Shown here in pieces: positions 1 to 51,779 of a stretch of DNA of 51,779 nt. A program made the position numbers and the translations under genes. The notes under the pieces were generated by a model. That model was not told the origin of the DNA and did not search any database. It was given only the letters and a program-made list of their open reading frames with translations. Each line of letters opens with the position of its first letter. The stretch's first letter is position 1. The stretch covers positions 1-51,779 of the forward strand of contig JAJYMS010000111.1 in the NCBI GenBank assembly GCA_021786825.1. Direction: 5' to 3'. This stretch comes from Bacillota bacterium (GTDB taxonomy: Bacteria; Bacillota; Sulfobacillia; JAMDAP01; JAJYMS01).

Positions 1-402
1 GACGATACCCTCAAGGTGCGGGGCCTGGAGAACCTGTTCTGCGGGGGAGAGAAGGCGGGCCCGCTGGTCGGCCACACCGAGGCCATCGTCACCGGTACCC
101 TCGCGGGCCACAACGCGGTGCGCTGGGCCCTTGGGGTGGAGCCGCTGGTGCTGCCGCGGACCCTGGCCATCGGCGAGGCCGTCGCCCACGTGGGCGAGCA
201 GGTGCAGACGGTACAGGGGCTGCACAAAAAGTACACTTTCTCCGGCTCGGTCTTCTTCCAGCGGATGCAGCAGTTAGGGCTGTATACCACCGATCGCAAG
301 CTCGTTCGGCGGCGCGTGAAAGAGGCCGGCTTGAGTGGCGTCTATGCCCGGGAGCTGGTCAGCGCCGGCCGCCGCCCGGCGGCTGTGGGGGACTACGACT
401 GA
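1..402 (+). CDS. FAD-dependent oxidoreductase, GidA/TrmFO-like family (3' part, truncated by window start)
   Basis: Frame open from base 1. GLENLFCGGEKAG..GHTEAIVTGTLAGHNA resembles the C-terminal FAD-binding motif of GidA/TrmFO proteins. Confidence 0.7.
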   Translation, partial: DDTLKVRGLENLFCGGEKAGPLVGHTEAIVTGTLAGHNAVRWALGVEPLVLPRTLAIGEAVAHVGEQVQTVQGLHKKYTFSGSVFFQRMQQLGLYTTDRKLVRRRVKEAGLSGVYARELVSAGRRPAAVGDYD

Positions 403-523
403 GCCCAATCGCAGATGTCCGTCACCCGACCACCGATTAGTCACGGGGGTGATGACCTAGACTGGGGGTCATGGGGGTTTCCTGCTTTTGAGAACGAAGC
501 GTAAGCCTAAAAGGAGGATTGGA

Positions 524-1630
524 ATGTTCCGTAAGAGTCTAGCCTTGGTGACGATCGTATTGCTTATGTTCGCGCTGGTGCTGACCGCCTGCGGCAAGAC
601 CGAGACCAAACCGGCTCCGGCTCCGTCCACCCAGCCCGCCGCCTCCGGCTCCGGTTCCGCGGGTGCAGTCACCCCGCTGAACCCTCCGGTTACGGTCAAG
701 GTCGCCTTTGACAACGCCCCCTCGGAGGCGGGGATCATCCTGGGGGACAAGCTAGGCTACTTCAACGATCTGGGGATCAAGATCGATTACGTGAAGTTCA
801 ACTCCGGAGCCGATGAACTGGCCGCCATCGCTTCCGGCAAGGTGGACATCAGCCGCGGCATCATCAACGCCGGCCTGTTCAACGCGGTCGCCCAGGGGAT
901 CGACATCAAACTCGTGGCCGACGGCGGCCACAACGTCCCCGGCAAGAGCTACTTCGAGCTGGCCCTGAAGAAGGGGCTGGGGGCGAGGGTGAAGGACTAC
1001 AAGGACCTCAAGGGACTCAAGATCGCCATTGCTTCCACCGGCTCGATCAACCAGTTGATGCTGGAGAAGGCCCTCGTCAAGGGCGGCCTCACCTCCAAGG
1101 ATGTCAAGCTGGTGGTGGTGGACTCCTTCCCCGACATGTTGACGGCCGTCGCCAATGGCAGCGCGGATGCCACCATGCAGATCGAGCCCCTGATCACCAA
1201 GGGCGTGGACCAGAGCATCCTGGAGTTCTGGAAGGACGCCAGCGAATACGCTCCGGACGAGGAAGTCTCGGTCCTCATGTACAGCCCGCAATTCAGCAAG
1301 AAGACCGACGTCGCCAGCCGGTTCATGGTAGCCTACCTCAAGGGCGTGCGCGCTTACAACGACGCCCTGGTGCAGGGCCATAAGGATCGGGACAAGATCA
1401 TTAACATTCTCACCAAGACCACCTTCGTGGACGACCCGAAGATCTTCGAGAAGATGAACCCGCCCGGGCTTGACCCTGACGGCACGGTGGTGAAAACCGG
1501 CGTCGTTTCCGACCAGGATTGGTACGCCGCGCAGGGGCTGGTCAAGAAGAAGGTGGATGTCGACAAGATGATCGACAACTCCTTTGTCCAGTTCGCGCTG
1601 AAGGCCATTGGCAAGTACCAGAAACCCTGA
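524..1630 (+). CDS. ABC transporter substrate-binding lipoprotein, NitT/TauT/SsuA (NMT1/THI5-like) family
   Basis: RBS AGGAGG before ATG 524; lipobox LTAC; Pro/Ala linker; LGYF..LGI and DLKGLKIAI motifs; permease and ATPase genes follow. Confidence 0.9.
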   Translation: MFRKSLALVTIVLLMFALVLTACGKTETKPAPAPSTQPAASGSGSAGAVTPLNPPVTVKVAFDNAPSEAGIILGDKLGYFNDLGIKIDYVKFNSGADELAAIASGKVDISRGIINAGLFNAVAQGIDIKLVADGGHNVPGKSYFELALKKGLGARVKDYKDLKGLKIAIASTGSINQLMLEKALVKGGLTSKDVKLVVVDSFPDMLTAVANGSADATMQIEPLITKGVDQSILEFWKDASEYAPDEEVSVLMYSPQFSKKTDVASRFMVAYLKGVRAYNDALVQGHKDRDKIINILTKTTFVDDPKIFEKMNPPGLDPDGTVVKTGVVSDQDWYAAQGLVKKKVDVDKMIDNSFVQFALKAIGKYQKP

Positions 1631-1645
1631 TGTCAATGTGAGCCA

Positions 1646-1680
1646 AGCCGGTGGCGGGTGGACCCTGCCCGCCGCCGGCT
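1646..1680 (+). other. Intercistronic stem-loop after the substrate-binding protein gene
   Basis: AGCCGGTGGCGGGT pairs with GCCCGCCGCCGGCT (14 bp including 2 G-U) with no U tract. Typical mRNA-stabilising hairpin in ABC operons. Confidence 0.6.
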
Positions 1681-1707
1681 CCAATCCCTTGGGAGGGAGG
1701 TTACAAT

Positions 1708-2460
1708 TTGGAAGATTCTCGTCGCCGTTGGCTGTCCGTAGCCTCGCCGGTCGGACTGCTGGTGATATGGGAGATCCTGGTCCGCACTCAGATGTTGGAT
1801 TCCCGCTTCTTCCCCGCGCCCACCCGGGTGATGATCTCCTTTTGGGAGATGGCGGTGTCCGGCCAACTCTTCACCGACCTGGGGATCAGCCTGTTGCGGA
1901 TCATCGGCGGATTCTTGCTGGGCGCCATCCCCGGGTTGGTCATCGGGCTGACGATGGGCTTGTTCCCCCTGGTTCGCGCCGCCCTGGAGCCGGTCGTGGC
2001 CGCCACCTATCCGATTCCCAAGCTGGCGCTGATGCCGTTGATCATGCTGATCCTGGGGCTGGGTGAGCTGGAGAAGGTAGTGGTGATAGCCCTGGGAACC
2101 TTCTTCCTGGTGCTGATCAACACCGTGGCCGGGGTGGTGAACCTCGATAAGATCTACCTCGAGGTGGCCAAGAACTTTGGCGCCTCCAAGCGCGACTACT
2201 ACCTGACGGTGGCCTTGCCCGGAGCGATGCCGCTGATCTTCACCGGTCTCAAACTCGGCATGGGGATGGCCCTGCTGCTGATCGTGGCGGCGGAGATGAT
2301 GGGCGCCTCCGCGGGGATCGGCTACCGAATCTGGGAATCCTACTCGATCTTTAATATTCCCGAGATGTTTGTTTCCTTTGTGATCATGTCGGTACTGGGC
2401 TTCCTGTTCACCGTCGGCCTGGATGAACTGGAGCGCCTCGTCATCCCCTGGAAGCACTAG
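1708..2460 (+). CDS. ABC transporter permease, NitT/TauT family
   Basis: GGAGGGAGG then TTG at 1708; YPIPKLALMP; EAA-like loop EVAKNFGAS; VAAEM..G.G. Confidence 0.92.
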   Translation: MEDSRRRWLSVASPVGLLVIWEILVRTQMLDSRFFPAPTRVMISFWEMAVSGQLFTDLGISLLRIIGGFLLGAIPGLVIGLTMGLFPLVRAALEPVVAATYPIPKLALMPLIMLILGLGELEKVVVIALGTFFLVLINTVAGVVNLDKIYLEVAKNFGASKRDYYLTVALPGAMPLIFTGLKLGMGMALLLIVAAEMMGASAGIGYRIWESYSIFNIPEMFVSFVIMSVLGFLFTVGLDELERLVIPWKH

Positions 2461-2472
2461 GAGGCGGATCGC

Positions 2473-3285
2473 ATGTCAGCCCCCGAGATCAAGGTCAGCA
2501 TCGACAAATTGGCCAAGCAGTTCAAGACCCGGCGGGGAACCGTTACCGCGGTGGAAGAGGTATCGTTGCAGGTTCGCGAAGGCGAATTCCTGGTGATCGT
2601 CGGGCCCAGCGGCTGCGGCAAGACCACCCTGATCCGCGTGCTGGCGGGCCTTGAGCAGGCCAGTTCGGGGAAGATGGATCTTGCCCACCGCGACCCGAAG
2701 CGGCCGCTGAACTCAATGATCTTTCAAGAGCAGTCGATCTTCCCCTGGATGACGGTGCGCCAGAACATCGGCTATGGCTTGCGCATGCGCCGGGTGGAGC
2801 CGGCGGTGCGGGATGAGGTAGTGGAGAGGCACATGCGGATGGTCGGCCTGACCAAGTTCGCCGACGCCTTCCCACACCAACTTTCCGGGGGGATGAAGCA
2901 GCGCGTCAGCATCGCCCGCGCCTTCGCCAACGACCCCGAAATCCTTTTCATGGACGAGCCCTTCGCCGCCCTGGACGAGCAGAACAAGATCCTCCTGCAA
3001 CAGGAACTCCTGAAGATTTGGGAGGGCAGCAACAAGACCGTCGTTTACATCACCCACAGCATCGACGAGGCCTTGAACCTGGGTGACCGGGTGATGGTGA
3101 TGACCGCCCACCCGGGCCGGGTTAAGTCGGTGATCGACATCGACCTGCCGCGCCCGCGCTCGATTACCGATGTTCGCGGCAACCCGCGCTTCATGGAGCT
3201 GTTCCAGCAAATCTGGGGCCACCTGCGCGAAGAGGTGCTGCGGGCCAAGCAGGAGGAGGGCTTGGTGCTGGACGGCACCGGGTGA
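2473..3285 (+). CDS. ABC transporter ATP-binding protein, NitT/TauT family
   Basis: Walker A GPSGCGKT, signature LSGGMKQ, MDEPFAALD, ITHSIDEA. Confidence 0.95.
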   Translation: MSAPEIKVSIDKLAKQFKTRRGTVTAVEEVSLQVREGEFLVIVGPSGCGKTTLIRVLAGLEQASSGKMDLAHRDPKRPLNSMIFQEQSIFPWMTVRQNIGYGLRMRRVEPAVRDEVVERHMRMVGLTKFADAFPHQLSGGMKQRVSIARAFANDPEILFMDEPFAALDEQNKILLQQELLKIWEGSNKTVVYITHSIDEALNLGDRVMVMTAHPGRVKSVIDIDLPRPRSITDVRGNPRFMELFQQIWGHLREEVLRAKQEEGLVLDGTG

Positions 3286-3355
3286 CGCAGGTCACGGCGG
3301 GTGTTCTGCGCGTGGGGGTATGCTGATCTCGACTCGATGAGGAGGGATCAGCCGG

Positions 3356-4141
3356 ATGAAACCGGTGCTGCCCCGCGAACATGGCGCCTGGGGAATGCTT
3401 TACACGCCGCTGGCGATGGCCGCGGCCACCCTGGGGTTCGGTCCGCGTGGATTGTCGCTTAGCCTTGCGGCCACCTTTCTTTACCTGGCCCACGAGCCGC
3501 TGGACCGTTTGGTGAACTACCGAACGGCCAACGGTCAGAGCCCGGCGTCGGGCGTTCAGGGCCGGGAAATGAGGAGGTGGCTCTGGCTTTACCTGGGCCT
3601 CGGGCTGCTGGCCGCGCTTCCGCTGCTGGCCGGTCCGGGGGCGGCGGCGCTGCTGGGGGTGGGTTTGGCCACCCTGGCCGTGCTTGCGGCGGTCATGTGG
3701 CTCTCCGGCCACGGCCACCGCTACTCTCTGGGGACCAGGGCTCTCGCGGCGGCGGGGCTGTCGCTCGGCGCTCCGGCTTACGCGGCCGCGCAGACGGGCG
3801 AGCTTCCGCGGGCCGCCTGGATGGTGGCCCTTTACTCCTTCTTCTTCTTTTTAGGCAGCATCTACCGGGTGCGGGTACACATCCGCGCCCAGGGGAAGGA
3901 GGAGTTCCGGGCGACCTCCCTGTGGAGTCACGTCGGGATTCTCACCGCGGCCGCCGCGACCGCGGCCCTGCGATGGGCGCCCGTCCTGGCCCCGCTGTCG
4001 CTGATGCCCGGCCTTCTGCAGGCCCTGGTGTTGTGGCGGCGGGGACCCGACGCCCTCGTCCCGAAAGCTCTGGGGATGCGCGAACTTCGGCTCAACCTGG
4101 CCTTCTTCGGGCTCCTGGCCGCCGCCTACTGGCTCGGCTGA
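3356..4141 (+). CDS. YwiC-like integral membrane protein
   Basis: N-terminal PREHGAWGML motif, multiple TM segments, C-terminal LGMRE; RBS GAGGAGG. Confidence 0.85.
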   Translation: MKPVLPREHGAWGMLYTPLAMAAATLGFGPRGLSLSLAATFLYLAHEPLDRLVNYRTANGQSPASGVQGREMRRWLWLYLGLGLLAALPLLAGPGAAALLGVGLATLAVLAAVMWLSGHGHRYSLGTRALAAAGLSLGAPAYAAAQTGELPRAAWMVALYSFFFFLGSIYRVRVHIRAQGKEEFRATSLWSHVGILTAAAATAALRWAPVLAPLSLMPGLLQALVLWRRGPDALVPKALGMRELRLNLAFFGLLAAAYWLG

Positions 4142-4160
4142 GGCGAGTGGACCCGTTGCG

Positions 4161-4280
4161 GTGGGTGAGCGTTGCCGGGAAATCGACCAGGAGTTTGAAG
4201 AACTTAGGGACCAGTGTGAAGAACTCAATGAGTACGCGGTGTCGGCCAGGTATCCGGGCCTCTGGGAGGAACATCCTACG
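4161..4280 (+). pseudogene. Remnant of a HEPN-domain gene (C-terminal half)
   Basis: CREIDQEFEELRDQCEELNEYAVSARYPG matches the C-terminal part of small HEPN proteins. N-terminal half absent; frame runs into the antisense of DUF362. Confidence 0.65.
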
Positions 4281-4285
4281 GACCG

Positions 4286-5287
4286 TCAAGGAGTTCCTTC
4301 ACCGTCCCGCGTTGCCCGCGCGATGGCCTCGTCGTCCCACCGACCGAAGACCGGGGCCGCCGCCCGCACGAGGTCGCGGTGGCGGAGGTCGATCCCGAAG
4401 AGCTCGGCACAGGCGACGTCCAGCTCCACCGGGTTGGCGTCGCAGGCCACCAGGCCCCGCCCCTCCAGCACGTCGTAGCTCCCCCAGGCCACCCGGTGCC
4501 TGCCGGCCGGATGGTACCAGAGCATCTCATGGAGGGCCTCCGCCAGATCCACCACCGTGAAAAGGCTGCGGTAGACCAGGTTGATGTCGATGATGCTTCG
4601 AGGCAGGTCCCGGTGGTAGCGGTGGCGGTCGGGATCGGGGACGAGGCCAAAGATGTTTTTCAGCGGCGGGCTCCAGGGCCCGTCGCCCGTTTTCGGCAGC
4701 TTTAATTTGGCGAAGTTGAGGAAGGTGGCGTCGCGCCACTCCAGCAGTGCCGCGGGGATGCAGGCATAAAACTCCGGGTGCCGCAGGGGATCCCCGGCGT
4801 CCAGCCCCCCGGCGGCGCCGAAACGGGCCCGAACGGCCGCCCGCACCTCCTGGGCCGGGATTGTCCGCCCGCTCCAGAGCTCCTCGGTGACCGAGAGGTA
4901 GCGCGCCCCGTGGCGATCCAACACCTCCCCCAGGCCGGTGTGCTGCAGGAACCACCGGTCCTGGGCGCGGATCCAGTCGCGGTGGCGGTCAACCTGGCTG
5001 GCGAAGAGCCGCCGGCTCCCATCGTTGCGGGCGTGGCTGTAGCCTTCAACCACCAGTTTCTCTCCCGGTAACGCCGAGAGGAGCAGATCAAGGGTCCGGG
5101 CAGAGGTATAGTACCCCGGCAGCGGGGCGTACCAGTTGACCTTGATGACGAAGCGTTCTCCGCCCGGTTGACCGTCCGGCCGGGTGTCGGTTGGGGGCCG
5201 GAGCACGATTCCCGCCCGGCCCAGGAAATCCCGCAGATCGATCGGCCCCGTCACCCGCCCGAACAGGGGTCCAGCCTGCAACGCCAT
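4286..5287 (-). CDS. DUF362 domain protein
   Basis: VIKVNW, NFAKLK, LKNIFGLVP...RHRYH and NPVELDVACAELFG follow the DUF362 pattern; RBS GGGAGGG. Confidence 0.7.
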   Translation of the reverse strand: MALQAGPLFGRVTGPIDLRDFLGRAGIVLRPPTDTRPDGQPGGERFVIKVNWYAPLPGYYTSARTLDLLLSALPGEKLVVEGYSHARNDGSRRLFASQVDRHRDWIRAQDRWFLQHTGLGEVLDRHGARYLSVTEELWSGRTIPAQEVRAAVRARFGAAGGLDAGDPLRHPEFYACIPAALLEWRDATFLNFAKLKLPKTGDGPWSPPLKNIFGLVPDPDRHRYHRDLPRSIIDINLVYRSLFTVVDLAEALHEMLWYHPAGRHRVAWGSYDVLEGRGLVACDANPVELDVACAELFGIDLRHRDLVRAAAPVFGRWDDEAIARATRDGEGTP

Positions 5288-5318
5288 CCCTCCCGACGAC
5301 CATTGGCACTGACAACCA

Positions 5319-5346
5319 GTTCGCCTGTGGGGGCTCCCAGTCCTGC
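5319..5346 (-). promoter_or_regulatory. SigH-like promoter for the DUF362 gene
   Basis: Minus strand GCAGGA-N18-GAAC versus SigH consensus AGGA-N17/18-GAAT. Confidence 0.4.
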
Positions 5347-5399
5347 CGCCGGTTTGGCCGATCCGTCACCACACTTATGGACTTAGAGCCAATTAAGGA

Positions 5400-5428
5400 T
5401 TGACAGGGACGAGCGGCGGCAGTAATCT
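5400..5428 (+). promoter_or_regulatory. SigA promoter of the marR-efflux operon
   Basis: TTGACA-N17-TAATCT. Confidence 0.7.
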
Positions 5429-5440
5429 CTTCCAAGGTCG

Positions 5441-5476
5441 ATATTTCGAACCCTACATATTAGTACACGAAACAAA
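5441..5476. promoter_or_regulatory. Probable MarR operator
   Basis: AT-rich imperfect palindromes ATATTTCGAACCCTACATAT and ATATTAGTACACGAAAC just downstream of the promoter. Confidence 0.45.
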
Positions 5477-5497
5477 CTGAGTGAGAGGTGAACCGGT

Positions 5498-5974
5498 TTG
5501 ACGCTGGAGGATCGACAAAGGGGAGAGCGGATCGCCACCCATTTGCGCCACATCAGCCGTGCCGCCTATCGCTGGGTGTTGGCCCACGGGGGGAAGCAGG
5601 CTACGACCCTGCCCCAGGCCCACCTCATCGTGCACGTGCTGAGGCAGCCCGGTTTGACCCTGAGGGAGGCCAGCGGCCTGATGGGATTGGCCAACAGCAC
5701 GGTCTCGGGCATCGTCGATCGGCTGGAGCGGGACGGCCTGCTGCGGCGCGAGCCCAACCCTGACGACCGGCGTTCGGTGCGCATCTATCCAACCGAGCGG
5801 ACCGGCCGGCTGAAGATCCAGGTGGTCCAACTGGTGCACGATTACTTCGCCAAACTGCTTTCCAACCTTACTCCCCCGGAGGCGGCCGCGCTCGAGGAGA
5901 CCCTGGCGAAGCTCTCCCGGGCGGCCGAGGCGGGGGCGGGAGAAGGGGGGCGCTCCGCTGGAAGACGCGCTTGA
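5498..5974 (+). CDS. MarR family transcriptional regulator
   Basis: STVSGIVDRLERDGLLRREPNPDDRRSV winged-helix motif; RBS GAGGTG with TTG start. Confidence 0.95.
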   Translation: MTLEDRQRGERIATHLRHISRAAYRWVLAHGGKQATTLPQAHLIVHVLRQPGLTLREASGLMGLANSTVSGIVDRLERDGLLRREPNPDDRRSVRIYPTERTGRLKIQVVQLVHDYFAKLLSNLTPPEAAALEETLAKLSRAAEAGAGEGGRSAGRRA

Positions 5975-7535
5975 ACGCCAACAGCTTGCGGCCGAACCCC
6001 ACCCCGGGCGCTGGGCGGCCATGTTCAGCTTGCTCCTCGGGGTGCTGATGGCCATTCTTGACACCACCGTGGTCAACATCGCCATCCCCAAGATGATGTC
6101 GGTCTTCAACGCCCCGACCGACAAGATCGAATGGGTGCTGACCGGCTACATGCTCACCATCGGTGTGCTGGTGCCGATCACCGGCTTCCTGCAGGACACG
6201 TTTGGTTCGAAGCGGCTGTATCTCTTCGCGCTGACCGTCTTCACCGCCGGTTCCGCCCTTTGCGGCCTGGCCTGGAGCGCCGACGCGATGATCGTCTTTC
6301 GGGTGATGCAGGCGGTCGGCGGCGGTATGATGATGCCGCTGACCATGTCGATGTTCTACCGGCTGATGCCGCCCGAGGAGCGCGGCCTGGCGATGGGCTT
6401 CTGGGGCATTTCGATCATGTTCGCGCCGGCGTTCGGGCCGACCCTGGGCGGTTACATCGTCGAGTACCTGGACTGGCGCCTGATCTTCACCCTCAACATC
6501 CCCCTCGGGTTGATCGGGTGGATCCTCGCCTACCTGCTGATTCCGGAAATGGAGACCAAAAAGGGGCAACGCTTTGACCTGGCGGGGTTCATCTTTTCCT
6601 CCATCGGCTTCTTTACCCTGCTGTACGCCCTCAACGAAGGCACCGCCAAGGGCTGGACCTCCCTGTACATTCTGGCCCTGCTCTTCACCGCGGCTTCCAG
6701 CCTGGTCATTTTCGTGGTGCTGGAGCTGTACCAGGAGGAGCCGATGTTGGACCTGCGGCTCTTCAAGAACGCGACCTTCACCCTGGCGGTGCTGATCGGT
6801 TCAATCGACTCCATCGCCATGTTTTCCGGGGTGTTCCTGGTGCCCCTCTTCTTGCAGACGGTGATGAATCTCTCGCCGATGCAGACGGGAATGCTGCTCT
6901 TTCCCGCGGCGCTGGCGACCGGGATCGTCATGCCGATCAGCGGTAGATTGTTCGACCGCATCGGGGCCCGTCCCCTGGTGGTGGCGGGAATGGCCATGGC
7001 CACCTTCACGACCCTTCACTTTCACCGGTTGAACGTCTGGACGCCGCTCTCCACGGTAATGCTCTGGTACATGTACCGCGGCATCGGCATGGGCATGACG
7101 ATGATGCCGGCGACCACCGCCGGCCTGAATACGGTCGACCTCGCCAAGGTCAGCCGCGCCACCGCCTTGACCAACGCCGTGCGGCAGGTCGCTAGCTCCT
7201 TCGGGATCGCGATCTTCACCACCATCCTGCAGCGGCGGATCATCTTTCACGCGGCGGACTACGCGGCCGGACTCAACGCCCACTCGCCGGTGACCCAGGC
7301 GGCCATGAGCAGGATCGGCCTGCTGGCCGCGCAGGCCGGCTTGCCGTCGGCCGGCAAGGCGCTGACGGCTGTGATGATCGGTGGGGCGGTGCAGAGGCAG
7401 GCGTTTGTCGCGGCCATTGACGACGTCTTTTGGATTGCGGCCTTCTTCACGGTGAGCGGCGCCCTCCTGGGCCTGTTCCTGAAAACGCCCAAGGCCAGCA
7501 ACGGCCGGCGGCCCGCGGCGGCCATGGAAGTCTGA
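5958..7535 (+). CDS. emrB: DHA2 family MFS efflux permease (EmrB/QacA)
   Basis: LDTTVVNIAIP, FGPTLGGYI...WRLIF.LNIPLG, EPMLDLRLFKN. Start placed at CTG 5958; track ATG is 6021. Confidence 0.92.
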   Translation: MEDALERQQLAAEPHPGRWAAMFSLLLGVLMAILDTTVVNIAIPKMMSVFNAPTDKIEWVLTGYMLTIGVLVPITGFLQDTFGSKRLYLFALTVFTAGSALCGLAWSADAMIVFRVMQAVGGGMMMPLTMSMFYRLMPPEERGLAMGFWGISIMFAPAFGPTLGGYIVEYLDWRLIFTLNIPLGLIGWILAYLLIPEMETKKGQRFDLAGFIFSSIGFFTLLYALNEGTAKGWTSLYILALLFTAASSLVIFVVLELYQEEPMLDLRLFKNATFTLAVLIGSIDSIAMFSGVFLVPLFLQTVMNLSPMQTGMLLFPAALATGIVMPISGRLFDRIGARPLVVAGMAMATFTTLHFHRLNVWTPLSTVMLWYMYRGIGMGMTMMPATTAGLNTVDLAKVSRATALTNAVRQVASSFGIAIFTTILQRRIIFHAADYAAGLNAHSPVTQAAMSRIGLLAAQAGLPSAGKALTAVMIGGAVQRQAFVAAIDDVFWIAAFFTVSGALLGLFLKTPKASNGRRPAAAMEV

Positions 7536-7570
7536 CCCTATCCCAGCCATCCGGCAGAAGGAGCGCGAAC

Positions 7571-8623
7571 GTGATGCAGGCAGAGACCAAAACCCGCCGG
7601 TCCCCGGTGCTGATCGTGGCGACCATCGGTGTCATCCTCCTGTTGGCCGCCGTCGCTTACGGTACCTACTACTGGATTCAACACCAGCGCTATTTCGAAA
7701 CCGAGAACGCCAAGGTCGCCGGCGACCTGGTCCAGGTGAGCGCCAAGGCCCCCGGACGCATCGCCTCGGTCAAGGTGACCGACGGGTCGGTGGTGAAGCA
7801 GGGGGACCTGTTGGCCGTGTTGGAGGACGACCTCGCCCAGGCGCAACTGGCCCAGGCCCAGGCGGGATTGGAGCGGGCCCGGGCCGAGCGCGCCCGGGTG
7901 GTGGGCGGCGCCCGGGAGCAGGAGATCAGGCGGCTGGAAGAGGCGGTGGCAGCGGCCGGCGCGCAGCGCGACCTGGCCGGCAAGGCCTTCGAGCACACCC
8001 AGGCGCTGTACCGGCAGGGGGCTGTGGCCCAGTTCCAGTTCGACCAGGCCCAGGCCCAGGACCGGGCTGCCGAGGCCGGGCTCAGCCAGGCTCAGGCCGC
8101 CCTGGACGGGATCAAGGCCGGGGCGAGCGCCAATGACCTGGCGGTCCTGGACGCGGCGGTGAAGCAGGCCGAGGCCGCCGTCAAGCTGGCCCAACTGGCG
8201 GTGGACAGCGCCCGGGTGATCGCTTCGACCGACGGGACGGTGGCCCAGATCAACGTTCACGCGGGCGAAATGGCCGCCCCGGGAGTACCCCTGCTGACTC
8301 TCGTCAATCTGAACAACCTCCGGGTGGAGGCCAACGTCGAGGAAACGGACGTCGCCCGCATCAAGGTGGGCGAGCCGGTGGACGTGTACGTGGACGCCTA
8401 TCCGGGCCGGAGCGTCGCCGGAGAGGTGGCCGAGGTCGGGGTGGCGACCGGTTCCGTCTTCAGCCTGATCCCCCAGGACAACTCCACCGGCAACTTCACC
8501 AAGATCGTTCAACGGGTTCCCGTCCGGATCAAGCTGGCCCAGACCGAGCCAGGCCTGCGCCCGGGAATGTCGGTGCTCGTCCGCGTTCACTTGCAGGGCC
8601 AAAAGGCCGTCTCGGCGAAGTGA
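7571..8623 (+). CDS. emrA: HlyD/EmrA family membrane fusion (adaptor) protein
   Basis: N-terminal TM; lipoyl half-motifs VKQGDLLA and STDGTV; SLIPQDNSTGNFTKIVQRVPVRI. Confidence 0.93.
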   Translation: MMQAETKTRRSPVLIVATIGVILLLAAVAYGTYYWIQHQRYFETENAKVAGDLVQVSAKAPGRIASVKVTDGSVVKQGDLLAVLEDDLAQAQLAQAQAGLERARAERARVVGGAREQEIRRLEEAVAAAGAQRDLAGKAFEHTQALYRQGAVAQFQFDQAQAQDRAAEAGLSQAQAALDGIKAGASANDLAVLDAAVKQAEAAVKLAQLAVDSARVIASTDGTVAQINVHAGEMAAPGVPLLTLVNLNNLRVEANVEETDVARIKVGEPVDVYVDAYPGRSVAGEVAEVGVATGSVFSLIPQDNSTGNFTKIVQRVPVRIKLAQTEPGLRPGMSVLVRVHLQGQKAVSAK

Positions 8624-8646
8624 GGAGTCAAGGGGGAAGTCGAGCG

Positions 8647-9843
8647 ATGCAAGCGCCTGACGATAATTTGAATCAGCCTGGGGTCCCGCGGCTGCGGACG
8701 CGCGTCAGGTGGCTCACCCCGGTGGTGGCCGCCGTGGTCCTGCTCAGCCTGGCCCTGCCGGGCGACCGGCCGGGGGCGGCCGACCCGTCGTCTCCCGCCC
8801 CGCGTTCCTTCAGCCTGCCAGAGGCGATCGACCTGGCCATGGCCCAGAATCCGTCCATCGTGCGGGCCGGCCTGGCCGCCGACAAGGCGGCCATCCAGGC
8901 CGCCACCGCCGAGCGGCGCTACGAGGACGCCAGCGTCCACGACTTCACCTCGCGGATGCCTCTCGGCCCGGACCCGATGGACCAGAACACGGTGACGATG
9001 CTCAAGAGCCAGGCCGAGACGGGGCTGTCGCTGGCCCAGGCGGGGCGGCAACTGGTTGGCCAGGCGCTCCGGATGCAGGTCCAGCGCGCCTACCTGGAGG
9101 CGCGGAAGGCGCGGGAGGGGGAGAAGATCGCCCAGGCTGACCAGGCGCGGGCCGAGGCGCAGTTCAAGGTCGCTCAGGCCCGATTGGACGCCGGCATGGC
9201 GCCCAGGAGCGAGGTGCTGAACGCCCAGGCCCGCCTCACCATGGCCCGGGCCGCCGCGGCCCGGGCGGGGCGGCTGCGGAAGATGGCCGACATCACCCTG
9301 CGGCAGGTCGTGGGCCTGGACCAACATACGCCGCTGGTGCTGACCACCTCCTTCGGCCGGGGCGCGGTCAGCGCGGTGGCGGGGGTGGACCTGGAGGCCA
9401 AGATCAGCCAGGCCCTGGCGCAGCGCTTTGACGTCCTGCAAGCCCGGGACGCCCTGCAGTTGCAGCAGACCAACTTCCAGCTCATCGACCGTCGCTACCT
9501 CTCGCAGACGGACGTCTGGAAGCTGGCGGACCTGGACGTGCGCGACGCCCAAGCCCACCTGGCGGAGGTTCAGTCGCAGGTCGACGCCCAGGTGCGGCAG
9601 GCCCACCTGCGCCTCCAGATGTACGAGGAGCAGTTGCAGGCTTTCGACCAGGGCCTCGAGGCCGCCCGCGAGGGGGTCCGGCTGGCCACCGCCAGTTACG
9701 GGGTGGGGCTGGCCACGCCGGCCGACGTGACCAACGCGGAGACCGCGCTCACCCAACTGGAGGCGCAGTCGCTGCAAACCCTCTTCGACTACAACCTGGC
9801 TCGCCTGGACTTCGACACCGCGACCGGGGAGGGACTCAAGTAA
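8647..9843 (+). CDS. TolC-family (OEP) protein, apparently all-helical
   Basis: Signal peptide; FSLPEAIDLAMAQNP; two repeats ending RLDAGMAPRSEVLNAQ and SYGVGLATPADVTNAE; C-terminal YNLARLDFDTATG. Confidence 0.85.
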   Translation: MQAPDDNLNQPGVPRLRTRVRWLTPVVAAVVLLSLALPGDRPGAADPSSPAPRSFSLPEAIDLAMAQNPSIVRAGLAADKAAIQAATAERRYEDASVHDFTSRMPLGPDPMDQNTVTMLKSQAETGLSLAQAGRQLVGQALRMQVQRAYLEARKAREGEKIAQADQARAEAQFKVAQARLDAGMAPRSEVLNAQARLTMARAAAARAGRLRKMADITLRQVVGLDQHTPLVLTTSFGRGAVSAVAGVDLEAKISQALAQRFDVLQARDALQLQQTNFQLIDRRYLSQTDVWKLADLDVRDAQAHLAEVQSQVDAQVRQAHLRLQMYEEQLQAFDQGLEAAREGVRLATASYGVGLATPADVTNAETALTQLEAQSLQTLFDYNLARLDFDTATGEGLK

Positions 9844-10755
9844 ATGAAGGTGCTGGTGATGGGCAGCGGGGCGGTGGGCGGCTACTTCGGCGCCAACCTG
9901 GCGCGCGCCGGGGAGGACGTCTACTTTGTCGCCCGCGGCCCCCAGCTTGAGGCGCTGCGGCGCGGCGGGCTGCGGATCAACAGCGCCGCGCGGGGGGACT
10001 TCACGGTGTCCACCCGCGCCGGGACCACCGCCGAGGCGGCGCAGGCAGGCCCCTACGACTTGGTGCTCTTCGCGACCAAGAGCTACGACACCGAGGCCGC
10101 GGCGGCCCAGATCCTTCCCGCCCTGGGCCCCGGGACGGTGGTCCTTTCCTTACAAAACGGCGTCAACAACGAAGCGGTCCTGGGGCGGATCCTCGGCAAT
10201 CAGCGGGTGATGGGGGGCGTGGCCTACGTCGAGGCCGCCCTCATTGAACCGGGCGTCATCCGGCACTCCTCGGCGGGGCGGGTGATCGTCGGGGAAATGG
10301 ACGGGAGCCTCACCTCGCGTGTCCAGGCCGTCTGCGACCTCTTCGCCCGCGCCGCGGTTCCCTGCGAACGCTCGCCCGACATCGCGGCGGCCAAGTGGGA
10401 GAAGCTCCTGTTCAACTGCGCCCTTAACCCCATGACGGCCCTCGCCCGCCAGGGGATCGCCTCCATCGTGGCGATTCCCGAGGGGCGTGACACCTGCCGG
10501 CGGGTAATGGAGGAAGTCCGTGAAGTCGCCCGGGCGGCCGGGGTGGCCCTGCCCGAGGACGCCGTCCAGCGGCTGCTGGCTTTCGCGGCTAGCCGGGACA
10601 TGCACAGCTCCATGGAGTACGACCTGCTCCATGGCCGCCGGCTGGAGCTGGAGGCGTTGAACGGGGTCATTCTGCGCCTGGGCCGCCGCCATGGCGTCCA
10701 GACCCCGGTGAACGAGGCCCTCTACGCCCTGCTGAGGGCCATCGCCCCAGGCTGA
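9844..10755 (+). CDS. panE: Ketopantoate reductase family protein (ApbA/PanE)
   Basis: GSGAVGGYFG, ATKSYD, LQNGV, KWEKLLFN, SSMEYDL..GRRLELEALNG. Confidence 0.9.
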   Translation: MKVLVMGSGAVGGYFGANLARAGEDVYFVARGPQLEALRRGGLRINSAARGDFTVSTRAGTTAEAAQAGPYDLVLFATKSYDTEAAAAQILPALGPGTVVLSLQNGVNNEAVLGRILGNQRVMGGVAYVEAALIEPGVIRHSSAGRVIVGEMDGSLTSRVQAVCDLFARAAVPCERSPDIAAAKWEKLLFNCALNPMTALARQGIASIVAIPEGRDTCRRVMEEVREVARAAGVALPEDAVQRLLAFAASRDMHSSMEYDLLHGRRLELEALNGVILRLGRRHGVQTPVNEALYALLRAIAPG

Positions 10756-10774
10756 TGGCCGCGCCGGGGCCTGT

Positions 10775-11533
10775 TCACATCACCAGCCCTCCGTTGGGGC
10801 TCCACACCTGCCCGGTGATGTAGCCCGCCTGGGGGGAGGCCAGAAACGCCACCGCCTCCGCGATCTCCTCGGGCCGTCCGAGGCGTCCCAGGGGGATCTC
10901 CCGGGCCAGGGCGTCAACCTCGTCGGCGGTGAGGCTGGCGAGCATCTCCGTGCCGACCGCTCCGGGGGCGACGGCGTTGACGGTGATCCCGGCGGGACCG
11001 ACCTCCCGGGCCAGGGCCCGGGTAAAGCCGATGATCCCGGCCTTCGCCGCCGAGTAAGCCACCTCGCAGGCCGCTCCGGTGAGCCCCCAGATGGAAGAAA
11101 CGTTAATGATCCGCCCCTGCCGGCGGCTGAGCATCCCCGGCAGGATCGCCTGGCAACAGTTGAAGGCCCCCTTGAGGTGGACCGCCATGAGGCGGTCCCA
11201 TGCCGTTTCAGGGAGGTCGGTGAGGAGGCCGTAGGAGGAGATCCCGGCGTTGTTTACAAGGATATCAGGCGGGCCGAGGCGCCTGGTGACCTCGGCGACC
11301 ATTCCCTGCACCGCTCCGGGGTCGGCCACGTCCGCCGGCCAGGTCAGGGCCGCGGCTCCGAGGCAGCGCAGTTCCGCTTCGACCTCGGTGGCCGCCTCGG
11401 CTCGCCGGAGGTAGTTTACGGCAACCCGCGCCCCGGACCGCCCCAAGGCCAGGGCGACCGCCCGCCCGATTCCCCGGGAGGCGCCGGTGACGAGGGCGAC
11501 CTTCCCTTCCAGCAGCTTCTGTTTGGGCATCAT
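10775..11533 (-). CDS. ymfI: SDR oxidoreductase, YmfI-type (EF-P 5-aminopentanone reductase / FabG-like)
   Basis: TGASRGIG, NNAG, SSIWGLTGAACEVAYSAAK and SPNGG are typical of the YmfI subfamily. Confidence 0.75.
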   Translation of the reverse strand: MMPKQKLLEGKVALVTGASRGIGRAVALALGRSGARVAVNYLRRAEAATEVEAELRCLGAAALTWPADVADPGAVQGMVAEVTRRLGPPDILVNNAGISSYGLLTDLPETAWDRLMAVHLKGAFNCCQAILPGMLSRRQGRIINVSSIWGLTGAACEVAYSAAKAGIIGFTRALAREVGPAGITVNAVAPGAVGTEMLASLTADEVDALAREIPLGRLGRPEEIAEAVAFLASPQAGYITGQVWSPNGGLVM

Positions 11534-11620
11534 AACCCCGACATTCTGCGGCCGGGGGCCTTCTTCCTGTAGGCTTCCACCCGGCGGGGGGTAAAACAAT
11601 TAAATAAAACAAAAACCATC

Positions 11621-11650
11621 TTTACAATGATAATGATTGTATGTTATATT
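11621..11650 (+). promoter_or_regulatory. SigA promoter of sod overlapped by a Fur/PerR-type box
   Basis: TTTACA-N18-TATATT with TG extension; palindrome TACAAT-GATAATG-ATTGTA at 11623-11641; AT-rich UP-like tract upstream. Confidence 0.65.
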
Positions 11651-11690
11651 GCAGACGAGGCAAACGCCCAAAAAAAGGAGGTCTGTGAGC

Positions 11691-12293
11691 ATGTCCCACA
11701 TCGCCAGGGAACTGAAGCCGGCCGGGGAACTCCGGGCTATTTCCAAGCGTCAGATCGAAGAGCACCACGACGTTCTTTACCGGGGCTACGTCAACAAGCT
11801 CAACGAAATCGAAGCTAAGCTGGCGGAAGCCAACCCGGCGGAAGGGAACCCAACCTACAGCCTGATTCGGGAGTTGAAGAAGGAAGAGGTCTTCGCCACC
11901 AACGCCCTCCGCCTGCACGAGGGCTATTTCGAAAACCTTGCCCCCGGGGGGCAGCGACCCGCCGGAGCGGCCCTGGAACTGATCATCCAGGACTTCGGGG
12001 GGTACGACGCCTGGGAGGCGGAGTTCAAGGGGATGGGCATGGCCGCGCGGGGGTGGGTGGTGCTCGCCTTCGACTGGAACGACCGGCGGCTGCACAACTA
12101 CCTGTCGGACATTCACTCGGACGGGGTGTGGAACGCGTCACCCCTGCTGATCCTGGACGTCTACGAGCACGCTTACATGATCGACCACGGCACGGCCCGC
12201 AAGGCCTACCTGGAGGCGTTCCTGCAGAACATCAACTGGGAGGCGGTGAACCGGCGGACCGAAAGCCTGCGGCTGCTGAATCACCGGCCATAG
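11691..12293 (+). CDS. sod: Fe/Mn superoxide dismutase
   Basis: HH...Y.GYVNKLN, LHEGYF, GWVVL, LDVYEHAY; RBS AGGAGG. Confidence 0.9.
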   Translation: MSHIARELKPAGELRAISKRQIEEHHDVLYRGYVNKLNEIEAKLAEANPAEGNPTYSLIRELKKEEVFATNALRLHEGYFENLAPGGQRPAGAALELIIQDFGGYDAWEAEFKGMGMAARGWVVLAFDWNDRRLHNYLSDIHSDGVWNASPLLILDVYEHAYMIDHGTARKAYLEAFLQNINWEAVNRRTESLRLLNHRP

Positions 12294-12318
12294 ACCCGGA
12301 GCATTGGAAGCTTGCCGC

Positions 12319-12356
12319 TCCCGCCGTAAGGGCCGCCCAACCGTGGCGGCCCGGCG
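12319..12356. terminator. Hairpin between convergent sod and DUF1540 genes
   Basis: GGGCCGCC-N7-GGCGGCCC inverted repeat; no U tract. Confidence 0.4.
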
Positions 12357-12602
12357 TCATTGGGGGGCTCCGTGGCCCGGGTGGTGCCCGGCCTGGTCGA
12401 GAACGTCGCGCGCCGCGGCGGGCCGGTGCTCGGACGGGTCGAGGCGGTGATGGGCCTCTTCTTCCGGCTGGAAGCTCATGCAGTTGACCGCTTCGGTGGA
12501 GTGGGCCAGGCCGTCGTGGGCGGCGACCCGGATCGTCTCGCGGCCGCAGATCTCGCTCTCGTTGTGGAAACAGTTGGTGACGTTGCAAAAGACCTTGGAC
12601 AT
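12357..12602 (-). CDS. DUF1540 domain protein
   Basis: VFCNVTNCFHN...C....I.V...CMSF; RBS GGAGGTG. Confidence 0.85.
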   Translation of the reverse strand: MSKVFCNVTNCFHNESEICGRETIRVAAHDGLAHSTEAVNCMSFQPEEEAHHRLDPSEHRPAAARDVLDQAGHHPGHGAPQ

Positions 12603-12623
12603 GACGCGCACCTCCGCACCGGT

Positions 12624-12653
12624 TAGTATCAGGTTGGACGCAACCGGTTATGC
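12624..12653 (-). promoter_or_regulatory. SigG/SigF-like forespore promoter
   Basis: Minus strand GCATA-N18-GATACTA versus SigG GnATA-N18-CATACTA. Confidence 0.6.
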
Positions 12654-12772
12654 TCTCTTCTGATTCTTCTTGATAAGGCGAGCGGGCCGGAGCGAAGAGG
12701 ATTCCGTTTAATCGTGTGGAATGTGTACGGTTGGGAGCGTTCGTCAATATTACTGGGAAGGAGGGATACGGT

Positions 12773-13063
12773 TTGGCTCTCAAGATCACTGAGGAGTGCA
12801 TCGCCTGCGGCGCCTGCGAGCCGGAATGCCCCAACGAGGCCATCGCCGCCGGGGATCCTATCTATTTGATCGATCCCGATAAGTGCACTGAGTGCCTGGG
12901 CTATTACGACGATCAGCAGTGCCAGGCGGTGTGCCCGGTGGCGTGCTGCCCGCCGGACCCGGATCACCCGGAGAGCAAGGACGACCTGCTGAAGAAGTTT
13001 CATGCCCTGCACCCCGGCGAGGAGCCGAAAAACGTGGACACCTGGAAGGCCCCGGAGGCCTAG
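12773..13063 (+). CDS. YfhL-type 2x[4Fe-4S] ferredoxin
   Basis: CIACGACEPECPN and CTECLGYYDDQQCQAVCPVACC; RBS AAGGAGG with TTG start. Confidence 0.92.
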   Translation: MALKITEECIACGACEPECPNEAIAAGDPIYLIDPDKCTECLGYYDDQQCQAVCPVACCPPDPDHPESKDDLLKKFHALHPGEEPKNVDTWKAPEA

Positions 13064-13109
13064 GACGGGACCAGGTGCTTCTGCAAGACAGGATAGGATT
13101 TTGAGGCGA

Positions 13110-13138
13110 AGCGAGGGTGGCCATCGGCCACCCTCGCT
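13110..13138 (+). terminator. Perfect 13-bp hairpin after the ferredoxin gene
   Basis: AGCGAGGGTGGCC-ATC-GGCCACCCTCGCT; weak U tract. Confidence 0.6.
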
Positions 13139-13161
13139 CTGTGTGGCCCGGTGGAAGGTCC

Positions 13162-13196
13162 GGCAGTCTTTGCGCCCCGGAAGCGCAGAATTTGCG
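13162..13196. promoter_or_regulatory. Tandem enhancer-like boxes (GCA-N5-TGC) upstream of the sigma54 promoter
   Basis: GGCAGTCTTTGCG (13162) and CGCAGAATTTGCG (13184), 22 bp apart. Confidence 0.5.
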
Positions 13197-13247
13197 GGAC
13201 CCCGGAGGGCTTGATTCGGTCGGGTGGCCTCCTCAGGTCCGGGAGGC

Positions 13248-13263
13248 TGGCACGCGTCTTGCT
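13248..13263 (+). promoter_or_regulatory. Sigma54 (SigL) -24/-12 promoter of the pil operon
   Basis: TGGCACGCGTCTTGCT fits TGGCACG-N4-TTGCW exactly, 43 bp before the pilB ATG. Confidence 0.8.
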
Positions 13264-13305
13264 AGACAAGATTGGCCGGAAGAAGAGTCGGGGCAGGGCG
13301 GTGGA

Positions 13306-14982
13306 ATGATGGAACTGCCCAAGAAGCGGTTGGGCAATGTGCTGGTGGAAGCGGGGTTAATAACCCCCGAACAGTTGGCCCAGGCCTTGGAACTGCAGGA
13401 GGCAGCCGGGGTGCGGCTGGGCCAGGTACTGGTTGCCCGGGGGTTGGTCAACGACATCGATGTGGCCAAGACCGTTGCCGCCCAGATGGGTTTGTCGTTC
13501 ATTCCGGACGCCGAACTGCGGCCGGATCCCGCCGTGGCCCGGCTGATCCCGGAGAGCCTGGCGCGGCGCTTCCTGGTGTTGCCCCTGGAGGAGCGGGGAG
13601 ACCGGTTGGTCCTGGGGATGGTGGATCCCTTCAATGTTTTTGCCGCCGACGAGGTGCGAAAAATCGTCGGCCGTGAGATAACTCCGGTGGTGGTCACCGA
13701 GCGCGGCCTGAACAAGGCTGTACAGCAGGTTTACTACCTTGAGGGCCTGCCCGACGCCCCTCCTCCGGCCCGGGTCGAGAAAAAACCGGGCTACCGGGTT
13801 CGGGAGGCCGCGGAAGACGCCCCGACGGTCCGGCTGGCGAACAGCATTATCCAGCGGGCCATCGACGAACGAGCCAGTGACATCCACGTCGAGCCCCAGG
13901 CAAACGGGCTCCGGATCCGTTACCGCATCGACGGCGTCTTGCAGGAAGCCCTGGCGCTGCCCGAGGCGGCCCACGCGACCCTGGTGTCCAGGTTGAAGAT
14001 CATGGCCGCCATGGACATCTCCGAACGCCGCCTGCCGCAGGATGGGCGCATTCAGATCAAGGAATCCGACCGTGAGGTGGACCTGCGGGTCTCGACGCTC
14101 CCGACCATCCATGGAGAGAAGGTCGTCATTCGCGTGCTCGACAAGACGCGGGGCGTCATGCAACTTGCCCAGTTGGGCTTTACGCCTCAAACCCTGGAGC
14201 GCTACCTGGCCGCCATCAAGCAGCCCCACGGCACCGTGCTGGTCACGGGTCCCACCGGCAGCGGTAAAACCACCACGTTGATGGCCACGTTACAAGAGTT
14301 GAACTCCCCCGGGAAGAACATCATCACCGTCGAGGACCCGGTCGAGTACTACATCCCCGGCGTGAACCACGTGCAAATCAACCCCAAAGCCGGCCTCGGT
14401 TTTGCCAGCGGCCTGCGGGCCATCTTGCGGCAGGACCCCAACATCATCATGGTAGGCGAGATCCGCGACCGCGAGACGGCTGAAATCGCCATTCGCGCCG
14501 CGCTCACCGGCCACCTGGTTTTTTCCACCATTCACACCAACGACGCCGCGGGAGCCCTCAACCGGCTCGTCGACATGGGGGTGGAACCTTTTCTGGTGGC
14601 TTCCTCGGTCAATGCCATTCTGTCCCAGCGGCTGGTGCGGTTGCTCTGCCCGCGCTGCAAGGAGCCCTACGTACTGGCCCCCGGCGCGGCCGAGCGGGCT
14701 GGGCTGGGGCTGCCGGACCACCCCATCCGGCTCTTCCGGGCGGCGGGGTGCCCCGCCTGCAACAACACCGGCTACTCCGGCCGCGTCGGGCTGTTTGAGA
14801 TCTTGACCGTGACGCCCGCGATTCGCGGCCTGGTCACGCAGAAAGCGGTCGCCGGCGTCATCGCCGGCCAGGCGGTGGCCGAGGGCATGCGGCCTCTCCT
14901 GGAAGACAGCGTCGACAAGGCGATACGCGGCCTCACCACCCTGGAGGAAGTGCTGCGGGTGGGTTTTGCGGAGAAGTACTGA
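13306..14982 (+). CDS. pilB: Type IV pilus assembly ATPase PilB with MshEN domain
   Basis: Tandem RLG..LV..GL motifs, ASDIHVEP, GPTGSGKTTT, LRQDPNIIMVGEIRD, two CxxC motifs. Confidence 0.95.
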   Translation: MMELPKKRLGNVLVEAGLITPEQLAQALELQEAAGVRLGQVLVARGLVNDIDVAKTVAAQMGLSFIPDAELRPDPAVARLIPESLARRFLVLPLEERGDRLVLGMVDPFNVFAADEVRKIVGREITPVVVTERGLNKAVQQVYYLEGLPDAPPPARVEKKPGYRVREAAEDAPTVRLANSIIQRAIDERASDIHVEPQANGLRIRYRIDGVLQEALALPEAAHATLVSRLKIMAAMDISERRLPQDGRIQIKESDREVDLRVSTLPTIHGEKVVIRVLDKTRGVMQLAQLGFTPQTLERYLAAIKQPHGTVLVTGPTGSGKTTTLMATLQELNSPGKNIITVEDPVEYYIPGVNHVQINPKAGLGFASGLRAILRQDPNIIMVGEIRDRETAEIAIRAALTGHLVFSTIHTNDAAGALNRLVDMGVEPFLVASSVNAILSQRLVRLLCPRCKEPYVLAPGAAERAGLGLPDHPIRLFRAAGCPACNNTGYSGRVGLFEILTVTPAIRGLVTQKAVAGVIAGQAVAEGMRPLLEDSVDKAIRGLTTLEEVLRVGFAEKY

Positions 14983-15002
14983 CAACCAGGAAGGTGGCAC
15001 CC

Positions 15003-16034
15003 GTGGAGATCCTTGAACTGCTCAGGCTGGCCGGCGAAGCCGGCGCCTCGGACCTGCACCTCACCGTCGATCTGCCGCCCGTGCAGCGGCTAAACGGCGA
15101 ACTGGTCACCCTGGCCCTGCCCCCGCTCACCGCCCGGGAGATCGCGCAGGCCCTGGAGACGATGTTACCCGACGAGGCTCAGGGCCGAAAGGTCCAGGAA
15201 ACGGGCGACCTGGATTTCGCCTTCGGGGTTGGTGGGCTGGGGCGCTTCCGCGTCAACGCCTTCCGGCAGCGGGGCAGCCTCTCCCTGGCGATTCGCGTGA
15301 TCCCTCACCAGGTACCGTCGTTGAGCCAACTGGGGGTGCCGGAGATCGTACCCGCCCTGGCGTTGAGCGGGCGCGGGCTGGTCCTGGTCACCGGTCCCAC
15401 CGGCAGCGGCAAGTCCACCACCCTGGCGGCCATGGTGGAGGAGATCAACCAGCGGCGGAGCTGCCACGTGGTGACCCTGGAAGATCCGGTCGAGTACCTG
15501 CACAAGCACGGGCTGAGCGTTATTCACCAGCGGGAGATCGGCATCGACAGCCTGAGCTTTGCCGGGGCGCTGCGGGCGGCTCTGCGCCAGGATCCAGACG
15601 TGATCCTCCTGGGTGAGATGCGCGATTACGAAACCATTTCTACCGCGATCACGGCCGCCGAGACCGGGCACCTGGTGCTGGCCACGCTGCACACGGCCGA
15701 CGCCGCCGGAACCGTGGACCGGCTCATCGATGCCTTCCCTCCCCACCAGCAGGGACAGACGCGCGGCCAATTGGCGGCGGTGCTGCAGGGGGTTATCGCC
15801 CAGCGGCTCCTCGCGCGCCGTGATGGGCGGGGGCGTGTCGCGGCGCTGGAGGTACTGGTGGGGACCCCGGCGGTGCGAAACCTGATCCGGGAAGGTAAGA
15901 CGCACCAGTTGCCTTCGGCTATCCAGACCGGGGCCAAGTACGGAATGCGCACTATGGAACAGTCCTTGCAAGACCTGGTGGCACAGGGGATCATCGGTGA
16001 AGCCGAAACCGTACCCCAAAGGCCGGTGTATTGA
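15003..16034 (+). CDS. pilT: Type IV pilus retraction ATPase PilT
   Basis: ASDLHL, GPTGSGKSTT, AAETGHLVLATLHT, AVRNLIRE. Alternative start 14994. Confidence 0.95.
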   Translation: MEILELLRLAGEAGASDLHLTVDLPPVQRLNGELVTLALPPLTAREIAQALETMLPDEAQGRKVQETGDLDFAFGVGGLGRFRVNAFRQRGSLSLAIRVIPHQVPSLSQLGVPEIVPALALSGRGLVLVTGPTGSGKSTTLAAMVEEINQRRSCHVVTLEDPVEYLHKHGLSVIHQREIGIDSLSFAGALRAALRQDPDVILLGEMRDYETISTAITAAETGHLVLATLHTADAAGTVDRLIDAFPPHQQGQTRGQLAAVLQGVIAQRLLARRDGRGRVAALEVLVGTPAVRNLIREGKTHQLPSAIQTGAKYGMRTMEQSLQDLVAQGIIGEAETVPQRPVY

Positions 16035-16050
16035 CTTGGGGGGAGCATAC

Positions 16051-17268
16051 TTGCCAAGGTTCTCCTTCGATGCCCGGGACGCCGCCGGGAAGGCCGTGAG
16101 GGGCCTGATCCAGGCTGAGGACCGGCGCGAGGCGGCGGAGGTGCTGCGTGCCCGGGGGCTGGCAATTATTTCCGTCGAACTCAACAAGGATATCACCTAT
16201 CTCCTGGAGGATCAGCGGTCTCACGGGGGGCGGGTCCCGCTGCGCGATCTGGCCGTCTTCTGCCGCCAGTTCGCCACCTTGCTGGGGGCCGGCGTGCCGG
16301 TCATCGATGGCTTGCGCACGATCGCCCGCTCGGGCAGGGGGAGGCGGCTGGGCCAACTGCTGGCACGAACGGTGAAGGACCTGGATAGCGGCGAGCCCCT
16401 GAGCCGGGCTCTCGAACGCCAGGGTTCGGATCTGCCGCCGGTCATGGCGCACATGGCTGCCGCCGGCGAGGTGGGCGGGGTGCTCGAAGAGGTCTTCGCC
16501 CGGCTGGCCGACCAGTTCGAGCGACAGGACACCGTGGTCCAGAAGGTCCGTTCGGCCCTGACCTATCCGGCGGCGGTGCTGGGGATGGCGCTCCTGATCG
16601 TGACCTTTCTGGTCGCGGTGGTGGTTCCCAGCTTTGCCGCCATGTACAACCAGTCGGGGACCCCACTCCCGTGGCCGACGCGCCTGTTGCTGAGTCTCAG
16701 CCACTTCCTGCGGGCCTATTGGTACGTGATCGCGGTTGGGTCGGCGGGCGGCCTATGGGGTCTGGGGCGATCTTACCGCGGCCAGCGGGGCCGGCAACTG
16801 GTGGACCGGTTATTGCTGCGGCTGCCCCTCTTCGGGCCGCTGCTCCTGAGACAAGCCTTGGCCCTGTTTTCGCGCACCCTGGCAACCCTCCTGCGGGGTG
16901 GCATCCCCATTCTGACAGCCTTGTCGGTCGCCGGGCAGGCCGCGGGGAACACCGCCCTGGTCCCGGCCCTGGAGGAGGCCCAGGCGGCGGTTCGGGACGG
17001 CCAGAGCATCATCGGGCCGCTGCGCAGGAGCCGCCTCTTTCCGGAGATGATGCTGGAGATGATGGTCATCGGCGAGGAGTCCGGGGCCACCGACGCCCTG
17101 TTGGCCAAGGTCGCCGATTACTACGAGCGGGAGGTCAACGCCACCGTGGACCGCCTGACCTCGCTGATGGAGCCCGCCATCGTACTGGTCCTGGGGGTAA
17201 TCGTCGGATTCATCGTCCTCGCCCTGGTGCTCCCCATGTTCGATTCCTGGCAGTTGATTGGGAAATAG
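16051..17268 (+). CDS. pilC: Type IV pilus platform protein PilC (GspF family)
   Basis: FCRQFATLLGAGVP, ALTYP, GEESG, LMEP..LPMF. Confidence 0.95.
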   Translation: MPRFSFDARDAAGKAVRGLIQAEDRREAAEVLRARGLAIISVELNKDITYLLEDQRSHGGRVPLRDLAVFCRQFATLLGAGVPVIDGLRTIARSGRGRRLGQLLARTVKDLDSGEPLSRALERQGSDLPPVMAHMAAAGEVGGVLEEVFARLADQFERQDTVVQKVRSALTYPAAVLGMALLIVTFLVAVVVPSFAAMYNQSGTPLPWPTRLLLSLSHFLRAYWYVIAVGSAGGLWGLGRSYRGQRGRQLVDRLLLRLPLFGPLLLRQALALFSRTLATLLRGGIPILTALSVAGQAAGNTALVPALEEAQAAVRDGQSIIGPLRRSRLFPEMMLEMMVIGEESGATDALLAKVADYYEREVNATVDRLTSLMEPAIVLVLGVIVGFIVLALVLPMFDSWQLIGK

Positions 17269-17324
17269 AGGCAGGAGATGGCGGCAGGAGATCACCCCAA
17301 ACCTCGGCACAGATTGGCAAGATA

Positions 17325-17353
17325 TTGACAAAAAGACAAACTTAGCTTAACAT
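17325..17353 (+). promoter_or_regulatory. Internal SigA promoter for the major pilin
   Basis: TTGACA-N17-TAACAT in an AT-rich gap between pilC and the pilin gene. Confidence 0.7.
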
Positions 17354-17395
17354 AATTATTACCAACGAAAAAGCAAAAAATGGAGGCTGAAAGCA

Positions 17396-17755
17396 ATGCT
17401 CAAGTTCCCGAAGTGGCTGCGAAGGGATGAGGGTTTCACGCTGATCGAGCTCCTGGTGGTAATCGCGATCCTCGGCATCCTGGCGGCGGTGGCCGTGCCG
17501 CGGGTGGCGGGGGCGGTCGACAAGGCCAAGACGTCCGAGTCCAAGGCCAACCTGGCGGTGGTCGAGAGCGCCCTGGAACGGTACTACCTGGACAACGGCT
17601 CCTACCCTGCGAACTTGACGCCCCTGGTACCCAGCTACGTCGTGGCGGTTCCCACGAACGGATGGGACCATCCCTTTACCTATACCCCCAGCCCCGCCAC
17701 TCCTCCTCACACCTCTTACACCCTGACTGACCCTGACACCAGCCTGTACAAGTAG
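17396..17755 (+). CDS. pilA: Type IV major pilin
   Basis: Class III signal RRDEG/FTLIELLVVIAILGILAAVAVP; own promoter; RBS GGAGG. Confidence 0.88.
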   Translation: MLKFPKWLRRDEGFTLIELLVVIAILGILAAVAVPRVAGAVDKAKTSESKANLAVVESALERYYLDNGSYPANLTPLVPSYVVAVPTNGWDHPFTYTPSPATPPHTSYTLTDPDTSLYK

Positions 17756-17794
17756 TAACCAGGTGGCCCGGCACCTCCGCAAGGGGGATTTCCT

Positions 17795-18547
17795 TTGGCG
17801 GTTCCGGCGTTCCTGTTCGCGCTCTTCGGTCTGGCGGTCGGATCCTTTCTCAACGTGGTCATCTACCGGGTTCCCCGGCGGGAGTCGATCGCGGTTCCGC
17901 CTTCCCACTGTCCCCACTGCGGGGTGCGCCTGAGCCCGGCCGAACTGGTACCGCTATTGAGCTTTGCCTGGCAACGCGGGCGCTGCCGGCACTGCGGGGC
18001 GCCGATCGGTTGGCGCTACCCGGCGGTCGAAGCCCTGACCGGGCTCCTCTTCGTCCTTGCTTACCTGCGTTTCGGTTGGACAGGCCTGGCGCTGTACTGG
18101 TCGGTTTTTGCGGCCTTGCTGGTGGTCGTGGCCTGCATCGATTGGGAGTACCGGATCATTCCCAACGTGGTCCTGGGCGCCGGCCTGGCGCTGGGACTGG
18201 TCATTTCCCTGGTCCTGCGGCTCCCCTTGCCGGCGGCGGCCTTGGGGCTGGCTTCGGGCTTTGGTGTCTTCCTGCTCCTGGCGGTGGCCTGGTCCGGCGC
18301 CATGGGCGCCGGGGACGTCAAGTTGGCCGGCGTCCTGGGTTGGTACCTGGGCTGGCCGCTGGTGGTGGTGGGGCTGTTCGGCGGCATCCTGGTGGGGGCG
18401 CTGGTCGGCCTGGTGTTGCTGATCACCCGGCGCAAGGCCGCGCGAGACCAGATCCCCCTGGGGCCATTTCTCGCCCTGGGGGCGGTGCTGGCGGTCTTAT
18501 TCGGCCGGGAACTGCTGGATTGGTACCTGCCTTTGTTGAGGTGGTGA
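17795..18547 (+). CDS. pilD: Prepilin peptidase/N-methyltransferase
   Basis: GSFLNVVIYRVP, two CxxC, ID, MGAGDVKL, PLGPFL. Confidence 0.95.
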   Translation: MAVPAFLFALFGLAVGSFLNVVIYRVPRRESIAVPPSHCPHCGVRLSPAELVPLLSFAWQRGRCRHCGAPIGWRYPAVEALTGLLFVLAYLRFGWTGLALYWSVFAALLVVVACIDWEYRIIPNVVLGAGLALGLVISLVLRLPLPAAALGLASGFGVFLLLAVAWSGAMGAGDVKLAGVLGWYLGWPLVVVGLFGGILVGALVGLVLLITRRKAARDQIPLGPFLALGAVLAVLFGRELLDWYLPLLRW

Positions 18548-18549
18548 GA

Positions 18550-18954
18550 GTGGTGCGGGTCTTGCGCGGCGAGGGAGGGTTCACCCTCGTGGAAGCGGTA
18601 GCTGCGGTGGCCGTGGTGGCCTTGGCCGTGGCGCCTATCATGGCAGGGTTGGACGCCGCTTTGGCGGCTTCGTGGCACGCCCGGAACCTGGCCATTGCCA
18701 CGGAACTGGCGCAGCAGGAGATCGAACTGACGCGTTACCAGGCTCGCACGACCCAGGGGTTCGAGACCCTGGCCGTGGGGCCGGGGCCGGTCGAGGACAT
18801 CGCCCGCCCCGAGGGGGTGTTCCAGCGGGCCGTCACGGTCGAATCGGTGTCGGTGGGCGGCGTGGACCTGAAGCAACTGGCGGTTACCGTCAGTTGGAAC
18901 CTTCACCGCAGCCAATCGCAGGTGCGGCTGACTACGCTGCTGGCCCGGCGGTGA
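18550..18954 (+). CDS. Minor pilin (PilV-like)
   Basis: GEGG/FTLVE followed by a hydrophobic helix; exact GTG start uncertain (18541-18553). Confidence 0.8.
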   Translation: MVRVLRGEGGFTLVEAVAAVAVVALAVAPIMAGLDAALAASWHARNLAIATELAQQEIELTRYQARTTQGFETLAVGPGPVEDIARPEGVFQRAVTVESVSVGGVDLKQLAVTVSWNLHRSQSQVRLTTLLARR

Positions 18955-19448
18955 CGAAGATGTTGGGAGGGCCGGCCGGCGAACGCGGGCTGACGCTGGT
19001 GGAAACGCTGGTTTCCGTGGCCATCCTGGGCGTGGTCGCGGCAGCCCTGTCGGCCTTCAGCGTGGCAAGCTTTCGCCTGTGGCGTTCCGGGATGGACCAG
19101 GCCACCCTGGTCAGGGACCTGGTTCCAGCCATGGAACGGATGGAACAGGACTTGCGGCAGGCCCGGGCCCTGGTCGCGATCTCCCCGGGAAAGATCCAGT
19201 TTACCGACGCCGACGGTCAGGCGGTGGCGGTGGACCTGGCGGCCGATGGCACCGTGCGGCGACAGCCGGGCCTGAGCGGTTCCGGATCGGCGGTGCTGGC
19301 CACGGGGGTTACCCAACTGCAATTCACCCCCACCGGTCCTTACATCCAGATTCACCTGACGGGGATGTCGCCCGGTGGCCGCTCCCTGAACCTGGACTCG
19401 GGTGTCCTGATTCGCGCCTCGGGGATGGTGGTGGGCGGAGGTGGATGA
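18951..19448 (+). CDS. Minor pilin (PilW-like)
   Basis: ERG/LTLVETLVSVAILG and MERMEQDLRQA; GTGA overlap with the previous gene. Confidence 0.8.
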   Translation: MTKMLGGPAGERGLTLVETLVSVAILGVVAAALSAFSVASFRLWRSGMDQATLVRDLVPAMERMEQDLRQARALVAISPGKIQFTDADGQAVAVDLAADGTVRRQPGLSGSGSAVLATGVTQLQFTPTGPYIQIHLTGMSPGGRSLNLDSGVLIRASGMVVGGGG

Positions 19449-20505
19449 GACGAGGGTAAGCCGGGAGACCGAGCGCGGCGCGGCCCTGGTGCTGGCCGTG
19501 CTGGTCGTGGCCGTCCTCCTGCTGACCGGCCTGACCTTCCTCTCCCTGGGGAGGGCGCAACTGCACCTGGGCGCCAGTCGCCGGGATTCCCTGGCCGCTC
19601 TGGACCTGGCCGACGCCGGGATCGACGTGGCCTTGGCCCAACTGCGGACCGATCCGCAGTGGCGCGGACCGCTCTCGGACCCGCTGCGGGGGTACACCGT
19701 CACCGTCTCTGACTTGGACAATGGGCTTCTGAGCGTGCGTTCCAGCGCCAGCGCCGGGGGCATTGCCAGGGCGGTTTCGGCCACGGTCCACGTTGGGCTT
19801 CCGAGCATGTACCGGCGAGTCCTGGTCAGCGGAGGAGACTTTACTTTTCCCAACTCGTTTTCGATCGACGGTGACGTCCAGGCCAACAGTAACGCCACCC
19901 TGAGCGGCGTCGGCTCGGTTGACGGGAAGGTGCTGGTTTCCGGTCAGTTCAGCACCGAGTGGGGCTCGATCGACCCGCCGCCCACGGTGGGCGCGCCGCC
20001 GGTGCCGCTGAACCCCTTTCCGAGCCTGACCGGCACACCCCTGTTCGGTCCGACCGTGGACTTGGGGAATCTCCCCCTGAAGGGGCAGGTATACACCATC
20101 AATGGCGACGTCACCCTCCTCGCTCCCCCTTCCCGCGGCCGCAGGAGTCCGGGTGTCCAGGGCAACGCCGTGATCTGGGTGGATGGGAAGGTGCACCTCG
20201 CGGGCGACCTTGTCGACAAGCAGGCGGGGAGGCCCGAAGACCCGAACCTGTTGGCCATCATGGCGTCGGGCGACATCACCGTCGACGGCGCCGTGGTGGA
20301 CGGGGTGCTCCAGAGCCGGGGTACCATTTCTTTCACTCACCCGTCCCTGCGGTCGATCTACGGAGGCCTGTACGCCAATGCGATCACCTATCGATCGGCC
20401 CGTTTGCCGCTCCGTTATGACCGGCGCCTGGGTTCCTCGCCTCCGGCTCCCCTGCCCAGGGGCGCGGAACTGGTCAGTTGGCGCGAAGGGGGTGGACCCC
20501 AGTGA
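19441..20505 (+). CDS. PilX-like minor pilin with beta-rich C-terminal domain
   Basis: ERG/AALVLAVL (no Glu5), ALDLADAGIDVALAQL, repeated DG.V/GD.T turns. Confidence 0.75.
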   Translation: MDETRVSRETERGAALVLAVLVVAVLLLTGLTFLSLGRAQLHLGASRRDSLAALDLADAGIDVALAQLRTDPQWRGPLSDPLRGYTVTVSDLDNGLLSVRSSASAGGIARAVSATVHVGLPSMYRRVLVSGGDFTFPNSFSIDGDVQANSNATLSGVGSVDGKVLVSGQFSTEWGSIDPPPTVGAPPVPLNPFPSLTGTPLFGPTVDLGNLPLKGQVYTINGDVTLLAPPSRGRRSPGVQGNAVIWVDGKVHLAGDLVDKQAGRPEDPNLLAIMASGDITVDGAVVDGVLQSRGTISFTHPSLRSIYGGLYANAITYRSARLPLRYDRRLGSSPPAPLPRGAELVSWREGGGPQ

Positions 20506-22004
20506 GCCTTAGCCGGCGGGGACTCTGGGCTCGCCGTTCTACCGGCCTGGATGTGGGCAGCCAATGGGTGAAGGCGGTGGAACTGGAATGGCCGGGCGGC
20601 CAGCCGCGGGTCAAGCGGCTGCTGCGTTTCGCCGTCCCGGAGGGAGCCATGTCCCGGGGAGCGGCGGACGACCCCTCGGCGTTGGCCGGCGGGTTGCTCG
20701 CCAATTTGCGCCCGCAGCTATTCACAAGCCGCCACCTGGCGCTGTCGGTGGACTCGGAGCAGGTTTTCCTGCGTTCCCTGCGGTTACCGCAACTGGCACC
20801 CCGGGAACTGGCGGCGGCGGCCCGTTGGGAGGGGGAGAGCCACCTGCCCATGCCGGCGGCGGAGGTGGTGACCGACTACATCGTGCTTGGCGACGACGGC
20901 CCCGGCCGCACGGAAGTGATGATGGTGGGAGTGCCGCGCCGGGTGGTGCAGGGTTACCTGGCGGCTTGCCGGCGAGCCGGCTTGACCCCCGAGGCGATCG
21001 AGCCGGAGAGTACGGCCATCTGGCGCGCTATTCAAAGTGACGGGTCCGGGCCCCAGGCGGAGGACCGGAGCGTGGCGGTGCTGGACATCGGGGCCAGTGC
21101 CCTGCGGCTGACCATCCTGCGCCATGGCACGCCGTACCTGAGCCGAACCGTGGCTTTGGCCGGGGAAGGCACCGCCCGCACGGCGGAACTGGCCCGGGAG
21201 GTCAGGACGTCCCTGGAGTTCTTCCTTTACGACAATCGTGGCCTGCGCTTGAGCCAGGTGTACCTGGCCGGAGGAGCAGCTCGCGACCAGGGCCTGGCGG
21301 CGTTCCTGGAGGAAGCCCTGAATACCGCCTTCCTGGGCCGGGTGCCAGGAGCGGTACCGATCACCGCAAGCACGGTGAAACCGGCCTTGCTGTCCACCTT
21401 CGGGGAAGCGGGGCCGGAGTTTGCCTGTGCCCTGGGTCTGGCGCTGAGGGGAGGGCCGGCGTCGGCGCCCAAGTTCAGCCTGCTGCCGCCGCAGTTCCGT
21501 GGGCGACGCCGTCGCCACCGCCTGGTCTGGACCGCCGCCCTGGGGGCGGTGGGGTTGGTGGCCGCGATCGCGTGGCCCTACGTGAGGGAAGTAGCCGCTG
21601 TGCGGCAGGAGGCGGCGGCCGTGGCGGTAGCGGAGCGGGAAGCCCGGGCGGTGGAGTCGGTACGAGGCCGGGTCGCCCAGTTGGCCGCTGAGCGCAAGGG
21701 CTTGGCGGACCGCCTCACCGTCCTGACGGGAACACCGGGCGGGGAAGGATGGTCGCCGGTCTTGTCCTCAATCCTGACCGCCATACCGCCGGGGGTCAGC
21801 ATCAGCCAGGTGGCGGCCGGCGGCAGCGAAGTGGTGATTTCGGGGTCGGCGCCCCGCCTGGACCTGGTACGGCAGTTGGAGATCCAGTTGGGGCAAGAAC
21901 CGGGTTACCTTGCCAGGGTGGAACTGAAGTCGCTCAACCGGGTCGGGGAGGTTTATCAGTTCCAGCTTACCGTCCAGGTTGCCTGGGAGGCGACGGCACC
22001 ATGA
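20502..22004 (+). CDS. pilMN: Fused PilM-PilN alignment protein
   Basis: PilM motifs GLDVGS, LDIGA, YLAGGAA and ALGLALRG run in frame into the PilN motif FSLLP, a TM, a coiled coil and the PilN domain. Confidence 0.85.
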   Translation: MSLSRRGLWARRSTGLDVGSQWVKAVELEWPGGQPRVKRLLRFAVPEGAMSRGAADDPSALAGGLLANLRPQLFTSRHLALSVDSEQVFLRSLRLPQLAPRELAAAARWEGESHLPMPAAEVVTDYIVLGDDGPGRTEVMMVGVPRRVVQGYLAACRRAGLTPEAIEPESTAIWRAIQSDGSGPQAEDRSVAVLDIGASALRLTILRHGTPYLSRTVALAGEGTARTAELAREVRTSLEFFLYDNRGLRLSQVYLAGGAARDQGLAAFLEEALNTAFLGRVPGAVPITASTVKPALLSTFGEAGPEFACALGLALRGGPASAPKFSLLPPQFRGRRRRHRLVWTAALGAVGLVAAIAWPYVREVAAVRQEAAAVAVAEREARAVESVRGRVAQLAAERKGLADRLTVLTGTPGGEGWSPVLSSILTAIPPGVSISQVAAGGSEVVISGSAPRLDLVRQLEIQLGQEPGYLARVELKSLNRVGEVYQFQLTVQVAWEATAP

Positions 22005-22543
22005 GGCTGCAATTGACCCCGCGGGAGAGAACGGCCCTGGCGGCCCTGGCGGGCGTACTGGTGCTGATGGGATTCTACCTGGGAGTGCACGAGCCCATTC
22101 AACGCTACCGGGAACAGGTCCATGCCGCGGTGCTGGCGGCGCAGACGGCCGTGTCGAAGGGCTCGGCGGCCAAGGAGCAACTGGCCAGGCTCCAGGGGCA
22201 AGTGTCGGAACTGCGGGCCCGCTACGCGGCGGCGGCGGGGCTGATACCGCCAACCCTGGATGAGCCGCGGTTCCTGGCGGAGGTGGCAGCGGCGGCCGAC
22301 CGAAGCGGGGTCACGCTGCAGGTCATTCAGTTGGGAAAAAGCGTCGCCAAGGACGGCTGGGTCAGCCGGTCGGGGTCGCTGATGGTGTCCGGGGGTTTAG
22401 GCCAGGAGGTGGCGTTCATCCGCGGCATCGAATCGCTGCCGATCCTGGTGGCGGTGCAGGCAGTCAAGCTGGACGCGCTCAACGGGCACAACACCGCGAC
22501 CGTAAACTTTCAGATCCTGGCGCAAGCCGCGGCGACTCCCTAG
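22001..22543 (+). CDS. pilO: PilO-like protein
   Basis: LTPRER, TM, coiled coil, FIRGIESLP; ATGA overlap with pilMN. Confidence 0.8.
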   Translation: MRLQLTPRERTALAALAGVLVLMGFYLGVHEPIQRYREQVHAAVLAAQTAVSKGSAAKEQLARLQGQVSELRARYAAAAGLIPPTLDEPRFLAEVAAAADRSGVTLQVIQLGKSVAKDGWVSRSGSLMVSGGLGQEVAFIRGIESLPILVAVQAVKLDALNGHNTATVNFQILAQAAATP

Positions 22544-22686
22544 CAGGGGCGGTCGTGTGACAGAATGTAAAACAGATGTCAGCAGAGTGCCTATTGTGAG
22601 GTTCAAACTTCCTGGATAAACTGAGTTGTGAGGGCGGTCCCTGCCGGTGCGGCGGGGGCGCATGTTTTGCAAAGGGGGTAGGTGCC

Positions 22687-23796
22687 TTGATCATCGGGGT
22701 CGTGAAGGAGATCAAGGACCAGGAGTACCGGGTCGGGATGGTTCCCTCCGGCGTACGGACCCTGGTTTCGGCTGGACACCGGGTCCTGGTCCAGCAGTCG
22801 GCGGGCGAGGGCAGCGGGATCGGCGACGGTGAGTACCAGGCGGCCGGGGCGGAAATCGTCGCCGCGGCGGCCGGCGTCTACGAAGCGGCGGAGATGATCG
22901 TAAAAGTCAAGGAACCCCTCCAGCAGGAGTACGAGTTGCTGCGGGAGGGGCAACTTCTGTACACCTACCTGCACCTGGCGCCGGCCCCCGAACTCGCCGC
23001 CGCATTGCTGCGGCGCAAGGTCATCGGAATAGCCTACGAGACCATCCAGCTCGCCTCCGGGGCGCTCCCGCTCCTCACCCCGATGAGCGAGGTGGCCGGC
23101 CGCCTGTCGATCCAGGCCGGGGCGCGGTGCCTGCAGAAGAACGAGGGGGGGCGCGGGGTCCTGCTGGGAGGGGTCCCGGGGGTGCCGCCCGCCCGCGTGG
23201 TCATCGTGGGTGGCGGCGTGGTCGGCACCAACGCGGCCAAGATGGCTGTGGGCATGGGCGCCGACGTCACCTTGTTGGACATCAACCTGGACCGCCTGCG
23301 CTACCTGGACGACATCTTCGGCGGACGGCTCAAGACGATGGTTTCCAACGCTCACGACCTGGCAGAGGCGCTGGCGGGGGCGGATCTGGTTATCGGCGCG
23401 GTCCTCGTGGTCGGGGCCAAGGCTCCCCACCTGATCACCGGCCCGATGGTCGAGGGCATGAAGCCGGGGTCGGTGATCGTGGACGTGGCCATCGACCAGG
23501 GCGGCTGCGCGGAGACCTCCCGGCCGACCAGCCACAGCCATCCCACCTACGAGTATAGCGGCGTGATCCACTATTGCGTCACCAACATGCCCGGGGCCGT
23601 GGCCCGCACCTCGACCTTCGCCCTGACCAACGCGACCCTGCCCTACGCCCTGAGGATCGCCAACCAGGGGCTGAAGTCGGCGCTCCAGGACCCGGCTCTG
23701 GCCAAGGGCCTGAACGTCTACCGCGGGCAGGTCACCCATCCGGCGGTGGCACGGGACCTGGGGTATACCTACGTGGCCCCCGCGCAGGTCGGTTAG
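22687..23796 (+). CDS. ald: Alanine dehydrogenase
   Basis: [46 protein letters not shown]. Confidence 0.97.
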
Positions 23797-23812
23797 ACGG
23801 GGGGGCTCCGGC

Positions 23813-25453
23813 TTGACGGTGCGAGTCCGGGACCTCCTGGAGATGCCTGCCTTCGAGGGCGCGACTGTCTATGGTGACGAGGCCGGGCTGGACAACCCGG
23901 TTCGCTGGGTCCACATCAGCGAGGTTCTGGACATCGCCCGGCTGCTCCGCGGCGGGGAACTGGTCCTGACCACGGGGATGGCCTGGAACGCTCCGCCCGG
24001 CGACCTGCGCCGTTTTGTAGGCGAGCTCGCCGAACGGGGCGTGGCCGGGCTGGTGGTGGAACTGGGGCGAACCGTCTTCGAGATCCCGGAGGCGATCGAC
24101 CAAGCAGCCAGGGAAGTCGGCCTGCCGGTGATCACTCCGGCCCGCGAGGTGCCCTTCGTCGAGGTAACCGAGGAGATCCACTCCCGCATCATCAGCCAAC
24201 ACTATACCCTCCTGAAGCGGGCCGAGCAGGCCACCCAGTCCTTCACCCGGGTCCTCCTCGGCCAGGGCGGGGTAGAGGAAATCCTGCGCAGTTGCAGCCA
24301 GCTCATCGGTGCCCCGGTACTCCTCCTGCCCAGCGATCCGGTCGAGCCACCGCTGGCCTTCCCGTCCGGCCTGGCGACCGACCAGGCCCGGTTGCAGGCG
24401 GTCCGCGGGCTGCCCCTGGAGGGGGTCGGAGCCCAGGGGGCGCAGCATTTCACCGTTTCCCTCGAGGACCGGGAGGAGGGCCTTCTGGTGGAAGCGATCT
24501 ACGCCGCGACCGAGCGCTGGGGGCACCTGGTGGTCTGGCTGGACGGCCGCCGGGCGGACGAGTACCTGCCCCTGGTGGTGGACCGGGCGGCGGTTACCAT
24601 CGCCCTGGAGCTGATGCGCCTGCGGAGCATCCGGGAGAACCGGGTACGGCTGAAGCGCGAACTGGTGGACGACCTGTACGGCGGCGAATTCCGGGACGAA
24701 GAGGAGATTTACCGGCGGGCCGCGGCGGTGGACGTACCGCTGTCGCACCGCTGGATGGCGGCGGGGGTGTTCATCCTGGCGGGGGGCCACCGCGCCCTGC
24801 CGGTGAACCATTCGGCGTGGCAGATGGCCGAGACCAACGTCCGCGTGGCGTTGAAGGGTGCCGGCCTCAGCGCGGTCACGTCGCTGCGGGAGAGCCGGAT
24901 CCTCTTCGTCGCCGCTCACCAGGACCTGGAGACCCTGCGCGGGCGGTTGAACGCCGCCCTGGAGGGGATCGTCCGGCAACTGGGAACGCACGCCCCGGCG
25001 GTGGAGGCGACCTCCGGGGTGGGGCAGTACACCCGGCACCCCCGGGAACTCGCCCGTTCCTTCCGGGAGGCGGACTTCACCGCCCGCCTGCGGGCGCAGC
25101 CGGGCGGTGGGGGGAGGTCGTCCCATTTCAGTGAGCTGGGGGTCTTCCGACTGTTCTTCGACCTGGATCCCGAGACTCTGGGGCAGTTGGTGGAACAGGA
25201 GCTGGGTCCCATCCTGCGCCACGACCGGCAGCAGGGTTCGCAACTCGCCCCGACCCTGCGTCTGACCCTCGACTGCGACTTCAACATGGCCGAGGCCGCC
25301 AAGCGGCTGGGGACCAACCGCCAGACCCTCTACAACCGCCTGGAAAGGATCCGCACCATCCTGGGCCACGACCCGTCCGAGGCGGAACGCCAGCTCGTCC
25401 TGGGGGTAGCCTTCCGGATCCTGGACTGGCTGGCTGTCGTTCGTCAGGACTAA
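23813..25453 (+). CDS. PucR family transcriptional regulator
   Basis: VRWVHISE..GGELVLTTG N-terminal domain; C-terminal HTH AAKRLGTNRQTLYNRLERI. Confidence 0.93.
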   Translation: MTVRVRDLLEMPAFEGATVYGDEAGLDNPVRWVHISEVLDIARLLRGGELVLTTGMAWNAPPGDLRRFVGELAERGVAGLVVELGRTVFEIPEAIDQAAREVGLPVITPAREVPFVEVTEEIHSRIISQHYTLLKRAEQATQSFTRVLLGQGGVEEILRSCSQLIGAPVLLLPSDPVEPPLAFPSGLATDQARLQAVRGLPLEGVGAQGAQHFTVSLEDREEGLLVEAIYAATERWGHLVVWLDGRRADEYLPLVVDRAAVTIALELMRLRSIRENRVRLKRELVDDLYGGEFRDEEEIYRRAAAVDVPLSHRWMAAGVFILAGGHRALPVNHSAWQMAETNVRVALKGAGLSAVTSLRESRILFVAAHQDLETLRGRLNAALEGIVRQLGTHAPAVEATSGVGQYTRHPRELARSFREADFTARLRAQPGGGGRSSHFSELGVFRLFFDLDPETLGQLVEQELGPILRHDRQQGSQLAPTLRLTLDCDFNMAEAAKRLGTNRQTLYNRLERIRTILGHDPSEAERQLVLGVAFRILDWLAVVRQD

Positions 25454-25472
25454 AGGTCGCGCGGGCACGCCT

Positions 25473-26327
25473 TCAGGACTGCCGGCCGGTCCGCTCGCGG
25501 CGGCCGTTGAGGCCGAGGCGCTGCTTCACTTCGGCCGCCAGCGTCCGCGAGACGGGGATTTCCGTCCGCTCTTCGTCGTCCACCGCCAGGCGCAGGTGCC
25601 CCTTGAAGTAGGGGATTACCTCGCGCACCTTGCGCAGGTTGACCAAAAAGCGCCGGTGCGTGCGGACAAAGTCGAAGGGGACCAGTTGCTCCTCGAGCTC
25701 CCGCAGGGTCTGCCGGGCCAGGAGCCGCTCGCGGGGGAGCTTGACGTAGACCTCCTCGTTCAAGGCGTAGATGAAGACGATGTTCCGCACGTCGATCACG
25801 GCGATCTTGTCGGCCCGCTCCACGGCGATCCGGTCAGCGGGAGCGCGATACCGGGGCGGTTCCCTCGAGACGCCGGCGTCGCGGAAGGGCGCCGGCGCTC
25901 GGTCCGGGCGGGGAGCACGCCGGGCCGTCGCTGGTCCGGCCGGCGCGGCTGAGGGGGCGGAGGGCGCCGGGCCAATCCGGCCCAGGGCCTCGGCAAGCCG
26001 GTCCTCGTCGAAGGGTTTCAACAGGTAATCGACGGCGCCGACACGGAAGGCGTCCAGGGCAAACTCCTGGTAGGCGGTGGTGAAGATCACCCGTGGCCGA
26101 GGGGAGAGTTTCTGCAGTTCCCGCGCCAGTTCGATGCCCGAAAGGCCGGGCATCTGGATGTCCAGGAAGAGGAGGTCGTACTTCAGGGCCAGGCACAGTT
26201 GCCTGGCTTCTTCGGCGTGGGTCGCCTCCCCGACCACTTCCACCTCGGGGAAGGACGCCAGCAGCCGGCGCAGTTCCTTGCGGGCCGGGTACTCGTCGTC
26301 CACGATCAGCGCGCGCAGCTTCCTCAT
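25473..26327 (-). CDS. LytR/AlgR (LytTR) response regulator
   Basis: IVDDE, FLDIQMP, YLLKP, FVRTHRRFLVN, IPVSR. Confidence 0.95.
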   Translation of the reverse strand: MRKLRALIVDDEYPARKELRRLLASFPEVEVVGEATHAEEARQLCLALKYDLLFLDIQMPGLSGIELARELQKLSPRPRVIFTTAYQEFALDAFRVGAVDYLLKPFDEDRLAEALGRIGPAPSAPSAAPAGPATARRAPRPDRAPAPFRDAGVSREPPRYRAPADRIAVERADKIAVIDVRNIVFIYALNEEVYVKLPRERLLARQTLRELEEQLVPFDFVRTHRRFLVNLRKVREVIPYFKGHLRLAVDDEERTEIPVSRTLAAEVKQRLGLNGRRERTGRQS

Positions 26328-26339
26328 GCCCGTCTCTCC

Positions 26340-27602
26340 TCACCGCATGGGGATCCGGAGATGGACCCGCGTGCCCCGGCCGGGCGCGCTGGTAATGTGC
26401 AGGCTGTATTTGCCGCCGTAAAGCCGTTTCAGGCGCTCGTTGACGTTGGAAAGCCCCATCCCGTGGTCGCGCTTCTGCCGGGCGGAGGGGCGCAGCAACT
26501 CCGGGATGCGCTCGGGATCCATGCCGACGCCGTCATCCTTGATGACGACGTTCACCTTCATGGTCAGAAAGTCTAGGTAGGAGACCAGGGAAACCGTGCC
26601 GCCCTCCGACTTGAGGGCTACCCCGTGACGCACGGCGTTTTCCACCAAGGGCTGGACGGAAAGGGCCGGAATGCTCACCTTCAGCACCTGGGGGTCGATG
26701 TCGTAGACGACCTGCAGGCGCTCGTGAAAGCGAGCCTGCTCCAGGAACAGGTAGTTACGGATGTTGCGGTACTCTTCGTAAAAGGTCACGAACTGGCCGG
26801 TGGGGCGCATGGAACCGCGGAACAACTCGGCCAGTTTGATCAGCATCCGTCGGGTCATCTCGGCGTCGTCGCGGCTGTAGGAGACGATGGTGTTGATGGT
26901 GTTGAAGAGGAAGTGAGGCTTAATTTGGGCTCGCAGGGCGTTGAGCTCGGCCTCCGTGGTGAGCTGACGCTGCCGGTCGAGTTGCCCCAGCTCCACCTGC
27001 ATGCCCAGCAGTTCAGCCACCATTTCGGCCGACCGGACCAGGGTCCGGCTGAACTGCCCGCCCGGCCAGCCCACCAGGGCGAGGCCTCCGAGCAACTCGG
27101 CGTGGCAACGCAGGGGGACGATCAACAAGGGCAGTTCCTGCCTGCCCAGGCTGGGGAGGCTCAGTGAGGTGACGGTCTGCCGCCCCTGGGCGAGGGCCTG
27201 GCTGACCCGGTTTTCGACCTCGGCCCCCAGGGCGGTGTTCTGGGAGTCCCGCCCGATGAAGGCCAGCAGCTCCGTCCCACTGGTGATGGCTACCGCCCGG
27301 ACGTCGGTCATCATCCGGAGGATGATGGTGGCGGTCTTGCGAGCGGTCTCCCGGTTGAGGCCCTGGCGCAGATGGGGCAGGGTTTCGTGCACGATTTCCA
27401 GGGCGTGGTCCTGGCTGCGCCGGCTGGGCACCGGGACGCTATTGAAGGAGAAGTATCCCACCAGCAGGCTGACGGCGAAGTTCACCCCCGCCAGCAACCC
27501 GCCCAGCAACCACCGCTCCTGGTCGGGAACCGAGAAGAGGGGCAGCAGGCTGAACTCTAGGATGGTAGCCAGCACCACCGCGGCCCCGGCGATGGCGATC
27601 AC
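26340..27602 (-). CDS. LytS-family sensor histidine kinase
   Basis: Two TMs, GAF-like region, LRAQIKPHFLFNTIN, QPLVENAVRHG, DDGVGM, GMGLSNVNERL. Start estimated; the track start overlaps the divergent gene. Confidence 0.9.
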   Translation of the reverse strand: MIAIAGAAVVLATILEFSLLPLFSVPDQERWLLGGLLAGVNFAVSLLVGYFSFNSVPVPSRRSQDHALEIVHETLPHLRQGLNRETARKTATIILRMMTDVRAVAITSGTELLAFIGRDSQNTALGAEVENRVSQALAQGRQTVTSLSLPSLGRQELPLLIVPLRCHAELLGGLALVGWPGGQFSRTLVRSAEMVAELLGMQVELGQLDRQRQLTTEAELNALRAQIKPHFLFNTINTIVSYSRDDAEMTRRMLIKLAELFRGSMRPTGQFVTFYEEYRNIRNYLFLEQARFHERLQVVYDIDPQVLKVSIPALSVQPLVENAVRHGVALKSEGGTVSLVSYLDFLTMKVNVVIKDDGVGMDPERIPELLRPSARQKRDHGMGLSNVNERLKRLYGGKYSLHITSAPGRGTRVHLRIPMR

Positions 27603-27637
27603 AGACAGCCCTGCCTTTTTCGATAATTGCGAGCAGT

Positions 27638-27665
27638 ATTTCGACGTAGCCCGGCCAAGTCCTGC
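27638..27665 (-). promoter_or_regulatory. SigH-like promoter for the lytS-lytTR pair
   Basis: Minus strand GCAGGA-N17-GAAAT, with GTC immediately before GAAAT. Confidence 0.4.
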
Positions 27666-27732
27666 TATGGCAGGAGTTTGCCGGCCGGAATGCGTAAAAG
27701 AATAGGGTATTTGAAAACAAGGGGGGAGCGGG

Positions 27733-28038
27733 TTGGAGGAACGCGAGGAGTGGGACGCGGCGAACGAGGAGTTCGACACCATTGAGGAGGTCGACGCCGT
27801 TTTCCGGGCGCAGCGCCGTCTGAGCCTGACGTACGGGCTGGTGTTCTTCCTGGTTACCCTTACCATTCCGGTGCTTTCGGTGACCTCTCCCTGGTGGGTG
27901 AACCAACCGATCTGGGGAGGCTTTACCCTCAACTACCTGCTGGTGGCGGTGCTGTACCAGGCGTTTTACCTGCTCATCGCCGTAGCCTATACCCTGCAGG
28001 CCAACCGGTTGGAAGAAGAACTGCTGGGGCGCGAGTAA
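27733..28038 (+). CDS. DUF485/YjcH-like small membrane partner of the symporter
   Basis: Two TMs and AYTLQANRLE; lies immediately upstream of the SSS gene. Confidence 0.75.
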   Translation: MEEREEWDAANEEFDTIEEVDAVFRAQRRLSLTYGLVFFLVTLTIPVLSVTSPWWVNQPIWGGFTLNYLLVAVLYQAFYLLIAVAYTLQANRLEEELLGRE

Positions 28039-28042
28039 CCCG

Positions 28043-29845
28043 ATGTGGGCTGTTTTCTTCACCACCGGCCTGGTGCTGGCGATCGTCATCATTTCGGTGC
28101 GCAACCGCGGTTCCGCCAGCACGGCCGAATTCTACCTGGCCGGACGCCGGGTGGGTCTGCTGGCCAACGCCTCGGCCATCTGCGGGGACTACTTCAGCGC
28201 GGCCTCTTTCCTCGGCGTGGCGGGGGCGGTCTACGCCTCCGGCCTGGACGGGTTATGGTTCGGGGCCGGCTTCGGGGCCGGCTTCGTCCCGGTATTGCTC
28301 TTTTTCGCTTCGCCCATCCGCCGTTTCGGGGAATACACCCTCCCGGATTTTCTGGCGGCCCGTTTTCAGAGCTCTACCGCCCGGGTGGCGGGAGTGCTCG
28401 CCGTCCAGGCCGTTGCCCTTTCCTACTTGGCCCCCCAGATGCTGGGAGCCGGCACCACCTGGGAGGTGCTGGTGGGGCACGGTCTGGCGGGCTTGGACGG
28501 GTACAGCACGGGAGTCGTGGTGACCGCCGTGCTGATGGCCGTTTACGTGGGGCTGGGGGGAATGCGCGGGACCACCTGGAACCAGATGGTCCAGTTTTGG
28601 GTGCTGCTCTCGGCCATCGGGCTGGTGGTGTTGCTGGGGCTGGGCTACGGGTTCAGCTACGCGCGGGCCTTGGCGGACGTGTCCCGGCCGCCCCTCACCG
28701 TGCCGACCGCCTTCACCGTCCACGACTTGCTGGCGGTCGACCCCCGGAGCGGGGAACGCCCGGCCGACGCGGCCAGGCGGGTGATGTCCGAAACCTATTG
28801 GAAGGATAAGATCGCCCCCCGCCTGCAGGACCCGGAGGCGCGGGTGGTGGTGCTCATGCCCCAGCGCTCCCAGCTCACCGGGGAAGTCATGCGCTTCAAC
28901 CAGGCGGGCCACCGTTACGGCTGGCTGGACCAGTTCTCGGTGGTGCTCACCCTGGTGTTGGGGACCAGCGGCCTTCCGCACATCATGAACCGCTTCTACA
29001 CCAACCCTACCGGGCGGGTCGCCCGCCTGACGACGGTTTACGTGCTGGGTTTCGCTTCCCTCTTTTACATGCTGGCCTCAATGGTCGGGGTGATCGGAAG
29101 AGAGCTCGTTCCCGGCCTGGTCGCCGCGGGCGGGCGGGGGGCGGTGGATCAGGCGGTGAGCGGAGTGCTGGTGAACTCGGACGCCATCGTCCCCTTCCTG
29201 GGCCAGACGCTGGGCGGTTCCGCCGGCCTCGGGTACGTAGCCGCCGGCGCCTTCGCGGCGATGGTGTCAACCATCGGCGGGCTACTGATGGCCTCTGCCG
29301 CCTCCTGGGGGCACGACCTCTACGAGCAGTTCCTGGAACCGGACGCCCCGGAATGGAAGCGCATCGCCGTCGGCCGGCTGGCGGTGCTGTTCATGTCCGC
29401 GCTCGCCCTGGCGGTCGGCCTGGCGGTGCGCGCCATGGGCCTGACCAGGGCCTACCCGGCGCTGATCGCCCAGATGGTGACCTGGGCCTTTGCCATCTCG
29501 GGGAGTTCCTTCGTGCCGGTGTTGGTGACCGCCATCTGGTGGAAGCGGACCACCCTGCGCGGCGCCCTGGCGGGGCTGCTGGTGGGCGGCCTCGGGTCGG
29601 TGGGTTTCATCATCCTGAATATCCTGCGGGTGACCAACAGCGACCCGGTTTACCAGGCCACCATCTGGTACCAGGCCGGCATGCTTACTTACCCCACGGT
29701 CATCACCGCGCCTCTCGCCTTAGGGGTCGTCGTCGCGGTTTCCTCACTGGACCGGAAGCTGCCTGGAAACATCAACGAAATTTGGGTCCGCATCCACGGT
29801 ACCGCCCGCGAGCGGGCCGAGAGGCGGGCAGGGAGTGAGAGCTGA
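28043..29845 (+). CDS. Sodium:solute symporter, ActP/MctC (monocarboxylate) type
   Basis: FYLAGR, GDYFSAASFLG, GGMRGTTW.Q, GLPHIMNRFYT, HDLY. Confidence 0.92.
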   Translation: MWAVFFTTGLVLAIVIISVRNRGSASTAEFYLAGRRVGLLANASAICGDYFSAASFLGVAGAVYASGLDGLWFGAGFGAGFVPVLLFFASPIRRFGEYTLPDFLAARFQSSTARVAGVLAVQAVALSYLAPQMLGAGTTWEVLVGHGLAGLDGYSTGVVVTAVLMAVYVGLGGMRGTTWNQMVQFWVLLSAIGLVVLLGLGYGFSYARALADVSRPPLTVPTAFTVHDLLAVDPRSGERPADAARRVMSETYWKDKIAPRLQDPEARVVVLMPQRSQLTGEVMRFNQAGHRYGWLDQFSVVLTLVLGTSGLPHIMNRFYTNPTGRVARLTTVYVLGFASLFYMLASMVGVIGRELVPGLVAAGGRGAVDQAVSGVLVNSDAIVPFLGQTLGGSAGLGYVAAGAFAAMVSTIGGLLMASAASWGHDLYEQFLEPDAPEWKRIAVGRLAVLFMSALALAVGLAVRAMGLTRAYPALIAQMVTWAFAISGSSFVPVLVTAIWWKRTTLRGALAGLLVGGLGSVGFIILNILRVTNSDPVYQATIWYQAGMLTYPTVITAPLALGVVVAVSSLDRKLPGNINEIWVRIHGTARERAERRAGSES

Positions 29846-30659
29846 CTTGAAAGATCCCTCGACTCAACCGCTGCTCTATGAGCAGGACGGCTACCGCGCC
29901 ACTATCACCATCAACCGCCCGGACCAGCACAACGCCATGTCGGAAGCCATGTGGGTCGAGCTGGGCGACCTGGCCGAACGGATCGCCGCGGACCCCGGGG
30001 TCCGCGTGGTAGTGATCCGGGGGGCAGGGGGCAGGGCTTTTGCCTCCGGGGCGGACATCGCGGAACTGGAGCGAATCAAGACCGTGGAAGCGGCGGCCGG
30101 CTTCCGGGACCATCTGGGCAGGGCCCTGGCGGGGCTGGAGGACCTCCCCGTGCCGGTGATCGCCATGATCGAGGGCTACGCCCTGGGCGGCGGGTGCGAA
30201 CTGGCGATGGCCTGCGACCTGCGGATCGCTTCCGAGGAAGCGGTCCTGGGGATCCCCTCCGGCCGGCTGGGGGTGGTGCTCTCCATGGGCGAGGTGAGCC
30301 GCCTGATCCAACTGGTGGGGCCGGCCCGGGCCATGGAGTTGCTGCTCACCGGGCGGCGGGTCGGGGCCCGGGAGGCGGCGGAGATCGGGTTGGTCAACCA
30401 GGCGGTGGGATCCGCCGAACTCCCGGCCTTTGTCGACGACCTGGCCCGGGAGATCGTGCAAAGCGCCCCGCTGTCAGTGCGGAGCGCCAAGCGAACGGTG
30501 GCCACGCTGCTAAAATTGGCCCGGGGAACGACCGAAGAGCTGCTCAAGGCCGCGCAGGAGTGCGACGATTTGTCGGTCACGGCCTTCTTGACCGCGGACT
30601 TCCGCGAGGGGGCCCGGGCCTTCCGGGAGAAGCGCCCCCCGCGGTGGCAGGGGCGCTAG
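29835..30659 (+). CDS. Enoyl-CoA hydratase/isomerase (crotonase) family protein
   Basis: FASGADI, ALGGGCELAMACDLRIA, DFREGARAFREKR. Confidence 0.92.
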   Translation: MRADLKDPSTQPLLYEQDGYRATITINRPDQHNAMSEAMWVELGDLAERIAADPGVRVVVIRGAGGRAFASGADIAELERIKTVEAAAGFRDHLGRALAGLEDLPVPVIAMIEGYALGGGCELAMACDLRIASEEAVLGIPSGRLGVVLSMGEVSRLIQLVGPARAMELLLTGRRVGAREAAEIGLVNQAVGSAELPAFVDDLAREIVQSAPLSVRSAKRTVATLLKLARGTTEELLKAAQECDDLSVTAFLTADFREGARAFREKRPPRWQGR

Positions 30660-30907
30660 GCCTTGCGGATGACGATGATCCAGTCAGTCCCGTCGACCTG
30701 TTTCACCGTCAGCACCTGATGGCCCTCCAGCCTGGTGCTGCGTGGCACGCTGACGGTGGCGGGGAGATAGTCTACGATCACCTTGAGCACCTGACCGCTT
30801 TCCATCTCCTCCAGGGCCAGCTTGGTGCGTACGAAGGTATACGGACAGATGTCGCCTCGGATGTCAAGGACGCGGTCGGCTTCCGGTTCAGGCTGCAAGG
30901 GGACCAC
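30656..30907 (-). CDS. tusA: TusA/SirA family sulfur carrier
   Basis: LDIRGDICPYTFVRTKLALEEM. Confidence 0.88.
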   Translation of the reverse strand: MVPLQPEPEADRVLDIRGDICPYTFVRTKLALEEMESGQVLKVIVDYLPATVSVPRSTRLEGHQVLTVKQVDGTDWIIVIRKA

Positions 30908-31007
30908 CTCGAAGTCAATTGCGGCCGGGCTTTGGCTACTATGTTACCCGCTGGGGGAAAAGCTGTCTACGGCGGAGCCACGTTCCGTCCACCGAGCAGG
31001 AGGTGCG

Positions 31008-31919
31008 ATGCCGATGCAGGCGATTGCTATCAAAGGGCTGACGATGCTTTACCCGAATGGGAGGGGCATCCGCGAGATCAGCCTCGACGTGCAGGAAGGG
31101 GAGATCTTCGGCTTTCTGGGTCCCAACGGCGCCGGAAAGAGCACCACCATCCGGACCCTGATGGGGTTCCTGCGGCCGTCCGCCGGCGAGGCCAGGGTGC
31201 TGGGCCATGACGTCGTGCGGGAAAGCGTCGCGGTGCGGCGCGAGGTGGGCTACCTGCCGAGCGAGGTCACCCTCTACGACGGCCTCACGGGCGAGCAGAA
31301 CCTGGCTTTTGCCCTGAAGGTCCGGGGCGGCGTCGGGCCGGAGAAAGCCCGGGAGTTGGCCCGGCTCCTGGAGGTGGACCTCGGCCACCGCGTCAAGACC
31401 CTCTCGCGGGGTCAAAGGCAGAAGGTGGCCATTACCGTGGCGCTGGCCCACGACCCCCGGGTCCTCATCCTCGATGAGCCCACTACCGGCCTGGATCCCC
31501 TCGCCCAGGAGGTCTTCCACGCCCTCGTCCGGGCCGAGGTGGCCAGGGGCAAGACCCTCTTCATGTCCTCGCACATCCTCTCGGAGGTGGAGGAACTCTG
31601 TGAGCGGGTGGCCATCGTCCGCGACGGGCGGATCGTCACCACCGACACGGTCGCGAGCCTCAAACGGCAGCGGGTGAAGCGGGTCCGCGTCGAGTTCCGC
31701 GCGGCCGTACCCGCCCTCGGCGACCTCCGCGGGGTCACCGACCTGAAGCTGGACGGGCGCCGGGCGCGCTTCACCCTGGTGGGGGCCCTGGACCCCCTGC
31801 TGGGGCGGCTGGCCACCAACCCGGTGGTCGACCTTACGGTCCAGGACCCCTCCCTGGAGGAGGTCTTCCGCGCCTTTTACACCGGCGCGCAGGCCGGCGG
31901 GGAGGGGGCCGGAAAATGA
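31008..31919 (+). CDS. ABC-2 type exporter ATP-binding protein
   Basis: GPNGAGKS, LSRGQRQK, LDEPTTGLD, SSHILSEV. Confidence 0.95.
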   Translation: MPMQAIAIKGLTMLYPNGRGIREISLDVQEGEIFGFLGPNGAGKSTTIRTLMGFLRPSAGEARVLGHDVVRESVAVRREVGYLPSEVTLYDGLTGEQNLAFALKVRGGVGPEKARELARLLEVDLGHRVKTLSRGQRQKVAITVALAHDPRVLILDEPTTGLDPLAQEVFHALVRAEVARGKTLFMSSHILSEVEELCERVAIVRDGRIVTTDTVASLKRQRVKRVRVEFRAAVPALGDLRGVTDLKLDGRRARFTLVGALDPLLGRLATNPVVDLTVQDPSLEEVFRAFYTGAQAGGEGAGK

Positions 31920-32713
31920 CCGTTTTTGCCCATTTTCTCCGACTGCAGCGGTTGTCCCTGACCATCTGGACCCTGGCCGTGGTGGTCCTCCTCGCCGCGG
32001 TGGTCGGCCAAACGCCGGCGGTGACGCAGGATAACGCCTGGCAGGAACTGCTCCGGAACCTGCCACCGGCCGTGCAGCGAATCACCGGAGGCACCCTCCA
32101 CGCTTTTGCCCGTCCCGTCGACGCCTACCTCGTCGCCAAGCTCTTCAACTTCCTGCCCCTGGTGCTGGGCATCTTCGCCGCCCTGTCGGCCGCCGCGGTG
32201 GTGGCCCGGGAGCGGGACCGGGGCACCATCGAGTTCCTGCTTTCGCTGCCCCTGGACCGGCGGCGCCTAATGCGCCAGCGCCTCCTGGTGGTGGCCTTCG
32301 GCCTCGGCCTGCTTTACCTGGCAACCTGGGCCGCCCTGGTCGTGGGGCTGAAGGCGGTGGGCGTGGCCGGTTCGTACGGCCGCTACGCCGTCACCCTGCT
32401 CGGGGGATGGGCGGTCAACCTCGCCCAGGCGGGGCTCGTCACCCTCATCAGCCTCCGGGTGAAGGAGTACGTCCGGGCGGTCCGCTATGGCCTGGCCCTG
32501 GTCGTGGTGGCTTACCTGATCGACACCGCCCTGCTGGCGGCGAACGTCTGGACCTGGCTGCGTCCCTTCCTGCTTTACGGGCTGGTGAACGCCGGCGAGG
32601 TGGTCCGCACCGGCCAGGTGCCCTGGGCCGCCCTGGGAGTTGGTCTGGCGGTCGCGGGACTGAGCGCCTGGTGGGCGGGGGGAGAGTTCGAGCACCAGCA
32701 ACTACATTCCTAG
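31916..32713 (+). CDS. ABC-2 type permease
   Basis: About six TMs; RERDRGTIEFLLSLP. Confidence 0.85.
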   Translation: MTVFAHFLRLQRLSLTIWTLAVVVLLAAVVGQTPAVTQDNAWQELLRNLPPAVQRITGGTLHAFARPVDAYLVAKLFNFLPLVLGIFAALSAAAVVARERDRGTIEFLLSLPLDRRRLMRQRLLVVAFGLGLLYLATWAALVVGLKAVGVAGSYGRYAVTLLGGWAVNLAQAGLVTLISLRVKEYVRAVRYGLALVVVAYLIDTALLAANVWTWLRPFLLYGLVNAGEVVRTGQVPWAALGVGLAVAGLSAWWAGGEFEHQQLHS

Positions 32714-32724
32714 GGGGTCGGAAA

Positions 32725-33525
32725 ATGTTACTGCGGCAGTACTGGCGCCAGGAAGCCCCCGGCCTCCTCGGCTGGAGCCTTGCCCTCGCGGCCAGCGTCT
32801 TCCTGATGGTGGGCCTTTATCCGGCCATCCGGGACAGCGCCGGCCTGCCCGAGGTCAACCGGATCGCGGAGCAGCTTCCACCGGCCATGAAGGCTTACAT
32901 GGGCGGCGTCACCGACCTGGCCAGCCTCGCCGGCTGGCTCCAGGTCAGCGTCTTCGGCACCGTGGCGACCGACCTGCTGCTGGTCTGGACCGCCCTGGCT
33001 TGCGCCGATATCTTGACCCGGGAAGTGGATCACCGCACGATGGAGTTCCTGCTCTCCCTGCCGGTCGGCCGGAGTCAGGTGCTGGGCAGCCGCTTCCTGG
33101 GGCTGGCGTTGAACCTGGCCGTTCTGCACGGCGTCCTGCTGGCCAGCACCGGCCTGGCGGTGACCTGGGTGGGCGGGGACGCCGATTGGCGGGCCTACGC
33201 CCTGGCAGCGCTGAACGCCTACCTGGTCCTCCTGGCCCTGGGCGGCCTGCTGCTGGCGCTGACGGTCTTCATCGACGACTACCCCCGCGGCCTGATGTCC
33301 ACCATGGGGGTGGGGATCATGGTCAACTTCCTCAACTTTGTCATCGAGCCGGGGAGCCGGCTCGCCTGGCTGCGGCGGCTGAGCTTCTTCCACTACTACG
33401 ACCCGGGCCAGGTGCTGCGCACCGCCACCGTCCCCTGGGACCGGGTTCTTTTCCTGACCCTGTCCGCCGCCGGCCTCGCCGGGCTGGCGGCATGGCTGTT
33501 CAACCGCAAGCAGCTCGCGGCCTAG
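32725..33525 (+). CDS. ABC-2 type permease (paralog)
   Basis: REVDHRTMEFLLSLP, LSFFHYY, FNRKQL. Confidence 0.87.
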   Translation: MLLRQYWRQEAPGLLGWSLALAASVFLMVGLYPAIRDSAGLPEVNRIAEQLPPAMKAYMGGVTDLASLAGWLQVSVFGTVATDLLLVWTALACADILTREVDHRTMEFLLSLPVGRSQVLGSRFLGLALNLAVLHGVLLASTGLAVTWVGGDADWRAYALAALNAYLVLLALGGLLLALTVFIDDYPRGLMSTMGVGIMVNFLNFVIEPGSRLAWLRRLSFFHYYDPGQVLRTATVPWDRVLFLTLSAAGLAGLAAWLFNRKQLAA

Positions 33526-33555
33526 CAGCTTGCCAAGGCCACGGCCCGGCTCGTC

Positions 33556-35244
33556 CTACCGCCCCTCCAACAGTCGGACCGGCGTCATACTGTTCGCCGC
33601 GTCCAGCGCTACCTGGCGCTCCCGTCCCCAGACGCGGTAGGTCACTCCGCCCTGGGTCCAGGATACCGCCACCCCGGGACCGCTGGCTTGGAGGGTCGCG
33701 TCCTGCCCGCGGGCCAGACGAACCGTTTCCTTCGGTGCCCCCGGCCGCTTCACCGCGGGGGGCCGATCCGGAAGGTTGTCGGCCGCCTCCGCTCCGGCGG
33801 CGCCGCCGGCCACCAGCCAGAGGGTGCCGCCGGTAATTCCCGCGTCGTTGGTGGGCAAGGGGTGCTCCGTAACCCACAATTCGGCGGTGTAGTCGCTGGC
33901 CCTGCCCTCGACGCGCAGGGAAAAAGCCTGTCCCTGCGCAACCTCGCCGACCTTGGCCGGCAGTTCCACCGCCAGCCGGCTGGGGATCAGGCTGTGCAAC
34001 CCCCCGAGCCACGCCGGATTGGGGGCCTTGGACGGCGTTTTGTCAATCAGGGACCAGTCCACGCCTTCCGTGTACCGGTTGCCGGCGTTCCAGACCAGAA
34101 ACGACCGGATCCCGGCGCCCGCCAGGGCCTGCAGTTCCGCCTCGACTTCCTTGGGACCATAGGGGGGCCAGCCCAGGTCGTAGTCCTGGATCCAGGGCCG
34201 CTGAACCTCCAGCGGGAGGTCGGCCGTGCGCTGCTCGGCGGCGGCGACGGTCTGCCACACCGTGTCGTAAGGGCGGGCGTTGGGGTTGGGGATGCCGAAT
34301 TCCCCCTTGGCGTAGAGCGAGGGGTAGTCCATCGGGGAGATGTAGTCCACCACACGGGCCATTTCCGGGTAGCTTTGGCCGACCCCCTGGTCGCCGGTGG
34401 TCACCGAGGTGATGCCGAAGACGTCGGCCGACACGGGCACCCCCGCCTGCCGCCGGATCGTTTTGCGCGCCTCCTTCAAGAAGCCGGTGACTTGCGCGAT
34501 CCGGTCCTGCGCCGGGGTGTTTTCGTTGTAGCCCGGCAACCGACTTTCCGGCAGCCGGATGTAGTCGTACTGGATTTCGTCAAACCCCGTCTTCGCCGCC
34601 GCCACGCCGATCTCGATGTTGTAGTCCCGCGCTTCGCGGCTCCAGGGGCTGAGCCAACTGATGCCGCGATAGTCGTGCCAAAGGCGACCGCCTTGTACCA
34701 CGGCCCACTTGGGGCTCTTGCGGGAGGCGTAGGGGTCCGCGAAGGTGACCACGCGCCCGATTACATAGACGCCGTTGGCGTGGAGCAACTGCAACATAGC
34801 CTTGATGTCGGCGATCTTGCCGGTGTCCGCGCCGATGGCGGAGGCCCGGGTGCCGGGCAGGTCGAAGGAGAGCCGCCCGTCGTCGTCCTTCACGTCGATC
34901 ACCAAGGTATTCAGGTGATTTCGTTGCACGTAGGACAACTCTTCGGCCAGGCGCCGGCTCGAGCCCGCCGTCCAGCCGGTGAGGTAGATGCCGCGCACGT
35001 GCTCCGGCGTCCTGAGGTGGAGCGGCGGAGCCGGGTGTTCAGCCGGCGGCCTGGGATCACCGACAGGCGGCGCAGAGCCCTTGGCGCCTCCGGCGGCGGA
35101 GGCTGGATCCGGGGACTCAGCGGCCACGGCCCGGGTGCCCCAGGTCACCCGCGGGGTCCTGCAACCGGAGAGTCCGGCCAGCACCGCCAGGAGCGCGATC
35201 CCCACCAAACCCGTACCGCCGAGCCGGCTGAACCAACGCTGCAT
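33556..35244 (-). CDS. Putative glycoside hydrolase lipoprotein (DUF4015) with C-terminal extension
   Basis: Lipobox LSGC; VRGIYLT, VIDVKDDDG, GFDEIQYDYIR, SADVFG, ISPMDYPS, RPWIQD, WNAGNRY. Confidence 0.85.
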   Translation of the reverse strand: MQRWFSRLGGTGLVGIALLAVLAGLSGCRTPRVTWGTRAVAAESPDPASAAGGAKGSAPPVGDPRPPAEHPAPPLHLRTPEHVRGIYLTGWTAGSSRRLAEELSYVQRNHLNTLVIDVKDDDGRLSFDLPGTRASAIGADTGKIADIKAMLQLLHANGVYVIGRVVTFADPYASRKSPKWAVVQGGRLWHDYRGISWLSPWSREARDYNIEIGVAAAKTGFDEIQYDYIRLPESRLPGYNENTPAQDRIAQVTGFLKEARKTIRRQAGVPVSADVFGITSVTTGDQGVGQSYPEMARVVDYISPMDYPSLYAKGEFGIPNPNARPYDTVWQTVAAAEQRTADLPLEVQRPWIQDYDLGWPPYGPKEVEAELQALAGAGIRSFLVWNAGNRYTEGVDWSLIDKTPSKAPNPAWLGGLHSLIPSRLAVELPAKVGEVAQGQAFSLRVEGRASDYTAELWVTEHPLPTNDAGITGGTLWLVAGGAAGAEAADNLPDRPPAVKRPGAPKETVRLARGQDATLQASGPGVAVSWTQGGVTYRVWGRERQVALDAANSMTPVRLLEGR

Positions 35245-35373
35245 GTGCGGCCCCCTCTATCGCTTCGCGTCGAGTACTCCCGACCTTTCGACGGTATTCG
35301 CGTCCGTCGGTTCCAGCTTAGACACGTAGAAGCCAAAAGGGAATCAGTAATCCGCTGGTAAGCCGGTCACCTC

Positions 35374-35402
35374 TTGTATCAGGGCAGCCGGCGCCATATA
35401 AT
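35374..35402 (+). promoter_or_regulatory. SigA promoter of the futalosine operon
   Basis: TTGTAT-N17-TATAAT. Confidence 0.75.
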
Positions 35403-35415
35403 GAACTGGAGTTCA
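35402..35415. promoter_or_regulatory. Palindromic operator over the predicted start site
   Basis: TGAACT-GG-AGTTCA, containing a GAAC-N4-GTTC core. Confidence 0.45.
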
Positions 35416-35439
35416 ATCTTTCCTCGGGGAGATGATCCA

Positions 35440-36318
35440 GTGTCGGACGCGCCCTTGCCCCCGGAGCGGATCCCCCGCGCCTCTCTTGCGGTGATCGGCG
35501 GTTCGGGCACCTTCTCGAGCCGATTCCCGGAGGATTTGGAGGATCCAGCAGTACGGGTGTTGGCCAAGAACCTGCGGTTTGACACGCCTTACGGCCCCAG
35601 CCCCCTCTTCAAGCTGTTCAGCCTGTCCGCGGCCGCGGGAGAGGAGAAGCTGGTGCTGACGGTCAAGATGCACGGGCGCCGTTTCGGGGTCACCGCGGCG
35701 GACGCCTCGCGGCAGGTCTTCTGGGTGTTCCAGCAGGCGGGGGTTAAGAAGATCCTGGCCGAGGGCGGCGTCGGCGGCGCCAACCACCTGCTGGAGCTGC
35801 GCGACATGGTGGTCCCCGACGACTACATCGACCTGTCCCTGCGGCGCGACGTCGATCTGGGAGGCCCCTACCTGGGGGTGATGCGCCGCCCCGTCTGTTC
35901 CCAGCTCGCCCAGGAACTGATCCGGGCGGCGAACGCTCACGCCCGCCGTCATCAGGACCGGCGCGTTTTCGGCCGCGGCGTGTACGCCGTGACCGACGGG
36001 CGCCATTTTGAGAGCGTCGCTGAGGTTGCCATGCTGCGGCGCCTGGGGGCCGACATCGTGGGGATGACCATGTGCCCGGAGGTCTACCTGGCGCGTGAGA
36101 TCGGGGCCTGCTACGCCGGCCTTTACATCGTGGTCAACTATGGCGAAGGGGTGATCCGCGAATGGAACCACGCCGACCTCGAGCAGATTTTCTACGAGGA
36201 GGCGCGGCCGGTCGGCCGCATGCTGCTGGAAGCCCTGCGCCGGACCGGCGAGGACCAGGGTTGCGGCTGCCCGGATTTGCGCAAGCCCACCCTGCTGGTG
36301 GAAAGGCCTGAGGAGTGA
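35440..36318 (+). CDS. MTAP/PNP-family nucleoside phosphorylase-like protein
   Basis: VIGGSG, TPYG, VPDDYID, GADIVGMT..PE..LARE, VVNYGEG. Confidence 0.88.
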   Translation: MSDAPLPPERIPRASLAVIGGSGTFSSRFPEDLEDPAVRVLAKNLRFDTPYGPSPLFKLFSLSAAAGEEKLVLTVKMHGRRFGVTAADASRQVFWVFQQAGVKKILAEGGVGGANHLLELRDMVVPDDYIDLSLRRDVDLGGPYLGVMRRPVCSQLAQELIRAANAHARRHQDRRVFGRGVYAVTDGRHFESVAEVAMLRRLGADIVGMTMCPEVYLAREIGACYAGLYIVVNYGEGVIREWNHADLEQIFYEEARPVGRMLLEALRRTGEDQGCGCPDLRKPTLLVERPEE

Positions 36319-36325
36319 AGGCGTC

Positions 36326-37420
36326 GTGACCGGGATCGCGGCGAAAGTGCGGCGAGGGGAGCGACTCTCCGCCGCGGAAGGGCTGCAACTGCTGACTTCC
36401 ACCGACCTGCTGACCCTCGGGCGCCTGGCGGACCAGGCCCGGCGCGACAAAGTCGGCGACGCGGTCTACTTCGTGGTGAACACCCACCTCAACCACACCA
36501 ACGTGTGCTGGTTGAACTGCAAGTTCTGCGCCTTCTCCCGCCGCCCAGGGGACCCCGAAGCCTACCTCATGGACCCTGAGGAGGTCGAGTCGCGGTGCGC
36601 CTCCCTGGCGGGCCGAGGATTCCGGGAACTGCACATCGTGGGGGGAGTGCATCCCGGGCTGAGGCTGGAGTACTACGAGGCCATCCTCCGCGCGGCGCGG
36701 CGCCGGTTGCCGGAGATCATGATCCAGGCCTTCACCGCGGTGGAGGTGGACTACCTGGCCGGCAAGGCCGGCCTCAGCCTTTCCGCTTGCCTGGAGCGCT
36801 TGCGCGCGGCCGGGCTGGACGCGTTGCCGGGTGGCGGGGCGGAGATTTTCGCCCCCCGGGTGCGGGAACTGGTCTGCCCCCACAAGATCGGCGCCGACCG
36901 TTGGCTGGAGGTGCACGCGGCGGCCCACGCCCTGGGGATCCGCTCCAACGCCACGCTGCTGTACGGTCACTTGGAGCGACCGGACGAGGTCGTGGACCAC
37001 CTCATCCGCCTGCGGGAGTTGCAGGACCACACGGGCGGATTTCTGGCCTTCGCCGGCTTTGCCTTTCACCCCGAGAATACCGCCCTGGCCCGGGAGTACG
37101 GGCTTTCCGGGGAAACCACCGGCTACGAGGACCTGCGCCTGCTCGCCGTCGCGCGGCTGCTGCTGGACAACTTTGCCCACGTGAAGGCCTTCTGGATGAC
37201 CATGGGGCTGAAACTGGCCCAGGTTTCGCTGAGCTTCGGGGTGAACGATTTGGACGGCACGGTGATGGAGGAGCGGATCGTGCACGCCGCGGGGGCCGAG
37301 ACCGGCCAGATGGTGCCCAAGGAGGAGTTCATCGAACTGATTCGCCAGGCCGGCCGGGTGCCGGTTGAACGCGACACGCTCTACCGCGTCATCCGGACCT
37401 ATCAGGCACCGCGCAGTTGA
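36326..37420 (+). CDS. mqnE: Aminofutalosine synthase-like radical SAM enzyme (copy 1)
   Basis: TNVCWLNCKFCAF, ELHIVGG, AFTAVE, PGGGAEIF, FHPENT, HVKAFW. Confidence 0.88.
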   Translation: MTGIAAKVRRGERLSAAEGLQLLTSTDLLTLGRLADQARRDKVGDAVYFVVNTHLNHTNVCWLNCKFCAFSRRPGDPEAYLMDPEEVESRCASLAGRGFRELHIVGGVHPGLRLEYYEAILRAARRRLPEIMIQAFTAVEVDYLAGKAGLSLSACLERLRAAGLDALPGGGAEIFAPRVRELVCPHKIGADRWLEVHAAAHALGIRSNATLLYGHLERPDEVVDHLIRLRELQDHTGGFLAFAGFAFHPENTALAREYGLSGETTGYEDLRLLAVARLLLDNFAHVKAFWMTMGLKLAQVSLSFGVNDLDGTVMEERIVHAAGAETGQMVPKEEFIELIRQAGRVPVERDTLYRVIRTYQAPRS

Positions 37421-37439
37421 TTCCGCAAGGGAGAGGGTT

Positions 37440-38291
37440 GTGACGCTTCGCCTGGGATGTATCGATTACCTGAACACCCTGCCGGTCCAGTTCGGCGTCG
37501 AGACCGGCGTGGTCCCCTGCGCCGCCCGCCTGGTGAAGGGAACCCCCGCCGAGCTCAACGAGCTCTTTGGGCAGGGGAAGGTCGACGCCGCTCCCATCTC
37601 CTCCATCCAGTACGCCCGGTTGCACCGGGAGGCCCTGGTCCTGCCGGGGCTTTGCGTGGCCGCGGCCGGCGAGGTGCGAAGCATCCTGCTCTTCTCCCAC
37701 CGCCCGCCCCGGGAGCTCGAGGGAGGTGAGGTGGCCTTGACCACCGCCTCGGCCACCTCCGTCGTCCTGGCGCGGATCCTGCTGGAGCGTTACTACCGGG
37801 TCGCGGTGGGCTATCGGGCGGCGAGGCCGATCCTGCCCGAGATGCTGGAACGGGCGGAGGCGGCCCTGCTGATCGGGGACGACGCTCTGCGCGCCGCCGA
37901 GGAGGAGCGCCGGCGGGGGGAACTGGTCATCACCGACCTGGGGGAGGCTTGGCGGGAGTGGACCGGGGAAGCGATGGTCTACGCCCTCTGGGCCGTCCGG
38001 GAGGAGGTCGCCGTCCGCCAGCCGGCCGAGTTGGCTGCCTTGGCGGGGGCCCTGGCGACCAGCCTGCAGTACGGCCGGTCGCACCGGGAGGAGCTGGTGG
38101 GCTACGGAGCCGGGCGGGCGGGGCTGCCGCTGCCCACGGTGCGGCGTTACTTTGATACCATCGAGAACGAATTAACCCCCGCTCTGGAGCGGGGACTGAT
38201 GACCTACTTCCGGTGGGCGCTGGCGGTCGGAGCGTTACCGGACCTGCCTGGGTTGCGGTTCTGGGTTCCCCGGGAGGAGATGGTCGGGTGA
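37440..38291 (+). CDS. mqnA: Chorismate dehydratase
   Basis: LGCIDYLNTLP, SATSVVL, LLIGDDAL, DLGEAWREWTG..MVYALW. Confidence 0.92.
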   Translation: MTLRLGCIDYLNTLPVQFGVETGVVPCAARLVKGTPAELNELFGQGKVDAAPISSIQYARLHREALVLPGLCVAAAGEVRSILLFSHRPPRELEGGEVALTTASATSVVLARILLERYYRVAVGYRAARPILPEMLERAEAALLIGDDALRAAEEERRRGELVITDLGEAWREWTGEAMVYALWAVREEVAVRQPAELAALAGALATSLQYGRSHREELVGYGAGRAGLPLPTVRRYFDTIENELTPALERGLMTYFRWALAVGALPDLPGLRFWVPREEMVG

Positions 38292-39418
38292 GCGGGGGAG
38301 AAGGGGTCCGGGTCAGTCCTGTCGTTCTCCGGGTCGCCCCGGAGCTGGGCGAAGTCGTCCGGAAGGTCCAGGCGGGGGAGCGCCTGGGGCCCCAGGACGG
38401 GCTCCTCCTGATGCGGACGGAGAACCTGATGGCGGTCGGCCAACTGGCCAACGAGGCGCGCCGCCGGCGGGCGGGGAACCGCGTCTATTTCAACAACAAC
38501 GCCCATATCAACTACTCCAATGTCTGCGCCATCCACTGCCGGTTTTGCGCCTTCGGCCGGGCCCGGCAGGAGCCCGGGGCCTACACCATGACCCGGGGGG
38601 AAATCCTTGAACTGGCCCAGACCTACGCCCAGGCCGGCGTCACCGAACTGCACATCGTGGGGGGTAACCACCCCGATCTCCCCCTGGAGTTTTTCGAAGC
38701 GACCCTCCGGAGCCTGCGCGAGGCCCTCCCGGCGGTGCACCTGAAGGCCCTCACGGCGGTGGAGATCGACCACCTGGCGAACCTGGCGGGAATAGGCCCC
38801 GAGGCGGTCCTGCGGCGGCTGCAGGCCGCCGGACTGGGCTCCCTGCCCGGCGGCGGGGCGGAGAATTTCAGCCCCCGCGTGCGGGCCTTGATCTGCCCGG
38901 CCAAGATCTCCGGGCGGCGGTGGCTGGAGATTCACCGCCTGGCCCACGGCCTGGGGATCCGTTCCACCGCCACGATGCTTTACGGGACGGTGGAGACCGC
39001 GGAGGAGGTCATCGATCACCTGCTGGCCCTGCGGGAGCTGCAGGACCAGACCGGAGGGTTCCAGGCCTTCGTTCCGCTGGCCTTTCATCCCCGGAACACC
39101 GGCCTGGACTACCTCCCCGGCCCGACCGGCCAGGACGACCTGCGGATGGTGGCCGTGGCCCGGCTGATGCTGGACAATTTCAAGTACCTCAAGGCCTACT
39201 GGGTGATGCTCACCCCGCGGCTGGCCCAGGTCGCCCTTGCCTTCGGGGCCAACGACCTGGACGGGACGGTGCGCCGGGAGCGCATCTCCCACGAGGCCGG
39301 GGCGACCAGTCCCCAGGAACAGACCAAGGAAGATTTCCTGCGCGCGATTCGCGAAGTCGGGCTCGTTCCCGCCGAGCGGGACACCCTCTATCGCGTCGTC
39401 CGGGAGTATCCCGCGTGA
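38288..39418 (+). CDS. mqnE: Aminofutalosine synthase-like radical SAM enzyme (copy 2)
   Basis: SNVCAIHCRFCAF, ELHIVGG, ALTAVE, PGGGAE, FHPRNT, LKAYW, DLDGT. Confidence 0.85.
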   Translation: MSGGEGVRVSPVVLRVAPELGEVVRKVQAGERLGPQDGLLLMRTENLMAVGQLANEARRRRAGNRVYFNNNAHINYSNVCAIHCRFCAFGRARQEPGAYTMTRGEILELAQTYAQAGVTELHIVGGNHPDLPLEFFEATLRSLREALPAVHLKALTAVEIDHLANLAGIGPEAVLRRLQAAGLGSLPGGGAENFSPRVRALICPAKISGRRWLEIHRLAHGLGIRSTATMLYGTVETAEEVIDHLLALRELQDQTGGFQAFVPLAFHPRNTGLDYLPGPTGQDDLRMVAVARLMLDNFKYLKAYWVMLTPRLAQVALAFGANDLDGTVRRERISHEAGATSPQEQTKEDFLRAIREVGLVPAERDTLYRVVREYPA

Positions 39419-40512
39419 TCGGGCCGCCACGAATGCTTGGGCCTGACGCTGGCGCGGTCCTGGAGAAGGCCCTGGACGGCCGGCGGCTGGAGGTGGAGGA
39501 GGGCCTGAGCCTCTTGCAGGCGGCGGATCTGGCCGAACTGGCGGCCGCGGCCGGGGAGGTGGCCCGGCGGCGCCACCCCGACCGGACGGTCACCTTCGTG
39601 GTGGACCGCAACATCAACTACACCAACATCTGCGTGACCCGGTGCCGCTTTTGCGCTTTTCACCGTTCCGCCGGCGACCCTGATGCCTATGTGCTCCCGC
39701 TGGAGGAAATTCTGGCCAAGGTGGAGGAGGCGGTCGCCCTCGGGGCCACCCAGCTCCTGATCCAAGGCGGGCACCATCCCACGCTGAAGTTCGACTACTA
39801 CCTGGAGATGTGCCGGCGCATCCGGGACCGCTTTCCCCAGGTGGACGTGCACTCTTTCTCGCCGTCGGAGGTGCTGCACTTCTCGCGCACCTACCGGCTG
39901 CCCGTCCGCCGGGTGCTGGAGGAACTGCGGGGGGCCGGCCTGGCCTCTCTGCCGGGCGGGGGCGCGGAGATCCTGGACGACCGGGTGCGGGGGGCGGTGT
40001 CCCCGGCCAAGAACACCTGGAGTGAATGGATGGGGGTGATGGAGGCAGCCGCCGACCTCGGGTTGAAGGCTACGGCGACCATGATGTTCGGCCACGTGGA
40101 AACCCTGGAGGAACGCATCCTGCACCTGGAGCGGATCCGGCAGGTGCAGGACCGGAAGGGGGTCTTCCGGGCCTTCATTCCGTGGACGTATCAACCCGGC
40201 AACACTCGGCTGGGGGGAACCGCGGCCAGCGCCTTCGACTACCTGCGCACGGTGGCTGTTTCGCGCCTGTACCTGGACAACGTCGAGAACCTGCAGGCGT
40301 CGTGGGTCACCCAGGGGGGCAAGGTGGCCCAACTCTCCCTGGACTGCGGGTGCAACGACTTCGGAGGGACGATGCTGGAGGAGAACGTCGTCCGCTCCGC
40401 CGGGGTGAGTTTCCGCCTGAGCCAGGCGGAGGTGATCGCGCTGATCCGGGGGGCCGGAAGGCAGCCGGCGAAACGAAACACCCGCTACGAAATCCTGGAA
40501 CGGTATGACTAA
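39415..40512 (+). CDS. mqnC: Cyclic dehypoxanthinyl futalosine synthase
   Basis: VDRNINYTNICVTRCRFCAF, QGGHHP, TATMMFG, QASWVTQG, DFGGTMLEENVV. Confidence 0.93.
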   Translation: MIGPPRMLGPDAGAVLEKALDGRRLEVEEGLSLLQAADLAELAAAAGEVARRRHPDRTVTFVVDRNINYTNICVTRCRFCAFHRSAGDPDAYVLPLEEILAKVEEAVALGATQLLIQGGHHPTLKFDYYLEMCRRIRDRFPQVDVHSFSPSEVLHFSRTYRLPVRRVLEELRGAGLASLPGGGAEILDDRVRGAVSPAKNTWSEWMGVMEAAADLGLKATATMMFGHVETLEERILHLERIRQVQDRKGVFRAFIPWTYQPGNTRLGGTAASAFDYLRTVAVSRLYLDNVENLQASWVTQGGKVAQLSLDCGCNDFGGTMLEENVVRSAGVSFRLSQAEVIALIRGAGRQPAKRNTRYEILERYD

Positions 40513-40515
40513 AGG

Positions 40516-40545
40516 AACGGCCCCGGGGAGGGGCCGCTCTTCCTT
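40516..40545 (+). terminator. Hairpin between convergent mqnC and DUF1540 genes
   Basis: CGGCCCC-N5-GGGGCCG followed by a pyrimidine tract. Confidence 0.5.
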
Positions 40546-40768
40546 ACTGCTTGGCGTTCTTGGAGACGAAAGTTCTACAGCAGGTGTGTTCCGAGGTAGT
40601 CGCCCGCGGACGTGCCGTCGATCCGACGGTGCCCACCTCCATGGTCGCGCCGCCGGGGGCGGCGGTCCGGTTGTGCTCTACCATGATTCTGTCGGCCTTG
40701 CAGCGATCCCCGCTCCCCCAGTAGTGGCAGGCGTCGACAATGCAGCCGATCTCCTGGCTACCAGCCAT
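40544..40768 (-). CDS. DUF1540 domain protein (second)
   Basis: IGCIVDACHYW...CKADRIMV...TCCRTF; RBS AAAGGAGGTG. Confidence 0.88.
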   Translation of the reverse strand: MAGSQEIGCIVDACHYWGSGDRCKADRIMVEHNRTAAPGGATMEVGTVGSTARPRATTSEHTCCRTFVSKNAKQ

Positions 40769-40789
40769 GGCTTCACCTCCTTTCCCAGG

Positions 40790-40819
40790 CATTATTGCCC
40801 AACCGCGGCCGGTTCATTC
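40790..40819 (-). promoter_or_regulatory. SigG/SigF-like forespore promoter
   Basis: Minus strand GAATG-N18-AATAATG. Confidence 0.5.
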
Positions 40820-40915
40820 GGTGCGCAGCGGTGGGACGACCGCCCGGCAAAGAGGAAATCGGCCGTGGCTGTAGAATTTTCCTGGGGTTTCAGCCGGGGG
40901 AGGTAGCTTGGCCGC

Positions 40916-41593
40916 ATGACCGGTACGGTGATCAACACTTTAGCCATCGTCGCGGGTTCCCTGTTGGGCAGCTTCGTGCTGCGCGGCGTCCCGGAAGGGA
41001 TCAAGGTTACGGTCATCAAGGGCATCGGGCTTTCGGTAGCGCTGATCGGCCTTTCCATGGGCCTGGGGGGCAAGGAGCCGCTGGTGCTGATCGGAAGTCT
41101 CGCCCTGGGCGGGGTGGCGGGGGAAGGACTGCGCCTGGACGACCGCCTGAACGCCCTGGGGGAGCGCCTGCAGGCGCGCTGGGGCGGGGTGGGCGGGCAG
41201 TTCGCGCAGGGGTTCGTGACCGCCAGCCTGGTCTACTGCGTCGGGGCCATGGCGGTGATGGGAGCGCTCCAGGACGGCCTTTCCGGCGATTACAGCATCC
41301 TGCTGGCCAAGTCGATGTTGGACGGGATCACCGCCGTGTTCTTCTCCGCCGCGATGGGGGTTGGAGTGGCTTTCTCCGCGATCCCGGTGTTCCTCTATCA
41401 GGGGGGCATCGCGCTGCTGGCCGGCTGGGTCAAGGGCGCGCTGAGCGAACCGGTCGTGCGGGAGATGACGGCCGTGGGCGGGCTCCTGATCCTGGGTATC
41501 GGGCTCAACTTGCTGGAGGCGGCGAGGGTAAAGGTGGCCAACCTGCTTCCCGCCATCCTGGTCGCGGCGGCCTGGATGCGGCTCAAGGGTTGA
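40916..41593 (+). CDS. DUF554 family membrane protein
   Basis: GTVIN, YCVGAMAVMG, KSMLDG, YQG, KVANLLP. Confidence 0.92.
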   Translation: MTGTVINTLAIVAGSLLGSFVLRGVPEGIKVTVIKGIGLSVALIGLSMGLGGKEPLVLIGSLALGGVAGEGLRLDDRLNALGERLQARWGGVGGQFAQGFVTASLVYCVGAMAVMGALQDGLSGDYSILLAKSMLDGITAVFFSAAMGVGVAFSAIPVFLYQGGIALLAGWVKGALSEPVVREMTAVGGLLILGIGLNLLEAARVKVANLLPAILVAAAWMRLKG

Positions 41594-41644
41594 TCGGCTG
41601 GGGGGGTGTCTCCCTGGTGCGTCCCGCCGGGCGGTGGCGGGCCA

Positions 41645-41824
41645 CTACCGGGAGATTCCCCAGATGACCAGCAGCGGAACGAAGACTACCGCCGCCGCCA
41701 GCAGGAACACCCCCACCGCGCCGCGGCGGTTTTTCTTGCGCCAGAGCAGCCAACCGAAGCTGGCCGTGTAGGTCGTAACCCAGCTTATCGTTACCAACCC
41801 CACGATGATCGATAAGGCGGCCAC
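41645..41824 (-). CDS. Small (59 aa) two-TM protein at the end of the ger operon, not in the ORF track
   Basis: AAAGGAGG upstream; GTG start; AALSIIVGLVTISWVTTYTASFGWLLWRKKNRRGAVGVFLLAAAVVFVPLLVIWGISR-stop. Confidence 0.75.
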   Translation of the reverse strand: MAALSIIVGLVTISWVTTYTASFGWLLWRKKNRRGAVGVFLLAAAVVFVPLLVIWGISR

Positions 41825-41843
41825 CGCGGACGCGGACCTCCTT

Positions 41844-43145
41844 TCAACGGGTCACCTCGTCGATGGGGTGGAAGTGAACGGGGGCAAAGTGGAACCCCTC
41901 CCGCCGGATGTTGACCTTAACTTCGAGGTTGAACTCCGCCTCGCCATAGTGATCCAGCCACCTGGCGGCCTTCCAGTCCGTCCAGCGCAGAAAGTTGTGC
42001 CGGGCGCGGTCACCGAAACCGAAGACGTCCGCGTTCCACTGCTGGGTCTTGCGCACCGTTTCCCGGCCGAGGTCCTGGATTTTTTGCGCCGCCGCCTGCT
42101 CCAAAAGCTTCCGATTTTCCGGCCGGGAGTAGTCCGTGGTGCCCTCGACGGAGGCCGCTTCGGCGTCAAAGACGAGCCGCACGCTGATCCGGGGCCGACC
42201 CCTTCCATCCCATTCGATGTGGATCGAGGGCCGCCTGCCGGGGCGGAGGTCCAGGGTGGCGTTCTTGCCCTCCACCGGTTCCGTCACCGTGAACATGCAC
42301 CGGCGGAATTCGCCCCGGATCATCGCGAGCGCCCGGGTCTCGTCCCCGTCCAGGGTGCCCACCAGGCGGTCGTCGTGAAAAACCGCGGTTCCCATGAACT
42401 GCACCGGGGTGACGGCGGTGGCGGGCACGTCGCCCGCTTGGTAGCTGCCTTCGTCCGGCGGGCTGCGGTCGGGCTGGCCGGTTTCCCGCGCCCTCGCAAA
42501 GGGGGCCACCAGGACGGCGATGGGGTCGTGCCCGGAGCTTTCGGTCTCCACGATGAACTGCTGGACCTGGCTGCGGAGAATGAAGCCGGTGTAGTTGTAG
42601 GAGGAGAGGATGCTGTTCAGGTACTTCGCCGGGCTTTTCTCCAGTCTGGGGCGCAAGGCACGGACGAAGTCCTCCGCCCGCCCCTTGCTGACCAGCAGGT
42701 AGGCCGTCCGGCGGAACTCCCGGAAGCGGGCGGTGGCGCCGATGTAGCGGTTCGCGTCGCCCCGGGCGAGGTCCTCGCTGATCACCAGGGCGACCAGGTG
42801 AAGGAGGGTCGCCCGGCGCGAGACGTAGGTGTTGATCATGTCGAGGGCGGCCGGAAGGGAAGGGGCCTCCACTGCCGTCACCACCACCGGGACGCCGCCC
42901 CCGTCACCACCGCCTCCACCCGCGCCCCCGCCACCCCCGCCGACGGCGGCGATCCCCGAGGGGATCGCGATCTGGGCGGTCACCCGGATGGCCTGTTGCT
43001 GGCCCCGGTCGATCCCAACCAGCAAGATGAAACCCAGGTCCTCCAGTTCGCGGCGGTCCCAGCACCCGCTCAGGAGCAGCGTCAATTGTGCGGCCAGCGT
43101 CAGGGCAGCCAAAGCCCGGACCAGCCCTTTGCGTCTGGCGGGCAG
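41844..43145 (-). CDS. gerKC: Ger(x)C spore germination receptor lipoprotein
   Basis: LLLSGCWDRREL, VGID, DVFGFG. Start placed at CTG 43145; track TTG is 43112. Confidence 0.92.
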   Translation of the reverse strand: MPARRKGLVRALAALTLAAQLTLLLSGCWDRRELEDLGFILLVGIDRGQQQAIRVTAQIAIPSGIAAVGGGGGGAGGGGGDGGGVPVVVTAVEAPSLPAALDMINTYVSRRATLLHLVALVISEDLARGDANRYIGATARFREFRRTAYLLVSKGRAEDFVRALRPRLEKSPAKYLNSILSSYNYTGFILRSQVQQFIVETESSGHDPIAVLVAPFARARETGQPDRSPPDEGSYQAGDVPATAVTPVQFMGTAVFHDDRLVGTLDGDETRALAMIRGEFRRCMFTVTEPVEGKNATLDLRPGRRPSIHIEWDGRGRPRISVRLVFDAEAASVEGTTDYSRPENRKLLEQAAAQKIQDLGRETVRKTQQWNADVFGFGDRARHNFLRWTDWKAARWLDHYGEAEFNLEVKVNIRREGFHFAPVHFHPIDEVTR

Positions 43146-43152
43146 TGCCGAA

Positions 43153-44256
43153 TCACCTCTGTTTCGCGAGTCGGCGCTCCTGCAGGGCCTTAATCGCCAG
43201 CAAGAGCAGGGGGAGGGCGAGGCCGGGAATCCACGCCCACGTTCGCACCAGGCTCTGGTCCAGGTGGACCGCCGCGGAGATATCCTTGGGCCAGAAAGAC
43301 AGGGCGAAGCTGATCACGGCCAAGGGGAAGACCAGCGGCTGGTGCATGGGCAGTTGGAGGAAGCGACCCAGGCTGGCGGCGGCGCCGTAAAGGCTGACGG
43401 ACAGCTTGATCAACCCGCCGATGACCCAGAGCAGGATGAAGATGGCCTCAATGCGTTGCACGAAGCGCCCCAGGTGGATCAGGCGGCTGAGCTGGAAGAC
43501 GGGGAACACCTGGCGTCCGGCGTCCACGACGGAAAACGTCGCCACGAGAATGGCGAGGATAGTGCTGGTGATCAGCGCGTAGGTGAGCAGCGCCAGCGTC
43601 GCCAGGCGCAACGGCCTGGCTTGAGGCCGCAGCAAGGGAAACACCAATCCCAGGATGATGACGTCCCCGAACATAGAGAACCGGAGCGTGGCCGCCAGGA
43701 CCATCCGCCGGGGGTCCGCCCCCAGCGGCGGGAAGAGGCGGTGATAATCGGCCCAGGTCAGGGACAGCGCCAGGATGACCACCACTCCGGCCACGATCCA
43801 GGGGAAGACGAGCCAGGCCATCCGGGCCATGACCTCCATCCCGGCGTACGCTCCGTAAGTGACGGCCGCCATGAAGAGCAGGGCCACCACGCTGACCGGA
43901 GTTTCCGGCAGGGTTTCGGTGACGATGCTTTCGGTGAATTGCCGGAGAATCATGGAAGTTATGCCGATGAAGGTCAGGGCGATCAGGACCGCCGCGACTC
44001 CGCCCAGCCACTTCCCGAGCAGGAGTTCCGAGGCCTCCACGATGGAGAGGCCGGGAAGGCTTCGCAGCAAGACGCAGGTGGCCCAAACGCCCGGAAAGGT
44101 TGACAGGACGGACACGATCGGCATTACCCAGGCCGACGTGCGACCGACCTCGACCATACCCTGGGGAAAGGTGAGAAACACCTTGGTGGTGATGAAGATG
44201 ATGATCAAGACCGTGATTTCGTTGGCTCCCAGGTAACCCTCGTGGGAAGGCCTCAT
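43153..44256 (-). CDS. gerKB: GerAB-family spore germination receptor permease subunit
   Basis: LPETP, GMEVMAR, RFVQRIEAIFILLW; ATGA overlap with gerKA. Confidence 0.92.
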   Translation of the reverse strand: MRPSHEGYLGANEITVLIIIFITTKVFLTFPQGMVEVGRTSAWVMPIVSVLSTFPGVWATCVLLRSLPGLSIVEASELLLGKWLGGVAAVLIALTFIGITSMILRQFTESIVTETLPETPVSVVALLFMAAVTYGAYAGMEVMARMAWLVFPWIVAGVVVILALSLTWADYHRLFPPLGADPRRMVLAATLRFSMFGDVIILGLVFPLLRPQARPLRLATLALLTYALITSTILAILVATFSVVDAGRQVFPVFQLSRLIHLGRFVQRIEAIFILLWVIGGLIKLSVSLYGAAASLGRFLQLPMHQPLVFPLAVISFALSFWPKDISAAVHLDQSLVRTWAWIPGLALPLLLLAIKALQERRLAKQR

Positions 44257-45935
44257 CGCTTCCTTCCGCCACCTTTCGGCGCGCGCCTGGCGCCGGACCC
44301 GGTGGCGGTGGGATCCCAGCGGCGGACGATTTCCGGCTGCCGCACGTCGTCCACCGCGTCCACGTAGCCGGGTCGCAACTCCTGCGCCCAGGCGGGCGGC
44401 CGGGTGAGAAGGTCTCCCTGCCGGGGAATCCAGGGCGCCAGCGGCGCCAGGATCGGGACACCGAAGGACTTGATCTTGGACATCGCGACTGCCTGCACGA
44501 ACAGACCCAGGGAGATACCGAAGAGCCCCACCACCGCTCCCAGGAGCAGGTAGCCAAACCGCAAGACGCGGACAAACAAAGACAGGCCCTGGTTCGGGAT
44601 GGCAAAGGAGGCCAGCCCGGTGATGGCCACCGCGATCACCAGCAAGGGGCTGACGATGTTGGCCGCCACCGCGGCCTGCCCCAAGATGATCGCCCCGACG
44701 ATGCCGATGGTGGGTCCGATGACGGTGGGAATGCGTACCCCGGCCTCGCGGATCAACTCGAAGGCGCCTTCCATCAGCAGCACCTCGCCCACCAGCGGGA
44801 AGGGCACCCGCTCCCGGGAGGAGGCGATGGAAAGCAGCAGGTCGGTCGGGATCATCTCCGGGTGGTAGTTGGTTACGGCGACGTAGATACCCGGCAACAG
44901 GAGGGTCGTAAACCAGGAGACCACTCGGATCAACCGCAGGAAGGTGCCGTAGGGCCACCGGAGGTAGTAGTCCTCGGCTGAGTGCAACATCGCCCAGAAG
45001 GTGGCCGGCACCACGAGGGCAAAGGGACTGTTGTTGGCCAGAATGGCGGCGTGCCCTTCGGACAGGAAGGCGCCTACCCGGTCGGGCCTTTCGGTGGCCA
45101 GAACGGTGGGGACCAGGCTGAAGGGAGAGTCCTCGATCAGCAGTTCCAGCATCCCGCTGTCGCCTACGTAGTCGACCACCTGGGCATCTTTGACGCGCCG
45201 TCGCACCTCGTCAACCAGGTCGGGGTTGACCACGCCGTCAACGTACATGATGGCGCAGTCCGCCTGGCTCAGGCGGCCGACCTTGACCATCTCCGTCACC
45301 AACTGCTGGGTCTGCAACCGTCGGCGGACCAGGGCGGTGTTGGTGCGAAGCGTTTCGGTGAAGCCTTCCTGCGAGCCCCGCACCGCCATTTCCGTCTGGG
45401 GGCGCTGCACCGGGCGCCGGTCGAAGCCCTTGGTCTCCAGGACCAGGCAGCGGGGGTAGCCGTCGATAAAGATGGCCGTGTCGCCGGACAGGATCCCCTG
45501 CAGGACCTTCCGGCGCCGTTCGGCGATCGTGAGCTGGTGGCTGGGCAGCAGGTGGTCCCTGAGAACCTCCCAGGGGTCTCCCCGCACGCTCTCAATCCGG
45601 CTGAGCAGCATCAGCGGCTGCAGGATGGTGGCATTCACCACCAGCTTGTCGACCATCCCGTCCAGCAGCACGGCCGTCGCCCGGATCTCGGGGCGCGTGG
45701 CGAGCTTGAAGTCCCGGAAGATCACGTCGGCGTTGTCCGGGTGGCGTAAGGCCGCCTGGAGCCACCGGCGGTTGTCGTCCAGACTCCTGGACAGGGGGGC
45801 GTCGCGGTCCCATTCGGGAGCTTCCCGTTCGCGGCTGACCTCGGGTGCGCCCGGGTCCCGCAGGGTGAAGGTCTCCTGCAGGATTGAGTCGTCGACCAAC
45901 AGGAGCCGCTTTAGCCGGGGCCACAACGGCACCAT
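44253..45935 (-). CDS. gerKA: GerA-family spore germination receptor A subunit
   Basis: RGSQEGFTE, TERPD, ELIREAGVRIP, GIVGAIILGQAAV; RBS GGAGG. Confidence 0.95.
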   Translation of the reverse strand: MVPLWPRLKRLLLVDDSILQETFTLRDPGAPEVSREREAPEWDRDAPLSRSLDDNRRWLQAALRHPDNADVIFRDFKLATRPEIRATAVLLDGMVDKLVVNATILQPLMLLSRIESVRGDPWEVLRDHLLPSHQLTIAERRRKVLQGILSGDTAIFIDGYPRCLVLETKGFDRRPVQRPQTEMAVRGSQEGFTETLRTNTALVRRRLQTQQLVTEMVKVGRLSQADCAIMYVDGVVNPDLVDEVRRRVKDAQVVDYVGDSGMLELLIEDSPFSLVPTVLATERPDRVGAFLSEGHAAILANNSPFALVVPATFWAMLHSAEDYYLRWPYGTFLRLIRVVSWFTTLLLPGIYVAVTNYHPEMIPTDLLLSIASSRERVPFPLVGEVLLMEGAFELIREAGVRIPTVIGPTIGIVGAIILGQAAVAANIVSPLLVIAVAITGLASFAIPNQGLSLFVRVLRFGYLLLGAVVGLFGISLGLFVQAVAMSKIKSFGVPILAPLAPWIPRQGDLLTRPPAWAQELRPGYVDAVDDVRQPEIVRRWDPTATGSGARRAPKGGGRKR

Positions 45936-45965
45936 GAGGCCTGCCTCCTCCCGCGCATTTCGCCT

Positions 45966-45996
45966 TAGTGTTTGCGCCGGTGATGAGTGGCTATTC
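45966..45996 (-). promoter_or_regulatory. SigF/SigG-like promoter of the ger operon
   Basis: Minus strand GAATA-N19-AACACTA; spacer is 1 nt longer than SigG consensus. Confidence 0.5.
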
Positions 45997-46064
45997 CCCA
46001 GGATTGGGCCGCCCGGGAGGAAAAGCGACGGTCGCTGTCCAAGTTCCAGGTGGGAGGAACACAC

Positions 46065-46955
46065 ATGCCTCGGCCGGAACCCCGCTGGAAGACCTCGCTG
46101 CACCTGCTGATCGCCGCCGGCCTCTTCGCCCTGGTGGGACTCAGCGGGGTGACCGGGTACACCCGCGCGGTCACCAGTTCCGCCGTGGGGATGGACCCCC
46201 GCGACGCCGGACGGGATCCCCGGGCCAGCTTCGACCTGGATGGCGACGGCGTGGCGGAGGAGGTCTTGTACCACGGCGATGCCCGGGCGGGCCTGCTCCT
46301 GGTGGTCCGGCCTCAGCGTCCGCTGCCGCTGGTCCTGGGGGAAGCGCGGGTCCAGGGCCTGTCCCGGCCCTCGGTCTGGGTGGAGTCCACCGTGCCCGGG
46401 CAGGCCGTCATTCACCTGGCGGCGCGTCCGGAGCACCGCGTTCTCCGTTATCGTGTCCAGGGGCAGAGCCTGGAGGAAATCGACTGGCGGCTTTACCTGG
46501 CTCCTCCGGCCGTCGGGCGCGAGCCCTACGCGGTGGTCGACAAGAGCGTCAACCTGGTTTACGTCTACCGGGACGGAGCGCTGCAAGAGAGCTACCGGGT
46601 CGCCACCGGCCGGGATCTCACCGGCCCACCCGGGCCCGATTCGAGCTTCACCCCGGAGGGCCGTTTCACCGTCGTGAACATGCGAAAAAACCCGCCCTGG
46701 TTCGATCGCCGCAGCGGTCGCACCGTGGCCGGGGGAGTTCCGGACAACCCTCTGGGAGCGCGCTGGATCGGCCTGGCGGTCAACGGCGACCAGGGGAACA
46801 TCTACGGCTTACACGGTACCGACGAGCCCGAATCCATCGGGCGGTACGCCTCGGACGGGTGCGTTCGCCTGGACAACCGTGACGTGGTGAGACTCTACGA
46901 CTCCCTGCCCCTGGGCTCCAAAGTGGTGATCATCAACCCCGCCGGCGAGCCCTGA
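46065..46955 (+). CDS. L,D-transpeptidase (YkuD family), exported
   Basis: N-terminal hydrophobic signal; YRVATG, TPEG, NPLGARW, GLHGT...IGRYASDGCVRL. Confidence 0.93.
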   Translation: MPRPEPRWKTSLHLLIAAGLFALVGLSGVTGYTRAVTSSAVGMDPRDAGRDPRASFDLDGDGVAEEVLYHGDARAGLLLVVRPQRPLPLVLGEARVQGLSRPSVWVESTVPGQAVIHLAARPEHRVLRYRVQGQSLEEIDWRLYLAPPAVGREPYAVVDKSVNLVYVYRDGALQESYRVATGRDLTGPPGPDSSFTPEGRFTVVNMRKNPPWFDRRSGRTVAGGVPDNPLGARWIGLAVNGDQGNIYGLHGTDEPESIGRYASDGCVRLDNRDVVRLYDSLPLGSKVVIINPAGEP

Positions 46956-47012
46956 ACTGATCCGCCGCACCACCCCCGGCTGCGCCAGACTGTTGACCAA
47001 GACCCTGGCGGA

Positions 47013-47441
47013 TCAGGCGTCCCAGGGGTAGTGGTTGACGGGGGAAACCGGCAGGGGTGGACGGTCTGCGCGAATTTCCTCCTCATCGCGGTGCCGCTGG
47101 GCCTCGGGCCACCAGGAGCTGAAGAGCAGGGGACACAGCACCAGGGCGGTCACACCGAAGACGCGGAAGCGGGCCAGGTCCGGCAGCATCAGAAACTGCA
47201 GGGCCATGCCCGACCAGAACCAGAGCACCGCCGTCCGGGCGGCCCAGGGGGCGAGCTGGCCCCGGTAGGTCATCACCAGAAGGGGGGTGAAGAGGCCCCA
47301 GCCGACCACCACCACCACCAGCGGGGCGACCAGGTGATGCGGGATGGAGCCGGTGTACAGGAACAGGGCGAGAATAGCATAGCCACCCAGCGACATGCCG
47401 AGCAGTAATGTGGGTGTCCGCCTGGGGCTCGTCGACTTCAC
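47013..47441 (-). CDS. Hypothetical four-TM membrane protein
   Basis: Four hydrophobic segments; GTG 47441 preceded by AGGGGGG and lying downstream of a sigma54 promoter. Confidence 0.7.
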   Translation of the reverse strand: MKSTSPRRTPTLLLGMSLGGYAILALFLYTGSIPHHLVAPLVVVVVGWGLFTPLLVMTYRGQLAPWAARTAVLWFWSGMALQFLMLPDLARFRVFGVTALVLCPLLFSSWWPEAQRHRDEEEIRADRPPLPVSPVNHYPWDA

Positions 47442-47481
47442 GCTTAAACCTACCCCCCTGACCGAGATGCCCCTGGACGAT

Positions 47482-47497
47482 TGCAAGATCCGTGCCA
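47482..47497 (-). promoter_or_regulatory. Sigma54 (SigL) -24/-12 promoter
   Basis: Minus strand TGGCACGGATCTTGCA, exact consensus. Confidence 0.8.
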
Positions 47498-47616
47498 CCG
47501 GCTGCCCCGCCTCCCTGGCCCCTGCCGGTGCAACCCTTGCGCGTTCACCGGTGGCGGGGCGCGCAAGGGTTCTTGGCGATGCAGGATTTGCACGCCGCCC
47601 GCCGCCGCCCGGTCGG

Positions 47617-48078
47617 TCACCGGCGATGGGCGACGCGCAGCAGCATCAGCAGGACAGCGGCCAAGCCCGAAGCCGCCAGGGGGCCGACCGGAATGCCCCG
47701 CCAAAAGATCACGCCCAGGATCGTCCCGACCATCAGGCCGATGATCACGTCCGGCCTGGACTGCAGCAACTCAACCCCCGGGCGGCTGATGGTGGAGGCG
47801 ACGGCTCCCCCGACCACCGCCGCCAGGCCGATCCAACTGCTCACCGCCCGCAGGAGGTCGCCGGCGGTCAGGCGGTCGCGCGACAGCGGAGTGAGCACCG
47901 AGAGCGTCAACAAGACCAAGCCCAGCTGCAGCGAGCGGCGCTCGAGAAAGGCGAGAACGGACGGCAGGTTGGCCGCCTTGAGCACCAGCACGATTCCCGC
48001 CGAGGTCGTGATCAACTCGTTACGGAACAGCAGGCCCAGGGTGAGGATAAAGAGCAGCGGCAGGTTTCGGTCCAGCAT
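47617..48078 (-). CDS. DUF441 family membrane protein
   Basis: GTILGVIFWRGIPVGPLAASG; RBS AAGGGAGG. Confidence 0.9.
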   Translation of the reverse strand: MLDRNLPLLFILTLGLLFRNELITTSAGIVLVLKAANLPSVLAFLERRSLQLGLVLLTLSVLTPLSRDRLTAGDLLRAVSSWIGLAAVVGGAVASTISRPGVELLQSRPDVIIGLMVGTILGVIFWRGIPVGPLAASGLAAVLLMLLRVAHRR

Positions 48079-48189
48079 CGGGCAGCCTCCCTTCCTCCTG
48101 AGTCCATGTCTATTCCCGCCGCCGGGGCCTATGTAACCGCCCACCGGCCGGGGGAATAGCCTAATCCAGACCCAACGGAGGAAGGAGCG

Positions 48190-49038
48190 TTGAAGCCCTT
48201 GAAGGAATCTGACCGCCAGAAGGCCTGGGGCGAGGCCTTTGATTTTCCGCTGGCCGGCCGGGACGCCAAGCCACGTGGCCGCGGGCTGACGATGATCATC
48301 GACAAGGGGCTGGGCCTCACCGAAACCCGCGACTTGTTGGAGCTAGCCGCCGACTACATAGACTGCATCAAGCTGACCTTCGGCACGTCCGCCTTCTACT
48401 CAACCCACCTGCTGAAGGAGAAGATCGCCCTGGTCAAGTCCTACGGGGTTGGCATCTTCCCCGGGGGCACGTTCCTGGAGATTGCCCTGATCCAGGGCAA
48501 GCTCGCCCGCTACCTCAGCCGGGCCAGGGAACTCGGCTTTACGGCGATCGAGGTTTCGGACGGCACCATCCCCATGTCTGACCAATTGCGGCGGGACACG
48601 GTACGAGCGTCCCGCGAGGCCGGTTTCGTCGTCTTTACGGAGGTGGGGAAAAAGGATCCGCAGGACCGGGTGCCCCAGAGCAAGATCCTGGAGCAGATCG
48701 TTTCCGACCTGGAGCAGGGGGCCTTCAAGGTGATCGTGGAGGGGCGGGAATCCGGCAAAGGCGTGGTCATCTACGGCGCCGACGGGTCCGTCAACCGCGA
48801 CGAACTGGAGGGCATCGCCAGGGCCGTGCCGGCCCTGGACGCGATTCTCTGGGAGGCGCCCTTGAAGAACCAGCAGGTGGTCCTGATTCAGCGCTTCGGC
48901 CCCAATGTCAACCTGGGCAACATCCACCCGGAAGACGCCCTGGCCCTGGAGGCCCTGCGGGTGGGACTGCGCGGCGACACCTTGAGGCTGAGCCTGCAGT
49001 CCATGAACGTGGCCTCCCTGGCGGCCCGCGGCCGCTAG
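48190..49038 (+). CDS. comA: Phosphosulfolactate synthase
   Basis: KPRGRGLTMIIDKG, PGGTFLE, IEVSDG, EVGKK, VEGRESG, WEAP, VNLGNI, LRGDT. Confidence 0.95.
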   Translation: MKPLKESDRQKAWGEAFDFPLAGRDAKPRGRGLTMIIDKGLGLTETRDLLELAADYIDCIKLTFGTSAFYSTHLLKEKIALVKSYGVGIFPGGTFLEIALIQGKLARYLSRARELGFTAIEVSDGTIPMSDQLRRDTVRASREAGFVVFTEVGKKDPQDRVPQSKILEQIVSDLEQGAFKVIVEGRESGKGVVIYGADGSVNRDELEGIARAVPALDAILWEAPLKNQQVVLIQRFGPNVNLGNIHPEDALALEALRVGLRGDTLRLSLQSMNVASLAARGR

Positions 49039-49042
49039 GAAG

Positions 49043-50017
49043 ATGGACCAAGTCGTCGTGGCGGAGCTCATCGACCCCCTGGGGCTGCAGATCCTGCGGT
49101 CCCACGGGGCTGTTCTTTATGATCCGGCTTTGTTCCGGGACCGGCCCGGGCTGTTCGGAGCCCTGGCTTCGGCCCGGGGCCTGGTCGTACGGAACCAGAC
49201 GGCGGTCGGCCCGGAACTGCTGGCGGCCGCTCCGCGGCTGCGGGTGGTCGGCCGGCTGGGGGCGGGGCTGGACAACGTCGACCGGCCCGCCCTCGAAGAC
49301 CGCGGTATCCACCTCGTCTACGCGCCGGACGCGGCGACCGCCAGCGTGGCCGAGTTCACTCTGGCCCTGATCCTGGCTCTTTTCAAGGACCTCGGGCGGG
49401 CCCAACGGCCGACCTTCCGGGGGGGGTGGGACCGCTCCGGCTACCGGGGCCTGGAGGCGTGGGGCAAGACCGTGGGAATCCTGGGACTGGGGCGCATCGG
49501 CCGGGCGGTTGCCGACCGGGCTGCCGCCCTGGGGATGAAGGTCACGGCTTACCACCCGCGCCTGGGCGCCGGCGCGAGGGACATCGGCGGGACGGACGCG
49601 GGTGGAACCAGGGTCGCCCTGGCACCGATGGACGAGCTGCTTGCGGGGTGCGACGTGCTGACCCTGCACCTTCCGCTGGGGCCCGCCACGCGGGGGCTGA
49701 TCGGGCGCCGCGAGCTACGGCTGATGCGGCCGGGGAGCTACCTGGTCAACACCTCCCGGGGGGCGGTCCTGGACGAGGAGGCCCTGTACGATGCCCTTGG
49801 CGCCGGGCACCTGGCCGGCGCGGCCCTGGACGTGCGCGCCCGGGAGCCACCTGGCGCCCGACCGCCCTTCGGTGAGTTGCCGAACGTCATCCTCACCCCC
49901 CATGTGGCGGCTCTGACCCGCGAGGCGCAGGAGCGGATAGCCCGGGAGGTGGCGGCGGGTGTGGTGGAGCACTTGCAGGCCGCCGGAGTCGAATCTTGCA
50001 GGGAAATAATGCCATAA
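49043..50017 (+). CDS. D-isomer-specific 2-hydroxyacid dehydrogenase (SerA-like, no ACT domain)
   Basis: GAGLDNVD, GLGRIG, NTSRG, ALDV..EP, TPHVA. Confidence 0.92.
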   Translation: MDQVVVAELIDPLGLQILRSHGAVLYDPALFRDRPGLFGALASARGLVVRNQTAVGPELLAAAPRLRVVGRLGAGLDNVDRPALEDRGIHLVYAPDAATASVAEFTLALILALFKDLGRAQRPTFRGGWDRSGYRGLEAWGKTVGILGLGRIGRAVADRAAALGMKVTAYHPRLGAGARDIGGTDAGGTRVALAPMDELLAGCDVLTLHLPLGPATRGLIGRRELRLMRPGSYLVNTSRGAVLDEEALYDALGAGHLAGAALDVRAREPPGARPPFGELPNVILTPHVAALTREAQERIAREVAAGVVEHLQAAGVESCREIMP

Positions 50018-50025
50018 AGTCGAAT
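49998..50025 (+). promoter_or_regulatory. SigH-like promoter for the downstream kinase
   Basis: GCAGGGAAAT...GTCGAAT, i.e. AGGG-N18-GAAT. Confidence 0.5.
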
Positions 50026-50069
50026 GTACCCCCAGATCGAAGCCGCTGGTCGGAGTGGGGGTGCCGCCG

Positions 50070-51779
50070 GTGCTGGAGACGGAAAGAGACGTTCTCAAGG
50101 GGGCCGCCGCCCGGCTGCTCAACCTGGGCCGGGCCGCCCTCATCACCATGTTTCTCGTCTTCCTGCTGATCGCCGTGCTCACCATCGTGTCCGAGTTGCT
50201 TTCCATCCGGGCGGAGCGCGAACTGAAGGAGTTCATCGAGCCGCTGAACCGGGCGGTGGAGACAACCGGTGCCATGATCGCCGCCGGCGCGCACGGGGAG
50301 GAGTTGCAGACGGTGGCGCTGGAGGCCCGTCAGAAGGCGGCGGAGGCCGGGCGGGCAGGGGGTTTGACCAGGTTGTCCGAGATGGGCGGCGAGTTTGCCA
50401 CCGCGGTGCTGGCGTTGGCGGCGGACGGAAACGAACGGGACGCCGCTCAGGCCTCGCGGAGCTGGAGCCGGCTGCGGGAGGCGGTCAAAGGTGAGGAGGC
50501 CCGGCTGGAGAAGGATCTCAGGCTGATCCAGAACAGCCAGTCGCTGTTTGTGCTGGTGCTGGGGCTGGTGGGACTTTTCGCGGGCGCCAACGTACTCTCC
50601 CTGTGGAGCAGGAACTCCTCCCTGGAGGCCGTGACCGAGGTGCAGCGGGAGCATCTCCGGGCGGTGCTTGACTCGTCCCGGGCGCAGGGCCGGGAACTGG
50701 AATCGGCGACATCTTTTCTGCGCACCGTTCTGAACAACCTGGAGGTCGGCATAGCCGTAACCCAGGGGCCTCAACACCGGATCGCGGTGGCGAACCCCGC
50801 CTTCTGCCGCGGGCTCGGCAGGAACCAGCCGGAATTACTGGGCCAGTCGCTGCTGGAGTTGTGGAAAGGCCTGGACGGCTCGCAACTCTTCTCGGTGTTG
50901 AACGGGGTTCTGGAGAGCGGAGTCCCCCGGCAGTTCGAGGACTGGGAATACGTCCAGGGGGCCAAGAAGGCCTACTGGTCGGGGCGGGTGCAACCGCTGG
51001 GAGGCGAGGGCCTGGTGGTGATGGTCGAGGACACCACCCGCCGGGTCCAGGCCCGCGAGGCGGTGCAGCAAGCTTTGCGCGCGGCACAGGGTAACGCCGC
51101 CCAGCTTCAGGCTGTGTTCGACAGCATGACCGAGGCGGTGTTCATCATTGACCTCCTGGGACGGGTCACGGACATGAACCACGCGGCCTTGCGGTTGGTG
51201 AGGATCGCCGTCAAAGAAGAGGCCCTGATCCCGCTGAGGAAGCACTTGCGGCGCCTGGAAGCCCATTTTCCCGACGGATCCCCGGTTACCCTGGGGGCCT
51301 TGCCGGCGGCCTCCGTGCTTCGCGGGGAACCCTTCCGGGACCTGGAGATGATCGTCCGGCAACCGGGGGGCCAGGAACTTCACCTGAACGTAAGCGCCGC
51401 TCCGGTGCGGGGCCCGGATGGCGGCACGACGATGCTGGTGGGGGTAGTCAGGGACGTCACCGAACTGAAGGAACTGGACCGGGCGAAGGATGAGTTCCTG
51501 GCGGTGGCCTCCCACGAGTTGCGAACCCCCCTGACCTCGGTCATCGGTTTCACCCAGCTCCTGGCCCGCCGGATGGACCGCTGCCTGGCTTGCCCTCCGC
51601 CGCACCTTTGCGCCGACGGCTGCCGGCAGGACCGTGATATCCTGGAAACGGTGCTGGAGCAGGGTCGCCGCCTGAACCGCCTGACCGCGGACCTGCTGGA
51701 CGTGTCCCGCCTGGATACCGGCCGGTTGGAGCTGCACCTGGAGCACGTCGACCTGGCCGAGTTGGCCGAGGAGGTCATC
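50070..51779 (+). CDS. Membrane PAS-domain sensor histidine kinase (truncated by window end; not in ORF track)
   Basis: Hand translation: two TMs; PAS-like ANPAFCRGLG and AVFDSMTEAVFIID...VVRDVTE; HisKA KDEFLAVASHELRTPLT...DLLDVSRL. Confidence 0.9.
   Translation, partial: MLETERDVLKGAAARLLNLGRAALITMFLVFLLIAVLTIVSELLSIRAERELKEFIEPLNRAVETTGAMIAAGAHGEELQTVALEARQKAAEAGRAGGLTRLSEMGGEFATAVLALAADGNERDAAQASRSWSRLREAVKGEEARLEKDLRLIQNSQSLFVLVLGLVGLFAGANVLSLWSRNSSLEAVTEVQREHLRAVLDSSRAQGRELESATSFLRTVLNNLEVGIAVTQGPQHRIAVANPAFCRGLGRNQPELLGQSLLELWKGLDGSQLFSVLNGVLESGVPRQFEDWEYVQGAKKAYWSGRVQPLGGEGLVVMVEDTTRRVQAREAVQQALRAAQGNAAQLQAVFDSMTEAVFIIDLLGRVTDMNHAALRLVRIAVKEEALIPLRKHLRRLEAHFPDGSPVTLGALPAASVLRGEPFRDLEMIVRQPGGQELHLNVSAAPVRGPDGGTTMLVGVVRDVTELKELDRAKDEFLAVASHELRTPLTSVIGFTQLLARRMDRCLACPPPHLCADGCRQDRDILETVLEQGRRLNRLTADLLDVSRLDTGRLELHLEHVDLAELAEEVI

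Follow-up and report, generated by a model that had tools for sequence, protein, structure and literature searches.

The gene at positions 35440–36318 (forward strand) of the window, i.e., of the whole 51,779-nt stretch of Bacillota DNA analyzed here, very likely encodes a futalosine-pathway enzyme standing in for the mqnB–mqnD pair. Its 292-aa product has the MTAP fold and is a predicted futalosine nucleosidase, possibly a naphthoate synthase as well. The family is not new, and both its name and a predicted role as MqnD replacement are already in print. The accessible part of Ravcheev and Thiele (2016; PMC4746308) describes a PF01048 gene, "mqnZ," as the predicted replacement for mqnD, found in clusters with mqnC/mqnE or mqnEAC (Selenomonas, Megamonas, Mitsuokella, Pelotomaculum, Syntrophothermus, among others) and never with mqnD, and states that the assignment to the MqnD step had no further sequence support. 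We identify the window family with MqnZ by its PF01048 domain, taxa, clustering with mqn genes, and absence of mqnD, and not by a sequence match to MHY_27640. The first-pass annotation of this DNA had proposed a non-orthologous MqnB; that proposal and the published one each account for half of the absence pattern.

Besides PMC4746308, we found no literature assigning the family in a search to which most subscription papers were closed, and none on a double replacement or a nucleosidase reading. The name "mqnZ" does not occur in the main text of PMC5738691, and the accessible text of PMC8042841 and PMC13280913 only names the pathway enzymes. According to the available parts of two other articles, counts in Firmicutes were 24 for MqnA, 25 for MqnC, and 16 for MqnD (Zhi, 2014; PMC3914697), and promiscuous MTI phosphorylases could act in the futalosine pathway (Sekowska, 2018; PMC6302742). 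If our reading is true, a new activity would be added to the nucleoside phosphorylase superfamily, in its MTAP branch, the 2016 assignment of mqnZ would be corrected, and vitamin K2 pathway calls would be mended for hundreds of genomes; the genome collection contains 491 related stretches.

The mqn operon and the source genome

The reading frame is open over all 292 aa, starts with GTG, and has a GGGAG RBS-like site just 5' of it. As the first-pass annotation stated, it heads an mqnE–mqnA–mqnE–mqnC operon, the members of which were recognized by profile matches. A gap of 7 nt separates it from the first mqnE copy (aminofutalosine synthase, 36326–37420, +; TIGR03700 477.8 bits, cut-off 434.55), followed by mqnA (chorismate dehydratase, PF02621; longest ORF 37365–38291, +, true start probably near 37437), the second mqnE copy (longest ORF 38213–39418, +, start probably later; 469.2 bits, above the same cut-off), and mqnC (cyclic dehypoxanthinyl futalosine synthase, 39415–40512, +; TIGR03699 495.5 bits, cut-off 428.1). 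A terminator-like hairpin was found directly 3' of mqnC (40518–40546, +), for which only the position is suggestive, as the hairpin scan of the region gave 6 sites vs. 3.8 expected. The shared promoter claimed previously is plausible: a possible sigma-A-type sequence, TTGTAT-17 nt-TATAAT, can be read at 35374–35402 (+), although the consensus scan listed no sites, since it required at least 4 of 6 matches per box and the −35 box here has 3. The two MqnE copies are full paralogues, 54% identical, both with the CxxxCxxC motif; tandem mqnE pairs were also observed in Selenomonadales loci and in the genome G030. The operon is flanked by a gene of a DUF554 membrane protein 3' of the terminator (40916–41593), which was found near the MqnZ family in none of 80 loci, and by a divergently oriented gene of a DUF4015 putative glycosyl hydrolase lipoprotein (33556–35244, −) with a paralogue on contig C160.

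The source genome (2.94 Mb in 274 contigs, 99.4% complete, 7.7% contamination) contains four PF01048 genes: MTAP, adjoining mtnA; an MTAP/MTIP-type gene, adjoining ndk and ahcY; a uridine phosphorylase-like gene; and the MqnZ-family gene. The lack of an MqnB/MTAN gene, noted earlier for the window, holds for the whole genome, where nothing exceeded the MqnB cut-off (the top TIGR03664 match, 25.8 bits, was the uridine phosphorylase-like gene) and MTAN was not found. Neither TIGR03664 (MqnB) nor NF004079 (MTAN) was among the NCBIfam matches of the window protein. The only PF02621 gene is mqnA, the window protein itself does not belong to PF02621, and the MqnD query gave no match in the genome. 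With MqnB and MqnD both absent, two pathway steps are missing and not one, so that a replacement of MqnB only, which overlooked the absence of MqnD, leaves a second hole. The genes mqnL, mqnP, ubiE, and a ubiX-type gene are located elsewhere in the genome. Besides mqnL, about 12 matches to UbiD-family decarboxylases were detected (contigs C4, C15, C47, C82, C108, C126, C133, and C158), which is an unusual expansion.

Fold, active site, and sister clade

The AlphaFold model of the window protein (pLDDT 91) had its best structural matches among MTAPs and aligned with that of S. solfataricus (3T94) over 258 residues, with Z 29.6 and an rmsd of 2.5 Å. The model and the PF01048 match (121 bits) agree with the MTAP fold named in the first-pass annotation. 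The nearest structures are MTAP, MTIP, and PNP; the protein falls below every equivalog cut-off of these three groups (TIGR01694 114.8 vs. 274.85; NF006599 105.8 vs. 223), and in databases it is annotated as "MTAP family purine nucleoside phosphorylase" and nothing more. Close homologues (50–65% identity) are mostly from Bacillota and Aquicultor. The family shares with MTAP/MTIP (3T94/2A8Y, human 1CB0, and 3OZB) the fold, the equivalents of T18, H61, and T197 and, with 3OZB, the Glu/Asn pair of the purine pocket, whereas its identity to them is 22–31%, far under the family cut-offs, and it forms a separate clade (support 99). With MqnB (TIGR03664) and MTAN (NF004079) it has in common the PF01048 superfamily, probably the net reaction, and mutual exclusion with mqnB; given its nearest structures, it would be an independent recruitment. 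MqnD (PF02621; TTHA1568) occupies the same place in the gene content but is unrelated in fold and family.

Residues were mapped on human MTAP, with active-site roles taken from the accessible part of PMC5738077, and counted across 224 distinct core sequences. The motifs KMHG, AEGGVGG, DGRHFES, and VVNY reported previously all occur in the translation of 35440–36318. The phosphate site, earlier described as altered, has lost two ligands and kept three: Met77 (Met in 221 sequences, Phe in 3) replaces R60 and Gly109 (224/224) replaces T93, but Ser22 (T18), His78 (H61), and Ser/Thr210 (T197) are present in all 224 sequences, and position 76 is invariantly Lys or Arg. In the window, this Lys, the Met at the Arg60 position, and the retained His form K76-M77-H78 (35665–35673, +). 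The Glu supposed to have been gained at the phosphate-binding Thr is indeed present, but it stands beside it. E108-G109-G110 (35761–35769, +) aligns with human T92-T93-A94, and T92, the counterpart of Glu108, is not among the 15 active-site residues listed in the accessible part of PMC5738077.

The purine pocket (Phe/Trp190, Glu191, and Asn233) is fully conserved in the core. Glu191 and Asn233 occur in 224/224 sequences and align with the corresponding pair in P. aeruginosa MTI phosphorylase (3OZB), in agreement with the 6-oxopurine preference that the first-pass annotation tied to the Asn. Such a Glu/Asn pair sets the preference for 6-oxopurines. In the window gene, the Glu lies within D186-G-R188-H189-F-E191-S (35995–36015, +), of which the Asp, Arg, and His are marks of the mqn-linked clade, and the Asn, at the position of MTAP Asp220, within N233-Y-G-E236 (36136–36147, +), ending in the invariant Glu236. 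Residues typical of the core are R135, L145, R149, D186, R188, and H189. Relative to MTAP, the family has, in addition to the Met and Gly substitutions at R60 and T93, Arg-His in place of P175-R176 and Leu in place of H137; at M196 it carries Gln, and only the window protein has Met.

The broader sister clade shows the same loss of Arg, Glu191, Asn233, and Glu236, and most of its members have an acidic residue at position 108. The sister clade and the core make up a single branch, separate from canonical MTAP, MTIP, and PNP (support 99 in a quick tree of 72 rows). None of 40 sister-clade loci, many of them near-copies, lies near mqn genes. The neighbors there are transporter and regulator genes; of the ORFs scanned, none encodes a linked sugar kinase or mutase. 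The sister-clade genes adjoin PnrA-like nucleoside ABC transporters, often heading an operon with them (L145–L147 and L242–L280); several of these loci also carry a gene with a V4R domain or a divergent sigma-54-type activator. Since this clade is not linked to mqn genes and has the same altered phosphate site, the alteration predates the link to menaquinone, and the Arg loss and Glu108 are not a futalosine adaptation. The case made earlier for a futalosine hydrolase, from the loss of Arg and Thr, is therefore only partly sustained: these residues are lost, but of the five side chains that bind phosphate three are still there, position 76 is always Lys or Arg, and Glu108 is off the Thr. We nevertheless infer hydrolysis to be more likely than phosphorolysis for the MqnZ-family enzyme, as the apparently unchanged MqnC favors net hydrolysis.

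Genomic linkage and mutual exclusion with mqnB–mqnD

The linkage to the pathway is conserved: mqnE, mqnA, or mqnC was present in the flanks of the MqnZ-family gene at 59 of 80 genome loci and at 36 of 40 core metagenome loci. The family gene is the first or the last of the mqn cluster; at unlinked loci, such as that of Pelotomaculum (L047), the same genome has its mqn genes elsewhere. Loci of Selenomonas, Mitsuokella (L074), and Syntrophothermus (L060) have the MqnZ-like arrangement with mqn genes, and loci of the Aquicultor type have the order mqnL-P-M-E-A-C-MqnZ-family gene-deaminase. Long homologues of the family were, in a crowded search, only RNase H fusions (P0123 and P0273), probably fusions of neighboring genes, as RNase H-like ORFs occur in several family loci. 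At three loci (L148–L150 in G052, G084, and G165) the family gene and an MTAN-like gene are separated by about 3 kb, in which genes of DUF362 Fe-S and radical-SAM proteins are located.

We searched a single even draw of 301 Bacillota genomes for PF02621, the MqnZ family, MqnD, and MqnB. The family was called in 46 genomes at E ≤ 1e-60, i.e., 43 strong matches (E < 1e-119) and 3 sister-type ones without PF02621. The MqnA/MqnD family PF02621 was present in 72 genomes, 43 of which had the MqnZ family, 25 MqnD, none both, and 4 neither. MqnB was detected in 23 genomes of the draw, each time directly adjoining mqnD, and in none of the 43 with the MqnZ family. Of 50 genomes hand-picked from the 80 loci, with an overlap of at least two genomes with the draw, 49 had PF02621, 8 had MTAN, and 1 had MqnB. 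The replacement of MqnB thus stands as far as the absence of mqnB goes, although these genomes lack MqnD as well. In about 60% of the futalosine-pathway Bacillota of the sample (43/72), both enzymes are absent; among them are sulfate reducers, acetogens, and Selenomonadales of the gut or rumen. One MqnZ-family gene would account for both holes.

A divergent second MqnD query gave a strong match in 1 of 56 MqnZ-family genomes. The draft assembly G029 has the family gene and mqnB–mqnD on another contig. Matches to MqnC exceeded the cut-off in 41 of the 42 other family genomes and in 23 of 25 MqnD genomes; MqnC is lacking in G265 and G291. Genome G117 (90% complete) has mqnE, mqnA, and mqnC and neither the MqnZ family nor mqnB–mqnD. 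In G126 (L139, 3936–4903), mqnD is split, mqnB is shortened beside an ORF resembling a recombinase, and no mqnC was detected, so that the pathway appears to be decaying.

Because related genomes are not independent, we preferred a tree of MqnC to a Fisher test. In a quick tree of 80 rows, the mqnB-plus-mqnD label needs 8 changes, at least 6 of which are forced by strong branches. Most Bacillota MqnD proteins are 71–87% identical to the copy of G029 across families, and their genomic contexts vary (L151–L156, L088), which suggests that mqnB–mqnD is a mobile, horizontally spread cassette. No residue differed in a fixed manner between the two genome types in MqnC (54 vs. 22 rows) or MqnA (44 vs. 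17 rows); in MqnE, the best column was position 289 (Phe 52/60 vs. Tyr 15/17). A changed order of steps, with MqnC acting on the nucleoside, is accordingly not supported by any fixed difference in MqnC, MqnA, or MqnE.

Two sources of a hidden MqnD were considered and rejected. ORF clustering of 100 loci returned only known mqn genes and lineage-specific housekeeping neighbors, with no second partner gene. Among extra PF02621 copies, three weak matches were ABC substrate-binding proteins and the remaining ones were MqnA-like or without an MqnD-level match, except in G029. Long MqnC proteins had no PF01048 partner among the 120 of 388 matches listed, which is weak evidence from a crowded search. 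Common among them were proteins of about 660–840 aa that combine radical-SAM with CofH/MqnC domains and are in many cases labeled as MqnE–MqnC fusions (P0274–P0392); one protein (P0393) unites methyltransferase, radical-SAM, and PF02621 domains.

Proposed role and alternative explanations

In the proposed pathway, MqnA and MqnE yield aminofutalosine, which an MtaD-type or operon-encoded deaminase would convert to futalosine. The MqnZ-family enzyme would hold the hypoxanthine with its Glu191/Asn233 pair and the benzoate arm with the family-specific Arg188/His189 region, and would release dehypoxanthine futalosine, more likely by hydrolysis than by phosphorolysis. An unchanged MqnC would cyclize this product, and the same ribose site may then open the cyclic compound to give 1,4-dihydroxy-6-naphthoate. 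The MqnD reaction is a cofactor-free ring opening followed by tautomerization and retro-aldol cleavage.

Removal of the purine from futalosine is the step predicted with good confidence, owing to the 6-oxo pocket together with a deaminase in every family genome checked. An MtaD-type deaminase occurs in 42 of 43 family genomes; since it was also found in all 24 MqnD genomes tested, it is a background feature of Bacillota. The 43rd genome, G089, lacks MtaD and has an intact 446-aa deaminase inside the mqn operon, though MTAN is present. Four Aquicultor-type genomes are also without MtaD, and at 5 of 5 such loci a deaminase directly follows the MqnZ-family gene. These deaminases are below the cut-off for aminofutalosine deaminase, and their substrate is thus a presumed one. 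As for other nucleosidases, MTAN exceeded its cut-off in 5 of 45 family-plus-sister genomes of the draw, where the family gene is kept though MqnD is absent. No PF01048 subfamily besides MqnZ is common to 10 fully listed family genomes, IU nucleoside hydrolase was absent in all 5 family genomes checked, and the closed genome G121 has, besides the MqnZ-family gene, only PNP-I and DeoD of PF01048.

That the enzyme also performs the MqnD step, and so has both activities, is to our mind the best single model, with somewhat less than an even chance of being correct. The second activity is possible on the grounds that MqnD is absent where the family gene occurs, no other partner was found, MqnC and MqnA are unchanged, and the gene persists beside MTAN; structure comparison revealed nothing specific to retro-aldol chemistry. 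The full scenario, in which an MTAP-fold phosphorylase became a nucleosidase and retro-aldol naphthoate synthase that represents the majority route in Bacillota and was repeatedly swapped with the mobile mqnB–mqnD cassette, is offered tentatively, being a little less probable again.

A serious, though less probable, alternative is that the gene replaces MqnB only, and the MqnD step is carried out by an unlinked enzyme, by a moonlighting MqnA, or without any enzyme. The pocket and the deaminase linkage fit this as well, the fold is a nucleoside-cleaving one, and the sister clade is linked to nucleosides. The genome G170, a relative of G089, also argues for it: at the syntenic site only 28 codons of the MqnZ-family gene are left and the deaminase of the operon is split, i.e., both decayed jointly, whereas mqnE, A, C, L, P, and M are intact and MTAN is present. 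As G170 has neither MqnD nor the MqnZ family, its D step has another source if menaquinone is still made. Replacement of MqnB alone would, however, need a second replacement gene at each of the at least 6 exchanges, and none was seen in the loci. Neither does it fit well with the lack of fixed changes in MqnA and the retention of the gene in MTAN-bearing genomes. A spontaneous D step is opposed by mqnD mutants, which accumulate cyclic dehypoxanthine futalosine.

The converse, a replacement of MqnD only with the purine removed by housekeeping phosphorylases or MTAN, is the published proposal for mqnZ (PMC4746308, as far as its text is accessible), and we consider it unlikely. The family never co-occurs with MqnD in the 301-genome draw and is kept beside MTAN, which suits this explanation. 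So does G207 (2 contigs, 99% complete), which has MqnA, MqnC, MqnD, and MqnE and lacks MqnB, MTAN, and the MqnZ family; its single MTAP/MTIP-type enzyme suggests that a housekeeping enzyme can take over the B step. The MqnD of G207 (L137, 5809–6624) is divergent, 36–40% identical to the Bacillota cassette type. Against the published proposal stands the full conservation of the purine pocket, given that the cyclic substrate lacks a purine. The occurrence of the deaminase follows that of the MqnZ-family gene, and the remaining PF01048 enzymes vary by genome, as G121 with only DeoD and PNP-I illustrates. In addition, Table S1 of PMC4746308 scores both mqnZ genomes, Megamonas and Mitsuokella, 0 not only for mqnD but also for mqnX, mqnB, and mtnN. 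Unlike the MqnZ of 2016, the enzyme considered here would also replace mqnB, and it keeps an intact 6-oxo purine pocket.

It is improbable that the protein is still a phosphorylase, the ribose-1-phosphate analogue of which passes through MqnC to a moonlighting MtnA and an aldolase, as in the 5'-deoxyadenosine DHAP shunt. Ser22, His78, Ser/Thr210, and the invariant Lys/Arg76 could still hold phosphate, and both absences would be explained. MtnA is present in 39 of 43 family genomes, but the other 4 are 99–100% complete, no adaptation of MqnC to a phosphorylated substrate was seen, and mtnA is not a conserved neighbor. Salvage of 5'-deoxyadenosine or 5'-deoxyinosine from the radical-SAM enzyme MqnC, outside the pathway proper, is very improbable: the MTI-phosphorylase-like base pocket and the adjoining radical-SAM genes would suit it, but it leaves the strict exclusion with mqnB–mqnD unexplained, and the source genome already has its canonical MTAP by mtnA and the MTAP/MTIP-type gene by ahcY.
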